Part shown: positions 1 to 64,000 of the stretch, piece by piece
How positions within the stretch are numbered: position 1 is the first letter of the stretch
Layout: every line of letters starts with the position of its first letter
Source: Ignavibacteriota bacterium
GTDB taxonomy: Bacteria; Bacteroidota; Ignavibacteria; UBA10030
Direction: 5' to 3'
Assembly (NCBI GenBank): GCA_963727825.1
Contig: CAVSHO010000009.1
Location: forward strand, 576,001-640,000
Length of the DNA stretch: 64,000 nt
Notes under the pieces: generated by a model
The model's input: only the letters and a program-made list of their open reading frames with translations
What the model was told of the DNA's origin: nothing
The model's database searches: none
Program-made: the position numbers and the translations under genes

Positions 1-1303
1 GATTCCTATTCTTCTCTTTATTGGAAGATTTTCTGGTCCAAAAGGCGATGTTGTAAGATTTCTTATTTCCGAAGTCTATCCTGAATTGGCTAAGAAAACT
101 CCTTGCTCCCTGCAAATTATTGGTGGAATAGCCATCCCGTCGGATATTTTACAGCGTGTTCAGGAAATGCAGAAACGTTTTGGCAGTACAAGTGTAGTGG
201 TCAGAGAATTTCAATACAACATCATTCCTTTTCTTCGTGCCGCTACAGTTGTTATTGGATCTGGACGCGTCGTAATGGAATCGCTCATGGCTGGAAAGTT
301 TACTATTGCCTTCGGCGAAAGTGGTTATGAAGGATTAGTCAATCCAAACAATTATGAAGCAGTTCGTCTTACAAATTTTGGTGATACAGGAATTCAGAAA
401 TCAACAAATACTGGATTAATTGTGCAAGATCTCGCTGCAATTCTCAACAAACAACAGACAATTGGAGATGCTCAAATATTGCAGAAACGAATACAAGAGA
501 CATGCGATATCAAATTCATCGAAAGGAAGATAGACTTTGTTTGTCAGTCGGCTATTGCAGAAAAAAAATCTCCTATTTCCATTCCCGTGTTAATGTATCA
601 CCGTGTCGTACCGGAAGTGCCAATAAATTCACACCACGGTATTTGGATCACAGCACAAAACTTTGATCAAAATCTTATTTCACTCAAACAGCGTGGTTAT
701 TCATCGATCACATTTGAACAATACCAGCTTTTTCTCAATTGTGAATTCACATTGCCAAAGAAGCCTGTTATCCTGACTTTTGATGACGGATACGAAGATA
801 ATTACACTTACGCTTTTCCGTTGTTGAAGAAATATGGATTATCGGCTGTGATTTTTCTTGTTGCTGATGCAACGCGGCGAACCAATTTCTGGGATATTGA
901 CGAGCCACAGGCATCGTTATTGAACAACAAACAAATACGTGAGATGTCGACGGCAGGGATTGAATTTGGTTCCCATACCATTACACATCCGCATCTTCCT
1001 CAATGTTCATCGGAGCAGATTAGAAAAGAATTTATTGAATCAAAACAGGTGATCGAACAACTGACGGGAAGAGAAGTTATTTCTATTGCATATCCGTATG
1101 GTGCAGTCAACGAAATAATCAAGTCTATTGCAGCTGAAACTGGATACAAATTTGGCATTGCGACAAACAGCGGTCCGCTTAAGTTTTATAAAGATTTTTT
1201 CGAGATTCGCCGTATACAGATTTTTCCATGGACTGACAGGTCGGGTTTTTGGAAAAAAACACAGCAGTGGTATTTAAGTTACAAACAAAGGAAATCAATT
1301 TAG
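1..1303 (+). CDS. 5'-truncated glycosyltransferase (GT-B)-like / polysaccharide deacetylase (NodB/CE4) fusion protein
   Basis: Frame is open from position 2 (IPILLFIGRFSGPKG...). N-part has GT4-like VIGSGRVVMESLMAGK; C-part has PVLMYH, TFDDGY, GSHTITH and IAYPYG deacetylase motifs. Confidence 0.85.
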   Translation, partial: IPILLFIGRFSGPKGDVVRFLISEVYPELAKKTPCSLQIIGGIAIPSDILQRVQEMQKRFGSTSVVVREFQYNIIPFLRAATVVIGSGRVVMESLMAGKFTIAFGESGYEGLVNPNNYEAVRLTNFGDTGIQKSTNTGLIVQDLAAILNKQQTIGDAQILQKRIQETCDIKFIERKIDFVCQSAIAEKKSPISIPVLMYHRVVPEVPINSHHGIWITAQNFDQNLISLKQRGYSSITFEQYQLFLNCEFTLPKKPVILTFDDGYEDNYTYAFPLLKKYGLSAVIFLVADATRRTNFWDIDEPQASLLNNKQIREMSTAGIEFGSHTITHPHLPQCSSEQIRKEFIESKQVIEQLTGREVISIAYPYGAVNEIIKSIAAETGYKFGIATNSGPLKFYKDFFEIRRIQIFPWTDRSGFWKKTQQWYLSYKQRKSI

Positions 1304-1335
1304 AGGGGATTACTGTTTTCTAAAAAAATGCTGGT

Positions 1336-2100
1336 CTAGATCCGTTCGCATTGGTCAGCGGGAATCCATCCGATCTTTCCGTCAGCAAGCGTAACTTTCA
1401 CCCACTCACTGACTGCATCAGTTAATTTCACTTTCACTCCTTCATGAATTACGAAAGCATCGACGGCTTTTGCGTCTGGAGATGATTTCGCCGTAACAGT
1501 CTGCGCTGTGATTATGGCTTTGTCCTGTACTGTATCCCGAAATGATTGAATACCTAACATAGCAACGGAGAGCGTTACCAACGCAATTGCAATAAAAAAC
1601 AAAATACGCATTGCACGAAGAACTCCCGGACGTAGAACCAAGTACATCGTTCCAAGCGAACCAAACAGCAATACCCAACTAAAAATAAAAATAACGCGAA
1701 CAATTTCAGACGGCATTAGAGATCCAACGGCGCGCAACCATTGAATTAGAAACATATCAGGCACAGCTTCGATGCGATCAACTGTTTTCAAATATGCTAA
1801 TTTTAAATTGTGCTCTATATCTGGATCATTTGGGTGTAACTGTGCCGCACGCTCGTACGAAAGAATCGCTCGTGCAAGCTGACTATCGCGATAATATGCG
1901 TTGCCTAGATTGAAGTACAGCTCGGCGCTTGATTTGCCTTGTTTTATTATGCTTTCATATTCTTTTGCCGCTTCCTGATATTTACCGGCGCGATATAATT
2001 CATTGCCGCTATTGAAAACATTATCCGGAGATTGTGCCAACATCGCACGATTTAAGAATACGATTACACCTATTAACAAAATCAGGTGCTTGTGTTTCAT
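1336..2100 (-). CDS. batE: BatE-like TPR + SH3 domain protein
   Basis: Signal peptide, TPRs (YFNLGNAYYR), two TM helices, C-terminal SH3b-like IHEGVKV..GKIGWIP; last gene of the bat operon. Confidence 0.85.
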   Translation of the reverse strand: MKHKHLILLIGVIVFLNRAMLAQSPDNVFNSGNELYRAGKYQEAAKEYESIIKQGKSSAELYFNLGNAYYRDSQLARAILSYERAAQLHPNDPDIEHNLKLAYLKTVDRIEAVPDMFLIQWLRAVGSLMPSEIVRVIFIFSWVLLFGSLGTMYLVLRPGVLRAMRILFFIAIALVTLSVAMLGIQSFRDTVQDKAIITAQTVTAKSSPDAKAVDAFVIHEGVKVKLTDAVSEWVKVTLADGKIGWIPADQCERI

Positions 2101-3938
2101 GAATTACCTCGCTTGCCAAACGACTGTTCAATACTGTTGATGGCATTAGCGGCGACATCGAGCAGTTCTTTACGTGCATCCGTCGTATCTGATCCAGGCG
2201 CATAGCGGACAAATTCCGCACGCTCCATGCATGCCTTCAATGATTGAACGACTTCTTCATTTACACCGTTTTGCTTTAAATGCACTACTGCTTCCTCCAT
2301 TACAAATTTTGCTTTTGGTGTACGAAGTTTATGTTCAAGATACTCCATCAGAGCTCTTAGAATTTCTGCGTGATAACTTTCAGTGTTACCTTGTTCAAGC
2401 AATGCACGTGCTTTCTTCAAGCGGCGTGTTGCTTCGCGACCGGCTGTCTCAAACAAAAGCCGCGGCATATCGCCATAAATCTTTTCCATCCGTTTACGGT
2501 AAACCCAAGCACCGACAAATGCAAATGGCGGCAGAATAATTACAAACATAAACCACCACGAAGATTTGGTTTCGTCCGCACTTTGCAGATGACCGATGGA
2601 GAGTTTTAGGAACCGAATATCTTCCCCAAGCATCCGCACATCTTCTTTTGCAGCCAAGCTGATACCGGAACTTGAAAAATCTTTTCCCGGCGCAATAGAG
2701 AATTCAAATTTTGGCGAGTGAAGAGCGACGTATTCTTTCTTATCAAGATCGAAATATACAAATTGCATCGGTTCTAGTACACGTTGACCTGCATTTCTCG
2801 GTATTAAGAGATACTCTGCTGTTTTCTTTCCACGAATGATACCGCCATCACGCGAAATTTCTTCTGAAATCTTTGGATCGTACGATTCCATATCGGCTGG
2901 GAGCTGCGGTTTTGGTAATGTCACTAACTTAATGTTACCGGAACCCAGTACAGAAACGCGTAACGTGATAGGATCTCCTGCCTTAACGTTTCGCGTGTCT
3001 ACGCTTGCATTAAAAGCGAATCGTCCGATTGCACCAGAAAATCCGGATGGTGCATTCGTCGGAATCGGATCAACAATAATTGTCAATGGATTAGACTTCA
3101 CATCCATATTCACGGTTTGTACTTGCTGAAAAAATGGGTCATTAAAAAACTGATCGAATGGATCATTGCTGCGCCGTTTGGATTGCACTTGTACCGCACA
3201 GCGAGCTTCGAGCGGTGCAATTTTCAGACTGCCGGCTTGTGTTGCAAATAGCGCTGTTTTCTTTATTACGACCGTACGATATTGCTTACCGTTCAACACT
3301 TCTGTTGTTTGAGTCGGTTGCTTTGGCATCTCAAAATCCTCGCTCCAAAATCCATCAAACGTCGGCGCTTTTGCCAGATTATATCCGGTCACAGAGACGC
3401 GCGTGTACAACTTGAATGTAACGCTCAATTGTTCACCCTGCCGCACGCGTTGTTTATCAGCAAAAGCTTTGATTATAAGATTGTCGCCTGCTTCGACGGC
3501 GGATTGATTAGACTGAGATTGCTGTTGTTTTGGTTTTCCTTGCGAGACCTCTATTTGAATTGGTTCAGACTTCAGTTTCTTGCCTTTATATTCAATCGTT
3601 GCTGAGCCAATTGTTATTTTTCCTGATTGGCGCGCATATAAAATATATGTATAACCGATAGAAGCCGACATTTTGCCGTTAACCCATTGCATATTTGTCG
3701 ATTGATTCGGGCCGGATATCACAACGAATTGTCCGAAATCCGGAGCTTTAAAATCCCTCACACTGTTATAATCGCTTCCATCAAACGTGAAGGTGACCCG
3801 AAATTGTTCACCTGCTGCAATTTGCGATGGTTCTGCTGAAGCAATAAAGGTGCCATCCTGCGCAAAGGAAACGGATGCACCGACACATAATGCCATCCCA
3901 ATAAAAAGAAATAGATATTTTTCAATTCTATTGAACAT
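2097..3938 (-). CDS. batD: BatD family protein
   Basis: Signal peptide, SGPNQSTNMQWVNG, FDGFWSED and FSGAIGRF motifs, C-terminal TM; bat operon context. Confidence 0.9.
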   Translation of the reverse strand: MFNRIEKYLFLFIGMALCVGASVSFAQDGTFIASAEPSQIAAGEQFRVTFTFDGSDYNSVRDFKAPDFGQFVVISGPNQSTNMQWVNGKMSASIGYTYILYARQSGKITIGSATIEYKGKKLKSEPIQIEVSQGKPKQQQSQSNQSAVEAGDNLIIKAFADKQRVRQGEQLSVTFKLYTRVSVTGYNLAKAPTFDGFWSEDFEMPKQPTQTTEVLNGKQYRTVVIKKTALFATQAGSLKIAPLEARCAVQVQSKRRSNDPFDQFFNDPFFQQVQTVNMDVKSNPLTIIVDPIPTNAPSGFSGAIGRFAFNASVDTRNVKAGDPITLRVSVLGSGNIKLVTLPKPQLPADMESYDPKISEEISRDGGIIRGKKTAEYLLIPRNAGQRVLEPMQFVYFDLDKKEYVALHSPKFEFSIAPGKDFSSSGISLAAKEDVRMLGEDIRFLKLSIGHLQSADETKSSWWFMFVIILPPFAFVGAWVYRKRMEKIYGDMPRLLFETAGREATRRLKKARALLEQGNTESYHAEILRALMEYLEHKLRTPKAKFVMEEAVVHLKQNGVNEEVVQSLKACMERAEFVRYAPGSDTTDARKELLDVAANAINSIEQSFGKRGNS

Positions 3939-4013
3939 ATTTTTATGCTGTTCTGTTTTGCTGTCAGCCTTCAGCTTTTCGCTTTTCCTAATGACCGATA
4001 ACCAACAGTTATC

Positions 4014-5753
4014 TTACCAATCCTTTTCCACTTTCACATGTACTGCTTCCCGCTTGCGAAGATTTTTCTGAACTTCCTTTTCGTTATTGCGCATTGCATC
4101 TAAAATTCTATCCGCTTCTTGTTTTGGCATTTGATTCTTCTGCTGCATTTGCTGACGTGTTTGATCCTGTTTTGCCTCTTCTTGCTTTTGTTGTTGGTTC
4201 TGTTGCTGATTCTGTTGTTGGTTTTGCTGTTGATTTTGTTTTTGCTGGTCTTTTTTCTGATCCTGTTTCTGATCTTTTTTCTGCTGTTTTTGTTGTTGCT
4301 GCTGTGCTAATTTTGCGCGTGCCATTTGCAGGTTGTAGCGTGTATCTTCATCGTTCGGATTCAGGCGAAGCGATTGTTTATATGCATTGATCGCTTCTTG
4401 ATATTTATTGGATTGATAGAGCGAGTTACCAGAATTGTAATATGTTGTAGCTCGTTCTTCAGGTGATTTCATCGAAACGCCAGAATTGCCGTATTCCCGC
4501 TTCGCCTCATCGTAACGTTGCTGTTTATAATACGAATTTCCAAGATTAAATTGCGCTTCTTTCGATTTTGGACTTTTTTCTAATGCTTTTTTGTATTCCA
4601 CTTCAGCATCAGTATATTTGCTTTTATCGTACACGCGATTGCCTTCACTAATAAGGGAACGCACTGTCTGCGCGTTAACGCTTCCAGACAAAATTGCAAG
4701 CATGAATGCAGTTGCCGCAATAGGTAAAAGTCTTTTTAACCAAGCGGCTAACTTAGTCCGTTTTTCAGAAAGCATCACTTCGATTATTAAAAATAGAATC
4801 GCGAATGCCAATGGATATTGATACCGCGTTTCATATTCGCTTATTTGCTTTGTTCCAAATTCCACTTTTTCTAATGAAGCTAATTCTTTGAAGATGTCGC
4901 CGATCTCGTTACCGCCGCTCGTAGCGCGATGATAGGATCCGCCAGTCATGGAAGCAATTTGCTGCAACATTGTTTCATCTAATTTGGACAGGACTATGCT
5001 TCCCGATTGATCGCGCTTATAATCAACGCGGACACCGTTTTGATTAAGAACAGGAATTGGTCCACCCTCCGGTGTTCCCATGCCTACAGAATAAATCCGA
5101 ACACCCGCTTTCTTCGCATCTTCTACTGCGCCCATTACATCGCCTTCGGTATTTTCACCGTCGGAAACAACCACAATAGCTTTCTGCGTTGGAACATCCT
5201 TGAAAAAAGATTTAAGCGCAACTTCTATTCCACTGCCTATCATAGTGCCAGGCACAGGTACTGCATTTACATCAATAGCAGATATAAATAAATCAGCTGC
5301 AGCGTAATCAGCCGTAAGTGGAAATTGCACAAACGCATCACCTGCAAAAACAACCAGACCGACACGATCGCCCGAAAGTTTTCTTAATAAATCCGATACA
5401 TCAAGCTTAGCTTTTTCTAATCGGCTCGGCCGTATATCTTCTGTCTTCATGCTTAAAGAAACATCTAAAACAACAAACAGATCGATGCCCTCGCGTTTTA
5501 CTTCTTCAAGACGCGTACCAACTTGCGGATTTGCAACTGTAAGGATCAAACATGCAATTGCAAGTAATACGAGCGTTTGTTTTATTATGCGCATTACCCA
5601 ACTTGCTTCAGGTGCAAGCTGTGGAATTAGGGTTTCGCCGATAAAGCGGCGCAATTGTTTTCTTTGCCATAAATTTAAAAAGAAGAATCCAACGCCAAAA
5701 GCGGGAATCAAAAGCAAAAACCAGAGATATTCAGGATGTTCAAATCTTAGCAT
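4014..5753 (-). CDS. BatB-BatC fusion: VWA domain + TPR + Gln-rich tail
   Basis: MIDAS DVSLSM, DRVGLVVFAG and SDGE motifs, then TPRs and a Q-rich linker ending in KDW. Start set at ATG 5753 (MLRFEHP). Confidence 0.85.
   Translation of the reverse strand: MLRFEHPEYLWFLLLIPAFGVGFFFLNLWQRKQLRRFIGETLIPQLAPEASWVMRIIKQTLVLLAIACLILTVANPQVGTRLEEVKREGIDLFVVLDVSLSMKTEDIRPSRLEKAKLDVSDLLRKLSGDRVGLVVFAGDAFVQFPLTADYAAADLFISAIDVNAVPVPGTMIGSGIEVALKSFFKDVPTQKAIVVVSDGENTEGDVMGAVEDAKKAGVRIYSVGMGTPEGGPIPVLNQNGVRVDYKRDQSGSIVLSKLDETMLQQIASMTGGSYHRATSGGNEIGDIFKELASLEKVEFGTKQISEYETRYQYPLAFAILFLIIEVMLSEKRTKLAAWLKRLLPIAATAFMLAILSGSVNAQTVRSLISEGNRVYDKSKYTDAEVEYKKALEKSPKSKEAQFNLGNSYYKQQRYDEAKREYGNSGVSMKSPEERATTYYNSGNSLYQSNKYQEAINAYKQSLRLNPNDEDTRYNLQMARAKLAQQQQQKQQKKDQKQDQKKDQQKQNQQQNQQQNQQQNQQQKQEEAKQDQTRQQMQQKNQMPKQEADRILDAMRNNEKEVQKNLRKREAVHVKVEKDW
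4138..4304 (-). repeat. Low-complexity coding repeat (QQQN and KxDQ units)
   Basis: Degenerate 12-bp tandem units encoding QNQQQNQQQNQQQN and KKDQKQDQKKDQ. Confidence 0.8.
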
Positions 5754-5755
5754 AA

Positions 5756-6748
5756 TTATGGATTTTTTCTTAACACTGTCGTTGTTAATGTAACTTCCAA
5801 CACGACTGCCAGCAAACCTACAAGCAGCCATCCGCCGAATAATTCCGAATAACGTTTGTATGCAGTTACTTCAATTTTTGTTTTCTCTAGTTGGTCGATT
5901 TCTTTATAAATGGTTTTTAGAGTTCGATTATCTGTCGCTCGAAAATATTTCCCGCCCGTCATCTCTGCAATTTGCGTCAATCCTTTTTCATCTAAATCAA
6001 CTGGAATTAATTGCCTGCGAATTCCAAACTGTGTTTGTACGGGATACGGCGCTTCGCCCACGGCACCAACGCCAACTGTATAAATACGAACGCCATATGT
6101 TGCCGCAATTCTTGCCGCAGTTATCGGATCGATCTCACCGCGATTGTTAACACCGTCCGTCAGTAAAATCATGACTTTGCTTTTTGCTTTGCTATCTTTT
6201 AATCGATTAACGCCATTGGCAATAGCAAGTCCGATGGCGGTACCATCTGCGATCATTCCATTATTCACTTCACGCAATAAATTTTTCAGTACTGGATAAT
6301 CTGTTGTGAGCGGGCATTGTGTAAAACTTTCCGCAGAGAAAACTACAAGTCCGATGCGATCATTTGTACGCCCGTCGATGAATTCCGATGCAACCTGCTT
6401 TGCTGCTTCAATGCGATTAGGGCTGAAATCTTCGGCTAACATACTGCCGGAGAGATCAAGTTCCAATACGATGTCGATTCCTTCCGTTGAAATATTCTGT
6501 TTGTTCGATACCGACTGTGGACGCGCAAGCGCAATAATAAAAATTGCAATCGATAGCAAACGCAGTGCAAGAGGAATATTGCGTAGTCGTTCACGCAATG
6601 TTTGCGGAATGTTCTTAAGAATTTGAAGTGACGAGAACTGTAACATTACGACCATTTTTTTTCGGCGCCACCAAAGATAATAGCCGATTGCAGGCAGCAA
6701 CAGAAATAACCACAGAAATCCAGGATTGGCAAACTTATCACCCAACAT
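5756..6748 (-). CDS. batA: BatA VWA domain protein
   Basis: N-terminal FANP.FLWL, ALARPQ, DLSGSM, GTAIG and LTDG motifs. Start set at ATG 6748. Confidence 0.9.
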   Translation of the reverse strand: MLGDKFANPGFLWLFLLLPAIGYYLWWRRKKMVVMLQFSSLQILKNIPQTLRERLRNIPLALRLLSIAIFIIALARPQSVSNKQNISTEGIDIVLELDLSGSMLAEDFSPNRIEAAKQVASEFIDGRTNDRIGLVVFSAESFTQCPLTTDYPVLKNLLREVNNGMIADGTAIGLAIANGVNRLKDSKAKSKVMILLTDGVNNRGEIDPITAARIAATYGVRIYTVGVGAVGEAPYPVQTQFGIRRQLIPVDLDEKGLTQIAEMTGGKYFRATDNRTLKTIYKEIDQLEKTKIEVTAYKRYSELFGGWLLVGLLAVVLEVTLTTTVLRKNP

Positions 6749-7679
6749 CGGCAGTTTCCTCCTGCGGTTGCGCTTCTGTGTCAACCTGTGCTTTTGGTAC
6801 CATCATCCGAACAATTTCGTATGCTGAACGCATTTCATTTTCATGCTCAGCGGGTGAAGGCTCGTACTTAGCAAATTTTACTAGATCCGCAGTAATAAAA
6901 AATGAATCCATCTCTTTCCACACCTTCAAGGCATCCGGAATGTGTTTCATCTGCACAAGAATTTCGTCTGTCGTTAACTCTAATGCAATGATGCCCCACC
7001 GCCGCTCAAAGAAACGCCGAATTATCTCGGTTACCTCCGAATAGTACTGTTTTACCATTCCCTGTTGCCAGAGTTTCTTTTCTTCAAGTACACGAAGCGC
7101 CGTTAGCGCTTCGCGATGCGGCGGAATTATCACTTTGATACTTGCCAGCAAATCTTGTTTTAGTTTTTTCTTTCGCCAGTAATAATAGAATATACCGACA
7201 AGCATTGCAATAACAACCAACGCGACAAGATATGGCAAGAAATCTTCAAATAGCCATGGCGCACTAATCGGTGGTTTTATGTCTTTAATATCACCTTTGG
7301 GGTCGATAGTAACGCCTGCGATATTCAACAACAACGAATTTGTATATGCCTTATGCTTGCTGGTGTCTCCTTTGATTTTATAATCAAACTCGATTGGCGG
7401 CAGAAATATTTTTCCAGAATCAATCGTCGTTAGCCGGATCAACCATTTTGGCTCCGTACCATTTCGTTCCACTTTAATAACTTCAAGCAAGCCGACACTA
7501 TCTTTCAATAGTGGACCGATTGTATCGACTGTTGCATCAAACTTGCCTTCCACTTGCACATCGATCCAACTGCCAAGCAGAAAAGTATCCACCTCGGTTT
7601 TGGCAGTTAATCGTACTTCTTGTGCAAGCCCGATGCTTGTGAGAAGGAAGAAAAAGAAGAATGCTTTTCTAATTATCAC
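6738..7679 (-). CDS. Bat-operon membrane-anchored hypothetical protein
   Basis: Signal peptide, DIKDIKPP then a TM helix, TTDE and ADLVKFAKY motifs; lies between DUF58 and batA. Confidence 0.75.
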   Translation of the reverse strand: MIIRKAFFFFFLLTSIGLAQEVRLTAKTEVDTFLLGSWIDVQVEGKFDATVDTIGPLLKDSVGLLEVIKVERNGTEPKWLIRLTTIDSGKIFLPPIEFDYKIKGDTSKHKAYTNSLLLNIAGVTIDPKGDIKDIKPPISAPWLFEDFLPYLVALVVIAMLVGIFYYYWRKKKLKQDLLASIKVIIPPHREALTALRVLEEKKLWQQGMVKQYYSEVTEIIRRFFERRWGIIALELTTDEILVQMKHIPDALKVWKEMDSFFITADLVKFAKYEPSPAEHENEMRSAYEIVRMMVPKAQVDTEAQPQEETADVG

Positions 7680-8551
7680 CTTCTTCTCTCCCTTAACTTG
7701 AAAAAGTCTGCCAACGGTTTGATATAAGGCTGATCAAGCCGAATTAAGACATCGTCTAATCGTGATTTGACGAATAGTGATTTGCGCGCTTCACTTGTCC
7801 TTTCACCGAACTGTTTATAGAGAAATCGAACTTGTGCATCGGAAGTATCCACAAGTCTACTTGTGCCAGATTCAGCATCGCGTAAATATATAAGCCCAAC
7901 GCCGGGAAGTTCATTCTCGCGTGGATCTTGTAAAACTACCCCAATTAAATCATGGCGTTTTCCGGCAATGCGCAGAGCCGCTTCATAATTACTGTCCATA
8001 AAATCAGAAATAACAAAAACGATACTGCGTTTTTTCTGGACATTATTAAGATATTCTAATGCTGTCTTGATACTTGTTGCCGGGCGTGTGGGTTCAAAGG
8101 AAAGCAATTCACGTACAATTCGTAATACATGTCCTCGACCTTTCCGCGGCGGCACAAATTTTTCGATCCGGTCGGTGAAGAGAATCAATCCAACTTTATC
8201 ATTATTTTTCATTGCGGAAAAAGCAAGGATAGCACTCAACTCAAGAGCTGCGTCACGCTTCAACGCAGATTGTGAACCGAAGAACTGCGAGCCGCTCATA
8301 TCTACCACCAGCATCACAGTCAATTCGCGCTCTTCCTCAAAAATCTTGACAAACGGATGATTCAACCGCGCTGTCACATTCCAATCAATCATTCGCATAT
8401 CATCGCCATATTGGTACTCGCGCACTTCTGAAAATTCCATGCCACGTCCTTTAAAGACGGAATGGTACTCTCCAGAGAAGACTTGGTTCACAAGTCCCCG
8501 TGTACGAATTTCCAGCTGCCTGACTTTTTTAAGAAGTTCTTTTGTTTCCAT
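7676..8551 (-). CDS. DUF58 domain protein
   Basis: FKGRGMEFSEVREYQYGDD..IDWNVTAR, FEEERE and ISDF motifs. Confidence 0.95.
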   Translation of the reverse strand: METKELLKKVRQLEIRTRGLVNQVFSGEYHSVFKGRGMEFSEVREYQYGDDMRMIDWNVTARLNHPFVKIFEEERELTVMLVVDMSGSQFFGSQSALKRDAALELSAILAFSAMKNNDKVGLILFTDRIEKFVPPRKGRGHVLRIVRELLSFEPTRPATSIKTALEYLNNVQKKRSIVFVISDFMDSNYEAALRIAGKRHDLIGVVLQDPRENELPGVGLIYLRDAESGTSRLVDTSDAQVRFLYKQFGERTSEARKSLFVKSRLDDVLIRLDQPYIKPLADFFKLRERRR

Positions 8552-8566
8552 CTAACTATCAATGAC

Positions 8567-9550
8567 CTATGGAACTTCCACATGGTTTAAAATTTCCATC
8601 ACTACTTGCTCCGGCGTAATTTCTTCCGCTTCGGCTTCATATGTAACGGCAATGCGGTGACGCATCACATCGGGGCAAATAGCGCGTACATCTTCAGGGA
8701 TTACGTAACCGCGCCGCTTAATAAACGCATGCGCCTTTGATGCAAGCGCTAAATTGATGGACGCGCGCGGAGATGCACCATAACTAATAAGTGGAGCAAG
8801 TTTATCTAAATTAAAATTCTTCGGTTCGCGGGTAGCAAAAACGATGTCAAGAATATATCGCTCGATCTTCTCGTCCATATACACTTGCTTTACAACTTCA
8901 CGCGCAGAGAGAATGTCTTTTGTAGATACAACATGTTTTACTGCTTTTTCGTCACCCGAAATATTTTGCCGCATAATTGTCAGTTCTTCCTCGCGCAACG
9001 GATAGCCGATTTTCACTTTCAGCATAAAGCGATCGACTTGCGCTTCGGGAAGCGGATAGGTTCCCTCCTGTTCAATAGGATTTTGGGTTGCGAGAACGAG
9101 GAATGGTTCTTCCAATTTGAATGTCTCTTCGCTAATTGTTATTTGACGTTCTTGCATTGCTTCCAGCAAAGCGCTTTGCACTTTCGCGGGTGCTCGGTTG
9201 ATTTCGTCGGCAAGAATAAAATTTGCAAAGATAGGTCCTTTGCGCGTAAAGAATTTTCCGTCTTTCTGATTATAAATCATCGTGCCGATAAGATCGGCCG
9301 GCAGTAAATCCGGTGTAAATTGCACACGCTGAAATTTTGCGTTGATTGCCGCCGCCAGCGTTTTAATGGCGAGTGTCTTTGCCAGTCCGGGTACGCCTTC
9401 CAACAGAATGTGCCCGTTACACAGCAAGCCAATTAGTAAACGATCTATCATATGCTTTTGGCCAACGATGACTTTGCCGACTTCCGAAGTCAGCGATTCG
9501 ACAAATGCGCTTTCGCGCTGAATCATTTCATTAATAGTCTTGATATCCAC
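8567..9550 (-). CDS. moxR: MoxR family AAA+ ATPase
   Basis: GVPGLAKT, QFTPDLLPAD, ADEINRA and TQNPIEQEGTYPLPEAQ motifs. GTG 9550 has a GGAGG RBS. Confidence 0.95.
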   Translation of the reverse strand: MDIKTINEMIQRESAFVESLTSEVGKVIVGQKHMIDRLLIGLLCNGHILLEGVPGLAKTLAIKTLAAAINAKFQRVQFTPDLLPADLIGTMIYNQKDGKFFTRKGPIFANFILADEINRAPAKVQSALLEAMQERQITISEETFKLEEPFLVLATQNPIEQEGTYPLPEAQVDRFMLKVKIGYPLREEELTIMRQNISGDEKAVKHVVSTKDILSAREVVKQVYMDEKIERYILDIVFATREPKNFNLDKLAPLISYGASPRASINLALASKAHAFIKRRGYVIPEDVRAICPDVMRHRIAVTYEAEAEEITPEQVVMEILNHVEVP

Positions 9551-9590
9551 GCTTTTTTCCTCCAACTTGATTGACAAATTCTTAACTTAA

Positions 9591-9614
9591 TAGAGACGAA
9601 GAAAAGGCTTCGTC
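9591..9614. repeat. REP-like hairpin GACGAAG-AAAAGG-CTTCGTC
   Basis: Perfect 7-bp stem preceded by TAGA. Confidence 0.45.
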
Positions 9615-9714
9615 CGTTCCCAAAATTTCTTATTAAAACGAATCGAGCCACGCAACAAATTCATAAATGAACCTGCGGGCGGCTCGGTGGCACTCTTATT
9701 CAGCAACCGTAAGA

Positions 9715-9743
9715 AATGTACAAAGAAATCACTCGCAATGCAA
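9715..9743 (-). promoter_or_regulatory. Putative sigma70 promoter of the moxR-bat operon
   Basis: Minus strand reads TTGCAT-17 bp-TACATT. Confidence 0.45.
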
Positions 9744-9861
9744 CGAAACCTACGAGTACAATTGTTCTGAATTGGAACCATCATGCTGTATTTCACGTTC
9801 GAAATATAGCGGAGACATAAAATAGCGCCGTTTGTTCAACATATAATCAGGAAATACGTAT

Positions 9862-10818
9862 ATGAACGCAGAAAATAATCGTTCACAAAAAGTGGGATTG
9901 GTTGGAACGGGATTAGTCGGTTCGTCATTTGCTTATGCTTTGATGCAGCGCGGAATTGCTTCAGAACTCGTGTTAATTGACGCAAACGAAGAAAAAGCTG
10001 TCGGTGAAATGATGGACTTGAATCACGGACTTTCCTTTACCAAGCCAATGAAAATTACCGCGGGGAATTATTCCGATCTTGCGGGCTCAAAGGTTGTGGT
10101 GATCACGGCAGGCGCATCTCAAAGACCGGGCGAAACACGGCTTGATCTTCTTGCGCGTAATGCTGCGATCTTCCGTTCAATTATTCCTGAAGTGGTAAAA
10201 CATAATCCTGGCGGTATCATTCTTATTGCAACAAATCCTGTTGATATTCTCACCTACATTTCATTGAAAGAATCCAATTTGCTTCCGACAAAAGTAATCG
10301 GTTCCGGTACAATTCTCGACACTTCACGCTTTAGGTTTTTACTCGGACAATATTATGAAGTTGATACGCGAAGCGTTCACGCGTACATAGTAGGCGAGCA
10401 TGGAGATAGCGAGATTCCATTGTGGAGCATGGCAAACATAGGCGGTGTGCGTTTGCAGGAATTTGCCCCGCTTAAGAACAAACAATACGATCAAGGAGAA
10501 ATGAACAAGCTCTTCGTTAGCGTGCGGGACGCAGCATACGAAATCATCAAGCGAAAAGGCGCAAGTTACTATGCCATCGGGCTTGGATTGCTTTCTATCG
10601 TTGAAGCAATTCTTGGCGATTACCGTTCTGTGCTCTCCATCTCGACATTGATGACAGGGCAGTACGGCGCAAACGATATTTGCCTTAGCCTTCCTTCAGT
10701 GGTTGGGGAAAACGGCGTTGAAGAAATACTAACATTATCGATGAACGCCGAAGAACAAGAAGGGTTCCGCGCATCTGCAGATAAGCTTAAAGCAACATTA
10801 GACAATTTGCAGGCTTGA
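9862..10818 (+). CDS. ldh: L-lactate dehydrogenase
   Basis: GTGLVG, AGASQRPGETRLDL (Gln specificity residue of LDH), NPVD, SGTILDTSR and GEHGDS motifs. Confidence 0.93.
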   Translation: MNAENNRSQKVGLVGTGLVGSSFAYALMQRGIASELVLIDANEEKAVGEMMDLNHGLSFTKPMKITAGNYSDLAGSKVVVITAGASQRPGETRLDLLARNAAIFRSIIPEVVKHNPGGIILIATNPVDILTYISLKESNLLPTKVIGSGTILDTSRFRFLLGQYYEVDTRSVHAYIVGEHGDSEIPLWSMANIGGVRLQEFAPLKNKQYDQGEMNKLFVSVRDAAYEIIKRKGASYYAIGLGLLSIVEAILGDYRSVLSISTLMTGQYGANDICLSLPSVVGENGVEEILTLSMNAEEQEGFRASADKLKATLDNLQA

Positions 10819-10999
10819 TAATGCATGACTAAGGTATTGGTTAACCTAATTGTACGAAGCTCGGCCCAAAAACTTCTGCTACCAAACTTTTCACTAAAAT
10901 TACTAATTGATTTCTTCGTCTTTCTTCCTAAATTGCTGATTATCATAATGTAATTCCTTTAGCGGAAGTTGCATCAGACTCAATTATTCGGAAAAAAAT

Positions 11000-11941
11000 A
11001 TGACCTTTATCAAGCCGCCGAAATTACGTAAAGGATCCACAATTGGTCTCGTTGCACCGGCAAGCACTCCATCAACAGAAGAAAAGGTTGAGAAAGGCGC
11101 TGCCTATCTTGAGCAACTTGGTTATCGCGTGAAGTTTGGCGAACACATTCGCAAAATGCACGGCTATCTTGCCGGAACGGATGAAGAGCGAGCAGATGAT
11201 TTCAACAATATGGTGCGCGATAAAGATGTGAAGGCCATTTTTACTATCCGCGGCGGGTATGGCACACCGCGTATTCTTCAGATGATTGATTATCGTTTGC
11301 TGAAACAAAATCCTAAAATAATTGTCGGGTATAGCGATATTACGGCATTGCAGCTTGCAATTTTCTGCAAGATTGGATTGGTAACATTCTCAGGCCCTAT
11401 GACGGGCGTGGAAATGTGGAAAGGAATGGATCTTTACACCGAAGAACATTTCTGGCAATTGCTTACATCAACAAAGAAAATTGGCGTACTTAAAAATCCA
11501 AATGATGAACCGTTGAAAATACTTAAGCAAGGCAAAGCACACGGACGATTGCTTGGCGGGAATCTATCAATGATTGCGTGTCTTATGGGGACACCATTTC
11601 TAGCGAAACTGCGCAGATCAATTCTCTTTATAGAAGATGTCGAAGAAGCGCCGCACCGTATCGATCGAATGTTAGCGCAGTTGCTCAATGCCGGAGTATT
11701 AAACAAACTTGCAGGATTGGTGTTTGGAAAATTTACGAACTGCAATCCAAGCGATCCTTCTGAGCCGCATCTCACAATCGAGCAAATGCAAGCTGAGTAT
11801 GCAAATAAAATAAAATGTCCCGTCGTCGGTAATTTTCAATATGGTCATATTCCCTGTATGCTGACAGTGCCAATAGGACTTCAAGCAATGCTCGACTCCA
11901 ATTACAACCGGATTGAAGTATTGGAAAATGCTGTGATTTAG
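11000..11941 (+). CDS. LD-carboxypeptidase (peptidase S66)
   Basis: RGGYG, GYSDIT (Ser), GGNL, FIED (Glu) and YGH (His) motifs. Confidence 0.92.
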   Translation: MTFIKPPKLRKGSTIGLVAPASTPSTEEKVEKGAAYLEQLGYRVKFGEHIRKMHGYLAGTDEERADDFNNMVRDKDVKAIFTIRGGYGTPRILQMIDYRLLKQNPKIIVGYSDITALQLAIFCKIGLVTFSGPMTGVEMWKGMDLYTEEHFWQLLTSTKKIGVLKNPNDEPLKILKQGKAHGRLLGGNLSMIACLMGTPFLAKLRRSILFIEDVEEAPHRIDRMLAQLLNAGVLNKLAGLVFGKFTNCNPSDPSEPHLTIEQMQAEYANKIKCPVVGNFQYGHIPCMLTVPIGLQAMLDSNYNRIEVLENAVI

Positions 11942-11955
11942 AAAGAAGACAAGCC

Positions 11956-12663
11956 ATGAATTCCCAAACAAATTCCATTCTTACAATACTTTATTCCAAG
12001 GCTAATCCCAAGAATGTTGAGGGAATGGCACGCTACGGCATTAAAAGTCATCGTAATGTGCTTGGCGTTTCTTCAAAATTTCTTTCTTCGCTTGCTAAAA
12101 GCATTGGCACTAATCAAGAGCTTGCACTTGAACTTTGGCAAACCGAAATCTATGATGCACGAATTCTTGGCGCCCTTATCGCCGATCCAAAGCAATTGAA
12201 GAAAAGCACAATGAATTTATGGGTGAAAGATTTTGATAACTGGGCGATTTGCGACGGAGTATGCATGCATTGTTTCCGAGATACTCCTTATGCGCATGAA
12301 CTTGCTTTGAAATGGGTAAAACAAAAAAGGGAGTTTATCAGGCGAGCAGGATTTACACTGATAGCGACGCTTTGTGTCAACGATAAGAAGGCGGATGATG
12401 CGGTGTTCCTCAAATATCTTCCGCTCATAAAGAAGTATGCAACAGATGAGCGCACTTATGTGAAGAAAGCAGTCAATTGGGCGCTACGGCAGATTGGAAA
12501 ACGCAGTCTGAGGCTTAATCCATATGCCATCAAGACTGCCGAGGAAATTCATAGAATAAATTCTTCTTCCGCCAAGTGGATCGCATCGGATGCGCTAAGA
12601 GAATTACGCAGTCCGGCTGTGCAGAAGCGGTTAAAAAGGCCTGATCGATCAAAAAGCTGTTAA
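11956..12663 (+). CDS. DNA alkylation repair protein (AlkD-like HEAT repeat)
   Basis: DFDNWAICD and DERTYVKKAVNWALRQIGKR motifs. Confidence 0.88.
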   Translation: MNSQTNSILTILYSKANPKNVEGMARYGIKSHRNVLGVSSKFLSSLAKSIGTNQELALELWQTEIYDARILGALIADPKQLKKSTMNLWVKDFDNWAICDGVCMHCFRDTPYAHELALKWVKQKREFIRRAGFTLIATLCVNDKKADDAVFLKYLPLIKKYATDERTYVKKAVNWALRQIGKRSLRLNPYAIKTAEEIHRINSSSAKWIASDALRELRSPAVQKRLKRPDRSKSC

Positions 12664-12669
12664 ACTATT

Positions 12670-13476
12670 CTAAATATTATAACCAATGCCCTTAAAAAAG
12701 GTATAACAAAAAACACCATCTGTTTGAGTTGTCCTATATAAATCTTGAACTCCTCTGTCAAAAGATGCCGCATCCATTATTGAACCTTTAATCGCCTTCT
12801 CCCTTATCCCTTCAATCATAGCCGTAAAAGTATTTTTTGTGAATCCTTCAACAAAATCAGGTTTGCTTGAGTCTACATAGACCATTCTTGGAAATACTTT
12901 ACATGTTTTAAATCCTGAATTAACGAGTAAAGGATAAAGTTGTCTGCCTATTAATGCATTACCACCATTTTCTGATTGCAATTTTACTTGGGCATTAATT
13001 GCTGCTTGTGCATGCTGACTATACGGATAAAAGAATGTTGAACCATGGTCTCCCTCAATGACAGTCATAGTTCCGCCCTTTTTTAAAACCTTTTTAAGGA
13101 GAATTAATGCATCTATAGGATTGGAAAGATGTTCAAGAACAAAACAGACAAAAATATGATCAAACGATTCTTCTTGAAATTTCAAATCAAAAATATTACC
13201 AACCTGAAATTCAACATTACGAATATTGAGCGATTTTATAAGATAGTCTGCCTTATGTAACGACTCCTCGGAAATATCAATTGATATAAATTTTGAATCT
13301 GGATTCTTTGGAGCAATGATCTTGGTTTGCGCTCCAACTCCACAGCCAGCTTCAAGGATCGTTGAACCTTTTGGAAATATTGAATCGTGATGAAGAAGTT
13401 CGCTCAAACAATTAGCTTGATCTTCCAATCTGATAGATTCTCGTTCGTTATACCCATGCACATAATCATTATTCAT
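12670..13476 (-). CDS. Class I SAM-dependent methyltransferase
   Basis: LEAGCGVG, SIDIS and FDHIFVCFVLEHL motifs. Start set at ATG 13476. Confidence 0.88.
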   Translation of the reverse strand: MNNDYVHGYNERESIRLEDQANCLSELLHHDSIFPKGSTILEAGCGVGAQTKIIAPKNPDSKFISIDISEESLHKADYLIKSLNIRNVEFQVGNIFDLKFQEESFDHIFVCFVLEHLSNPIDALILLKKVLKKGGTMTVIEGDHGSTFFYPYSQHAQAAINAQVKLQSENGGNALIGRQLYPLLVNSGFKTCKVFPRMVYVDSSKPDFVEGFTKNTFTAMIEGIREKAIKGSIMDAASFDRGVQDLYRTTQTDGVFCYTFFKGIGYNI

Positions 13477-13501
13477 ATTGCTTGATCTTCTCCAAGTCAA
13501 A

Positions 13502-14278
13502 TTACAATGCCTCTTTGAGTCTTCGCACCCAGCCGCTAATTTCTTTCACTGAGTTTTTCTTGACGATTCTTTGAATGAGCGCGCTTCCAACAATGACACC
13601 ATCTGAATATTGAGCTATGAGACGTGCGTCTGCTGGAGTTTTTATTCCAAATCCAACTAACACTGGATTTTTTTTTGTATTATGCTTTACGCGTTTCACA
13701 TACGACTTTATATCGCCTACGTTCGAGCGCCCTGTCACTCCGGTAGTTGAAACACAATAGAGAAATCCTGACGTAGCTTTATCAATTTCTCGAATTCGTT
13801 TGTCTGGGGTAGCGGGGCTAACCAAAAGAATATCTGCAAGATGATATTTCCGAGTAATTGACAAATAACGATCCGATTCCTCTAAAGGAACTTCCGGAAG
13901 GATAACGCCGTCAACACCGTCTTTCGCTGCATCAGCAAAAAACCGTTCTACACCGTAATGAATAATAGGATTGAGATAGCCCATAAGGACGAGTGGGATA
14001 TCAGAGTGTTTACGGATTGCCCTCACGTACTCCAAAATATGGTTAAGTGTAATTCCGTTTTTGATAGCTTGCTGTGAACTTGCCTGGATTACCGGCCCGT
14101 CTGCAAGTGGATCAGAAAACGGCATACCAAGCTCGATGATATCGGCTCCGCCCTTTTCAATTTCTCGCACAAGTGAAACTGTAGCCTCTAAAGCCGGGAA
14201 TCCAGCAGTAACAAAGCATACTAATGCTTTTTCTTTTCTATCAGTCAGATATTTAAGCTTTTCTGTAATTCTATTCAT
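13502..14278 (-). CDS. trpA: Tryptophan synthase alpha chain
   Basis: [27 protein letters not shown] and DGVIVGSA motifs. Confidence 0.97.
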
Positions 14279-15492
14279 TCCTTTTTCTCCTGAACTGAAA
14301 ACACGGCGGAATACGTTATCATATCCTTATCGCCGCGGCCAGATAAATTAACTACAATAATATCTTTCTTCGATGTCCTTGGCATAAGTATATTAAGATA
14401 TGCCAGCGCATGTGCTGACTCGAGCGCAGGAATAATTCCTTCCAATTGTGAAATCAATTTTGCTGCATTAAGTGCCTGCTTGTCTGTGACAGAGACATAC
14501 TGAACTCTTTTAAAATCTTTCAACGCGCTATGTTCCGGACCTACGCCAGGATAATCAAGTCCGGCAGAGATCGAGTGTGCTAATTCTACCTGCCCATTTT
14601 TGTCTTGAAGCAAATAACTGAAAGAGCCATGCAAAACACCAGGTCTTCCTTTCGAAAGTGTCGCCGCATGTTTATTCGTGTTCAATCCGCAACCCGCGGC
14701 TTCTACACCAATCATGCGGACATCCTTTTTGATAAATGGATAAAACAAACCCATGGCGTTGCTGCCACCTCCAACACAAGCAAGAAGAATGGTGGGAACA
14801 CTTTTTTCATTCGCAAGAATTTGTTTTCGCGTTTCTTCACCGATGATCGATTGGAAATCACGAACCATCATCGGATATGGATGCGGGCCGACAACAGAAC
14901 CGATAATGTAAAAAGTGTCGTCAACATTCGTAACCCAATCGCGAATAGCTTCGCTTGTCGCATCTTTTAGTGTGCGGCTTCCCGTAGTAACAGAAATAAC
15001 TTCTGCACCCAGCATTTTCATCCGATGTACGTTTAATTCCTGTCGGTGAATATCTTCTTCCCCCATATAGACGACGCACGGCAACCCCATTTTTGCAGCG
15101 ACAGTTGCTGTTGCAACACCATGCTGACCTGCGCCTGTTTCTGCAATGATACGTTTTTTGCCAGCGCGTTTCGCCAATAAAATCTGACCTATTGTGTTAT
15201 TAATCTTATGTGCGCCTGTATGGCATAGATCTTCACGCTTCAAATAGATTTTTCCTTGTCCGTAATGATCTGTCAATCGATTTGCAAATGTCATTGGTGT
15301 TGGACGCCCCGCGTAAGTGTGCAACATCGTAACAAATTCTTTTTTGAATTCAGAATCGCGTTTCACTTCGCTATAAAGTTCTTCAAGCTCGAATAGTGCG
15401 TGCATTAATGTCTCTGGCACAAATCTGCCGCCGTATATGCCAAAGTAGCCGAATTTGTCCGGATAGTTGTAGAAGTATTTCTGTGATTTCAT
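14275..15492 (-). CDS. trpB: Tryptophan synthase beta chain
   Basis: [25 protein letters not shown] and CVGGGSNA motifs. Start set at ATG 15492; TTG 15531 is an alternative. Confidence 0.97.
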
Positions 15493-15527
15493 TTTCCCCT
15501 TTCCTTGTCTATATAAATATTCGGATT

Positions 15528-16145
15528 TCAAACATTTTTTATTTGTTTCAGAAGTTCAAACAATAATTTTAATTTACCAGGGTCCTTCTTCCCTGGACAT
15601 TCCTCAACCCCGCTATTCACATCCACAGCATACGGTTGTACTATCCGAACTGCTTCAATAATATTTTCCGGTTTCAATCCGCCGGCAAGAATAATGCGCC
15701 CGTATTTCTTTGCTTTGACGGCTATTTCCCAATTAAATGTTTGACCTGTGCCGCCCAGTTCGCCGGATATTTTCGTATCTAAAAGGTACGCTGATCCTTT
15801 ATATCGCCGAAGAATTTCCGGATTAAAATTGGAATCAACGCGGAATGATTTACACACAGGCACAGGATATTTTGAAAGTTGCTTGGACGTCTCTTTGCCA
15901 TGAAGCTGCACACAGCCGATACCTGTTTGATCGATAATCTCTATGATATTATTATACTCCATATCAACGAAGACGCCAACTGGCACAACGAAGGGCGGTA
16001 ATTCCTGAATGATCCTTCTAGCAGCTTTTAGAGCGATATATCGCGGACTTGATTTGACAAAAATAAAACCCAATGCATCGGCACCAAGTTCTGCTGCATA
16101 GAGTGCATCATCAATATTTGTGATACCGCAAATTTTAGCTTTCAT
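15528..16145 (-). CDS. trpF: Phosphoribosylanthranilate isomerase
   Basis: KICGIT, VQLHG, GGTG and LAGGL..DVNSGVE motifs. Confidence 0.96.
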
Positions 16146-16936
16146 TTATTTAATTCCTTTGAGGAGATCAACAAGACATGCAATGCTTCACCAGGATTTG
16201 AAGAACGCATTAAACTTTCGCCTACGAGAACAGCGTGAATACCGTTTGCAGCAAGTCGCTCAATATCTGTTCTATTACTAATACCGCTTTCGCTGACAAC
16301 GATAATATTTTTCGGAATTCGCGAAGCTATCCGAATGGTTGTCGAAATATCAACTTTGAAATTTGATAGATTACGATTATTGATTCCGATAGTTCTGATT
16401 GGAATATAATTAAGAATATTTAACTCTTGTATCTTATGCACTTCAACAAGACATTCAAGCCCAAGTGCAATCGCTTCATTAAATAGGTCGCGTAGACGTT
16501 CCTGTTTCATCGCTGCCGCAATCAACAGCACAGCATCAGCACCAAACGCTTTAGCCTCCACAAGCTGATACGAATCTATTATAAAATCTTTCCGCAGAAT
16601 TGGAATCGGCACAGATGAACGCATTTCTGCAATGAAGCTAATATCTCCTTGAAAATATTTTTTATCCGTTAACACTGAAAGAGCATTGGCTCCGCCACCA
16701 ACATATTCACGTGCAATCTCCAACGGATTAAAATCCTCCCGGATGATTTTTTTTGACGGTGATGCCTTTTTAATCTCCGCTATGATAGCAGTATCTTTTC
16801 CGTCTAAAGCTTTTTCCAACGAGTAACATTTCCGAGCGAAGTTCGGCATATTTTTCAGCCGCTCTAATGAAACTGTTTGTTTTGCAAGTGCGATTTCCTG
16901 CCGTTTATGTTCAAGAATTTCTTCGAGGATGTTCAT
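16142..16936 (-). CDS. trpC: Indole-3-glycerol phosphate synthase
   Basis: IAEIKKASPS, LSVLTD, LRKDFI, GINNRNL and SESGI motifs. Confidence 0.96.
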   Translation of the reverse strand: MNILEEILEHKRQEIALAKQTVSLERLKNMPNFARKCYSLEKALDGKDTAIIAEIKKASPSKKIIREDFNPLEIAREYVGGGANALSVLTDKKYFQGDISFIAEMRSSVPIPILRKDFIIDSYQLVEAKAFGADAVLLIAAAMKQERLRDLFNEAIALGLECLVEVHKIQELNILNYIPIRTIGINNRNLSNFKVDISTTIRIASRIPKNIIVVSESGISNRTDIERLAANGIHAVLVGESLMRSSNPGEALHVLLISSKELNK

Positions 16937-17946
16937 AATTGATTTGTATATTGAATAAGTTTTTGCAATTTATCCAACGCTTTGCCGGAATTAATTGACT
17001 CTTCAGCTTTCTGTTTTCCTTCAAGAATTGTTTTTGCTTTTCCTGAAACATAAATTCCAAGCGCAGCATTGGCGACAGTTACATCACGCGCGGAATTATT
17101 CCCGCCTTGTAAAACATTCATTGCGATTATTGCATTCGCATTCTTATCACCACCGCGAAGGCTATCAAGTGCCAGTTGTGAAAAACCAAAATTCTCCGGT
17201 TGTAAATGATATTCACGCGGTTGTTCATTCTTATTTACTTCATGCACTTTTGTTCCACCCGAAAGTGTCACTTCATCCATGCCGTCATCGCTGTGGACAA
17301 CGCATGCCTTTTCGGCACCAAGCTTCTGGAGTGCCCCAGCAAGAATTGGAGCAACTTGAGGATTATAAACTCCTACAAGTTGACGTTTTACTCCTGCCGG
17401 ATTTGTCAGCGGACCGATAATATTGAAAATACTTCGCACGCCTAATTCTGCTCGCGGCTTAGCGGCATACTTCATTGCCGGATGATGCAACGGTGCAAAT
17501 AAGAATCCGATACCGATGCGGTTAATGCATTCTTGTACTGCTTCAGCCGAACACTGGACGTTCACACCCAGGACCGTGAGCACGTCTGCACTGCCGCATT
17601 GACTTGAGACGGAGCGATTGCCATGCTTTGCAACTGTAACGCCGGCCCCCGCCGCTACAAATGATGCAACGGTTGAAATGTTAAATGTGCCCAGACCGTC
17701 GCCGCCGGTGCCGCACATATCAATTGCGTCTGGATCTTCTATGGAAATCTTTATAGCATGCTCACGCATCGTACGGGCAAAGCCAACTAACTCATCTACC
17801 GTTTCGCCTTTTGCGCGTAGAGCAATCATTAAACCGGCAATTTGGGAATCTGTTGCCCTTCCAGTCATTATTGTGTCGAGCGCGCTTGATGCTTCTGCCA
17901 CTGTCAGGTGTTCGCCCGATAAACATTTTTCAATATGCGTTTTCAT
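16933..17946 (-). CDS. trpD: Anthranilate phosphoribosyltransferase
   Basis: CGTGGDG..TFNIST and KHGNRSVSSQCGSAD motifs. Confidence 0.96.
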   Translation of the reverse strand: MKTHIEKCLSGEHLTVAEASSALDTIMTGRATDSQIAGLMIALRAKGETVDELVGFARTMREHAIKISIEDPDAIDMCGTGGDGLGTFNISTVASFVAAGAGVTVAKHGNRSVSSQCGSADVLTVLGVNVQCSAEAVQECINRIGIGFLFAPLHHPAMKYAAKPRAELGVRSIFNIIGPLTNPAGVKRQLVGVYNPQVAPILAGALQKLGAEKACVVHSDDGMDEVTLSGGTKVHEVNKNEQPREYHLQPENFGFSQLALDSLRGGDKNANAIIAMNVLQGGNNSARDVTVANAALGIYVSGKAKTILEGKQKAEESINSGKALDKLQKLIQYTNQL

Positions 17947-18518
17947 AAGATTTTATAAACCTCCAGCCAGTTATTAAGAACCATTTCGCCATCCTGAGTA
18001 AGAATTGATTCAGGATGAAATTGAATTCCTTCGATGGGGTACTTTCGGTGCGTTACACCCATAATGATGCCATCGTTTGTGCGAGCGGATATCTTGAGTT
18101 CATCAGGAAAATGCTCCGGCGAAATCACAAGCGAGTGGTAACGTCCTACAAGCAATGGATTCGATACAGATTTGAGAATAGTCTCGCCGGAATGTGTTAT
18201 CGTTGAGGTTCTTCCATGCATAAGCGAAGGCGCGTGTGTAATATGCGCGCCGAAAGCAAAACCAATTGCCTGGTGGCCAAGACACACACCAAGGATTGGA
18301 ATCTTTGAACCGAAACGCTGAATCACTTCTACTGTTATCCCTGCATTTTCTGGCTTGCCGGGTCCCGGCGAAAGGATTATCCCATGCGGTGCAAGATATG
18401 CAACTTCATCGGTGGAAATTTCATCATTGCGTTTTACAAGAATATCCTTGGTTTTCTTGCCGATCGCCTGCACAAGATTGTAAGTGAATGAATCATAATT
18501 ATCGATCACCAGAATCAT
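17943..18518 (-). CDS. trpG: Anthranilate synthase component II
   Basis: IDNYDSFTYNL, SPGPG, GVCLGHQ and QFHPES motifs. Confidence 0.96.
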   Translation of the reverse strand: MILVIDNYDSFTYNLVQAIGKKTKDILVKRNDEISTDEVAYLAPHGIILSPGPGKPENAGITVEVIQRFGSKIPILGVCLGHQAIGFAFGAHITHAPSLMHGRTSTITHSGETILKSVSNPLLVGRYHSLVISPEHFPDELKISARTNDGIIMGVTHRKYPIEGIQFHPESILTQDGEMVLNNWLEVYKIL

Positions 18519-20023
18519 TGCCGACCTCCAGAATATCCATTGCCGCTATGAATTTTCAGTAGGCCATTTGATGCAACGGCGAGAGCATCGAGTAACGCCT
18601 GCGCTTTGTTCTCAGTTTCCTTGTACTCAAGCTCCGGAACCGAATCCGCAACTATGCCTGCGCCTGCTTGAATGGTCAGCATGTCGTTTGCCGCAATAAT
18701 CGTTCTAATTGCAATGCACGTATCAAGTGTTCCGTCGAAACCAAGATAGCCGACTGCGCCGGCGTAAATTCCGCGCCGTACAGGTTCTAATTCGTTTATA
18801 ATTTCCATCGCACGGACTTTTGGAGCTCCGGAGACAGTACCGGCAGGAAAGCAAGCACGTAAAGCATCTATACTATTTGCATTTGCTTTAATTTTTCCCT
18901 GCACTTCAGAAACCAAATGCATTACATGAGAAAATCGTTTCAGTCCCTTAAAAATAGGAACGTGTACAGTGCCATATTCGCTCACACGCCCGATATCGTT
19001 ACGCCCCAAATCAACCAGCATAATATGTTCAGCCAATTCCTTTTCATCACGCAATAATTCTTCTTCTAAAAGTTTATCTTCTTGTTCTGTTTTGCCGCGT
19101 TTGCGCGTGCCTGCAATCGGCATCACCGCAACAATGCAATCCTGCACACGCACTAAAACTTCCGGCGAGGAACCAATAAGTTTTACAGGCCCATAATCGA
19201 GATAAAAAAGATATGGAGATGGATTGATGATACGTAGAGCGCGATAGACGGGAAATGGATCACCAGAAAACGGAACTTGCACTCGGCGCGAAAGAACTAC
19301 CTGAAAGATGTCTCCTTCGTAGATGTATTCCTTCGCACGTTTGACCGATGAACAAAATGCGTTATGATCGACGCCGTGTTGAACAGAAGAAAGATCACAT
19401 TGAAAACTATTTTCCATTACTGGCGGTTTGCTTAGTTGAGCAAGAATAGCTGTCAGGATTTTTACTCCTTCATTGTATTGATCATTCAATGAATGATTCT
19501 TTTCTACGAGAATGTTGTGAGTCACTGTTAAAAGCTGCTGAAGGTGATCAAACTTCACGACAGATTGATACAGGCCAAATATTGCATCCGGCACATCATT
19601 CACTGATGTTGGGTGCAAAGGAATATTTTCAATTTCCTGGACGCGGTCGTACCCGAAGTAACCAAGGAATCCGCCTGTAAATCCTTGTTGTTCGTGTGCT
19701 GCCATGCTTCGGTATCGGTGTGATAACTCGTCCAGCACATCAAGGATTTTTCCACGCCGCGACTCTTTCTTCCCGCGTGATTCAATTTCAACAACATCCC
19801 CTTTTGCTTTTATTATCAGAATTGGTTCTGTTCCGACAAACGAAAACCGTCCGATTCGTTCGTCAGGTTCGACACTCTCAAGAAGAAATGAATATGAAGT
19901 TTTCGATCGAAGTGTCAAATAAATCGATACCGGCGTGTGCAAATCGGCAAGCATCGTTTCTACAAGGGGAACAACAGAATAGGTCTGTGCAAGCTCTTTA
20001 AATTTTTCTTTTGTAATCATCAT
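18515..20023 (-). CDS. trpE: Anthranilate synthase component I
   Basis: FLLES, NPSPY, PIAGTR, EHIMLVDLGRND and PAGTVSGAPK motifs. Exact start uncertain (20020-20050). Confidence 0.96.
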   Translation of the reverse strand: MMITKEKFKELAQTYSVVPLVETMLADLHTPVSIYLTLRSKTSYSFLLESVEPDERIGRFSFVGTEPILIIKAKGDVVEIESRGKKESRRGKILDVLDELSHRYRSMAAHEQQGFTGGFLGYFGYDRVQEIENIPLHPTSVNDVPDAIFGLYQSVVKFDHLQQLLTVTHNILVEKNHSLNDQYNEGVKILTAILAQLSKPPVMENSFQCDLSSVQHGVDHNAFCSSVKRAKEYIYEGDIFQVVLSRRVQVPFSGDPFPVYRALRIINPSPYLFYLDYGPVKLIGSSPEVLVRVQDCIVAVMPIAGTRKRGKTEQEDKLLEEELLRDEKELAEHIMLVDLGRNDIGRVSEYGTVHVPIFKGLKRFSHVMHLVSEVQGKIKANANSIDALRACFPAGTVSGAPKVRAMEIINELEPVRRGIYAGAVGYLGFDGTLDTCIAIRTIIAANDMLTIQAGAGIVADSVPELEYKETENKAQALLDALAVASNGLLKIHSGNGYSGGRQ

Positions 20024-20154
20024 GACCATCCATAAAATGTTACTAATCAATACGCTCTTTATTTGTTTTCCTTCCCTTTTAGGGGAGCCGGAGGCATAAT
20101 AATGAGGCAGGCGTAGTCTGCCATTATTTATTCGGTGGGGTCATTTTTTTTTGA

Positions 20155-20188
20155 CCTCACCCCGACCCTCTCCTATGAGGAGAGGGAG
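20155..20188. repeat. CCCTCTCC...GGAGAGGG-type palindromic repeat in the trp leader
   Basis: CCTCACCCCGACCCTCTCCT-ATG-AGGAGAGGGAG hairpin; a related CTTCCCT-TTT-AGGGGAG hairpin lies at ~20071-20087. Confidence 0.55.
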
Positions 20189-20230
20189 TTGTTTCCCATT
20201 TTGAAAAGAATACGCAAAGTGTTCACTATA

Positions 20231-20270
20231 AAATAAAAAACCCTTCCAGGGTTAATCCGGGAAGGGTTAA
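20231..20270 (-). terminator. trp attenuator intrinsic terminator
   Basis: Minus strand AACCCTTCC-12 nt-GGAAGGGTT followed by TTTTATTTT, just downstream of the leader peptide. Confidence 0.85.
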
Positions 20271-20296
20271 GAATACAATTTGCGTATGCTTATCAG

Positions 20297-20392
20297 TTAA
20301 CTATCCGTTTTCATACCTGTTCGTTTGGATACACTAATGCACCACCACCAACGATTATTTGAAGAGACGATATGATTAACGGATTGTGACAT
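20297..20392 (-). CDS. trpL: trp operon leader peptide, 31 aa MSQSVNHIVSSNNRWWWCISVSKRTGMKTDS
   Basis: Manually translated. Three tandem TGG codons at 20342-20350; lies between the promoter and the terminator upstream of trpE. Confidence 0.88.
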   Translation of the reverse strand: MSQSVNHIVSSNNRWWWCISVSKRTGMKTDS

Positions 20393-20405
20393 ACTTTACG
20401 TAAGC

Positions 20406-20434
20406 AATATACATGATCGGTGGAAAGAAGTCAA
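20406..20434 (-). promoter_or_regulatory. sigma70 promoter of the trp operon
   Basis: Minus strand TTGACT-17 bp-TATATT, ending 13 bp before the leader ATG. Confidence 0.7.
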
Positions 20435-20556
20435 GTCTTAACTAAAAAAATCGCCGTTGTCTTTCAATAAAACAATCGTACATTGACATAGAAAAAACTA
20501 TTCCATGGGGGAAAAAGAACAAGTGCATATAAAATTCAAGTTAATTTGAATCGTTT

Positions 20557-21624
20557 ATGAAGTTAGAACTATTCGGCTGGAATGATTTTTTTGAGGAGAG
20601 TTTTGCTCAATACTCTCATCAGGGTTTGCTGCCCGGCCGCGTTACGATTCAGCACAAAGACCGCTATGTGCTGTTCACTGAACGAGGCGAAGTGAACGGA
20701 AAAGTAAGCGGCAAGTTCCGTTTTGAAGCCTCCGGCCTTCATGATTTTCCTGCTGTCGGTGATTGGGTTGTCTTTGAAATCGGTTCCGGCGATCAATCTG
20801 CTGTTATTCATCATGTGCTGGAACGCAGAAGCAAGTTTTCGCGTAAAGTTGCCGGCGATCGCACCGATGAACAAGTTCTTGCAGCAAATATAGATATTGT
20901 ATTTCTTGTAATGGGTTTAGACGGAGACTACAATTTGCGCAGGATGGAGCGTTATCTTACAGTAGCATGGGAAAGCGGTGCGCGACCAATAATTGTGCTG
21001 AACAAATCCGATATATGTCCAATCCTTGAAGAATGTACAGAACAAGTACTCTCAATTGCTCATGGAGTTGATACTGTGGTTATGAGCGCACATCACTCAG
21101 AACAGGTTGCTCCTCTTTGGACATTATTAACGCCAGGAACGACAGGAGTTTTACTTGGTTCATCTGGAGTCGGAAAATCTACTATCACGAACGCACTTCT
21201 TGGTAAAGAATATTTGAAAGTGAATGAAGTTCGAGAGAATGACAGCCGCGGACGACACACAACGCCACATCGTGAATTACTAATTCTCCCTAATGGCGGT
21301 ATCATTATCGATACTCCGGGACTGCGTGAACTCCAGCTTTGGAGAGGCGACGAGGGTTTACGCGAGAATTTCGATGATATCGAAGAACTTGCATCGAATT
21401 GCAGATTCCGCGATTGTAAACACGAAACCGAACCACATTGTGCAGTGAAGAAGGCAATGGAAGACGGCTTGCTTGATTCCTGCCGTTATGAAAGCTACCT
21501 AAAACTTCAACTGGAAATTCAATATCTTGCATTAAGACAAGAGATGAGCGCCCAACGGATTGAAAAAGAGCGCTGGAAGAATATTTCTAAACAAGCAAAA
21601 AAACAGTCTTCGAAACCACGTTAA
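20557..21624 (+). CDS. rsgA: Ribosome small subunit-dependent GTPase A
   Basis: Circularly permuted NKSD, GSSGVGKS, GRHTT and DTPG motifs, plus Zn finger CRFRDCKHETEPHC. Confidence 0.93.
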   Translation: MKLELFGWNDFFEESFAQYSHQGLLPGRVTIQHKDRYVLFTERGEVNGKVSGKFRFEASGLHDFPAVGDWVVFEIGSGDQSAVIHHVLERRSKFSRKVAGDRTDEQVLAANIDIVFLVMGLDGDYNLRRMERYLTVAWESGARPIIVLNKSDICPILEECTEQVLSIAHGVDTVVMSAHHSEQVAPLWTLLTPGTTGVLLGSSGVGKSTITNALLGKEYLKVNEVRENDSRGRHTTPHRELLILPNGGIIIDTPGLRELQLWRGDEGLRENFDDIEELASNCRFRDCKHETEPHCAVKKAMEDGLLDSCRYESYLKLQLEIQYLALRQEMSAQRIEKERWKNISKQAKKQSSKPR

Positions 21625-21695
21625 TTTGAATCCCAGCGTATTCAGGAAATCGCACGTGCTCTTCCTAGACGCTTTTATCGCTATTTGATCCCTTT

Positions 21696-22205
21696 CTACA
21701 CTTCAATTTCTGAAGGATCTTTTGGAGAAGATTCTACTTTCCATTCTTGTTCAACCGGATTAAAATCAGCAATCTTGTTCAGCGGCATACGTAAGTATTT
21801 ACCAAAGCCAATTGCAGCGACTTCACCGTCTGGCAAAAGCAATTCGCCGGTTCCTTCAAATGTGCGACTCGTTTCACTTGTAATGCGCCCCACGACGCGG
21901 AGTTCTTCATTCAACGGAATAGGTTTCTTGAAGCGTGTTGTGAATTCTATCGTGACACCCCAGAACTCTCCATCCTTGTGCTTCATCATAATAGCTCTGC
22001 CGACAGTTTCATCAAGAACTGCCGTTGTAATTCCGCCATGAAGTCTGCCCGGATAACTTTGATGTTCATCTGAAGGTTTGAAGATGCACACAAGTTCGTT
22101 ATTCTCTAATTCAAAGAATTGTCCCTTGAGTCCAAATGAATTCTTCAGCCCACAAAGAAAGCACATTTTGCTGTTTTGCTGTTTTCCTTTAACGCGATGT
22201 TTCAT
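21696..22205 (-). CDS. PaaI family thioesterase
   Basis: CFLCG..N..GL and HQSYPGRLHGGITTAVLDE hotdog-fold motifs. Confidence 0.88.
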   Translation of the reverse strand: MKHRVKGKQQNSKMCFLCGLKNSFGLKGQFFELENNELVCIFKPSDEHQSYPGRLHGGITTAVLDETVGRAIMMKHKDGEFWGVTIEFTTRFKKPIPLNEELRVVGRITSETSRTFEGTGELLLPDGEVAAIGFGKYLRMPLNKIADFNPVEQEWKVESSPKDPSEIEV

Positions 22206-22242
22206 TCTGATTTTCTGATTTATGATTTGATAAATTAGTAAT

Positions 22243-23394
22243 TTATTTCTTACACACTTTGTCTAACCATTGGAAGACCTCATCCTGCATCTCTTTATTA
22301 AAGACATGGGGAACATTCCAGAGCTTGGTAATGAGCTTATCGTCGGCACCCTGGGATTTCCATACCGCATGCATACGTGCATACGCTTCCTGCACTGCCA
22401 TATCAGGAAAAAGTTTATCCTGCTCGCCGTTGAAAAACAGCATCGGCTTGGGGCAGGCGATGCTCGCTACGTCGGGATAGTCGAGATAATTCGCAAGTCC
22501 GGGATGCGTAGTAGCGAACGACGATCCACCGCGAGTAGCATTCGCTTTAGGAACAATTAAGCCCTTGTATGTTCCCATCCAGCAAATTGCTGCACCGGCG
22601 GCAATTTTATCGGAAAGCGCTGCAACTTGCCAAGCACGGAATGAGCCCATAGAAAATCCTAAGGCAATTACTTTTGTGGAATCCACTTCGGGCCGTGTTG
22701 CAAGAAATTCCGCCGCAATAATATCTTCCCACGCAATCAATCCCGCATATGACATTCCCATATTCAATAAATTGGATGCAATCGCTTGTTGACCGTCGTA
22801 TCCACCGCCGCCACGATCCGACCAATTAAGCGCATCAGTAGCAAAACATACATAGCCACGTTTAGCTAATTCATCACCAACAAATCTGCCGCCATAGTTT
22901 TTATCTACCCACTCACGGGCTGATTGCAGGCGTTTCAAACTATCGGCAAATGGTTCCACCATCTTTTCTTTGCCTATATCGAACTTTGAACCATGATCAT
23001 GCAATAGTAAGACAGCTGGAAACGGCCCCCTACCTTTTGGTACTAGCAGATATGCAAGAACACGACTGTCTGCAGAAAGATTGAATATTACTTTTTGTGC
23101 AACATAGCTGCCGCGATCTTGTGTAGCAATCATGACCGGATGATATGAAATGAGCGGTGGCCGACTTAATAAACATTCCATCACCTTGGAACGCGCATTT
23201 GTACGCCACGAATTAAAATCGCTGAAATTTCCGGACAACCATGAGAGCGGATATTTCAATCTCTCTTGAAGAATATTATAGAAAGAAGGAAGGTTATCAT
23301 GAATGACACTTGTTTGATATGTTGAGTCTTCTACGGTTTGAGAATGTGCAAACTGAGGAAGAAGAACATACATAAATATGAAAAACTTTTTCAT
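22243..23394 (-). CDS. Secreted alpha/beta hydrolase (dienelactone hydrolase-like)
   Basis: Signal peptide, LLLHDHG, GFSMG nucleophile elbow, D-K-L-F and PHVF motifs. Confidence 0.82.
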   Translation of the reverse strand: MKKFFIFMYVLLPQFAHSQTVEDSTYQTSVIHDNLPSFYNILQERLKYPLSWLSGNFSDFNSWRTNARSKVMECLLSRPPLISYHPVMIATQDRGSYVAQKVIFNLSADSRVLAYLLVPKGRGPFPAVLLLHDHGSKFDIGKEKMVEPFADSLKRLQSAREWVDKNYGGRFVGDELAKRGYVCFATDALNWSDRGGGGYDGQQAIASNLLNMGMSYAGLIAWEDIIAAEFLATRPEVDSTKVIALGFSMGSFRAWQVAALSDKIAAGAAICWMGTYKGLIVPKANATRGGSSFATTHPGLANYLDYPDVASIACPKPMLFFNGEQDKLFPDMAVQEAYARMHAVWKSQGADDKLITKLWNVPHVFNKEMQDEVFQWLDKVCKK

Positions 23395-23452
23395 ATTGAA
23401 ACTCGGCACAGTAATTTAGAGTGCGGATCTGATTAGGGCTTACTTTTTAAGT

Positions 23453-24037
23453 CTATCCGCCTTCAGGAAAATATTTCTTTGTACAATCTGGACACAATCC
23501 ATGCGTAAAATCTACATCGACAATACGTTCACTAATATATCTTTCAATTTGCTGCCATTGATTTGTATTCAACCGAATTTTCTTACAACTTGAACAAATA
23601 GGAAGAAGGCTTCCAATTTCCATTAACTCGTGGATGTCTTCTAGGATTAGCAACGTCAATGATTTGTTTTTATATATGAAGGGGGATGTTGTGACAAGGA
23701 GCGGTAGTTCGGTAACTTTCTCGCCAATTTTTCGCTGCATCATGGTTTTTTTTCGGTAGGTTTTTCCACCATTACTTGCCTCGTTGACTGAATTCCGTAT
23801 CACACAGGTTTTACAATGTGGACCATGTCCACAACCTTCCTCCACGTCTTTGGAATGAATACAATGGAGCGCTTCACCTCCGCGTTGTTGAAGCATTTCT
23901 TCATTTTCAAGCAGATGAAGGGCGGCAGAATTCCAGAATAGAATATGAACGTCATCATCAACAACCAGTGTAGGGAATGGAATGGCATTGAATATGTTTA
24001 TTAAAAAGACATCGTCTTTAAACAAATGTTCGGGCAT
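23453..24037 (-). CDS. Cys-rich PAS domain protein with C-terminal CxxC...HGxCPxC module
   Basis: PAS start (FNAIPFPTLVVD...WNSAA), C-x9-C-x5-C-x2-C motif and LPICSSCKKIR...FTHGLCPDC tail. Confidence 0.8.
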   Translation of the reverse strand: MPEHLFKDDVFLINIFNAIPFPTLVVDDDVHILFWNSAALHLLENEEMLQQRGGEALHCIHSKDVEEGCGHGPHCKTCVIRNSVNEASNGGKTYRKKTMMQRKIGEKVTELPLLVTTSPFIYKNKSLTLLILEDIHELMEIGSLLPICSSCKKIRLNTNQWQQIERYISERIVDVDFTHGLCPDCTKKYFPEGG

Positions 24038-24168
24038 GGTGTTTCTTTCCTATCTTTAATATAAGGTAGCAGGAGCGTTTTCTAAACGCAAGTTGGTTTT
24101 TTATCCTTTTTTCTGCACTTTATTATTATCGATATTTTATCGATTTCACTTTATGGAGGATTTATTCC

Positions 24169-25260
24169 ATGGGCAAATCACATTTTCTGCATCTCCTCTT
24201 AAAGATATTTGTTCTTCTCTTTCTAATTAATCTTCCACTTTCGGCTCAAGAACGGCAATCCATCGATTCCCTTTTCAAGCAAATCGACAAAAAATTTGAA
24301 GCGCTCGATCACCGTCTCGATCAAATAGAAAAAGCTGTGGACGATGTGCAATGGTATAATAAAGTTGACGATGTCGCCAGCATTGAGAAAGTGTTCATCG
24401 TCGGTCCTCCTCCAGCAAAAGTAAAAGACTCGACGGCAAGAGGGGCATGGAACCCGGTTAAATTTTGGGCATACGTTTTCATTCCAAAAAAACTGGATAG
24501 GAATAAAAAATATCCCTTGCTGGTTTTACCACACGGCGGTGTGCATGCCGATTTTACGACATATCATACACACATCATCCGCGAAATGATAGCACAGGGT
24601 TATATTGTTGTAGCGCCGGAATTCCGCGGCAGTACAGGATACGGGAAGGATTTTTACGAGCGGATTGACTACGGCGGACGCGAAGTGGAAGATAATCATG
24701 CTGCACGCAATTGGATGGTGGAAAACTACAGCTTTGTCGATAGCACTCGTGTTGGCGCTATCGGATGGAGCCATGGCGGCCTTATCACATTGCTGGATAT
24801 CTTTGAACATCCGAATGACTATCAGGTTGCATTTGCCGGTGTACCGGTAAGCGACCTTATAATGCGGTTGGGATACTATGATGACGACTATCGGAAAGAC
24901 TTTTATGCCAAATATCATATCGGGAAAACCGTTAGTGAGGACTCGACAGAATACTTGAGACGCTCTCCGGTTACTTACGTGAACAAACTGAAAATACCGT
25001 TATTGATTCACACCAACACCAACGACGACGACGTACACGTTGAAGAAGTAAAGCATCTCATCGAAGCTCTAAAGACGTCAGGGAAAAAGTTCAACTTTGA
25101 GATTTTCCAGGAAGCCCCCGGCGGACACAGCTTTGACCGCATCGACACGAAGCTGGCAAAGCAGACGCGTATGAAGATTTATAAATTTCTTGCTCAATAC
25201 CTGAATCCGCCGCACCAATTTAAATCTTTAGCGGACTTAGAAAAAGCAGGGTATAAATAA
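24169..25260 (+). CDS. Secreted S9 (prolyl oligopeptidase family) peptidase
   Basis: Signal peptide, HGG, RGSTGYG, GWSHGG, D and GH catalytic motifs. Confidence 0.87.
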   Translation: MGKSHFLHLLLKIFVLLFLINLPLSAQERQSIDSLFKQIDKKFEALDHRLDQIEKAVDDVQWYNKVDDVASIEKVFIVGPPPAKVKDSTARGAWNPVKFWAYVFIPKKLDRNKKYPLLVLPHGGVHADFTTYHTHIIREMIAQGYIVVAPEFRGSTGYGKDFYERIDYGGREVEDNHAARNWMVENYSFVDSTRVGAIGWSHGGLITLLDIFEHPNDYQVAFAGVPVSDLIMRLGYYDDDYRKDFYAKYHIGKTVSEDSTEYLRRSPVTYVNKLKIPLLIHTNTNDDDVHVEEVKHLIEALKTSGKKFNFEIFQEAPGGHSFDRIDTKLAKQTRMKIYKFLAQYLNPPHQFKSLADLEKAGYK

Positions 25261-25336
25261 AGCACGAACTAAAACATTAGGATATATGCAAATCTCCTTT
25301 TGTTCTCTATAAAAAAGCAGTACTTTATATACGGTC

Positions 25337-25365
25337 AAACGCAGGTTCGTCCTGCGTTTTTATTT
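25337..25365 (+). terminator. Intrinsic terminator-like hairpin
   Basis: AAACGCAGG-TTCGT-CCTGCGTTT followed by TTATTT. Confidence 0.6.
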
Positions 25366-25389
25366 ATCATTTAACTAAAAGGATAATTC

Positions 25390-26079
25390 ATGAAAAAGCT
25401 TATCACAGTCGCTCTTATGCTGTCGCTATTTGTAGGCACAGCTATGACGCAGAAAAATGAAACACCAAAGACAACGAAAGAGAAAGTTAGTTACAGTATC
25501 GGTATCAATATTGCAAAGAACATGAAAGTGCAGGGCTTGGATATCGATCAGGGAATGCTTGTACAAGGTATAAAAGACGAATTAAGCGGATCAAAAATCG
25601 CGATGAGTGATAAAGACATGGAAACAACAATGACCGCATTTCAAAAGGAAATGATGGCCAAGATGGAAGCCAAGCAAAAAATCGACGGTGAAAAGAATAA
25701 AAAAGATGGTGAAGCGTTCCTTGCGGCAAACAAGAAAAAGGACGGCGTGATAACACTTCCCAGCGGATTACAATACAAGATTATTAAAAATGGCGATGGT
25801 GCAAAACCCACAGCGAGCCAAACAGTAAGATGTAATTACCGGGGAACACTTATAGATGGAAAAGAGTTTGACAGTTCCTATAAACGCGGCGAACCGGCAG
25901 AATTTCCAGTCGGGCAAGTTATTAAAGGATGGGTGGAAGCTTTACAACTGATGCCTGTTGGATCGAAATGGCAGCTGTTCATTCCTTCTGATCTTGCGTA
26001 CGGACCAAATGGACAGGGACAATTGATCGGTCCAAACGCCACATTAATTTTTGATATTGAACTGCTTTCTATTAAATGA
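25390..26079 (+). CDS. FKBP-type peptidyl-prolyl isomerase (FkpA/Mip type)
   Basis: Signal peptide, SYSIG dimerisation domain, LPSGLQY, FDSSY, VIKGW and LAYG motifs. Confidence 0.94.
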   Translation: MKKLITVALMLSLFVGTAMTQKNETPKTTKEKVSYSIGINIAKNMKVQGLDIDQGMLVQGIKDELSGSKIAMSDKDMETTMTAFQKEMMAKMEAKQKIDGEKNKKDGEAFLAANKKKDGVITLPSGLQYKIIKNGDGAKPTASQTVRCNYRGTLIDGKEFDSSYKRGEPAEFPVGQVIKGWVEALQLMPVGSKWQLFIPSDLAYGPNGQGQLIGPNATLIFDIELLSIK

Positions 26080-26086
26080 TTCTATT

Positions 26087-26113
26087 TAGGGGCGAGGCAC
26101 CTGTCTCGCCCCA
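26087..26113. repeat. REP-like hairpin GGGGCGAGGCA-CC-TGTCTCGCCCC
   Basis: 11-bp stem with one G-T pair, preceded by TA. Confidence 0.6.
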
Positions 26114-26126
26114 TTGCTTGACTCCT

Positions 26127-26784
26127 ATGGAACTACTTCAACAATTTATCCAATTCGTTCTCCATATCGACAAACATTTGTTTGATCTCTGTACTCTATA
26201 CGGCGCATGGATTTATGGAATTCTCTTCCTGGTCATTTTTTGCGAGACCGGTCTCGTTGTGACTCCTTTTTTGCCTGGCGATTCATTATTATTTGCTATC
26301 GGTTCATTGGCTGCAATCGGGGCAATGCGCGTGGAGTTTGCCATTCCTTTACTCATAGCCGCAGCACTCACGGGAGACAATACTAATTACTGGATTGGGC
26401 GAAAAGTTGGACCAAAAGTATTTAGCCAAGAAAAGTCGCGCTTATTCAATAAAGAGTATCTAGACCGCACAAACAAATTCTATGACAAGCACGGGAAAAT
26501 AACAGTGGTAATAGCACGGTTTCTTCCGATCATTCGAACATTCGCTCCTTTTGTTGCTGGTATCGGGCGGATGACGTAACCGTACATTCCTACTTTTCAG
26601 TATCATGGGTGCGTTATCTTGGGTAACCCTCTTTGTTCTGGTAGGATATTTCTTTGGCAATATTCCATTCATCAAAGAACATTTCTCTGTCGTTATTCTT
26701 ATACTCGTGTTAATTCCTGGAATGCCTGCGGTAATTGAATTTGCTCGTCAGTTCATGACCAGCTCGAAAAAGAGTAACTTATAA
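26127..26784 (+). pseudogene. dedA: DedA family membrane protein with a +1 frameshift (or assembly error)
   Basis: FCETG..FLPGDSLLF and ARFLPIIRTFAPFVAG motifs. ATG ACG TAA C at 26571-26580; removing one A restores ...RMTYRTFLLFS...GYFFGNIP... to TAA 26784. Confidence 0.85.
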
Positions 26785-26951
26785 TCATTCGACTGCTGTA
26801 TAAAATCATGAAAGCATTATCGCCCTACTCATTGCAGAGTAATTTTATTTTGCAAAACGCCAGAACTTGATTCATACATTCATTTGCGGCATATTTATTC
26901 CGAATCCTATTATTCTGTACATCACCATTGATCGCATTTATTGGAGACGCT

Positions 26952-27219
26952 ATGCATAGAACATTGGTCTCCGAAGGGTCAGTTGGATATTCACTCATAA
27001 TTGGAAACGATAATGCACAAAAACCAGAAAACGATAAATAAAAAGAATTATGCAGTGATTAACTGGAAACCGACACAAAACCTTTCTTTAGAAGCGTACG
27101 TAGACTATGAATCAGCGACACAAGACAAAGGCCGCACAACGTATAAAGCATTTCTTTCCTATTGAGAACCATCGTTTATGTTTGGTGCAGAAATTATTGA
27201 TCAGCTACAAAAAAACTAA
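26952..27219 (+). pseudogene. Degraded fragment of a probable outer-membrane beta-barrel gene
   Basis: GYSLIIGNDNAQKPENDK / (1-bp shift) KKNYAVINWKPTQNLSLEAYVDYE...RTTYKAFLSY*EPSFMFGAE, with an alternating beta-strand pattern. Family assignment is from recall only. Confidence 0.4.
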
Positions 27220-27252
27220 AAATTTTTATTAAAATTTGCCGGAAATATTTCT

Positions 27253-27708
27253 ATGATAATCAATATCCGACGCGCTACAGATTCCGATGCGGTTATCATT
27301 GCCGACTTTAATGCATTGATAGCAAAGGAAACAGAGAATGTTAAATTAGACCTTGAACACCTGCGAAAAGGTATAGAAGCTTTACTCGCTGATTCGTCGA
27401 AAGGCATTTATTACGTCGCAGAAATCGACGGCAAAGTTGTCGGACAATTAATGGTTACGTACGAGTGGAGCGACTGGCGCAATGCTACATTTTGGTGGAT
27501 TCAAAGCGTTTTTGTTCATCCAGCATATCGCAAACAACAAATATTCCGTTCTCTTTATCAATATGTCGAATCAATTGCTCGAAAGCGCGGTGATGTGTGC
27601 GGTCTACGTCTGTACGTTGACAGATCGAACAAGCTTGCACAAAAAACGTACATAGCACTCGGTATGCAGCACTCGCATTATCAGATGATGGACAGAGACT
27701 TTTTTTAA
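27253..27708 (+). CDS. GNAT family N-acetyltransferase
   Basis: IRRAT, YEWSDWRN, VFVHPAYRKQQIF and N..AQKTY..LG motifs. Confidence 0.9.
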   Translation: MIINIRRATDSDAVIIADFNALIAKETENVKLDLEHLRKGIEALLADSSKGIYYVAEIDGKVVGQLMVTYEWSDWRNATFWWIQSVFVHPAYRKQQIFRSLYQYVESIARKRGDVCGLRLYVDRSNKLAQKTYIALGMQHSHYQMMDRDFF

Positions 27709-27884
27709 AAATGTATACTATTCAGTATTCCTTTTAACAACTTAATGTTTTCTAAAAATCCCTAACCTCCTTTTCATGTCCGAACTGTAATCTGCTCTAT
27801 GTCCTTGGAACTTTAATGGGTGAAAGGACGTTTGAATTTGTACAATTTAGCATATTCAATTTTCATACCACGAGGAGAAAGAAA

Positions 27885-28535
27885 ATGAAGATCGGCATTC
27901 TTGGAACAGGAATAGTTGGCAGTACAATCGGGACCAAACTTATTCAACTCGGACATGATGTTAAAATGGGATCGCGGACAGCAACGAATGAGAAGGCAAT
28001 CTCCTGGACACAAAAGAATGGAATTCATGCTTCACAGGGAACTTTCGCCGCCGCTGCTGCATTCGGTGAAATTGTATTTAATTGTACGCATGGCGTTGCA
28101 TCGTTAGAGGCGCTAAATCTTGCTGGTGTAAACAATTTCAAATATAAAATTCTTATTGATATTGCCAATGCTCTTGATTTCTCCAAAGGAATGCCTCCAT
28201 CGCTTGCTGTGAGCAATACGGATTCCCTCGGTGAGCAAATACAACAGGCAGTTCCCGATGCAAAAGTGGTCAAGACTCTTAATACCGTAAATTGCAATAT
28301 AATGGTAAATCCTAGGCTTGTAGCCGATGGAGATCATGATATTTTCATCTGTGGAAACGATGCTGGCGCAAAAGTAAAGGTAGAAGAAATTCTAAAAGAT
28401 TGGTTCGGATGGAAATCTGTAATTGATCTTGGTGATATTACCACAGCACGAGCAACAGAAATGCTGCTTCCACTTTGGATAATTTTGATGGAAAAATTTC
28501 AAAGTCCTCATTTTAACTTCAAGATTGTACATTAA
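27885..28535 (+). CDS. NADP oxidoreductase (F420-dependent NADP reductase-like family)
   Basis: MKIGILGTGIVG, GSR, IDIAN, VVKTLNT and CGND motifs. Start set at ATG 27885. Confidence 0.87.
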   Translation: MKIGILGTGIVGSTIGTKLIQLGHDVKMGSRTATNEKAISWTQKNGIHASQGTFAAAAAFGEIVFNCTHGVASLEALNLAGVNNFKYKILIDIANALDFSKGMPPSLAVSNTDSLGEQIQQAVPDAKVVKTLNTVNCNIMVNPRLVADGDHDIFICGNDAGAKVKVEEILKDWFGWKSVIDLGDITTARATEMLLPLWIILMEKFQSPHFNFKIVH

Positions 28536-28837
28536 ATAAGATGACAGTACAAAAGGCCACGCATCGAGAGTAGAAAAAGCTCCTTTACGCCACTTCTACC
28601 GTTTTGTGTTGAACGCAGTTTTTTAGCTACATTAATAATTCGAATTACGTCTTGAGCTTTTTCCGGTTTCACCGCCAATTTCTCTCCGTTAACAATACTA
28701 TCAAAAATGTTAATGTTAAACTTCCATTTAAAAAATATCGGGAATATACACGAACATTTAAACTCCAGATTAATACTGGTTTGACTTGTTTATTCTTTCA
28801 CTGTATCTTTATAAAAGTTTTTGAGAGATCAAATTAT

Positions 28838-29959
28838 ATGCATCGATTAAAGCCTAAAGTCTTCTTTATTATTTATATCGGACTAATGTTAATGCTGCCT
28901 CTTAGTCTACGTTCACAGACAAATGCGAATTTTGATTTCTCGCTAGGTGTTGATTATAGTGCAGCCGAACAGATGTTAGATTATTTTGACCATCTCACTG
29001 GAAACACAAAGTATGTTGCAAATCTTCGCGGTAATCGACTCGCTGCAGCAACAAGTGTAATGCTTGCACGCACAGAAAAAACCAGCGACGACTTCTGCCA
29101 GCAGCTTGAACTGGCGCGGAATAATACAAGATTTGAAAGTGATGTATATGGTTTTTCACCTGCAAAAAACCACATTCAAGAGATTCGAAAGCTCCTTATT
29201 GAAATCAAGCACCGGCAGCTGGACCGCCGAATAGTAGCAACAGTCGCCTCATTCTTTCCAGAACAAGCGAAAATATCTACCAGATTTTCCGTTTACTTCG
29301 TTGTGATAGGAAACGAACGCGCTTCAGCGTTTGTCCGGCACGTCATTTGGAATTATGATGTTCCAACTTTTGTCGGTGACGAGCAAGGTGAACCTATCAT
29401 CGTTGTTAATCTAGCTCGTATTATCGAAGGTCCTAAAAACCTGGAAGCTCAATTTATTGAAGTGCTGAGCACAACAGCACATGAGTGTTTTCATGCTGTC
29501 TTTTCTGTTTTACAAAAATCTCTGCCAGATTCAACCAAAGCAAAAAATGTAGCCGATCTATTACTAGATGTAGTGCAAAACGAAGGCGTAGCTTACTACC
29601 TTTCCTTGGAAACTCATATCGGAGATAGAACTCCTTCACAGCAATGGTTTAATGTGACCGCGCAAGCAGTGGAAATGTTGAATCGTGCTTTATTAGAAAT
29701 GTGTTCACCAAATTTAACCCGATCTCGAGCCCAAGAATTGATGATGAATGCCAACCTTTCAGGTTCAATCGAAGGCAATTACGGCGCCACTGCAGGTATG
29801 CGCATGGCGTACGAGATAGATAAACACCTCGGCAGGCCTGCTCTGACAGCAACTTTAATGACTGGAAGTCGCTCATTTATTTCAACATACATACAAGCAT
29901 GCCTTCGCGATGGAGCACTGCCACAATTTGATAAACAATTGCAGCCTTTGTTGCATTAA
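28838..29959 (+). CDS. Secreted putative Zn-dependent protease (gluzincin, DUF5700-like)
   Basis: Signal peptide, HECFH and a downstream NEGVA third ligand. Start set at ATG 28838. Confidence 0.7.
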   Translation: MHRLKPKVFFIIYIGLMLMLPLSLRSQTNANFDFSLGVDYSAAEQMLDYFDHLTGNTKYVANLRGNRLAAATSVMLARTEKTSDDFCQQLELARNNTRFESDVYGFSPAKNHIQEIRKLLIEIKHRQLDRRIVATVASFFPEQAKISTRFSVYFVVIGNERASAFVRHVIWNYDVPTFVGDEQGEPIIVVNLARIIEGPKNLEAQFIEVLSTTAHECFHAVFSVLQKSLPDSTKAKNVADLLLDVVQNEGVAYYLSLETHIGDRTPSQQWFNVTAQAVEMLNRALLEMCSPNLTRSRAQELMMNANLSGSIEGNYGATAGMRMAYEIDKHLGRPALTATLMTGSRSFISTYIQACLRDGALPQFDKQLQPLLH

Positions 29960-30119
29960 GAAGAGTTACTTATTACAAATGTTTTTTTAATTTTATTCCC
30001 TATCCAATATTTTTTCGATTGTTGAGAATCCATTAAATGTTAGGATAATTTCTATATAAAAATTTAATGTAGTAAAACAACCAAACTTTGGAAATGGGTG
30101 TTAAAGGAGGATAATTATC

Positions 30120-31277
30120 ATGAGCACAAATATATTGCCGACACAATATGCGCCAGCCGAGCGGGCAAGCACAGAATATCTAGAGCGTCAGATTGAATAT
30201 TTTAGAAGCATTCCTTTGCAATGCGAGGTACTAAATGCTGTGCCGGGTATAGTAGTTATTCTAAATGGAAACCGGCAAATTGTCTTCGCAAATCGCGCGC
30301 TAATCAATTTTGTAGAATCGCTAAAAGACGGTTCTCCTCTTGGAAAACGGCCGGGTGAAGTGTTGCATTGTACGCATGCATTAGAGAGCGAGGGGGGATG
30401 TGGTACAACGGAATTCTGTCGTAATTGTGGTGCAGTACGAGCCATTCTTGCAAGTCAGAAAGGTAATGCCAACGTGAGGGAATGTTTGATTTCGCGCGTT
30501 GGCGATTTAAATCCACTTGAACTAAGCGTCTCGGCAACGCCAATTACACTAAGTGAGGAAATGTACACTATCTTTGCAGTCACGGATATCAGCCACGAAA
30601 AACGTCGTCGTGCACTGGAGCGTATTTTCTTCCACGATGTAATGAATACTGCAGGCGGATTAAACTTGTATCTGGAAATGTTTGAAAAAGTAAATCCACA
30701 GGAACATGAAGAGTTCAAAAGTACAATGGGAGTTTTAACACGTCAGCTTATCGATGAGATCAAAGCACAACGAGATCTTGCTGCCGCGGAAAATAATGAA
30801 ATGAAAGTGACGCCAACATTGATTAATTCGTTAAATTTTATACAAAAGCAGTGCGAGATTTATCGAGATCTCACCCTTGTAGAAAATCTAACAATTCGAA
30901 TCGATTCAAATGCTGCGCGAGTTACACTCACATCCGATGCCACGATACTAGGGCGTGTATTGGGAAACATGATCAAAAACGCGCTCGAAGCATCTTTAAC
31001 AGATAATACAGTTACAGTTGGGTGTAATCAACAAACGGGCCAGGTGGCGTTTTGGGTTCACAACTCGACATTTATTCCGCGCGATGTACAACTGCAAATG
31101 TTCCAGCGATCATTTTCCACAAAAGGTTTGGACCGCGGACTTGGTACTTATAGTATGAAATTATTAGGTGAACAGTATCTGCATGGAAAAGTTGAATTTA
31201 CCACATCACGAGAAGAAGGAACAACATTTCGATTGATAATACCGATTGAATTTAATGTTGATAAGAACGCCGCATAG
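30120..31277 (+). CDS. Cytoplasmic PAS sensor histidine kinase
   Basis: Cys-rich PAS, FFHDVMN H-box, NMIKNALEA, FSTKG..RGLG motifs. Confidence 0.9.
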   Translation: MSTNILPTQYAPAERASTEYLERQIEYFRSIPLQCEVLNAVPGIVVILNGNRQIVFANRALINFVESLKDGSPLGKRPGEVLHCTHALESEGGCGTTEFCRNCGAVRAILASQKGNANVRECLISRVGDLNPLELSVSATPITLSEEMYTIFAVTDISHEKRRRALERIFFHDVMNTAGGLNLYLEMFEKVNPQEHEEFKSTMGVLTRQLIDEIKAQRDLAAAENNEMKVTPTLINSLNFIQKQCEIYRDLTLVENLTIRIDSNAARVTLTSDATILGRVLGNMIKNALEASLTDNTVTVGCNQQTGQVAFWVHNSTFIPRDVQLQMFQRSFSTKGLDRGLGTYSMKLLGEQYLHGKVEFTTSREEGTTFRLIIPIEFNVDKNAA

Positions 31278-31287
31278 AGATTTACTT

Positions 31288-33606
31288 TTATAATGCTTGT
31301 CTGCTAAGAAACAAAGCTGCAATTACAACAGGCACGAGCAATAGAGATAGAAATAATGTCAGTTCTTGAATCCCTAACACCGGCAACAACATAGAACATG
31401 TTGTTAGCGCGCCGATAGATGAGCCAAACACATCAAATGCGTAAATACTTCCAACGTTTGATGAACCGTGAAGATAAAATCGATTCACTAGTCCGAAAAT
31501 AATTCCAATCATTCCACCGCTAAAGATCGTGACAATAAGTGTGATAGGAATAAAATGTGCAAGCAATAAAAAGTCCAGTAGCTTTGGCAAGAGAAGCACA
31601 ACGCCGAAAAGTGTTATCAACATCGCGAGCAAGAGAGTCTCTTGTTTATATTTCTTGATAAGCCATGAAGCAGCCAACGTGCCCAATGCTAAACCAAGCA
31701 TGTTTGCAGCGATCATAGCACCGACCATTTCATAGATCGAACCGAATGCCTCCTGAAAGTTTAACAAGAAAAGAAGATTCAGCGCCATGCCGGTCATTCC
31801 ACAGATAGCTATAATTGCGGCGAGCTTGGTTTGTTTTTGTTTCTCTGATCGTCCCCGATGTAAAAATATAAGCAATAACATTATTATAGAACCAATACCG
31901 CCCACAACGAAAATCCAAAAGCGCGTAATGTATGAAAAGAACTGATTATCACCTTGCAGGAATCGATTCCAAAGCAATAGATCAAAATAATATGTCACTG
32001 GATTGTTGTCGGTGTTAATTCGAACATTCCTTGCGGTTTCTAAAGTATTTGTAATAAACTTGATTCGATCTGGCGGCATCAATTCTTCAAACATATATTT
32101 GGAAAAGTATTCAGCAGAAATTCCAGCGGCAACATAGCGTTGAGCAAGAGAATCCAATCGTGATACTAACGGTCTGGCGCTTGTTGTTCCGATAATTACT
32201 GCATGCGTCCCCGGAACAATCAACGTATTAGTAAAGACGCGTCTAAGTGTTTGGTAGATAGAAGCATTCAGGTCTTTTAATTCGTCCGCTAGATATTCAG
32301 TGGATGATGGAAATGAAAAGGCGAAAATACCCTTATCATTTAGAGATTGAAAACATTGCTGAAAGAATTCCACTGTATAAAATCGGTTCAAGCTTGCCGT
32401 TGATGGTTCACCAACATTCATTAAAATAACATCGAAGGAAGGCATTTTACTATGCAATAACTCTCGTCCATCCATATTTACAATATGTACTCGAGAATCG
32501 TGCAACGCTTGCCGATCTTGAATATTCACAACTGGTTCGACGAACGGAAGAAGAGCAGGATCGATTTCGACATATTCTACTTCTTGAACTGGATACTTTA
32601 AGAGCTCCCTTAACACACCGTTGAATCCTCCTCCCAAAACAAGCACACGTTTCGCATCGGAATAGTGAACCATTATTGAATGAGTGAATAATTCAGCATC
32701 GTATTTGTCGGGGATATTATAAATTGGTCGACCATCTGCGTAAAGCGTATGTTGATTTTCAAGGCGCATTAGCGAGAGATTCTGATATTTCGTATCTATA
32801 GAACTGACGAATATCAGCTTATTGTTGATGAAAGACCACTGATATGAAGTAATCTTATATTCGAGCGAACGAATGGGCTGGAGTAAAACTGCAAACAAGA
32901 TGACCATCCCGGCTAAGAAAAGTACCGCTAACCATTTTTTATCGGAAGACAAAATCCAAAACACCACACCCCAGGCAATTATAAAAATGAGAAAGACAAT
33001 CTGCAGCGTTGAAAACAGTAATGTAAAAAGGAATGAAAACAATAATCCACCGACAACGCTTCCGAGCGATTCAAGCATATATGCTTTGTTCGCGCCAAAC
33101 CAGAGTTTATTCCTTTCTGAAGTCAATGATTTCGCTCCAAGCGTGAAGAGCATTCCCCATAAAAAACAACCGATGCTAAGAACAACAAATGAGAATCCAA
33201 GTAAGTCGAGCATTGAGAGAAATTCACCAGTAGTTGTGTGGAGAAATGAACGAACAAATTTCACCGCGAGAATTTGCACAAGCGTTACAAGAGGCGTTAT
33301 AACAATAATTGCAAGAAAGAGGCTAGACACATTTTGATTATGCTTGACAACAATATTTCCGAATGCACTTCCGAGCCCAATCCACACTAACCAGCAAGCG
33401 AAAATGATCCCAATACTCAATTCGTTGCCATAGAAGCTAACAAGAAATTCCCGAACAAGAAGAATCTGCGAAAGAATTGAACCGAAACCAATGTAAAGAA
33501 GCGGTATCTGTTTTGTATATGAATAATTTGAATCTGTTTTAGAAATAGAAAGCCCAATGAGCGGATTGCTCACGGGCTTTCGGTTCATTTCGCCAAATGA
33601 TGTCAT
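31288..33606 (-). CDS. Multi-TM membrane protein with central spermidine synthase-like SAM-binding domain
   Basis: N- and C-terminal TM bundles (QILLVRE..FYGNE; IYAFDVFGS) around VLVLGGG, VEID, DGR and TDNNP motifs. Start uncertain. Confidence 0.85.
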   Translation of the reverse strand: MTSFGEMNRKPVSNPLIGLSISKTDSNYSYTKQIPLLYIGFGSILSQILLVREFLVSFYGNELSIGIIFACWLVWIGLGSAFGNIVVKHNQNVSSLFLAIIVITPLVTLVQILAVKFVRSFLHTTTGEFLSMLDLLGFSFVVLSIGCFLWGMLFTLGAKSLTSERNKLWFGANKAYMLESLGSVVGGLLFSFLFTLLFSTLQIVFLIFIIAWGVVFWILSSDKKWLAVLFLAGMVILFAVLLQPIRSLEYKITSYQWSFINNKLIFVSSIDTKYQNLSLMRLENQHTLYADGRPIYNIPDKYDAELFTHSIMVHYSDAKRVLVLGGGFNGVLRELLKYPVQEVEYVEIDPALLPFVEPVVNIQDRQALHDSRVHIVNMDGRELLHSKMPSFDVILMNVGEPSTASLNRFYTVEFFQQCFQSLNDKGIFAFSFPSSTEYLADELKDLNASIYQTLRRVFTNTLIVPGTHAVIIGTTSARPLVSRLDSLAQRYVAAGISAEYFSKYMFEELMPPDRIKFITNTLETARNVRINTDNNPVTYYFDLLLWNRFLQGDNQFFSYITRFWIFVVGGIGSIIMLLLIFLHRGRSEKQKQTKLAAIIAICGMTGMALNLLFLLNFQEAFGSIYEMVGAMIAANMLGLALGTLAASWLIKKYKQETLLLAMLITLFGVVLLLPKLLDFLLLAHFIPITLIVTIFSGGMIGIIFGLVNRFYLHGSSNVGSIYAFDVFGSSIGALTTCSMLLPVLGIQELTLFLSLLLVPVVIAALFLSRQAL

Positions 33607-33651
33607 TTCTACTTTTTATACACTGGCATACACCATAATAAGAAAACTTAA

Positions 33652-34809
33652 TTAACTCCAGATACCGGGGATTTTTTCTCCGCAGAATTTGCACTTCCCT
33701 TTTACAATATGATTGGCAAGGATGGTGAACACTTGCCGTTCAACGATAATTTTCTTACACTTTGGGCAATAAGTGTTTTCTGCCCAATGGCCACCGACAT
33801 TTCCAAGATAAACATATTTGATTCCTGCTTCTTTTGCGATTGCATGTGCCTTTTCTAATGTAACTGTTGGAGTTGATGGAAGCTGACTGAGTTTGTAAAG
33901 CGGGGTGAAACGGCTAAAATGCAAAGGCGTATCGGACAAACCGTTAGTACACAGCCACTCGCACATCCGTTTGATAGTGTCTAAGTTGTCGGTCCATGTC
34001 GGAATGACAAGGTTTGTAATCTCTAACCAAACACCTTCTTCATGAAAAATTTTTAGTGTTCTGAGTACCGGGGCAAGTTTTCCGGCACTTAGCTTTGTGT
34101 ATATTGCATCATCGAAAACTTTCAAATCTATGTTTGCCGCGTTCATCACTTTGCATAATTGACGAAGAGGTTTTTCGTTGATGTACCCAGCGGATTTCCA
34201 AACGTTGTTAATTTTCTGCTCATGCGCCAATTTTGCGGTATCATATGCGTACTCGTAAAACGTTACCGGCTCAGAATAAGTGTAAGCAATGGATTCACAG
34301 CCTGCATTAACGCATGCCTTAACAACTTCTTCCGGCATTAAATCGACGTTGTCGGATTCTTTTGGACTGACTTGTGAGATTTGCCAGTTCTGGCAATTGA
34401 GGCACCGAAAGTTGCATCCTGCGGCAGCAATGGAGAAGGCATGCGTGGTAGGAAGGAAATGGAAAAAGGGCTTTTTCTCAATCGGGTCAATATGCACCGC
34501 ACATGGATTTCCATACGCGATGGAATACATTTTTCCATCACTTGCAACACGATTGCGGCAAAAACCAACATCTCCGTTGTTCAGCAACAAGCAACCTTGC
34601 GGACATTTTTCACACTGTAGCCCATAGGCGGTCTTTGTATAGAAGAGCGCTTCCTTGCTGAACTTTCCTAAATCGTTGTTTGATGGAAGTGAAAACCAAT
34701 TTGGTCTGTACGCGCCAATGGCAAGTCCGCCAGCACAAAAAGCGCACTGGCGAAGAAATTCGCGCTTGGTAACAGCGCGTGATTGTCTGAATTCGGTTTT
34801 GATATCCAC
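33652..34809 (-). CDS. AmmeMemoRadiSam system radical SAM enzyme with Tat-like leader
   Basis: DPIEKKP, GCNFRCLNCQNWQISQ, AYTYSEP, HFSRF and YVYLGN motifs; N-terminal TKREFL followed by a hydrophobic stretch. Confidence 0.92.
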   Translation of the reverse strand: MDIKTEFRQSRAVTKREFLRQCAFCAGGLAIGAYRPNWFSLPSNNDLGKFSKEALFYTKTAYGLQCEKCPQGCLLLNNGDVGFCRNRVASDGKMYSIAYGNPCAVHIDPIEKKPFFHFLPTTHAFSIAAAGCNFRCLNCQNWQISQVSPKESDNVDLMPEEVVKACVNAGCESIAYTYSEPVTFYEYAYDTAKLAHEQKINNVWKSAGYINEKPLRQLCKVMNAANIDLKVFDDAIYTKLSAGKLAPVLRTLKIFHEEGVWLEITNLVIPTWTDNLDTIKRMCEWLCTNGLSDTPLHFSRFTPLYKLSQLPSTPTVTLEKAHAIAKEAGIKYVYLGNVGGHWAENTYCPKCKKIIVERQVFTILANHIVKGKCKFCGEKIPGIWS

Positions 34810-34847
34810 AACAAAATTCTATATAAAATTGATTAATAACTATCCAC

Positions 34848-36350
34848 TTACTTTTTCTCTTCTCCGAACACCAAAGCTTCATACACAAATAACTCCGCAT
34901 CCTTCCAGCCATCCCAGCTAATGCCTGCTTTATCCTGAGCGCAGTGGCCCAGGAATTCTTCTTTTGTCCAACCGGTTTCTGCAGCCACCTGCGGCAGGAA
35001 TGTTCCAGAGCGGTATCCTTTTCGAATGTAAATACCATGCTTGCCAAGTTCTATTTCATCTACCGAGCTAATTCGCCGCATCGGCGTTAGCACGGAAATT
35101 TCTATTTCAAGTTCTGGAATTTCGCTAGATTCAACTGGTAAGAAGCGAGAATCCTGTGTTGACGATGCAATTGCCATTTCCTGCACAACTTTGTAAAGCG
35201 GCTCGCTCGCATCGAATCTCCCAATGCATCCGCGTAAGTTGCCGTTCTTTTTCAGAGTGACAAACGCACCGCAGTTTGTTTTCAATATCGGTGACAGATT
35301 CTTTTCATCTATTTCAGGCCTTGTATTATTCTTTACATAATGCTCAATTGTATTACGCGCAATTGCAAGCAGATTCTTTTTGTCTTTATCAGTAAGCTTG
35401 AATTCCGATCGTCCCTTCTTCTCTTTCAATGAGACAGTGATTGCGTTGTAGCCAACAACTCGGTTTTTATCTCCATATTCCGAATCACCGGAATTTTTAT
35501 ATTGAATATGAGTAAATGCAACATCTGCATTTCCTTCCGTCATGTAAAGTAATGTCAACACACTTGTCCAACCGCAAAGGCAGGTAGCAAGATTGGAAAT
35601 ACCTTTCTGCTCATAATTCACCATCGAGCGTATAAGATTCTCGGGTGAGTTAGTAAGAATCGCATCGGCAGTCGCTTTGTCTACGTTCTTTGCATCTGAG
35701 TAGGATGGATAGTGCGAAAAGTCTGTGCTGATGACAAAGAGATTTTTCGTGTTTAAATATGGATGCAATGCCTCGGCAATACGCCGGCAGGTTTCCGGAG
35801 ACTGAGTTCCAAGAATAATTGGAACAATTCTAAAATCCTTCTTCATTCGATATTGAAGAAAAGGAAGCTGCACTTCCAGACTGTGCTCGCGCGCATGTGC
35901 ATCCGTTCGATTGGAGAAAACACTGTTATTCTTGATAAGTTGATCGGCAAGCTTTGTGTTGACCTTCACCGTGCCCAGCGGCGTTATAAAATTGCCCTGT
36001 GAGTAAATCGATGCACCTTCAAAAGCAACATAGTGACTTGAACCAAGAATGAAGATGTTCTCATATTCTTTTGTCGGATCAATCTGGTTAAATGACGAAG
36101 CTGCCACTTCGCCGGAAAAAACATATCCCGCATGTGGAGAGATGATAGCAATAATGTTTTGAATATCTTTAGATGGGACAGCATTTGTGAAGAGCTGCTT
36201 CAATGTTACATTGAGTGTGTCCTGCCCAGCGGGATAGAACGAACCTGCAACTGCAGGCTGCCTGTCGATATTATTTTCTTGTGATTGGCAATCGGCACAC
36301 AAAAGCAGGAGGCAAGAAGCAATGACCGTAAGAGTCTTAGTTCTGTGCAT
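34848..36350 (-). CDS. AmmeMemoRadiSam protein B (Memo) - protein A (AMMECR1) fusion with signal peptide
   Basis: RQPAVAGSFYP, PHAGY, EHSLEVQLPF and STDFSHY (Memo); GAFVTL..LRGCIG, GTFLPQV and KAG (AMMECR1). Confidence 0.92.
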   Translation of the reverse strand: MHRTKTLTVIASCLLLLCADCQSQENNIDRQPAVAGSFYPAGQDTLNVTLKQLFTNAVPSKDIQNIIAIISPHAGYVFSGEVAASSFNQIDPTKEYENIFILGSSHYVAFEGASIYSQGNFITPLGTVKVNTKLADQLIKNNSVFSNRTDAHAREHSLEVQLPFLQYRMKKDFRIVPIILGTQSPETCRRIAEALHPYLNTKNLFVISTDFSHYPSYSDAKNVDKATADAILTNSPENLIRSMVNYEQKGISNLATCLCGWTSVLTLLYMTEGNADVAFTHIQYKNSGDSEYGDKNRVVGYNAITVSLKEKKGRSEFKLTDKDKKNLLAIARNTIEHYVKNNTRPEIDEKNLSPILKTNCGAFVTLKKNGNLRGCIGRFDASEPLYKVVQEMAIASSTQDSRFLPVESSEIPELEIEISVLTPMRRISSVDEIELGKHGIYIRKGYRSGTFLPQVAAETGWTKEEFLGHCAQDKAGISWDGWKDAELFVYEALVFGEEKK

Positions 36351-36377
36351 AAGATGAGTCCTACATTATTCGGTAGA

Positions 36378-36406
36378 AACTTAACGAGAAGAATGAAGAG
36401 TTGCAA
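36378..36406 (-). promoter_or_regulatory. Putative sigma70 promoter of the AmmeMemoRadiSam operon
   Basis: Minus strand TTGCAA-17 bp-TAAGTT. Confidence 0.4.
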
Positions 36407-36478
36407 GTTGAGTCTATTGACCGACAGAGATATATTTATATCATAGAAATTATTCCGTAATCTATTTTATTTTTTTTC

Positions 36479-37342
36479 TTATTGAGATACAGATTTAGCT
36501 AATTGAACGGAAAGCCATAATTCCATTCGTTCCGTTTTTTTAGTACCACCAGAATGACCGCCTTGATGTCCGTTACCGTGGGATCTTCTGCCGCCGCCAA
36601 TGCTGCCTCCTTCTGTAGAATTATCTTCACCCACTTCTTCGTCACGATTATTTCCGCCTTCAATGCGCATGCCGTCTTTTCTTTGTTCTGGCTTGAATTC
36701 ACCTGTTTCGAATTCAATTCCGATACGGTGTGCTGAAACCGGTTCGATGGCAAATGGCTGCTCAGAAGTTTTATTTAATGGTACGCACAATTCATATATT
36801 AATGTCTCGTGTATGCGGCCAAGTTTTACACGAATACCCGGCACTTCCAACAATGAGAACCGTTGAATATTTTCCTTCTTTGGACCAATAATCTCCATTT
36901 CAGGAAACTCTTGGTCAAGAAACGTGTAAAGTTTTTCTTCGTTGGTATCAGGAGAAAATCCGGCATGCATTTCTTGCCGGCTTATTGGATATTTGATGCC
37001 AAATGTCTGATTTTTTCCATCTTCTCTATCAAACCAAACCATCAAACCTTGTCTCATAATTTGCATTTGGGTGGATCGATTTTGGGTTTTCAGAAGAATG
37101 TAGACATATTTATCATCGTTCCGAACGCCATATACCATATCAGATTCTTTATCGTAATATAATCCGCGCTGCCATTGAGAATCGCTCCCGTCAATATTCA
37201 TCTTACCTTGCTGCCAATCGCTGGCAAGTTTAAGCCCGCTACTGCAGCCATTCAGTATAGTCAACAGCGCCGTTATAATTAGTAATAGTAAAAATGTTTT
37301 GCGTAAGCACAGCTTTCGTTTTAACATCGTTGTATTCCTCAT
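36479..37342 (-). CDS. Hypothetical lipoprotein with Gly-rich C-terminal loop
   Basis: Hydrophobic leader with LNG^C lipobox; IDG...W, ND..YVY and YEL.VP motifs. Confidence 0.75.
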   Translation of the reverse strand: MRNTTMLKRKLCLRKTFLLLLIITALLTILNGCSSGLKLASDWQQGKMNIDGSDSQWQRGLYYDKESDMVYGVRNDDKYVYILLKTQNRSTQMQIMRQGLMVWFDREDGKNQTFGIKYPISRQEMHAGFSPDTNEEKLYTFLDQEFPEMEIIGPKKENIQRFSLLEVPGIRVKLGRIHETLIYELCVPLNKTSEQPFAIEPVSAHRIGIEFETGEFKPEQRKDGMRIEGGNNRDEEVGEDNSTEGGSIGGGRRSHGNGHQGGHSGGTKKTERMELWLSVQLAKSVSQ

Positions 37343-37387
37343 TCTTCCCTTTGCCTTTTAATAGTTCCTATGTTTGCAGATAAACTG

Positions 37388-37516
37388 GAAGCCATCTCAA
37401 AAATAGAATATTCTATAAAAAATGTCACCCTGAGCTCGTCGAAGGGTGAATAATCAGGACATAGTCAGTCTTCGACAAGCTCAGACTGACTATGTTATTG
37501 TTTTTGAAATAGGTTC
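37388..37516. mobile_element. MITE-like element with an internal CTGAGC..GTCGAAG/CTTCGAC..GCTCAG palindrome
   Basis: Imperfect terminal inverted repeats GAAGCCATCTCAAAAATA / TGTTTTTGAAATAGGTTC around nested hairpins. Confidence 0.5.
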
Positions 37517-37681
37517 TAATAAATATGACGAACAAAAAATGCCTTGGTTCCCTAAATGAAATAATTTATGCAAGGTTGTTAACAAAAAGAATTGTTTGGT
37601 AAAGTCTGTTTCACTGATTGAGTTCATAGAAAAAGAATACTACATTTTTTCTAGAAACAACACTTAAAAGGAATTAAAATA

Positions 37682-38452
37682 ATGACATCACTCGCTAATA
37701 CTATTGTTTTCATAACTGGTGCCAGCAGCGGCATCGGACGTTCTTGTGCACGAGCATTTGCTGAAGCCGGCGCAGACCTCATTCTCGTCGCACGCCGTAA
37801 AAATCGGTTAAAAAAAATCGCGGATGATTTAAGGAAACAGTTTAACACCGAAATATTTATTAACGAATTAGATGTGCGTGACAATCGTGCTGTAGCGAGG
37901 TTTTATAAACAACTTTCTGCTGAATGGCGGGATATAGATATTCTCATCAACAACGCCGGATTAAGCCGCGGACTAAATAAATTATGTGAGGGAAAATTTG
38001 AAGACTGGGAGGAAATGATCGACACGAATGTTAAGGGGCTGCTCTACGTTAGCCGCACTGTGCTTCCCGGAATGGTAGAACGCAAGAAGGGCACAGTCAT
38101 CAACATCGGTTCCGTTGCCGGACATGATGTCTACCCAGGCGGAAACGTGTACTGTGCAACCAAGCACGCTGTTGACGCGCTTACGAAGGGCATGAGGATG
38201 GATTTAGTTGATACACCAATTCGCGTTTGCACAGTTGATCCGGGATTAGTGGAAACAGAATTCAGCGAAGTGCGCTTCCACGGTGACAAGGAACGCGCGA
38301 AGAAAACATATCAAAACATGATACCTCTAACGCCTGATGATATTGCAGATGCTGTTTTATTCGCAGCTACACGCCCGCCGCATGTACAAATTGCCGAGTT
38401 AATTATCATGCCGACTGCACAGGCTTCGGCAACGCTTGTACATCGCACATAA
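37682..38452 (+). CDS. SDR oxidoreductase (YdfG-like)
   Basis: TGASSGIG, NNAG, YCATK and DPGLVETEFS motifs. Confidence 0.92.
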   Translation: MTSLANTIVFITGASSGIGRSCARAFAEAGADLILVARRKNRLKKIADDLRKQFNTEIFINELDVRDNRAVARFYKQLSAEWRDIDILINNAGLSRGLNKLCEGKFEDWEEMIDTNVKGLLYVSRTVLPGMVERKKGTVINIGSVAGHDVYPGGNVYCATKHAVDALTKGMRMDLVDTPIRVCTVDPGLVETEFSEVRFHGDKERAKKTYQNMIPLTPDDIADAVLFAATRPPHVQIAELIIMPTAQASATLVHRT

Positions 38453-38530
38453 TAACAGGTTAGAAGTAATTCTCAATGCGAAAAGAATTTGAGAGGTTTA
38501 CGGGGAAAATTTTCGGGGATTTTGATGCGT

Positions 38531-39160
38531 TTATTCAATAATCTTATTTTTAAAAGCATATTTAACCAGCTCGATATTTGACCTTGCATTAAGTTTAGTA
38601 AAAATACGCTTACGGTAAGAGTTGACTGTATTCAAAGAAACTTTATACTCTCCGGCAATTTCTTTGGAACTTTTTCCCTCTGCCAGTCTTCGCAACACTT
38701 CATATTCGCGGTCGGTCAAATTGTGATGCTTTGGCTTACTTATTGCTTCATCTATAATATCCGGAAGTTCCTGCTGAACTTCCGGACTGAAATATTTCAT
38801 ACCTCGTGTAACCGTACGTACTGCTTTGATTAATTCTTCCCCCGGTTCGGCTTTTGTTAAGTATCCTGATGCCCCCGCTTGTAATATCCTGCGCGCATAC
38901 TGCGATACGGGAACCATGCTCAAGATCAATACCGGCACCTTGGATTCAATGGTTCTAATCGAGCTAAGAATTTCAAGTCCGCCTTTTCCCGGAAGATTGA
39001 TATCAAGAATAATAATATCCCATTTGTTGTTTTGTATCTGCTCCATTGCGTCTTCGTAATTTCCTGCTCGTGCAAGTTTCGTAATATCGAAATTGTCAGT
39101 TAAAATGTGAATGATTCCTTCACGCGTAAATTCATGATCATCTACAACAAGCGCTCTCAT
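38531..39160 (-). CDS. NarL/LuxR family response regulator
   Basis: VVDDH, LDINLP, GASGYLTK receiver motifs; LTDREYEV...TVNSYRKRIFTKL HTH. Confidence 0.95.
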   Translation of the reverse strand: MRALVVDDHEFTREGIIHILTDNFDITKLARAGNYEDAMEQIQNNKWDIIILDINLPGKGGLEILSSIRTIESKVPVLILSMVPVSQYARRILQAGASGYLTKAEPGEELIKAVRTVTRGMKYFSPEVQQELPDIIDEAISKPKHHNLTDREYEVLRRLAEGKSSKEIAGEYKVSLNTVNSYRKRIFTKLNARSNIELVKYAFKNKIIE

Positions 39161-39162
39161 AG

Positions 39163-40002
39163 TTAATTACTCTCCGCCATTGACACCTTTGCCACATCTG
39201 CTACCACTGATTGATTCCCGTTGTGGATCGGGGCATTTAAAATAATGCATGTGCCTTTCCCGAGATTACTCGTGATTACAATTTTCCCGCCTAATATCCG
39301 GGCGCGTTCCTGCATGCTCATAATTCCTAATGACTCAGGATGAACAATCATTGCCTGATCAATACCTTTACCGTTGTCTGCTATTTCCACCTGGAGATCG
39401 CCGTTGTTTAATCGCATTGTAACTTCAGCGTGTGTAGCTTCTGAATGACGGGCAACATTGGTTAATGCTTCTTGAATTATCCTATAGACACCCGTTGTCA
39501 TCGCATCATTCAGAGATGGAAGCTTATCTGTTTGTTTGAGCCCTACTTCGATTGAAGTCCTTTTTGTGAATTCATGTATATGCCATTCCACCGCCGCTTC
39601 CAAGCCGACAGTATCTAATATTTTGGGCCTCAATCCGGAAGAGATTCTCTGAACAGTTTTCGTCGTTGTATCGACCATAGCCCGTATAGCTTCATACCGT
39701 TCTTTTACAATACTCTTCTTCATTGCAGTATGTTTTCCCAGCCAGAGCAGGTCATACTTGATGCCTGTCAGCGCGCCGCCGAGTTCATCGTGCAGTTCTC
39801 GGGCAATCTGTTTTTGTTCTTCCTCCCGTGCAGCTTGCAGCTTTTCTGAAAATATTTGCATTTGGCGAAGCCGTTCGCGCTGAGCGGCTTCTATTTTACG
39901 ATGGCTCCGTACCATCATCAGCACAAAAAATAAAAACAATCCTAGCATTACAATTGTAACGCTGAAAATTGCTATAAGTATTATGTTTGAGTCTGAGGAC
40001 AC
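39163..40002 (-). CDS. HisKA_3 histidine kinase with a single N-terminal TM and no sensor domain
   Basis: TM at residues ~7-31; IARELHDELGG, QEALTNVARH, DNGKG, LGIMSMQERA and GKGT motifs. Confidence 0.93.
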   Translation of the reverse strand: MSSDSNIILIAIFSVTIVMLGLFLFFVLMMVRSHRKIEAAQRERLRQMQIFSEKLQAAREEEQKQIARELHDELGGALTGIKYDLLWLGKHTAMKKSIVKERYEAIRAMVDTTTKTVQRISSGLRPKILDTVGLEAAVEWHIHEFTKRTSIEVGLKQTDKLPSLNDAMTTGVYRIIQEALTNVARHSEATHAEVTMRLNNGDLQVEIADNGKGIDQAMIVHPESLGIMSMQERARILGGKIVITSNLGKGTCIILNAPIHNGNQSVVADVAKVSMAESN

Positions 40003-40622
40003 AAGAATCCTATTGCAAAAAGTACATTAAAAAGGACCTTAAGACTCCAATCTATAGAAGAAACAAGTAAAAAATTTTCTACAGAAAAATGGATGAGAAT
40101 CCCGCGTAACGCAATAATTAACAATGTTCCTGCATAATAGATCACACAGGAAAGAAGTATCCAAAAACGATGATTATTTATTAAGGACTGCGTTCGATTT
40201 CCAATGACAATAAATAAAGTATATCCCGCACCGAGCGTAAGAATGACCTGTGAAGCACATGCTGTAACCGAATATAATCCATTTAGAGGCTCAAACGTGA
40301 ACTTTGCAATGATCCAAAAAATTACGTAAAGCAACATTAGTACTTGAAATAATTTCTTTATCCGACGCGATTCCTGCCAAAAAGTAACAATAGACATGAT
40401 AAATATATATTCTATGAGATAATAAGCATGGTGAAGTCCAAGAGCAAATTGATATCCCCTAACGAACCATATAAAATAAATGTCTGCCGCAAATGCAAAT
40501 ATTAGATAAAAAAGTATAATATACATTTCTCGGTGTAATACCTTTATTTTCGAAATTCCTACACCGATCGGTAAAACAGAACTGAAGATTGATATATACG
40601 TTAATAATGGATATGGATTCAT
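39981..40622 (-). CDS. Uncharacterised 7-TM membrane protein
   Basis: Seven hydrophobic segments in 213 aa; overlaps the kinase start by 22 bp. Confidence 0.82.
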   Translation of the reverse strand: MNPYPLLTYISIFSSVLPIGVGISKIKVLHREMYIILFYLIFAFAADIYFIWFVRGYQFALGLHHAYYLIEYIFIMSIVTFWQESRRIKKLFQVLMLLYVIFWIIAKFTFEPLNGLYSVTACASQVILTLGAGYTLFIVIGNRTQSLINNHRFWILLSCVIYYAGTLLIIALRGILIHFSVENFLLVSSIDWSLKVLFNVLFAIGFLCPQTQT

Positions 40623-40822
40623 CTGCTATGAATATAGAAGTCGTTCTTGAAATATGAACTCTAAATATCATAAGTCAATCAACAGAATGTCGTTCCATCA
40701 ACAAATAAAGTCTACGACACTTGAATATTGATACGGTGGACATCGCTTATCGTACATTTCCACCACATTATATTATGACTTTTAAGATAGCAAATGAATC
40801 TCGCTCTTGCAATCTAAGTATC

Positions 40823-41194
40823 TTAATTACCACACCAGGGGGGACAAAGATCTACCGGACCAGCCAAAACAGTTGGAACCATATCCTTTCCATATTTATC
40901 AACTCCAACAATCGCGAATCCAGATCTGCCGTTTACATGTTTGGCATAATACATGCGAACTCCTACACAGCCGGGTTGCTTCATGGTTTTTTCTACAACA
41001 TCCTTTCCAAAGTAATGAACAAGTACATCATTCGACGAAACAGAGATGCGGTGTACGTTTGTCAGAGCGGCTAAATTCTGTGAAGCACTTGATTGTCCTG
41101 CATTAATAGATTTATCGGTTGATGGATAAACGAAGAACATGATCACGCTTATTGCGAGGATCGAGGCGACAGCAACAATTTTCTTTATAGACAT
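40823..41194 (-). CDS. Small secreted or anchored protein ending in CPPWC
   Basis: AAGGAG RBS, signal-like N-terminus, YFGKD..QPGCVGVRMYY..VGVD..GKD core and C-terminal DLCPPWCGN. Confidence 0.82.
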   Translation of the reverse strand: MSIKKIVAVASILAISVIMFFVYPSTDKSINAGQSSASQNLAALTNVHRISVSSNDVLVHYFGKDVVEKTMKQPGCVGVRMYYAKHVNGRSGFAIVGVDKYGKDMVPTVLAGPVDLCPPWCGN

Positions 41195-41499
41195 TTGAAA
41201 TCTCCTTAAGAAGATGATTAGTTTTTTTTATTTATTCACGATCAATAGACAAGAATGTATATAATGGTGACATTGGAAAACAATACGGTGGGGAGCGCGT
41301 TGGCTGCGATTTACAGATTTCAAACATTGTAGTCCTTTCAATGTTTTTTATGATCAATGCTAACGAAAACTGTGGGTCAATTTTTTGTTCAGCCTGTTCT
41401 AAGCAACCTTGACAACCTTTCAAAATAGCTCAAACAACGTAAAATATTCAATACTGCATTTGTGTCAAATTGCTATACGAGTAAATTAACATGTATTCT

Positions 41500-41863
41500 T
41501 GTCGTTATTTACACTATAAGCTACACCAAAACACACTATTTGTCTGTCGTATTTTAACAAGTTGCTTGTAGCGATTTTTGTCACGTCCCTGTCGTAAAAG
41601 TACTAACGATTTGACAACATTTACACATATAGACCTAACAAAATGGTTTAAGAATATCATGTGTATACTTGTGGAAAAATCACTACAAGATTATAAATAG
41701 CAGTTATTTGGCTGTTTTTTATCACTTCGTAATAAGATAAGAGTTGACAACTTGTTCATAGTATACTGCAAAACGACAGAAGTACGTGGTAAAAATACGA
41801 CAATGTACTTGTTGTAATACGACAAGTAGAAAATTGCTTTTACTTACGTCTCCTCCGTATATT
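41500..41863. promoter_or_regulatory. Divergent promoter with mirror-image arrays of TGTCGT/ACGACA boxes
   Basis: TGTCGT at 41500, 41545 and 41590 (TGTAGC at 41567); ACGACA at 41773, 41797 and 41819; central TGTGGA-N6-ACTACA at 41670-41687. Confidence 0.7.
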
Positions 41864-41940
41864 GATTTGCGTAGATTCTGAATTCGTGATAAGAGGTGTT
41901 AGATTTTTAATAAACGTTCTATTACAAAAGTATAAAGTTA

Positions 41941-42345
41941 ATGCAAATACAAGATTATAAATCCAGGCGCGGCCTTCAATATTCATATGGACAAATATGG
42001 GAAAAGATACTGGGTAATATGAAAGAAGAATACAATCAAATATCTGCTGAAAAAATTCTTCACGAAGCGACCACGGTATTAAATGCCGCACGTCAGCATG
42101 CCTCAGAACTTTCAGAGCGCGGAGTGACGGATGAGGAGTTTCATGCCATGCGTGTTCTTATTACTCGTGTTGCTGCGCGCACATATACTTCTTCACTAGG
42201 AAATAATATCGACTTCGCTACCGAAGTGCGCAACCTTAAAATTTATAAAGAAGTCATTTTCAGAACGGCAGAAATGCAATTTGGCCACACAAACAATGTG
42301 CTGAACGAATTTAAATATGCCGCACCACATTATTCGTTTATTTGA
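41941..42345 (+). CDS. Hypothetical helical protein (start may be ATG 42019)
   Basis: Open frame with amphipathic helices (AARQHASELSERGVT); no recognised motif. Confidence 0.55.
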   Translation: MQIQDYKSRRGLQYSYGQIWEKILGNMKEEYNQISAEKILHEATTVLNAARQHASELSERGVTDEEFHAMRVLITRVAARTYTSSLGNNIDFATEVRNLKIYKEVIFRTAEMQFGHTNNVLNEFKYAAPHYSFI

Positions 42346-42505
42346 TATATCTCGCATCCAAAAGATTTATCCCAGAAATTGATAGATGTAAATGGTATTC
42401 GAGTAAGTAAAAATACTTCGTAGTACCAATTGGTTTTACATAATGTAGATTATATATAGAACCGACTACTTCTGCTTTTTACCACATTCATCAAAGGAGA
42501 TTATA

Positions 42506-43300
42506 ATGAGGCCACGCATATCCATAGCACGTATAAAATCAGTACAGAAGTTCCGATATGGCTGGGTTCCGGATGTGCCCGACCAGCGAGATCTTCTTTA
42601 TGGCGCAGTGTGTCCCGCTCCTTTAGTGCTTCCGCAAAATGTTGACTTGCGACCGACATGCTCGCCAGTGGAGAACCAAAGTACTCTCGGAAGTTGTACG
42701 GGCAATGCTCTTGCCGCTGCAATCGAGTTTCTCGAACGAAAGGACAATGTTCCGTTCGTGGATGCGAGCAGATTGTTTATCTATTATAATGAACGGGCTA
42801 TCGAGGGAACCGTCAAATCGGATTCAGGGGCAATGATACGCGATGGAATCAAAACATTGAAGAATCAGGGAGTGTGTTCCGAAATAAATTGGCCATACAT
42901 CGTTTCAAAATTTGCAATTAAGCCAAGTGAATCTTGTTACAAAGAAGCGCTGAAGCGACAAATCACATCGTACCATCGCATTCTTACGGTCGACGAAATG
43001 CGGACGTGCCTCGCCGAAGGTTTTCCGTTTGTGTTCGGGTTCACTGTGTATGAGAGTTTCGAATCGCAGGAAGTTGCGCGCTCCGGCATTGTGCAAATGC
43101 CTCAGCCGAATGAACGCTCCATTGGCGGTCATGCAGTGCTTGCCGTTGGGTATGACGATATACAGAAACGATTTATTGTCCGGAACTCGTGGGGAACCGA
43201 CTGGGGAATGAAAGGATATTTCACAATCCAGTACGACTATCTTGCAAACCGAAATCTTGCCGACGATATCTGGACGATACGTAGAGGAGAAAAGATGTAG
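42506..43300 (+). CDS. Papain-like C1A cysteine peptidase (xylellain-like)
   Basis: YGWVPD.PD.RD, Q..LGSCTGNA, SRLFIYYNER, GGHAV and VRNSWG motifs; AAGGAG RBS. Confidence 0.93.
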   Translation: MRPRISIARIKSVQKFRYGWVPDVPDQRDLLYGAVCPAPLVLPQNVDLRPTCSPVENQSTLGSCTGNALAAAIEFLERKDNVPFVDASRLFIYYNERAIEGTVKSDSGAMIRDGIKTLKNQGVCSEINWPYIVSKFAIKPSESCYKEALKRQITSYHRILTVDEMRTCLAEGFPFVFGFTVYESFESQEVARSGIVQMPQPNERSIGGHAVLAVGYDDIQKRFIVRNSWGTDWGMKGYFTIQYDYLANRNLADDIWTIRRGEKM

Positions 43301-43444
43301 TATGGCTTCGATAAAAAGAACAAATATCAATTTGTAAATCTTGTTGTACAGAATCTTGAAAAGCGTTAAAAGTCACTAACATTAAATCGGGGGCTTTTCT
43401 AATTTCTTGTGCGCTGTCACCCTTTACGGCGCGTTAGCCTCCAT

Positions 43445-43476
43445 AATCCCCGGTACTTAACAGAGTGCCGGGGATT
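43445..43476. repeat. Strong hairpin AATCCCCGGTACT...AGTGCCGGGGATT
   Basis: 13-bp near-perfect inverted repeat; could be a terminator or a REP-like element. Confidence 0.55.
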
Positions 43477-43646
43477 TAGTTTATTGACTATGATTCTAAA
43501 CAGAGCTAAATTATCACAAAGTAGTTGCCGTTACGTGGAGGGACTAGGCATCTAATACTTATCTCTTTCTTCAAGGAAAAACCTAAAATAATAATGGATA
43601 GAGATATCAAATTACATGTTAGGCCGCCTAAAGGTAGTTTCAATAA

Positions 43647-44114
43647 ATGATTAAAAGCCTAAATATTCGTGAAGCGAAGAAGACCGACGCCATTGCGCTT
43701 GCAAAACTTTCTGGAGAACTCGGGTATCCTACAACAGCGGAAGATATGGAAAGTCGTTTCGATAAATTGTCTGCTAAATCCGATAATGGTATTTATGTTG
43801 CCGAACTTGATTCTATTGTGGGTTGGATTCATGTTTCCGTTATTCAATCGTTGGAAAGTAATCCATTTGTAGAAATTTGTGGGCTTGTTGTTGCGGAGTC
43901 ACATCGTGGCACAGGAATCGGAACACGACTCGTTGCAATGGCTGAAAGTTGGGCTCAAGAAAAGGGATATAACCAAATTCGTGTTCGTACAAATATTCTG
44001 CGAGAGGAAACGAGAAGGTTCTACAGACAAGTAGGATTTCAATTCAAGAAAACTCAAGAAGTGTTTGATAAAATAATTCAAATCGGCGGCCTAACCGAGG
44101 CGCTCCCCGCTTAA
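43647..44114 (+). CDS. GNAT family N-acetyltransferase (cassette 1)
   Basis: LSGELGYP, LVVAESHRGTGIG and RRFYRQVGF motifs. Confidence 0.9.
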   Translation: MIKSLNIREAKKTDAIALAKLSGELGYPTTAEDMESRFDKLSAKSDNGIYVAELDSIVGWIHVSVIQSLESNPFVEICGLVVAESHRGTGIGTRLVAMAESWAQEKGYNQIRVRTNILREETRRFYRQVGFQFKKTQEVFDKIIQIGGLTEALPA

Positions 44115-44153
44115 CCCGCCACAAGACATGCGGGCAGGCATGGTACGTTAGGC
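44089..44153 (+). repeat. attC-like site
   Basis: GCCTAAC ... GTTAGGC, 65 bp. Confidence 0.7.
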
Positions 44154-44237
44154 GGCACAGAAGCAAGATTACAATTATTAGCAAATATTATTATTATTAT
44201 GATAATTCACTCTGTCCCACAATTTTAGAGGTGCAAT

Positions 44238-44903
44238 ATGATGAATGTTTATAGTAAAAGGTCATTCCTGGTGTTTTCCGCTATGTTGGTGTTTTTAATC
44301 AGTGGTTACATCACATTGGGATATGCTTCTGAAGAACCCGGAATAAATGTAAGTCTAATTGTTCCTGCCTGGGCACCCCCTTACCAAAATGCTCAACTTG
44401 TCAAATATTATTATCTCCCCGACATAGAGGTATACTATGATGTCTCGAATCAGGAGTTCGTTTATCTACAAGATGGTAGCTGGATGTTCTCGTCTTCTCT
44501 CCCGCCAATTTACGCAGGTTTCGATTTATACAATAGCTTTGTCGTAATGCTTGACTCCCGGGTGTACGAACCCTGGATGCATCATCATTATTATGTTTCC
44601 CATTATCCACGTTATTACTATCATTCAGTTTACAATGTCACCGATACGCGTGACCTCAGAGGCTTTAATGAAAATAAGAAAGTTGTAATCCGACTTAAGG
44701 CGGAAGAAAAGATAAAACTCAATGAGGCGTCTAATAAAAGATCTGAGAATGAGAAAGTTATACCGCTTAATAAGGAACAAAGGAAAATTGAATCCAAACG
44801 ACCGCCACAACGAATGAAGTATTATGGACAAAATATTGGCAAACCCGTTAAAGTCGAAAAACAAATGATGCAGCCAAAAGAAAATAAGGAGAAGAATAGA
44901 TAA
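44238..44903 (+). CDS. Secreted Tyr-rich hypothetical protein (cassette 2)
   Basis: Signal peptide, PAWAP..YYYLPDIEVYYD core and a basic disordered tail; GAGG RBS. Confidence 0.8.
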   Translation: MMNVYSKRSFLVFSAMLVFLISGYITLGYASEEPGINVSLIVPAWAPPYQNAQLVKYYYLPDIEVYYDVSNQEFVYLQDGSWMFSSSLPPIYAGFDLYNSFVVMLDSRVYEPWMHHHYYVSHYPRYYYHSVYNVTDTRDLRGFNENKKVVIRLKAEEKIKLNEASNKRSENEKVIPLNKEQRKIESKRPPQRMKYYGQNIGKPVKVEKQMMQPKENKEKNR

Positions 44904-44923
44904 CAAGGGGCTTTATTTGAACC

Positions 44924-44990
44924 GCCTAACAACTTTGAAAAGGGACGAGGCAAGGCGCCCCCGACGATTGCGGGCAGGCATCCATTAGAT
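44924..44990 (+). repeat. Degenerate attC-like site
   Basis: GCCTAAC ... ATTAGAT (core G appears changed to A). Confidence 0.55.
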
Positions 44991-45133
44991 GGTGAACGGA
45001 GTAAAGAGAACAAGTTATTTTTTCTTCTCCTGAGAACTCAAATGGTACGTATTGGATTTAATGCCGAAAATTCTACGGCAATAGAACAATATTTCAAAGA
45101 AAAAGGGCTTACTCTCTTAATCATCAAGCAACA

Positions 45134-45203
45134 GTCTAACCGCACGCTCCTCGTTTGAAAGCATAGGGTTGGTTGGCGGAGCTGCACCGCCTCCTGCAAG
45201 TAA
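45134..45203 (+). repeat. Degenerate attC-like site (R' not recognisable)
   Basis: GTCTAAC followed by CGCTCCTCGTTTGAAAGCATAGGG, homologous to the site at 45515. Confidence 0.5.
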
Positions 45204-45235
45204 TAAACACAAACAAGAATAAATAGGAGTACACA

Positions 45236-45505
45236 ATGTTGTTCCAAGTGAAAGTCAGGGTAAATGTTGCAAAAATGGCAGAGTTTGGACAGAAATTACA
45301 GAAAGGTGAATTGGACAGAAGTTGCATCCGAGGAGAGACTTATTGCCTTAAAAGTGATCCTGCCATTGGATTCAGCATCTGGGAAGCTGACAGTAAAAAT
45401 GAATTTGATGGAATATTCGCTCCGTGGTGTAATTACTATGACGAAGTTGAAGTTAAAGAGGTCATTACTCCATTAGAAGCAATGACTATGCTTTTTAAAA
45501 AATAA
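45236..45505 (+). CDS. Small dimeric alpha+beta barrel protein (muconolactone isomerase-like; last cassette)
   Basis: AGGAG RBS and GFSIWEADS..E pattern. Confidence 0.7.
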   Translation: MLFQVKVRVNVAKMAEFGQKLQKGELDRSCIRGETYCLKSDPAIGFSIWEADSKNEFDGIFAPWCNYYDEVEVKEVITPLEAMTMLFKK

Positions 45506-45514
45506 TAACTGGCC

Positions 45515-45578
45515 GCCTAACTGGACACTCCCCGCTTGAAAGCATAGGGCTCGTTGACCGAGCGCCAATTCGTTAGGG
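45515..45578 (+). repeat. attC-like site
   Basis: GCCTAAC ... AGCGCCAATTC GTTAGGG, 64 bp. Confidence 0.7.
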
Positions 45579-45766
45579 CGCAATTGTGTCCTTTGATCTT
45601 CTCTTCACTCGAATATTTCTTCCGGATCTTTCATTTTATCTCTTGTACTGATCATCATAACAAAGTATTTCTGGTTTAAATATTTTTCATTTACCTTGTT
45701 ATAGTGACATAAAGAGATCAAGTTGATTACAGTGCAATCAATAAAATATTTAACGGGAGATTTAAT

Positions 45767-47830
45767 ATGAATAAACCAAGAAACAGCTTTAAAGACTTCC
45801 GATCTATTATTCGGTTGATTTCTTCTGTAGGAATCAATCTTGTGTTAGTCATGAATCTTTTTTCTCAATCATCCACATTCCGGCTCGCTCCGCTATTCCA
45901 GGATAATATGATACTTCAGCAACAAACTGATGTAACTATCTGGGGAAAAGGAAATCCCGGAAGTTTGGTGGTCATCCAGACGTCATGGGGAAAAATTGCT
46001 GATGCAGTAGTTCAATCAGATGGTAATTGGACAGCTAAGGTATCGACTCCAAAAGCGGGCGGGCCATTTCAAATGACTTTTCGATATGGAAAATATATAA
46101 CTGTAGTGCGGAATATCTTGATTGGCGAAGTATGGCTTTGCTCTGGACAATCGAACATGGAAATGCCGCTTGAGGGCTGGCCGCCATCGGATACCATTGC
46201 AAATAGTGCTAATGAAATTGACCATGCACTATATCCCACTATTCGTATGTTCTCTGTCATGCAAGTGTATGAACCGGCTCCAGTGAATATATGTGTCGGC
46301 AACTGGACCGAGTGTTCACCGCTTGATGTTCGCAAATTCAGTGCGACAGCATTTTATTTCGGGAAAATATTAAGTAAGGAACTTAAGGTGCCTATAGGCC
46401 TCATCAATTCAAGTTTTGGTGGAACATCCATCGAGGCGTGGATGAGTAAACAAGGCCTGAATCCTTTCGAAGAGTTTTCCGGTCAATTGAAAAAACTGGA
46501 TGAAAGCCAAGAAGGTTTGCGTTCGCTGAACCAGTGGATCACGAATCATAAAAGCATTGATGTAACCGAACAAGATCCGCTCCGGAGGTGGGAAGGATTC
46601 AGTTTCCAAGATGAAAAATGTTCTGCACGCGCTTACAACGATAGCAGCTGGAAAGAAATGAAGCTGCCTACATTGTGGGAGCAGACTTCTGTGGGCGAAT
46701 TTGATGGTGTCGTTTGGTTTAGGAAATCTGTTGTTATTCCCAATACTTGGATAGGAAAAGAACTTATACTTCAACTTGGTCCGATTGATGATATGGATGA
46801 GACATATGTAAACGGTCAACAAATCGGCCGTCATATGATGGATGGATACTATAGTACGAATCGTATCTATAAAATAAATGCGCCGATCGTAAAAGATTCT
46901 TTGCTGCAGATTGCAGTGCGCGTGATTGATATACGCGGAGGCGGCGGCATTTGGGGAAATGGAATAAAGATGAAAGTTGCGCCAGACTCTCTGAGTGATG
47001 GAATCTCAATCGAAGGCAATTGGAAATTCTTGCCGGTGGCGGAATTAAAGTCAAATACATTTTATATTTATGGAGCGGAAGGATGTGAATTTAATTACCG
47101 GCCCAAATTCTCACTCCCTTTTTCGCAGGCGACCCCAACCTCACTTTTCAATGGCATGATCAACCCGTTGCTTCCGTTTACTATCAAGGGAGTTATCTGG
47201 TATCAGGGGGAAAACAATGTTCCCAATCCTCTGCTTTATAAAAAATTATTCCCGGCAATGATTGCCGATTGGCGAAAAGTATTCCAGAGCGGCGAATTTC
47301 CATTCTATTTTGTCCAAATTGCGCCATATGATTACGATAAAGACTCAAAATCGCAGCTTCTGCGCGAAGCACAGTGTGAGGCGCTTTCTGTGAAGAACAC
47401 AGGCATGGCGGTTACACTCGACATCGGGAATCCAAAAAATATACATCCAACTGACAAAGAAGATGTCGGGAAACGGCTTGCTTTTTGGGCATTAGCAAAA
47501 ACATATGGAAAGAAAATTCCATTCTCTGGCCCATTGTACAAATCTATGAAAGCATCGAAAGGGAAAATTATATTGTCATTCGAACACATTGGCAAGGGAT
47601 TGATTCTAAAAGATAGAAACGGAGATTTCAATTTTCTTGTTGCCGGTGAAGATAAGGTTTTCAAAAAAGCATTGGTAGCAGTAGAAGGCAAAAATCTGGT
47701 TGTTTATCATCCGGAAATTTCAAAACCAATCGCGGTGCGGTATGCATGGAGTAACATCGAAGAAAGTACGTTCTTTAATAAAGATGGATTACCAGCCCCG
47801 CCATTCCGAACAGATACCTGGCCGGAATAA
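45767..47830 (+). CDS. Sialate O-acetylesterase family protein with inserted sugar-binding domain
   Basis: FQDNMILQ, GEVWLCSGQSNM, GGTSIEAW, GVIWYQGE, IHP and VRYAW motifs. Confidence 0.9.
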   Translation: MNKPRNSFKDFRSIIRLISSVGINLVLVMNLFSQSSTFRLAPLFQDNMILQQQTDVTIWGKGNPGSLVVIQTSWGKIADAVVQSDGNWTAKVSTPKAGGPFQMTFRYGKYITVVRNILIGEVWLCSGQSNMEMPLEGWPPSDTIANSANEIDHALYPTIRMFSVMQVYEPAPVNICVGNWTECSPLDVRKFSATAFYFGKILSKELKVPIGLINSSFGGTSIEAWMSKQGLNPFEEFSGQLKKLDESQEGLRSLNQWITNHKSIDVTEQDPLRRWEGFSFQDEKCSARAYNDSSWKEMKLPTLWEQTSVGEFDGVVWFRKSVVIPNTWIGKELILQLGPIDDMDETYVNGQQIGRHMMDGYYSTNRIYKINAPIVKDSLLQIAVRVIDIRGGGGIWGNGIKMKVAPDSLSDGISIEGNWKFLPVAELKSNTFYIYGAEGCEFNYRPKFSLPFSQATPTSLFNGMINPLLPFTIKGVIWYQGENNVPNPLLYKKLFPAMIADWRKVFQSGEFPFYFVQIAPYDYDKDSKSQLLREAQCEALSVKNTGMAVTLDIGNPKNIHPTDKEDVGKRLAFWALAKTYGKKIPFSGPLYKSMKASKGKIILSFEHIGKGLILKDRNGDFNFLVAGEDKVFKKALVAVEGKNLVVYHPEISKPIAVRYAWSNIEESTFFNKDGLPAPPFRTDTWPE

Positions 47831-47885
47831 TAGAATCCGAATGTACTTATTATAAATTTTCTTGGAGATTATTATTATTAATCCT

Positions 47886-48001
47886 CGGAGCAGAAGTACT
47901 GGCAGATTCCGGGCAATCGAAATTTTCTCATTTATACATCAGGATTATCTTGCTTGAACTTTAATGTTGTGCTATTAATTTTCAGTGTCTAAATCTATAA
48001 G
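47886..48001 (+). pseudogene. Degenerate copy of the 3' end and downstream flank of the cupin gene (49402-49518)
   Basis: Direct repeat CGGAGCAGAAGTA.TGG.AGATTCCG...CAGGATTATCTTGC.TGAACTT...TCTAAATCTATAAG. Confidence 0.8.
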
Positions 48002-48097
48002 TTGAAAGTTCGCTTCTGTGCAAGAATTCATTTGAATGCCAATGTTTGCACAAACGAAAAATATTATTATTTTATTTAATGTCTAGACGGAAGTAAT

Positions 48098-48478
48098 ATG
48101 AAACTACGTCACCTCTTCATCATTAACTTTTTCTTCGCCATTTTCTTTGGTGGGTCGTGTTTTCTATTTCCTCATTGGGTTTTCAAATTGTATGGCCTTG
48201 CTCCCAATGGCGCGGCTATTTGGACAGCCCGCTTAGTAGGTGGATCAATTCTTGGTTTTGCAACTCTTATGTGGTTCGGACAGAAAGCAATATCCATTGA
48301 TACACGTAGAGCAATTGCAATCGCCCTCTTAATTCAGGACGTGATCGGATGTATTGCATCGGTTGAATTCCAGCTTACTGGGACTATCAATACATTTGGC
48401 TGGTTTAGTTTAGCATTGTATGGCCTTTTGGCAATTGGTTACGCCTTCTTTCTATTTGTGAAACCCTTGAACTGTTAG
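48098..48478 (+). CDS. Small 4-TM membrane protein
   Basis: Four hydrophobic segments; P...LYG and ARL.G pattern. Confidence 0.75.
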   Translation: MKLRHLFIINFFFAIFFGGSCFLFPHWVFKLYGLAPNGAAIWTARLVGGSILGFATLMWFGQKAISIDTRRAIAIALLIQDVIGCIASVEFQLTGTINTFGWFSLALYGLLAIGYAFFLFVKPLNC

Positions 48479-48645
48479 GAAGAATACGAGACTGCTGCCT
48501 TACTATGCACTTCCCGCCAGAACGCATGGCGGGCATGCCCGCAACAAAGCAGCGATCTGATTGGTGGAGCTGCCCTGTCTGCTGCTGCGGGCAGGCTATA
48601 ATAATATCGGACGTTCGCAGATAGGCCATATGTGGCAACACAAAT

Positions 48646-49068
48646 ATGGAGATACCCATGGCAAATTCTCAAGATGTCGAAACCCTGGCACGAAGTTGCA
48701 TCGAACTCTTTAACAAACGAACTGTCGAATGGGTTGATACATGTTACGCTGAGAATGTTGAGTGGTTCGAATTACCGTTACCATCCACACCTTCCGGACA
48801 ACATGGCAATAGGGCATTCCTGCGTAATACCGCCCAAAGTCTTAATTCCCTGTTCCCAGATCGCCAAATGACAATCAACAATCTTATTGCCAAAGAAAAC
48901 TACGTTGCTATGGAATTGGAATGGAGAGGTACCGCTGCTGCAAGTTTCGGCAATTTCAAGATGGGTTCGATGGTTCAGTTTCGCATAGCTTCATTTCTAA
49001 CATTTTCTGACGGACTAATAGTCAAACAAATTGACTACTGCGTGCCAATTCAATCTGGTGTCGCTTAG
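48646..49068 (+). CDS. SnoaL/NTF2-like (ester cyclase family) protein
   Basis: ELFN...YAENVEW, FPD, VAMELEWRGT and DGLIVKQIDY motifs. Confidence 0.82.
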   Translation: MEIPMANSQDVETLARSCIELFNKRTVEWVDTCYAENVEWFELPLPSTPSGQHGNRAFLRNTAQSLNSLFPDRQMTINNLIAKENYVAMELEWRGTAAASFGNFKMGSMVQFRIASFLTFSDGLIVKQIDYCVPIQSGVA

Positions 49069-49150
49069 CCTGTATTTATCCATTCAGAAACATGACAAAT
49101 AGTGGAATGAAATAAAGCCATGCCCCTTTTTCATAATAAGGAGATTGTAA

Positions 49151-49474
49151 ATGCTTTACAAACCGGATCCGTTAAACTTCAAACAGATTCTCACCGGTAT
49201 TTTCATGAAGCCGCTGACTTACGGAGATAATTCTCTTCTGTGCAAGTTTCAGCTCAAACAAGGTTCGATAATCCCCGCTCATCAACATCCTCAGGAGCAA
49301 ACTGGATATCTTATCTCAGGTCGATTAAGATTTTCTAGTGATGAGGAAGATTTTATCGTCGAACCTGGATGTAGTTGGAATTTCAAAGGCGGGATATTAC
49401 ACGGAGCAGAAGTATTGGAAGATTCCGTAGCAATCGAAATTTTCTCGCCTATACGTCAGGATTATCTTGCCTGA
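49151..49474 (+). CDS. Cupin domain protein
   Basis: PAHQHPQEQTGYLISG and LHGAEVLEDS..IEIFSPIRQDY motifs. Confidence 0.9.
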   Translation: MLYKPDPLNFKQILTGIFMKPLTYGDNSLLCKFQLKQGSIIPAHQHPQEQTGYLISGRLRFSSDEEDFIVEPGCSWNFKGGILHGAEVLEDSVAIEIFSPIRQDYLA

Positions 49475-49720
49475 ACTTCAATACTGCACTATTAGATTTC
49501 GGATTCTAAATCTATAAGGTCATATATTGAAGTAAATATATTCCCTAAGAAAATATTGCTATAAATCAAATTTCCTTCGCCGAATGCATAACATAAACCT
49601 GTAATATGCGTTTATTGTAAAATTTAGGGTTCCTCGTTGTCTCTCGCTCCATTTTTTTCTACCTTAATCACAGTCGTAAGTTTATAAGGCGCCGACTTCG
49701 TCGCTTCAAAGAAAGGGCAA

Positions 49721-50740
49721 ATGAAGCCAACAACTATTTTTATCACCGGCGCAACCGGTTTTATCGGCACAAAACTTGTCAACGAACTAGTTCGCCAGGG
49801 ACACACAGTCCACGCGCTTACACGAGCCGCAAGCAATCGCGACGGATTGGGTCACGAGCGCATCAAATTAGTGCAAGGCGATATCATGAATCGCGAATCG
49901 CTTATTGCAGGAATGAAGGGCTGCACGCATGTATTTCATCTTGCAGCGTATGCGAAAAACTGGGCACGAGATCCAAGAATATTTTACGAGCATAACGTCA
50001 CCGGTATGTTGAATGTCTTTGATGCGGTAAAACAACTTGGCGTTCAGCGCGTCGTGTGGACGTCAACCATCGTTACTTTTGGACCTACCGCGCCTGGTGT
50101 GATAGGCGACGAAACAATGCCGCGCATCTCATCGAAATACTACACAGAGTATGAAGAGACAAAAGCGGCCGCAGAAAAAGAAGCACTCAAAATGGCGGCG
50201 GAAGGATTCCCTGTGGTTATAGTAAATCCCACGCGCGTTTATGGCCCCGGTAAACTGACGGAAGGAAATTCTGTCAGTTTAATGATCGATCAATACGATC
50301 GTGGTTTAGTACCGATTCTTCTAAACCACGGCGTTAACATCGGGAATTATGTATTTGTAGATGATCTCGTACGTGGACATATTCTCGCAATGGGAAAAGG
50401 GCGCATTGGCGAGCGATATATTATCGGCGGCGAAAATTCATCCCTGAAACATTTCTACGAATTAGTGGATGAAGTAAGCGGCAAGAAACACTTCCAGATC
50501 AATCTTCCACCTATGGTGGGACTTGCTTATGGCGGCATCCAGAAATTTGCTGCAGAAAAATTTGGCATCTATCCTCAAATAACTACCGGCTGGGTGGAAA
50601 CATTTTTGCAGAATTGGGCATATTCTTGCGCTAAAGCCGAGCGTGAACTTGGTTACACATTTACTCCGCTCAAGGAAGGCGTACGATCGACTTATGAATG
50701 GATTTTACAGCAGCGTCAACTTCGGAAGAAAAAATTATGA
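49721..50740 (+). CDS. NAD-dependent epimerase/dehydratase (HpnA/DFR-like extended SDR)
   Basis: TGATGFIG, FHLAA, YEETK and NPTRVYGPG motifs. Confidence 0.88.
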   Translation: MKPTTIFITGATGFIGTKLVNELVRQGHTVHALTRAASNRDGLGHERIKLVQGDIMNRESLIAGMKGCTHVFHLAAYAKNWARDPRIFYEHNVTGMLNVFDAVKQLGVQRVVWTSTIVTFGPTAPGVIGDETMPRISSKYYTEYEETKAAAEKEALKMAAEGFPVVIVNPTRVYGPGKLTEGNSVSLMIDQYDRGLVPILLNHGVNIGNYVFVDDLVRGHILAMGKGRIGERYIIGGENSSLKHFYELVDEVSGKKHFQINLPPMVGLAYGGIQKFAAEKFGIYPQITTGWVETFLQNWAYSCAKAERELGYTFTPLKEGVRSTYEWILQQRQLRKKKL

Positions 50741-51459
50741 ATAGATTTGAGAATTTCTTTTCGCTCCCTGAACTTTTTTCCAAAGAAAACAAGAAACCGG
50801 TGATAATACTTCTCCTTGCACCGCTTGTTCTTGCAACGTGGAAATACTACGGTTCAAAATCGTTTTACCTTGCCCATCTCAGCGGCAAACTTGTAATTTT
50901 CAACAGCGCTGCTATGACAGCGGAGTGGTACAATTATTTGTCCGCTTTCTTTCTGCTTGGCGTAATTGCAGCTATAGTAATCAAATTCATTTTCAAAGAA
51001 TCTCTTGCTGATTATGGATTACAAATTGGCGATTGGAAATTCTGGATTCCCGCAGCACTGGTTGTGGGAGCGGTGATGGTAGCACTCTCCTATCCTTCGG
51101 CAAAGGATCCACAGTACATTGCAGAGTATCCTTTGTACAAAGGCGCCGGCGACTCGATGCAGATGTTTGCAATCCACGCTTTTGCCTATCTTATTTTTTA
51201 CTTCGGCTGGGAAATATTTTTTCGCGGATTCATGCAATTTGGATTGACCGACCGCTTCGGCGCATGGGGTGCAATACTTGTGCAGGTAGCGCTCTCGTGC
51301 ATAGTTCATATCGGCAAACCGGATAGTGAAATTTACAGTTCAATTCTCGGCGGCCTTGTATGGGGAATTATTGTATACCGGTCAAAATCACTCTGGCCAT
51401 CAATCATAACTCACTGGATACTTGGTGTTTCACTCGATTATTTTATTTGTTTTTACTAA
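50737..51459 (+). CDS. CPBP (Abi/CAAX type II) intramembrane protease
   Basis: WEIFFRG, HIGKP..E and SLWPSIITH motifs. ATGA overlap with the upstream gene. Confidence 0.85.
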   Translation: MNRFENFFSLPELFSKENKKPVIILLLAPLVLATWKYYGSKSFYLAHLSGKLVIFNSAAMTAEWYNYLSAFFLLGVIAAIVIKFIFKESLADYGLQIGDWKFWIPAALVVGAVMVALSYPSAKDPQYIAEYPLYKGAGDSMQMFAIHAFAYLIFYFGWEIFFRGFMQFGLTDRFGAWGAILVQVALSCIVHIGKPDSEIYSSILGGLVWGIIVYRSKSLWPSIITHWILGVSLDYFICFY

Positions 51460-51462
51460 GAG

Positions 51463-51511
51463 AACCTTCCGAAGGTTTCATTTGATTGGACTCAAGTAGC
51501 CTTCGGAAGGT
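51463..51511. repeat. Paired REP-like palindromes ACCTTCCGAAGGT ... CCTTCGGAAGGT
   Basis: Two inverted self-complementary units in a 72-bp intergenic gap. Confidence 0.65.
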
Positions 51512-51531
51512 ATCCTAAGATTAGAAAAACT

Positions 51532-52443
51532 ATGACAAATAAACGACTCGCAATTGGCAAACTCCAACTCCGTGCGACAGATGGATTAATTCTTGCAACA
51601 CTAGGTTTCTTTAGCCTGCTTACAATCATCTTTTATTATCGGATCGATGGTTGGTGGATGCTCGTTCTAAAGAATGTCACCGTCGCCATTGCGTATATTC
51701 TCTTTAACCAATTCAGCGAACACGCAAAGAAAAAATTCTGGAAGTTCCTTCTCCGCATGACTTCAATTATATTTGCCTATGCGTATCTCTTCGGAGCTGT
51801 TGATAAATTGCAGATGCTCATTTACGGGCATTGGATGGATGATTATGTCCTTGATTTTGAACAATGGGTGTTTACCGTGCAGCCAACACTTTGGATAGAA
51901 GACTTCATTTCTAAACCGCTGACCGAATGGATGATGTTCTCTTACGTGATTTACGTTCCAATGTATCCTATTCTTTGTGGTATCATCTACTATATGCGCG
52001 GCGAACTGGCAATGGAAGATTGTTTTTTCACTCTTGGGTTCACAAATATTCTTTGCGATATTGGTTTCATTCTTTTTCCAGTTGCGAGCCCGATGCATTA
52101 CATCAAACAGTTATATACTGTTCCGTTGGATGGCTGGGTCTGGACATTTCTTGGTGAGTGCATGCGAAAGTATTTACACTATGCCGGCGGATCAATTCCA
52201 AGTCCGCATGCAGCTGCCGCAACTATTATGTGGGTAATGGCATATCGTTATCATCGTCCCTCATTCTGGATTTTGACGCCCATAATACTGTCCCTTTACG
52301 TTTCAACATTTTATTGCCGTTATCATTACGTAACAGATGTTGTGGTTGGAGTACTTGTAGCGTTTCTCGCAATTGCCATCGCACCTTTATTGATGAAAAT
52401 GTGGGATAATTTAGCAACACGCAAAATTGTCTCATCCATTTGA
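51532..52443 (+). CDS. PAP2/Aur1-like (IPC synthase-like) membrane phosphotransferase
   Basis: Multi-TM; FILFPVASP, IPSPH and RYHYVTD catalytic motifs. Confidence 0.82.
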   Translation: MTNKRLAIGKLQLRATDGLILATLGFFSLLTIIFYYRIDGWWMLVLKNVTVAIAYILFNQFSEHAKKKFWKFLLRMTSIIFAYAYLFGAVDKLQMLIYGHWMDDYVLDFEQWVFTVQPTLWIEDFISKPLTEWMMFSYVIYVPMYPILCGIIYYMRGELAMEDCFFTLGFTNILCDIGFILFPVASPMHYIKQLYTVPLDGWVWTFLGECMRKYLHYAGGSIPSPHAAAATIMWVMAYRYHRPSFWILTPIILSLYVSTFYCRYHYVTDVVVGVLVAFLAIAIAPLLMKMWDNLATRKIVSSI

Positions 52444-52533
52444 TTTAATAAAATTGATATAATACTTATTCACTATTCATATATTATCTGCTTCAACTCT
52501 TAGCACTCTACATTCATAATAAAGGAGTATGTT

Positions 52534-54054
52534 ATGAAAAAGAATGTTTATTTACACGTCTTCATTTTTTGCTGGTTGACCGTTATTGGTTCCATTTCTC
52601 CGGCGCAAATAAAACAATCTGCCAGCGAACGAACATCGGTCGATTTAACAATTTATAATCAAAATCTGGCACTCGTTCGCGAAGAACGGTCAATCGATTT
52701 ATTAAAAGGATTGAACCGTATAATCATTCCCGATATTCCAGCCACAATTGATGGCACATCGCTTCATTTTTCCAGCCTCACCGACCCGTCGGCAGTAAAA
52801 GTGATTGAACAAAATTATCAGTACGATCTTGTTCACCAAGCTAAGTTACTGGAAAAATATATTGGCAAAGAAGTAGAATTCATCCGAACGGACAATGAAT
52901 CAAAGAAAGATTATACCGTCAAAGGAAAACTGCTCGCCACCGGATGGCAACCGCAGCTAAATTATAATCCGTACAGCGGCAGCGCACCGTATTACATGTC
53001 AGGACAAATGATCGCTGAAATCAACGGAAAGATTGAAATCTCGCCGGAAGGCATGCTTATCCTTCCTGCTTTGCCGGAAGGATTAATCCTCAAACCGCAG
53101 CTTGAATGGCTCGTGACAAATTCCAACCAGGGTCAGCATAAAACAGAAATAAGTTATTTAGCCGGTCAATTGACTTGGAGTTGCAATTATGTTGCACTAC
53201 TTGATGCAAATGATTCACAGATTGATTTAACCGGTTGGGTAACAATAACAAATAATTCCGGCACAACTTTCAAAAATGCAGGTCTAAAGTTAGTTGCAGG
53301 CGATGTGAATCTTGTTAAAGAAGGACAAACAGGATATGCTTTAAGAAAATCGGACTTGATGGAAACTAACGCCGCGGCTCCTCAATTCCAGCAAAAAGAA
53401 CTTTTTGAATACAAACTTTACTCGCTGCAACGCAAGACAGACATCAGCAATAACGAGACAAAACAAATCGAACTTACTTCAGCAAAAAATATCTCCGCAG
53501 AAAAGGTTTTCATTTATGACGGATTGTCTAATCAGTGGCGGTACTGGTCTAACAATTATTCATATCGCGAGCAGGGAAGTTTTGGTCAACAATCGAATAA
53601 AAAGATTGGTGTATTCGTAACATTCAAAAACGAAGAGAAATCCGGACTTGGTATTGCACTGCCAAAAGGCAAAGTGCGCGTCTATAAACGTGACGATGAC
53701 GGCAAGGAACAATTTGTGGGCGAAGATGAAATTGACCACACACCGAAGGATGAAGAAATTAAACTCTATCTCGGCAACGCATTTGACATCGTCGGCGAAC
53801 ACACTCAGCAAAACTTCCGCGTTGTCGTTCCCGGACACGTTGTTGATGAAACATTTGAAATTAAAGTACGCAACCATAAATCCGAACCTGTGGAAGTACT
53901 GGTATATGAACATCCTTGGCGCTGGAATGAATGGGATATTACCAAGAGCACTGCCGAGTGGGAGAAAGTGGATCAGACAACGATCAAGTTTCCAGTGAGG
54001 CTGAAGAAAGATGAAGAGAAAGTAATTACCTATACGATACGATATAACTGGTAG
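52534..54054 (+). CDS. Secreted DUF4139 domain protein
   Basis: LTIYNQNLALVRE, EQNYQYDL, LKLVAGDV, LPKGKVRVY and IDHTP motifs. Confidence 0.87.
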   Translation: MKKNVYLHVFIFCWLTVIGSISPAQIKQSASERTSVDLTIYNQNLALVREERSIDLLKGLNRIIIPDIPATIDGTSLHFSSLTDPSAVKVIEQNYQYDLVHQAKLLEKYIGKEVEFIRTDNESKKDYTVKGKLLATGWQPQLNYNPYSGSAPYYMSGQMIAEINGKIEISPEGMLILPALPEGLILKPQLEWLVTNSNQGQHKTEISYLAGQLTWSCNYVALLDANDSQIDLTGWVTITNNSGTTFKNAGLKLVAGDVNLVKEGQTGYALRKSDLMETNAAAPQFQQKELFEYKLYSLQRKTDISNNETKQIELTSAKNISAEKVFIYDGLSNQWRYWSNNYSYREQGSFGQQSNKKIGVFVTFKNEEKSGLGIALPKGKVRVYKRDDDGKEQFVGEDEIDHTPKDEEIKLYLGNAFDIVGEHTQQNFRVVVPGHVVDETFEIKVRNHKSEPVEVLVYEHPWRWNEWDITKSTAEWEKVDQTTIKFPVRLKKDEEKVITYTIRYNW

Positions 54055-54116
54055 GTGATTTTACTGATTGCCCCGATTTCACACAGATAATAGATTTCGC
54101 TGATTGTTTTTTAGTG

Positions 54117-54198
54117 GCGTCAGGAGTTATCTCCTGACGCTAACATTTGTGATATCTTAGTTTTTAATATGGCAGTGTCAGGACAAAAGTCCTGACAC
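54117..54198. repeat. Two related hairpins (GTCAGGA..TCCTGAC) between convergent genes
   Basis: GCGTCAGGAG-TTAT-CTCCTGACGC (54117-54140) and GTGTCAGGAC-AAAA-GTCCTGACAC (54175-54198). Confidence 0.7.
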
Positions 54199-54221
54199 AA
54201 CATTTTCTACGAAGTTCCCTA

Positions 54222-55598
54222 TCATCCAACCGACTCCGCCGCTTTTCTTCCGCTCATCACCGCTCCTTCGATAGTGGCAGGATAACCGGTTGCAGTCCAA
54301 TCGCCAGCAAGAAAAAAGTTGTCAAATTCTGTTCGCGCACTTGGACGCAACGCTTCAAGTCCAGGTGAAGGCAAAAACGTAGCTCGCTTCTCTTTGATCA
54401 CCAACGAGTGAATAACTTTTGCATTCTGTGCTTGAGGCAAGACCCGGCGTAAATCTTCCATCGCAATTTCTACCAATTGTTTTTTATTCAAATTGACAAA
54501 TTCGTCGGCACTGCTGATAACCATCGAAAGATATTGACGAATTGCTGTTCCTGCTCTTTTCTCATTCAACAATTTACTTTTATTGAAGATCCATTGGATA
54601 CGAGTCTCCAGCAATGCGGCAAAATCGAGATCAGTAATTTCCCGGTCGAGCCAGAGATGAATGGAGATGATAGGTGAAGATTTAAAACTCCTTATTAAGT
54701 TGTCATCTAAAATGACAGCTCCTCGATTATGTTCCTGTTTTGATTTGTAATGATTTGCCAATAGAATTTCCTCAAACGAATACCAGGGAATTGCGCTGAT
54801 GAATGACTTTCCTTGAAGTTCCTTCCCTTCCAAGGTTCTCACTGATCGAACATGTGCCCCTTCCAATATCATACTCTCTACGCCAACGCCGGTACGCACT
54901 TCACCACCGTGAGTTTTTATGAATTGCACCGCCGGATCCACAAATAATTCACTCAATCCGACGTTCGGAATTAACAGGCTTGCATTTTCGCTTTTTCCAA
55001 GGAATGCTGAACGCAAAACACGGAATAATATCAGTGCCGAAACATTCTTTGGATAGTTGTTCAGCGCGCCAATCGTAATCACGTCCCACAAATACTTTCT
55101 ACTGACGTCAGACTGCCTCAACTTTACGAGCCATTCTTCTACGGTGAGCCGATCCAATTCCAGTTCTTTCTCAGGCGATGTGTTAATCAATTCTTTAACA
55201 ACCATAAGCAATCTTAACCGATCTTTGAACGGAATTGCTGTGAACCCAAGCAACCCACCCAACAAGTGTAAAGGTGCAGGAAACCGGGCACACAGAAGCA
55301 GAATATCATTTTGGGATGGACACAAATACTTAATCCGAAGCGATGGCTGGAGAAAAGCAAGATGATCGGTCCCAATTAGTTTTAGAAACCGGCGCGTCGC
55401 GTGGTAACACCCCATCATCAGATGCTGACCGTTATCCACAAAGCTGTCCGTCGCGGCATTGAAATAAGACTGTGTACGTCCACCGCAATGCTGGTGTTGT
55501 TCCAATAATAAGATTTTACGTCCGAGCGCAGATAATTCCACTGCTGCACTTAAACCGCTTAACCCGCCGCCGATAATTATTGCATCATAATTATACAT
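54222..55598 (-). CDS. hpnE: Hydroxysqualene dehydroxylase HpnE-like FAD oxidoreductase
   Basis: GGGLSG, DNGQHLMMGCY, EKRATF and LAGDWTATGYPATIEGAVMSG motifs. Confidence 0.85.
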   Translation of the reverse strand: MYNYDAIIIGGGLSGLSAAVELSALGRKILLLEQHQHCGGRTQSYFNAATDSFVDNGQHLMMGCYHATRRFLKLIGTDHLAFLQPSLRIKYLCPSQNDILLLCARFPAPLHLLGGLLGFTAIPFKDRLRLLMVVKELINTSPEKELELDRLTVEEWLVKLRQSDVSRKYLWDVITIGALNNYPKNVSALILFRVLRSAFLGKSENASLLIPNVGLSELFVDPAVQFIKTHGGEVRTGVGVESMILEGAHVRSVRTLEGKELQGKSFISAIPWYSFEEILLANHYKSKQEHNRGAVILDDNLIRSFKSSPIISIHLWLDREITDLDFAALLETRIQWIFNKSKLLNEKRAGTAIRQYLSMVISSADEFVNLNKKQLVEIAMEDLRRVLPQAQNAKVIHSLVIKEKRATFLPSPGLEALRPSARTEFDNFFLAGDWTATGYPATIEGAVMSGRKAAESVG

Positions 55599-55761
55599 AC
55601 ACTTCTCTCATTATGAGAATAATAAAATATCATTTCAAATTCATGATATTCTGAAATGCGCGCGTGTAGGTATCTTGACTTTGTTCACAAAACTTATACT
55701 TTAAGGATGAATTTGTGCTTTAAGAAAGTGAAGTGTCCCTACCAAAAAAATCAAGACAAAC

Positions 55762-58626
55762 GTGAAAGAACTATTCACACAACTGGCCGAAGCACTTCAG
55801 AAAGAACTTGAGCAGCTCAAGGCTACTCGCCGCGAGATACGTCTGTTTAGCGGCGAACGCATCGGAGCATTTGCTGGATACACTTACTACCGTTTTGAAA
55901 TTCCCGAAGATATTATTCTCCGCACTACGGAACGTGCTACATTTACATTTGGCCAGCAGCAACCCGTCGGCGTTATCGGCAATATCATTGCTATAGAAAA
56001 TCAATTTTTCATTGTTGCCTTGCCTCAAAATTTCGGCTCGTCTTTGCCGGAGACGAAATGTTCTTGGAATTATGAGGATGAACACAAGCCGATTATTGAT
56101 TTGCTTAAGAGAATTGATGTGAAATCCATTATTCCGCAGTTGCTCTTCGATCCGGCAGATAAAAGAAATAGTCACATCGTTAGTTTTGAAACAAGCGGTG
56201 TTGCGACCACGCCGCATGACCAAATAGAGACAGTGAAAAAGATTTTGCAGAACAGGGTCACTATGGTTTGGGGTCCTATTCTCTCCGGTAAGACAAATGT
56301 ATTAGCGCTTACTGCACTTAGTTATATAAAAGCCGGCCGAAAGGTACTGTTCGTTGCTCCGTCTAACGATGATGTTGATTCGATGCTTTTAAAAACCGTA
56401 AGCGTCGGAGAACAACTTGGGGTTAAGATGACAAAGTTTGCCGCGCGCGTCGATCTTCCATCCCCTGGTGTGTTCGATGCAATTGCGCCGTACTCGTTTG
56501 AGAACCAAGTAGAAACAGCAAAAGCGGAAAAGCGCAAGGTGTTTCAAGAACGAGTGACGCTATTGAACACTTATTGGCAAGTTAAGATTAAGCAAATTCT
56601 TCATGAGGACTTCTATCATAGGGTGCAAGAGAAACGTGATCGGTTAGCAGAGCTTCGTAAGAAAATCGAACAGACATCGAATGAAATTACTCAACTTAAT
56701 CAAATCATAGTCGAATTGGAAAATTCATCACTTATCGAGCGGATGAAAAAGGGATTTTCCAAAAATGATATCGATCACGCACAGGAACAACTGATACGGC
56801 AGCAACAGAATCATAAACGCTTGCTTTCTATTCAGCAGACGATATCTAACGAAATCACAGCGATCGAACTCAACGCGCCAATCACGCCTCAGGAACAAAT
56901 GGAATTTAGAGAAACCAGTAAGAGAATTGATGAGTTGGGCGGGTTGGAGAAAGTTGCAAAGGCAGTAGAGGATTTTATTTCTGTTGACGAACATGCATTG
57001 TTACAATCAAAGCTTTTCATTGCTACCGGTATTTCCGCGGCATTGATAGATCCTGCTATACGCAACCAACAGTTCGATCTCGTTATTGTAGATGAAGCGC
57101 AACGTGTTAACTTGCCCACACTCGCTGCATTATCAATGCTGGCGCGAGATAAATTTGTCATTGCGGGCGATCCATTCCAAGTGGAGCCCGAGTCAATTTT
57201 CACGGATGAGCAAGGTGAGTATTGGCTTCAGCGGGATATTTTTCTACACGTTGCACAGACAACAGAGCTGCATCGGCTTTTTGAATGGGCAGAACAAAAT
57301 CCGCGTTGGTCCATTTTTATGAAATCGCATTATGCTACTACTCCTAAATTATCGTCGTTTATGGCATCGGTTTTATTTGATGAAAAGATAAATGTTCATG
57401 TTTCGCCTAAGGCAAAAGGTCGAATTTACTTTTTTGACACAAGTATAATTCATTCACGCTGTAAACAATATGCCGGCAAGAAAAAAATTCTTCCTTATAA
57501 TCAACTCCATACAAAGCAAGTTATCGAATGCGTCAAGCATGCGCTAATGGAACCAAATCGAATTGCATTGGATGTGGGAGTTATTCTTCCGTTCACCGGT
57601 CCAACACTTTACACTAAACTTCAATTGCGGATTCAGGGAATAAAGAATGTTGAAGTAGGCACACCGCAAAGTTTTTGCGACCGACGTAAAAATGCAATTA
57701 TTTTTGATACAACAATGGCAGGCGTGGATTATACCATGCGCTCTATCGATGATAAAAAGATTGGTGAGCATAAAATTGCGCGTCTCTTTAACACGGTTTT
57801 TTCCTGCGTTGGCGAAGATTTATATGTAATTGCAGATATGTCTCACTTTAGATCTTCATACCAAGACCGCCTCTTCACCCGGTTATTGATGTTGCTTCAA
57901 GCGCAGGCGGATGATCAGCAATTATCATGTGCAAACGCTGTAAAAAAATTCGAAGATCTATCTCAAAAGCAGATGGAAGAAATTTATACATTGTACCGAA
58001 ATAAGCCGCTGGCAGTTATTCCGAAAACTGCAGTTGATGCTCCAAAAGAGAAAGTAGATCATGAACTCGAAATTCAGATGAAAATGATGGCAAAGCAATG
58101 GGAAACGAAACTTGCTGCTAATACAGGACACGACAAGGAACGAGAAGTTTTCACCGCGGTACAGCGTGTTCTCGGCTGGCGCACAGATGTAAATTTTGTG
58201 TCACAATTCATTGGAGGCGATCTGATCTTCCGCAATTCATTTTCAACGGAATCGGCAATACGCAAACTACCTTTTGATATCTGCGAAAATGAGAAACATT
58301 TCCGCGATATAATGGAAAAATGGAATTTGCTTATATACGAAATGTCCGGCGGCCAGAATACCGATTTGTCTTTCTTTGCAAGTAAAGGCCCAGAAGCACG
58401 TGTTAGGCAGGATATTCGAAACCTTCGCGCTTATTATTCTTCCGATGTTGAAGCTGTAATTGAAGAAGGCAAAAAGAAAATCGCTGTAGAAGTAGCACGC
58501 GTATTTCAGGAATTACTAGGCAAAAGCAGACCAAACAGTCCAGCCGAATATTCAACTGCGTATCTAAACTTCCTCACGCGCTTGGAAGCGTACCTTAGCT
58601 GGACTTCAGATCAAGTGCGCCGATAA
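55762..58626 (+). CDS. SF1 (DNA2/NAM7-like) helicase-fold protein with coiled-coil insert
   Basis: WGPILSGKT, APSN, VDEAQ and GDPFQ motifs; motifs V and VI degenerate. Confidence 0.8.
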   Translation: MKELFTQLAEALQKELEQLKATRREIRLFSGERIGAFAGYTYYRFEIPEDIILRTTERATFTFGQQQPVGVIGNIIAIENQFFIVALPQNFGSSLPETKCSWNYEDEHKPIIDLLKRIDVKSIIPQLLFDPADKRNSHIVSFETSGVATTPHDQIETVKKILQNRVTMVWGPILSGKTNVLALTALSYIKAGRKVLFVAPSNDDVDSMLLKTVSVGEQLGVKMTKFAARVDLPSPGVFDAIAPYSFENQVETAKAEKRKVFQERVTLLNTYWQVKIKQILHEDFYHRVQEKRDRLAELRKKIEQTSNEITQLNQIIVELENSSLIERMKKGFSKNDIDHAQEQLIRQQQNHKRLLSIQQTISNEITAIELNAPITPQEQMEFRETSKRIDELGGLEKVAKAVEDFISVDEHALLQSKLFIATGISAALIDPAIRNQQFDLVIVDEAQRVNLPTLAALSMLARDKFVIAGDPFQVEPESIFTDEQGEYWLQRDIFLHVAQTTELHRLFEWAEQNPRWSIFMKSHYATTPKLSSFMASVLFDEKINVHVSPKAKGRIYFFDTSIIHSRCKQYAGKKKILPYNQLHTKQVIECVKHALMEPNRIALDVGVILPFTGPTLYTKLQLRIQGIKNVEVGTPQSFCDRRKNAIIFDTTMAGVDYTMRSIDDKKIGEHKIARLFNTVFSCVGEDLYVIADMSHFRSSYQDRLFTRLLMLLQAQADDQQLSCANAVKKFEDLSQKQMEEIYTLYRNKPLAVIPKTAVDAPKEKVDHELEIQMKMMAKQWETKLAANTGHDKEREVFTAVQRVLGWRTDVNFVSQFIGGDLIFRNSFSTESAIRKLPFDICENEKHFRDIMEKWNLLIYEMSGGQNTDLSFFASKGPEARVRQDIRNLRAYYSSDVEAVIEEGKKKIAVEVARVFQELLGKSRPNSPAEYSTAYLNFLTRLEAYLSWTSDQVRR

Positions 58627-58745
58627 CGCTGAGGTGACTGTGCCAAGCATAAGGGAATACTGTTTTTTTCCCACCTTCAATCTCTTCCTTGAAGCATGAA
58701 ACATAATCGACTATATTAACTTTATCTATAGAAAGATTATCTATA

Positions 58746-60047
58746 ATGTTCATGCAATACATCATTGATGTTTTAGTAATTCTTCTCTTCGTTTTCCTAA
58801 ACGGATTTTTTGTCGCTGCTGAGTTTGCCATTGTCAAAGTGCGACTTACACAAATTGAACCGTTAGTGATCAAAGGAAACTGGCATGCCAAAATCGCTCG
58901 AGAGATGCTACTTCACTCAACCGCATATCTTTCGGCGACACAATTGGGAATTACCATGACTTCATTGGTTCTTGGATGGATCGGTGAACCGCTCGCTGCA
59001 AAAATGTTGCTTCCCGTATTTCAATGGATCGGGATTATTCAACCCAGTATTATTCATGGCGTTTCTTTCGCAGTCGCATTTGCGCTAATAACCACTGTCC
59101 ATATTGTCGTGGGTGAACAAGCGCCGAAAGTGCTTGCTATTCAAAAATCCCGAGAAACCATTCTTCTGATTTCTTCACCAATGCGTATTTTTTTCTTCCT
59201 ATTCAAACCAATTATTACTTTACTGAACACATCCTCCAACAACTTGCTTCGACTAATCGGAATTAAGGCATCCGCAGATTCTGAATTAGCTAATACAGAA
59301 GAAGAACTCCGCCTAATTCTTGCTCACGACACTCACGTCTCCACCACTACGCGAAACATCGCGCTCAATGCTATGGATTTTCACCTGAAACAAGCACGGC
59401 ATTCAATGATTCCTCGTAGAGAGATTATTGCACTATCTGCACTTGCTCCGGTTAAGGAAACTATATCCATAATGCGTACGAACAAGTTTTCCCGTTTTCC
59501 CGTTTTCAAAGATACAATTGACAATATTATCGGTGTCGTTTATACAAAAGACATATTCAAACATGACAAGCATTTGCAGACAGATTTTACGCTGAATTCT
59601 GTTCTCCGGGACGCAACATTTTTGCCGGAAACAGCTTCGCTCGAAAGAGTGCTGACCACAAGTCTACAGAAAAAGACCCACATGATAATTCTCGTCGATG
59701 AATATGGCGGCACAGCAGGCATCATCACACTGGAGAATGTGCTGGAAGAACTTGTTGGAAATATACAAGACGAGTTTGATAAAGAAATACCTGATATTCT
59801 AAAAATTGCTGAAAACGAATTTATTGTTGCCGGTTACATTACTACAAGCGATGTTGAACGGCTTTTTTCAATTGAACTTTCACCTTTAGACATTCGTTCA
59901 ATAGGGGGATTTATGATTGAGCGGCTTGGCCATATCCCCATTGTAGGTGAACATTTGCAGCTTAATGGCATTGAATTCACGACAGAAAAGGTTGCCGATA
60001 ACGCCGTTGAATCAATCCGAATAAAGAAATTACCAATAGTTAACTAG
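58746..60047 (+). CDS. Hemolysin/CNNM family CBS-CorC protein
   Basis: NGFFVAAEFA, QLGIT, GEQAPK, SRFPV and VDEYGG motifs. Confidence 0.93.
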   Translation: MFMQYIIDVLVILLFVFLNGFFVAAEFAIVKVRLTQIEPLVIKGNWHAKIAREMLLHSTAYLSATQLGITMTSLVLGWIGEPLAAKMLLPVFQWIGIIQPSIIHGVSFAVAFALITTVHIVVGEQAPKVLAIQKSRETILLISSPMRIFFFLFKPIITLLNTSSNNLLRLIGIKASADSELANTEEELRLILAHDTHVSTTTRNIALNAMDFHLKQARHSMIPRREIIALSALAPVKETISIMRTNKFSRFPVFKDTIDNIIGVVYTKDIFKHDKHLQTDFTLNSVLRDATFLPETASLERVLTTSLQKKTHMIILVDEYGGTAGIITLENVLEELVGNIQDEFDKEIPDILKIAENEFIVAGYITTSDVERLFSIELSPLDIRSIGGFMIERLGHIPIVGEHLQLNGIEFTTEKVADNAVESIRIKKLPIVN

Positions 60048-60078
60048 GACTGAATTTAGTATTTAAAAGAGTCTTTAT

Positions 60079-61134
60079 ATGCCAGATGCATCAGATCCAT
60101 TGGCACAGAATATCACTCAGACAGAAATAGAAACGAAAGCTGTTAACGATGTCTTTATCGGTATGGGCGGTTGGGAGTTGCCGCCTTTTGATGGAATATT
60201 TTATCCATCGAAACAGGAAAAAGGATTTCGCAAACTTGAATATTACAGCCGATTCTTTGATTTGGTTGAAGTGAATGCGACCTTTTACAATTCGTCATTA
60301 TCGCCGCAGCAGTCATTGCAATGGATAAAAGATGTAAGCGCAAATAAACGATTCGTATTTACTATAAAACTCTTTCGCGGTTTTACTCACACTTTTGATG
60401 CAACCAAGGACGACGCACTGGCAATACATCGGCTTCTAGAGCCATTGCGTGAAGCAAATAAATTTAGCGGACTGTTGATTCAATTCCCTTCAGCATTTTC
60501 AAAATCAAGTTCTCGGCTGGCGTATCTAATCAAGCTCCGTACGGCATTTCCAGAAGATCGTTTATTTCTAGATCTCCGGCACCGATCATGGAATGAAGAA
60601 CTATTCTATAAATTTTGTTATGAAAATGGTTTTAACCTTGCTAATATTGATTTACCACGTTTACCCGGACATATCCCTTTTAATTCTTTTGCATGGGATA
60701 GCGTTGCATATTTCCGAATGATGGGACGTAACGCATCGGCTTGGAATAAACCGAGAAATAACGACCGTTATCTGTATCCTTACAGCGAAGAAGAACTGCG
60801 AGACCTTGTTGAACGCATTAAGCATCTCAATACACAAACAACATACGTCGTATTTCATAATGATCGCCAGGCATTCTCGTTAGTGAACGGCAGGCAAGTT
60901 GAACATGCTTTAAGCCCTTCAAAACATCTGAACGCACCGATAAATCTTCTGGCGGCATTCCCACAATTAAAGATTTTTTGTGAGCCTCCATCCATCGATG
61001 ATGAACTATTTTCTCCAACACTCAAGCCAGAACCTTCCATTATTCACCGCAGCAAATTCCATCCCAATAATTCCACGGCTGACGCACCAATGTTACAAAG
61101 TCGCATTATTAAAAGGAAAAAGAATAAAAAATAA
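60079..61134 (+). CDS. DUF72 domain protein
   Basis: VEVNATFY, QFPSAF, RHRSW, YFRMMGRN and RYLYPYS motifs. Confidence 0.9.
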   Translation: MPDASDPLAQNITQTEIETKAVNDVFIGMGGWELPPFDGIFYPSKQEKGFRKLEYYSRFFDLVEVNATFYNSSLSPQQSLQWIKDVSANKRFVFTIKLFRGFTHTFDATKDDALAIHRLLEPLREANKFSGLLIQFPSAFSKSSSRLAYLIKLRTAFPEDRLFLDLRHRSWNEELFYKFCYENGFNLANIDLPRLPGHIPFNSFAWDSVAYFRMMGRNASAWNKPRNNDRYLYPYSEEELRDLVERIKHLNTQTTYVVFHNDRQAFSLVNGRQVEHALSPSKHLNAPINLLAAFPQLKIFCEPPSIDDELFSPTLKPEPSIIHRSKFHPNNSTADAPMLQSRIIKRKKNKK

Positions 61135-61766
61135 TGTCAACGAACCATCTGCCTCAGCTTCAACTACTTTTTAATAAGTATGGAAACAAAAAACATCCGC
61201 TGGATTATGCAAATATTTATCAGCTTGTGATAATGGTAGTGCTTTCCGCACAGACTACGGATGTAATTGTAAACAAATTGGCACCGGAACTATTCAAACA
61301 TTTTCCATCAATGAAGCATCTTGCAAAAGCGGATCCTGAAGAATTATTTCCGTTCATTAAATCTGTACGAGGATTTCGAAAAAAAGCAGATTGGCTCGTG
61401 CGAATTGCTAAAAACTTAGGTGATGAGAAGAAAATACAACTTACGATAAAAGAGCTAACGGAACTTCCAGGTATCGGCAGAAAATCGGCAAATGTGATTA
61501 TTCGTGAAGCTGGAGGAGCGCCTCAAGGCATCATTATTGATTTGCATGTTCTGCGGGTCATACCCCGGCTTGGTATTACCGCAGAAAACAAGCTCGATAA
61601 AATCGAAAAGGTGTTGATGGATCTTATTCCGAAGAGGTATTGGAATAAAGCGGGCATGTCGTTTTCCTATCTTGGCAGGGAATTGTGCAGACCAACAAAA
61701 CCAAACTGTTTAGAATGTGTTATGAACAATGTCTGTAAGTACTGTAAAGATAATAAACTTGTCTAA
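61134..61766 (+). CDS. nth: Endonuclease III
   Basis: LSAQTTD, LPGIGRKSAN HhH, DLHV and C-x6-C-x2-C-x5-C motifs. Confidence 0.92.
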   Translation: MSTNHLPQLQLLFNKYGNKKHPLDYANIYQLVIMVVLSAQTTDVIVNKLAPELFKHFPSMKHLAKADPEELFPFIKSVRGFRKKADWLVRIAKNLGDEKKIQLTIKELTELPGIGRKSANVIIREAGGAPQGIIIDLHVLRVIPRLGITAENKLDKIEKVLMDLIPKRYWNKAGMSFSYLGRELCRPTKPNCLECVMNNVCKYCKDNKLV

Positions 61767-61888
61767 ATGCACAATTGGGTGAGGAGAACTAATTGAGAAA
61801 TTAACATATAAGATGTGTTTGAAACTTATACCTCTTTTCCGTACTATCGAAGGAAAACAATGCCTGCCACAACAAATGTACGTGAACT

Positions 61889-64000
61889 ATGAAAAAGAAA
61901 ACCGTCATTCAAACAATTCGTTATAAATCTGCGCCTGTCCATAAACCATTGCAAATACACAAATTGCGCTGGCAGTGTGATCCAAAATCGCTTGGTATAA
62001 AAACCACAAACGACATTCATCCGACACGCGAAATTATCGGGCAGGAACGTGCTCTTCGTGCATTGCGCGTCGGATTGGAGATGGAACACGACGGATATAA
62101 TATTTTTGTTACAGGCATCACAGGCACTGGACGAACAACTACTATAAAGCGCCTTCTGCAGGACTTTGAGAAGAAACCCGCTCAGTTGAAAGACCACTGT
62201 TATGTGTATAATTTTAAGAACCCGGATACGCCTATTGCCATCTCTCTTCCTTCCGGCCAGGGACGCGGACTTAAGCAGGATATGGAAAATTTTATAAAAG
62301 AATTATTGCGAGATATCCCTGCGATCTATGAAAGCCAACGTTACCAGCAGGCACGCAAGAAATTAGTAACTCATTTTCAGGAACGGCAGAAAAGCGTTCT
62401 TAAGGATTTTGAACGTCGTGTAAAGGAACACGGTTTTGATCTAGTACAAGTGCAAGCTGGCAATTCAATGCGTCCAGACATTGTCCCAGTAGTAAACGGA
62501 ACACCTATGGGATTAGATCAAATAGAAGCACTTGTTCAGAAAAATGAGTTTAGCAAAGAACAATTTGATACCATGCGCGATGTATTAACGGATTTAGAAA
62601 AACAAATGGCAATTGTCTTCCGCGAACTGCGAAATATCGAAAAAAAGGTACAGGTATCGTTAAGCGAATTGGAGGAACAGCTTGTCATGCCGGCGGTTGA
62701 CGAAGCAATGGGTATTTTAAATGCAACATATGAACATCCAAAATTACGTTCGTATTTTGAAGAAGCACGAATGAGCATTCGAAATAATCTTGACCGATTT
62801 CGCAAACAACAGATAAATCTTCCATCTCAGGATGCGCAACAGGAAGAAGATAGTGAAGAAAAAAAAGAAGAAGATCGGTTTTTAGAGTTTCAGGTCAATG
62901 TGTTAGTAGATAATTCAGAAACACAGCATGTTTCGATTGTTATTGAAACAAATCCAAAATATAAAAACATATTCGGCATTGTGGAACGTGACATTGAGAA
63001 AGGCGGTGTATGGCGCACCGACTTTACTAAAATTAAAGCCGGTTCGCTTCTGCGTGCTGATGGCGGATACCTTGTTCTTAACGCGCTTGATGTACTCATC
63101 GAGCCGGGTGTTTGGCAAGATTTAAAACGTACACTGCGTACCGGGTTGATTGATATTCAAACGTATGAACCGTTGTTTGGATTTGCCGCTGCAAGCTTAA
63201 AGCCGGAACCGATTGAGATTAATGTGAAAGTGATTATGATCGGTGAAACGGAACTATACAACCTTTTATATTTTCGCGATGAGGACTTTAAAAGACTTTT
63301 AAAATTCGTGCGGACTTTGATTTTGAAATGCCTAAAACAAAAGGCACTGTGGCGCAGTACATACGCTTCGTTAAAATGGTTTGCGATGACGAAAAATTGC
63401 TGCCGTTCAGTTCCTCCGCCCTAACACAAATCGTCGAGTTTGGTGTACGCCTTGCGGGACACCGACAAAAGATTTCTACCCGCTTCAATATCATTGCCGA
63501 CGTAGCACGTGAAGCCAGTTACTGGGCGCGAAAAGAACAAGCCGAGATTGTTCTCTGCAATCACGTGGAGCGAGCTTTGGATGAACGCATCTATCGTGTA
63601 AAATTGGTAGAAGAAAAAATTCAAGAAATGATATACAACGGCACGATTATGATCGACACAGAGGGCGCACAAATAGGGCAGGTGAACGGTCTCTCGGTGT
63701 ACGACATTGGCGAATATGAGTTTGGTAAACCATCCCGTATCACAGCGCGCACATCGCTTGGACGTAATGGTATTATAAACATAGAGCGCGATGCTGAATT
63801 AAGCGGCCCTACACACAACAAGGGCGTAGCTATTCTCAGCGGATATTTCCGAAGTACGTTTGCGCAAAACAAACCGCTGATAATGGACGCAAGTATTACA
63901 TTCGAACAATCGTATGGCGGCGTCGACGGTGACAGCGCCTCTTCTACAGAAATCTATGCTATCCTTTCCAGCCTTTCAGAAGTTCCAATTCGTCAAGACA
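61889..64000 (+). CDS. Lon-type (LonB/LonC-like, S16) ATP-dependent protease, frameshifted at ~63300 and 3'-truncated by the window edge
   Basis: IIGQERA, GTGRTT and GSLLRADGGYL motifs. The -1 frame continues KIRADFD...GQVNGLSV...FEQSYGGVDGDSASS (catalytic Ser). Confidence 0.88.

What the first reader, a model, noticed from the sequence alone, without database searches (positions are those of the whole stretch)
38531..41194. Candidate peptide-ligand / split 7-TM receptor two-component signalling system
Seen: four co-oriented genes encode (1) a 123-aa protein with an export-like N-terminus, a compact GCVGVRMYY...VGVD core and a C-terminal CPPWC, (2) a 213-aa protein with seven hydrophobic helices and no enzymatic motif, (3) a HisKA_3 kinase with one TM and no sensor domain whose start overlaps the 7-TM gene by 22 bp, and (4) a NarL/LuxR regulator 2 bp further on. 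Established: the peptide quorum receptors AgrC, ComD and ComP carry a multi-TM sensor fused to the kinase. Inference: here the sensor is a separate 7-TM subunit that docks on the kinase helix, and the small protein, or a released disulfide-closed CPPWC peptide, is its ligand. I recall similar unannotated cassettes in Bacteroidota but know of no characterisation; this was not verified by search.
Basis: partly seen in the sequence, partly recalled or inferred. Interest (0 to 1): 0.88.

Follow-up and report, generated by a model that had tools for sequence, protein, structure and literature searches.

The report
Split seven-helix sensor kinase cassette
A four-gene cassette common in Bacteroidota pairs a histidine kinase that has no sensor of its own with a separately encoded seven-helix membrane protein and a small cysteine-motif protein, neither of which belongs to any described family.

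Summary
The four co-oriented genes exist exactly as described (minus strand: small 41194-40823, 7-TM 40622-39981, HisKA_3 kinase 40002-39163, NarL regulator 39160-38531). The small and 7-TM proteins match no Pfam, NCBIfam or PADLOC family. The 7-TM family is large: 7,389 representatives at E<=0.001. The 150 listed are all 138-261 aa, so none is fused to a kinase. In 65 related loci from across Bacteroidota, a small gene plus one to three 7-TM genes were followed directly by a histidine kinase in 60. The kinase is either HisKA_3 or PAS-HisKA, always with the same short stub and single TM helix at its N-terminus. This supports a split membrane-sensor/kinase system. It is comparative evidence only; the one complex prediction gave no verdict. 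The "peptide ligand" part is not supported. The small protein is a conserved folded domain, no processing or export genes accompany it, and 19 of 29 tabulated homologues lack any export signal. New here: this orthogroup carries a conserved upstream micro-ORF with R-S-P-P at codons 11-14 (a RAPP-like ribosome-arrest candidate) and tandem 45-bp boxes. Verdict: a real, unannotated variant of accessory-protein-dependent two-component signalling. The signal it senses is unknown.

The parts
41773..41825 (-). Three copies of the TGTCGT core, 22-24 bp apart, at -630, -608 and -584 from the small gene's ATG. They lie in the opposite orientation to the proximal boxes.
   Evidence: (D8, I25). Matching pairs occur in L002 and L004. 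L003 and L017 have one copy at a similar distance.
41484..41625 (-). Conserved non-coding block made of three tandem units of about 45 bp (TACAAnnAAyTTGTTAAAATACGACAG-like). ACGACA cores lie at -401, -356 and -311. These are candidate regulator boxes (inference).
   Evidence: The 45-46 bp spacing is kept in L001-L004, L008-L011, L014 and L017. The TGTCGT/ACGACA hexamer occurs 38 times in 15,952 bp of upstream regions and 10 times in 53,045 bp of the rest of the loci.
41232..41327 (-). Upstream micro-ORF of 31 codons plus stop, with a GAAAGGA Shine-Dalgarno sequence. R-S-P-P sits at codons 11-14 (41297-41286). It is a candidate RAPP-like ribosome-arrest or pausing leader.
   Evidence: It is present in 15 orthogroup loci, with synonymous codon changes in the RSPP codons and variable length after codon 15.
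40823..41194 (-). Small protein of 123 aa: N-terminal signal or anchor, alpha/beta core, C-terminal CPPWC.
   Evidence: mean pLDDT 70.2. No family match.
39981..40622 (-). Stand-alone 7-TM protein of 213 aa, N-terminus out and C-terminus in. Conserved H65 and E71 (TM3), W82, W103, F110-E111-P112 (outer loop), F153-W154 and C208.
39163..40002 (-). HisKA_3 histidine kinase of 279 aa: a stub of about 6 residues, one TM helix, coiled coil, DHp (H71) and CA. It has no sensor domain. Its GTG start lies 22 bp inside the 7-TM gene.
38531..39160 (-). NarL/LuxR-type response regulator of 209 aa.

Best explanation
This is a member of a widespread, undescribed Bacteroidota signalling cassette. The kinase has no input domain of its own. 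It depends on a separately encoded seven-helix membrane protein as its membrane input or regulatory subunit. The two genes overlap by 22 bp, so they are probably translationally coupled and made together. The kinase's single N-terminal TM helix is the likely contact with the 7-TM bundle. A change in the bundle would then shift the kinase between kinase and phosphatase states, and the NarL-type regulator would change transcription. Candidate sensing residues in the bundle are H65 and E71 in TM3 and the F-E-P loop on the outer face. The small CP(P)xC protein is an obligate third partner, a dedicated accessory or co-sensor. In this lineage it is exported or membrane-tethered. It is not a processed diffusible peptide. 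In this orthogroup its synthesis has extra control: conserved tandem 45-bp boxes (probably regulator sites, hence autoregulation) and a micro-ORF with R-S-P-P that probably pauses ribosomes. Shown: the gene architecture, its conservation, the fold class and topology bias of the 7-TM protein, and the homology of the kinase anchors. Inferred: every physical contact, the direction of signalling, autoregulation and stalling. The stimulus is unknown; the cysteine motif makes redox state or a metal a reasonable guess.
For: (1) The kinase is HisKA_3 plus HATPase_c with one TM helix and no other domain. (2) A kinase lies directly downstream of the small/7-TM genes in 60 of 65 loci. The breakdown is 19 of 20 for L001-L020, 19 of 20 for L021-L040, 20 of 20 for L041-L060, 2 of 2 for L092-L093 and 0 of 3 for L089-L091. 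(3) The partner kinases belong to two phospho-acceptor classes (HisKA_3 and PAS-HisKA, some hybrid). Even so, their N-terminal stub, TM helix and juxtamembrane segment align without gaps, sharing a (W/L)W..(I/V)G(T/S)..LL motif and S.QK(R/K). The anchor therefore travels with the small/7-TM pair whichever catalytic core follows. (4) The 22-bp overlap is kept in 13 of 16 loci. (5) No fused forms were seen. A search restricted to longer proteins found none. All 150 listed representatives are 138-261 aa. None of 75 six-frame matches in 201 genomes lies in an open frame longer than 292 aa. (6) The 7-TM model is confident. Lys+Arg counts average 7.9 on the inferred cytoplasmic side against 2.9 on the outer side over 56 sequences, and in>out holds in all 29 pairs tested. 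(7) Small and 7-TM matches are adjacent for 34 of 48 small-protein matches in 201 genomes. Of the 14 others, 9 were fetched. Seven of those had a weak 7-TM hit next door, and the other two had a multi-TM ORF of 214 or 229 aa there. (8) The family is large: 7,389 representatives at E<=0.001 and 3,132 at E<=1e-10. (9) Distance matrices of small, 7-TM and kinase correlate (r 0.73-0.81, 0 of 2000 permutations as high, 25 loci). This is also expected for any genes inherited together.
Against: There is no physical or functional evidence, and genomic linkage cannot give the direction of signalling. One genome (G174) has three small/7-TM pairs with no kinase next door, so the pair can exist without an adjacent kinase. 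The paralogous PAS-HisKA kinases carry cytoplasmic PAS domains that could sense on their own. The small protein has no export signal in 19 of 29 pairs while the 7-TM topology stays the same. A single geometry for small/7-TM contact therefore cannot hold across the family. Foldseek matches of the 7-TM model to GPCR-type bundles are weak (best E 0.079, TM-score 0.35-0.58), and the small model matches nothing. Only the best 150 of the 7,389 representatives were visible, so fused forms among distant members are not excluded.
Confidence: 0.55

Rival explanations
1. Feedback-modulator reading, like SaePQ with SaeS or LiaF with LiaS. The small and 7-TM proteins do not perceive the stimulus. They bind the kinase and set its phosphatase/kinase balance, returning the system to baseline after induction.
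For: The gene order (small exported protein, polytopic membrane protein, then the two-component pair) resembles saePQRS as I recall it. Conserved boxes upstream of the small gene fit an autoinduced promoter. A gap of 200 bp in the window, and up to about 530 bp in orthologues, separates the small gene from the 7-TM gene, so the two could be expressed at different levels.
Against: The window kinase would then have no input at all. The 7-TM gene is translationally coupled to the kinase rather than placed under the separate upstream control. Outward-facing conserved polar residues in the 7-TM protein (H65, E71, E111) suggest that it binds something.
Confidence: 0.2
2. First reader's reading. The small protein, or a disulfide-closed C-terminal peptide released from it, is a secreted autoinducer-like ligand that the 7-TM receptor detects from outside.
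For: In the window's lineage the small protein has an export-type N-terminus. It is always encoded with its own 7-TM paralogue and co-diverges with it. Contigs from two RNA libraries of two studies cover the small gene of close relatives. Possible autoregulation boxes would fit positive feedback.
Against: 19 of 29 homologues lack any export signal. Others are lipoproteins, which are tethered rather than diffusible. Conservation is spread over a folded core, and CP(P)xC is nearly invariant (C117, P118, P119 and C121 in at least 90% of 42 sequences). That gives little scope to discriminate among the 2-6 paralogous cassettes per genome. No processing protease or exporter was seen in the loci.
Confidence: 0.1
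3. Effector reading. The small and 7-TM genes are the output of the system, for example an envelope-stress or detoxification module, and are merely co-transcribed with their regulators. The kinase senses membrane state directly through its own TM helix.
For: Intramembrane-sensing kinases with minimal input are known, and effector genes often sit next to them (recalled: liaIH, bceAB). The G174 pairs without a kinase show the pair is not strictly bound to one.
Against: The partner kinases change catalytic class but keep the same anchor helix wherever the pair occurs. The 7-TM and kinase genes overlap. Tandem 7-TM copies (1-3) sit before a single kinase. No transporter or enzyme motif was found.
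Confidence: 0.1

Closest known systems
LiaFSR / VraTSR (Bacillota cell-envelope stress systems)
   Same: A HisKA_3 kinase with minimal extracytoplasmic input, a NarL-type regulator and a separately encoded membrane partner in one operon. NCBIfam lists LiaS among the kinase's sub-threshold hits (E 1.3e-23).
   Different: From recall, LiaS has two TM helices and a HAMP domain, and LiaF is an inhibitor with its own domain. The 7-TM and small proteins match no Pfam or NCBIfam family. They occur in a different phylum.
SaePQRS of Staphylococcus aureus
   Same: A small exported protein and a polytopic membrane protein are encoded directly upstream of the kinase and regulator (gene order recalled).
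   Different: The protein families are unrelated. SaeQ has fewer helices. SaePQ act as phosphatase activators (recalled). No homology was found here.
UhpABC (UhpC receptor, UhpB kinase, UhpA regulator)
   Same: A separate membrane receptor signals to a HisKA_3 kinase and a NarL-type regulator. UhpB is the kinase's second-best NCBIfam hit, over the catalytic core only (E 1.9e-35, far under its cut-off).
   Different: From recall, UhpC is a 12-helix transporter homologue and UhpB has its own multi-TM MASE1 domain. Here the kinase has one helix and the partner has seven.
Sensory rhodopsin II with its transducer HtrII
   Same: A stand-alone seven-helix receptor signals through lateral contact with the TM helices of a partner that controls a histidine kinase (recalled). 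The best Foldseek rows for the 7-TM model are GPCR and rhodopsin-type bundles.
   Different: The Foldseek matches are weak (E at least 0.079). A TM7 lysine is not conserved. The partner here is the kinase itself.
AgrBDCA / ComCDE / ComQXPA peptide quorum systems
   Same: A small gene product is encoded next to its cognate membrane sensor and co-diverges with it.
   Different: In those systems the sensors are fused to their kinases and belong to other kinase classes, and processing or export genes are present (recalled). Here the small protein is a folded domain, often without an export signal.
RAPP-like arrest peptides (ApdA, ApdP, the RQH family, CruR)
   Same: The micro-ORF carries R/H-S/P-P-P near its functional end, directly upstream of a regulated gene. 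RSPP is reported as a partially arrest-competent RxPP motif that is under-represented in proteomes (PMC12992588, passages and section 13 read).
   Different: The peptide is only 15-41 codons long and has no localisation signal. The published uORFs are mostly longer and carry a signal or TM segment. Stalling was not tested here. That paper's survey covered RAPP and RGPP, not RSPP.

Membership tests
HisKA_3 histidine kinases | HisKA_3 dimerisation/phospho-acceptor domain with the conserved His, plus an HATPase_c domain | tested here: met
   PF07730 40.8 bits (cut-off 24) and PF02518 50 bits (cut-off 26.4). H71 and D72 are invariant in 36 kinases.
NarL/LuxR response regulators | Receiver domain plus a GerE-type helix-turn-helix | tested here: met
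   PF00072 88.9 bits and PF00196 68 bits.
AgrC/ComD/ComP-type peptide receptor kinases | A multi-TM sensor fused to the kinase in one polypeptide | tested here: not met
   The kinase has a single TM helix. The 7-TM protein is separate in every locus.
AgrC/ComD/ComP-type peptide receptor kinases | A dedicated precursor-processing or export gene (AgrB, ComAB or ComQ type) in the cassette | tested here: not met
   The gene maps show only small, 7-TM, kinase and regulator genes. The neighbouring C1 peptidase in the window is conserved only by local synteny.
LiaFSR | A LiaF-type accessory protein | tested here: not met
   Neither accessory protein matches any Pfam or NCBIfam family.
MASE1/UhpB-type kinases split in two | The membrane part is recognisable as a MASE domain, and fused relatives exist | tested here: not met
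   The only hit is MASE3_PAS_HK at E 0.22. No fused relatives were seen.
Microbial rhodopsins | A conserved retinal-binding lysine in helix 7 | tested here: not met
   The lysine in the window's TM7 is absent from many family members (alignment).
GPCR-like seven-helix fold | Significant structural similarity of the bundle | tested here: inconclusive
   Foldseek against PDB: best E 0.079, TM-score 0.35-0.58, no row at E<=0.001. The VIA-align libraries were not available.
RAPP-like arrest peptides | An R/H/Q-x-P-P motif near the C-terminal end of a uORF that precedes the regulated gene | tested here: met
   RSPP, RPPP or HSPP sits at codons 11-14 in most of the 15 loci (RSLP in L003; HSPP lies later in L015's longer ORF), about 117-204 nt before the small gene's ATG in 14 of them (L015: 206-272 nt). 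Synonymous codon variation is seen.
RAPP-like arrest peptides | Demonstrated ribosome stalling that regulates the downstream gene | not testable with these tools
   No conserved leader RNA structure was found. Toeprinting or a reporter assay is needed.

The most novel reading that the evidence does not exclude
A very large, wholly unannotated family of bacterial stand-alone seven-helix receptors plugs laterally into single-pass histidine kinases of different catalytic classes through a conserved anchor helix. This would be a receptor/transducer design like sensory rhodopsin with HtrII, but wired straight to two-component kinases. Each receptor has its own co-evolving CP(P)xC protein as ligand or co-receptor, and that protein has moved across the membrane during evolution. 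In one lineage the partner's synthesis is gated by an RxPP ribosome-arrest micro-ORF.
Probability: 0.3. Interest if true: 0.8.

Novelty: new variant of a known kind. Interest (0 to 1): 0.6.

Why it matters
Kinases that lack an input domain and borrow one from a partner protein are known from a few well-studied cases, mostly in Bacillota and Proteobacteria. This cassette would add a major Bacteroidota example built from two protein families that no database names. It has thousands of sequence clusters and several paralogous copies per genome. It gives hypothetical genes in soil, peat and marine Bacteroidota a testable role. It offers a natural experiment in modularity, because the same membrane module is attached to two kinase classes. 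It also links a two-component system to a candidate translational-arrest leader.

Tried and rejected
Complex prediction (7-TM + kinase residues 1-62 + small residues 34-123, with small as the scored partner): the verdict was "no answer", score 0.00 in two runs, and the controls were not run. It counts neither for nor against binding.

Fused forms: none were found in a search restricted to longer proteins (weak evidence), among the 150 listed representatives or in six-frame matches.

Programmed frameshift that would fuse the 7-TM protein and the kinase: considered and set aside. Orthologues have an ATG at the position of the window's GTG, with a Shine-Dalgarno-like AGGA upstream.

Known families: the Pfam, NCBIfam and PADLOC scans found nothing for the window proteins, for distant members, or for all 42 members of alignment A1. 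Profile searches against PDB sequences gave nothing below E 0.8. The protein atlas returned only unnamed Bacteroidota clusters.

Fold of the small protein: no Foldseek match (best E 2.0). A PepSY-like fold was my guess from the strand and helix order and was not confirmed by any tool.

Leader RNA: no Rfam match in 38000-43000. No conserved structure was found by RNAalifold. Single-sequence folds showed no consistent pairing of the RSPP codons with the small gene's Shine-Dalgarno sequence, so the anti-SD idea was dropped.

The sigma-70 promoter and terminator scan was no better than shuffled sequence.

A genome-wide search for the 17-mer box gave 22 hits against 34 for the reversed control, so it is not enriched overall. 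A few near-identical copies lie in other intergenic regions, and no regulon could be defined.

Flanking synteny gave no functional clue beyond local gene order.

Public runs: no run held half of the stretch's words. The laid records are contigs of relatives, and parts without cover mean nothing.

Literature: six searches (plus 65 for arrest peptides) listed no paper describing this cassette. I judged this from titles and abstracts only.
Full report
**Observation.** The window's minus strand carries four consecutive ORFs exactly as described.
- Small protein: 41194-40823, 123 aa.
- Membrane protein: 40622-39981, 213 aa.
- Kinase: 40002-39163, 279 aa, GTG start.
- Regulator: 39160-38531, 209 aa.

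The 7-TM and kinase ORFs overlap by 22 bp, and the regulator starts 2 nt after the kinase stop. Pfam assigns HisKA_3 plus HATPase_c to the kinase and Response_reg plus GerE to the regulator, all above their cut-offs. Neither accessory protein matches anything in Pfam, NCBIfam or PADLOC. The kinase has one hydrophobic segment near residue 7-25 and then runs straight into coiled coil and DHp, so it has no sensor domain.

**The 7-TM protein.** AlphaFold2, using a 56-sequence alignment, gives a confident seven-helix bundle (pLDDT 91.7, pTM 0.88).
- Lys+Arg counts over the 56 sequences average 7.9 on one side and 2.9 on the other. This implies N-terminus out and C-terminus in.
- Conserved positions are H65 (49 of 56) and E71 (50 of 56) in TM3, and F110-E111-P112 in the outer loop (E111 in 51 of 56). 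W82, W103, F153 and W154 are conserved too, as is C208 at the cytoplasmic end of TM7 (51 of 56).
- Foldseek against the PDB finds only weak resemblance to GPCR-type and rhodopsin-type bundles (best E 0.079, TM-score 0.35-0.58, nothing at E<=0.001).
- A TM7 lysine is not conserved, so it is not a rhodopsin.
- A profile search of 1.84 billion representatives finds 7,389 proteins at E<=0.001 and 3,132 at E<=1e-10. All 150 listed are 138-261 aa.
- A search restricted to longer proteins found no relative.
- In 201 Bacteroidota genomes, none of 75 six-frame matches lies in an open frame longer than 292 aa.

The protein is therefore a stand-alone family as far as I could see.

**The cassette elsewhere.** The 7-TM protein was found in 34 of 61 related genomes, including all 15 other genomes of the genus, and usually in several copies.
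- In the 20 best loci the order small, 7-TM (one to three tandem copies), kinase, regulator is kept. The small gene was detected in 19 of 20.
- Twenty loci holding distant paralogues (18-30% identity) all have a small gene next to the 7-TM gene.
- The next gene in those loci is a kinase in 19 of 20. In L031 it is a PAS-only ORF of 367 aa.
- Those kinases are either HisKA_3 or PAS-HisKA, and some are hybrids with a receiver domain.
- L019, L020 and L041, which the window kinase had not detected, also carry PAS-HisKA kinases.

I then sampled 201 genomes across the phylum. The small profile matched 26 genomes and the 7-TM profile 38.
- 34 of 48 small matches had a 7-TM match beside them.
- I fetched 20 places where only one partner had been detected. 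All 20 turned out to hold a 7-TM-sized membrane ORF followed by a HisKA_3 kinase or, in L041, a PAS-HisKA hybrid kinase. A NarL-type regulator followed in the 19 HisKA_3 loci.
- In 18 of the 20 there was an upstream ORF in the small gene's place. Many of these keep a C-terminal CP(P)xC even where the profile was silent.

Altogether a kinase follows the pair in 60 of 65 loci. The clear exceptions are three pairs in one genome (G174), which have no kinase next door.

**The kinase anchor.** The N-terminal stub, TM helix and juxtamembrane segment of 30 partner kinases of both catalytic classes align without gaps and share a motif. The anchor helix therefore travels with the small/7-TM pair while the catalytic core is exchanged. 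I regard this as the strongest indirect argument that the helix is the interface with the 7-TM protein. The conserved 22-bp overlap (13 of 16 loci) points the same way.

**The small protein.** Its model is moderate (pLDDT 70.2): a strand, a helix and three more strands. No fold or sequence match was found. Nearly invariant residues (at least 90% of 42 sequences) are Q73, R80, Y82, G102 and C117-P118-P119-x-C121, and G97 is invariant. The earlier cysteine in GCVG is not conserved.

In the window's lineage the N-terminus looks like a signal or anchor, with a conserved V/I-x-A site. Some paralogues have lipoboxes. However, of 29 small/7-TM pairs tabulated, only 10 have a hydrophobic N-terminus. 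The other 19, including nearly all from distant Bacteroidota classes, have none. Of these 19, six were checked for in-frame stops just upstream, and all six had them. The 7-TM topology bias is the same in all 29. One locus (L092) has a signal-less copy before the 7-TM gene and a lipoprotein with two tandem domains after it.

I cannot explain how one domain serves on both sides of the membrane. It argues against a family-wide "secreted ligand" mechanism. The absence of any processing or export gene and the near-invariance of the C-terminal motif among paralogues argue the same way.

**New features upstream of the small gene.** Two conserved blocks lie in 41195-41940.
- Tandem boxes. Two or three tandem units of about 45 bp with an ACGACAG core sit about 290-410 nt before the ATG. 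They are conserved with the same spacing in at least ten orthologous loci. Copies in the inverted orientation lie further up.
- Micro-ORF. A micro-ORF with a good Shine-Dalgarno sequence starts 133 nt before the small gene (41327-41232). It occurs in 15 orthogroup loci. In most of these, codons 11-14 read RSPP, RPPP or HSPP (RSLP once). Codon use varies synonymously in all four codons. The length after codon 15 varies from 0 to 26 codons.

RxPP motifs, RSPP included, are reported as arrest-prone and depleted from proteomes. RAPP/RGPP uORFs are reported upstream of metal-homeostasis and redox genes (PMC12992588: passages found by term search and section 13 read; PMC10987492: passages read; PMC10951233 and PMC7897499: search listing only). 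I therefore read the micro-ORF as a candidate pausing leader. No conserved RNA structure supports a particular mechanism. The micro-ORF was not found in 13 paralogous or distant loci checked. Two further loci (L029, L033) gave unverified hits.

**Expression.** Contigs from two metatranscriptome libraries of two studies, 90-99% alike, cover the small gene (for example a 454-nt record over 40824-41227). They also cover parts of the 7-TM and regulator genes. These are contigs of relatives in RNA libraries. They do not prove transcription and cannot rank genes.

**Organism.** The closest public contigs are uncultured Ignavibacteria-type Bacteroidota genomes assembled from metagenomes (record titles).

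**Interpretation.** The evidence fits a split sensor. A stand-alone seven-helix protein acts as the membrane input or regulatory subunit of an anchor-only kinase, with an obligate small partner protein. This is a variant of a known kind; LiaF-LiaS, SaePQ-SaeS, UhpC-UhpB and sensory rhodopsin-HtrII are the nearest analogues. It is built from two undescribed families. Docking, the direction of signalling, the stimulus, autoregulation and stalling are all inferences. The one complex prediction gave no verdict.

Noticed in passing
window 41232-41327 (minus strand): A conserved micro-ORF with R-S-P-P at codons 11-14 and a strong Shine-Dalgarno sequence, upstream of the small gene. It is found in 15 orthogroup loci with synonymous codon changes and is a candidate RAPP-like arrest leader.
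   Followed up: partly
window 41484-41625 and 41773-41825: Tandem boxes of about 45 bp with a TACAA..TTGTTAAAATACGACAG core, conserved in spacing among orthologues. Inverted copies 22 bp apart lie further upstream.
   Followed up: partly
L086:3043, L088:2962, L085:2776 and 2913 (own genome, other contigs): Near-identical single or double copies of the same box element lie in other intergenic regions. They sit next to a small exported protein, an ECF-type sigma factor gene and a stand-alone receiver gene. This may be a shared regulator site or a small repeat.
   Followed up: partly
L021 (own genome, contig 9, about 415 kb before the window): A second cassette in the same genome, with a signal-less small protein and a PAS-HisKA kinase. 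Its 7-TM gene is broken into pieces of 193 and 68 aa (one in-frame TGA), and a second small-like stretch lacks an intact ORF. It may be decaying.
   Followed up: partly
L004, L005, L013, L040: The 7-TM gene is duplicated in tandem (two or three copies) between one small gene and one kinase gene.
   Followed up: no
L089-L091 (genome G174): Lipoproteins with two tandem small domains and no CP(P)xC, each followed by a 7-TM gene, with no kinase adjacent. This genome has 9 7-TM matches and 6 small-protein matches.
   Followed up: partly
window 41941-42345 and 42506-43300 (plus strand): Transcribed divergently from the cassette are a 134-aa protein with no family and a papain-family (C1) peptidase. 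The 134-aa gene and the SDR gene at 37682-38452 stay near the cassette in 6-7 of 9 genus loci despite rearrangement.
   Followed up: partly
window 34848-36350 (minus strand): A 500-aa protein that fuses a Memo-like domain and an AMMECR1 domain behind a lipoprotein-like N-terminus.
   Followed up: no
window 40616-40629 and 40787-40800: A 14-nt inverted repeat (93% complementary) pairs the region just after the small gene's stop with the 7-TM start-codon region. One RNA-library contig skips 40629-40783. This may be chance.
   Followed up: no
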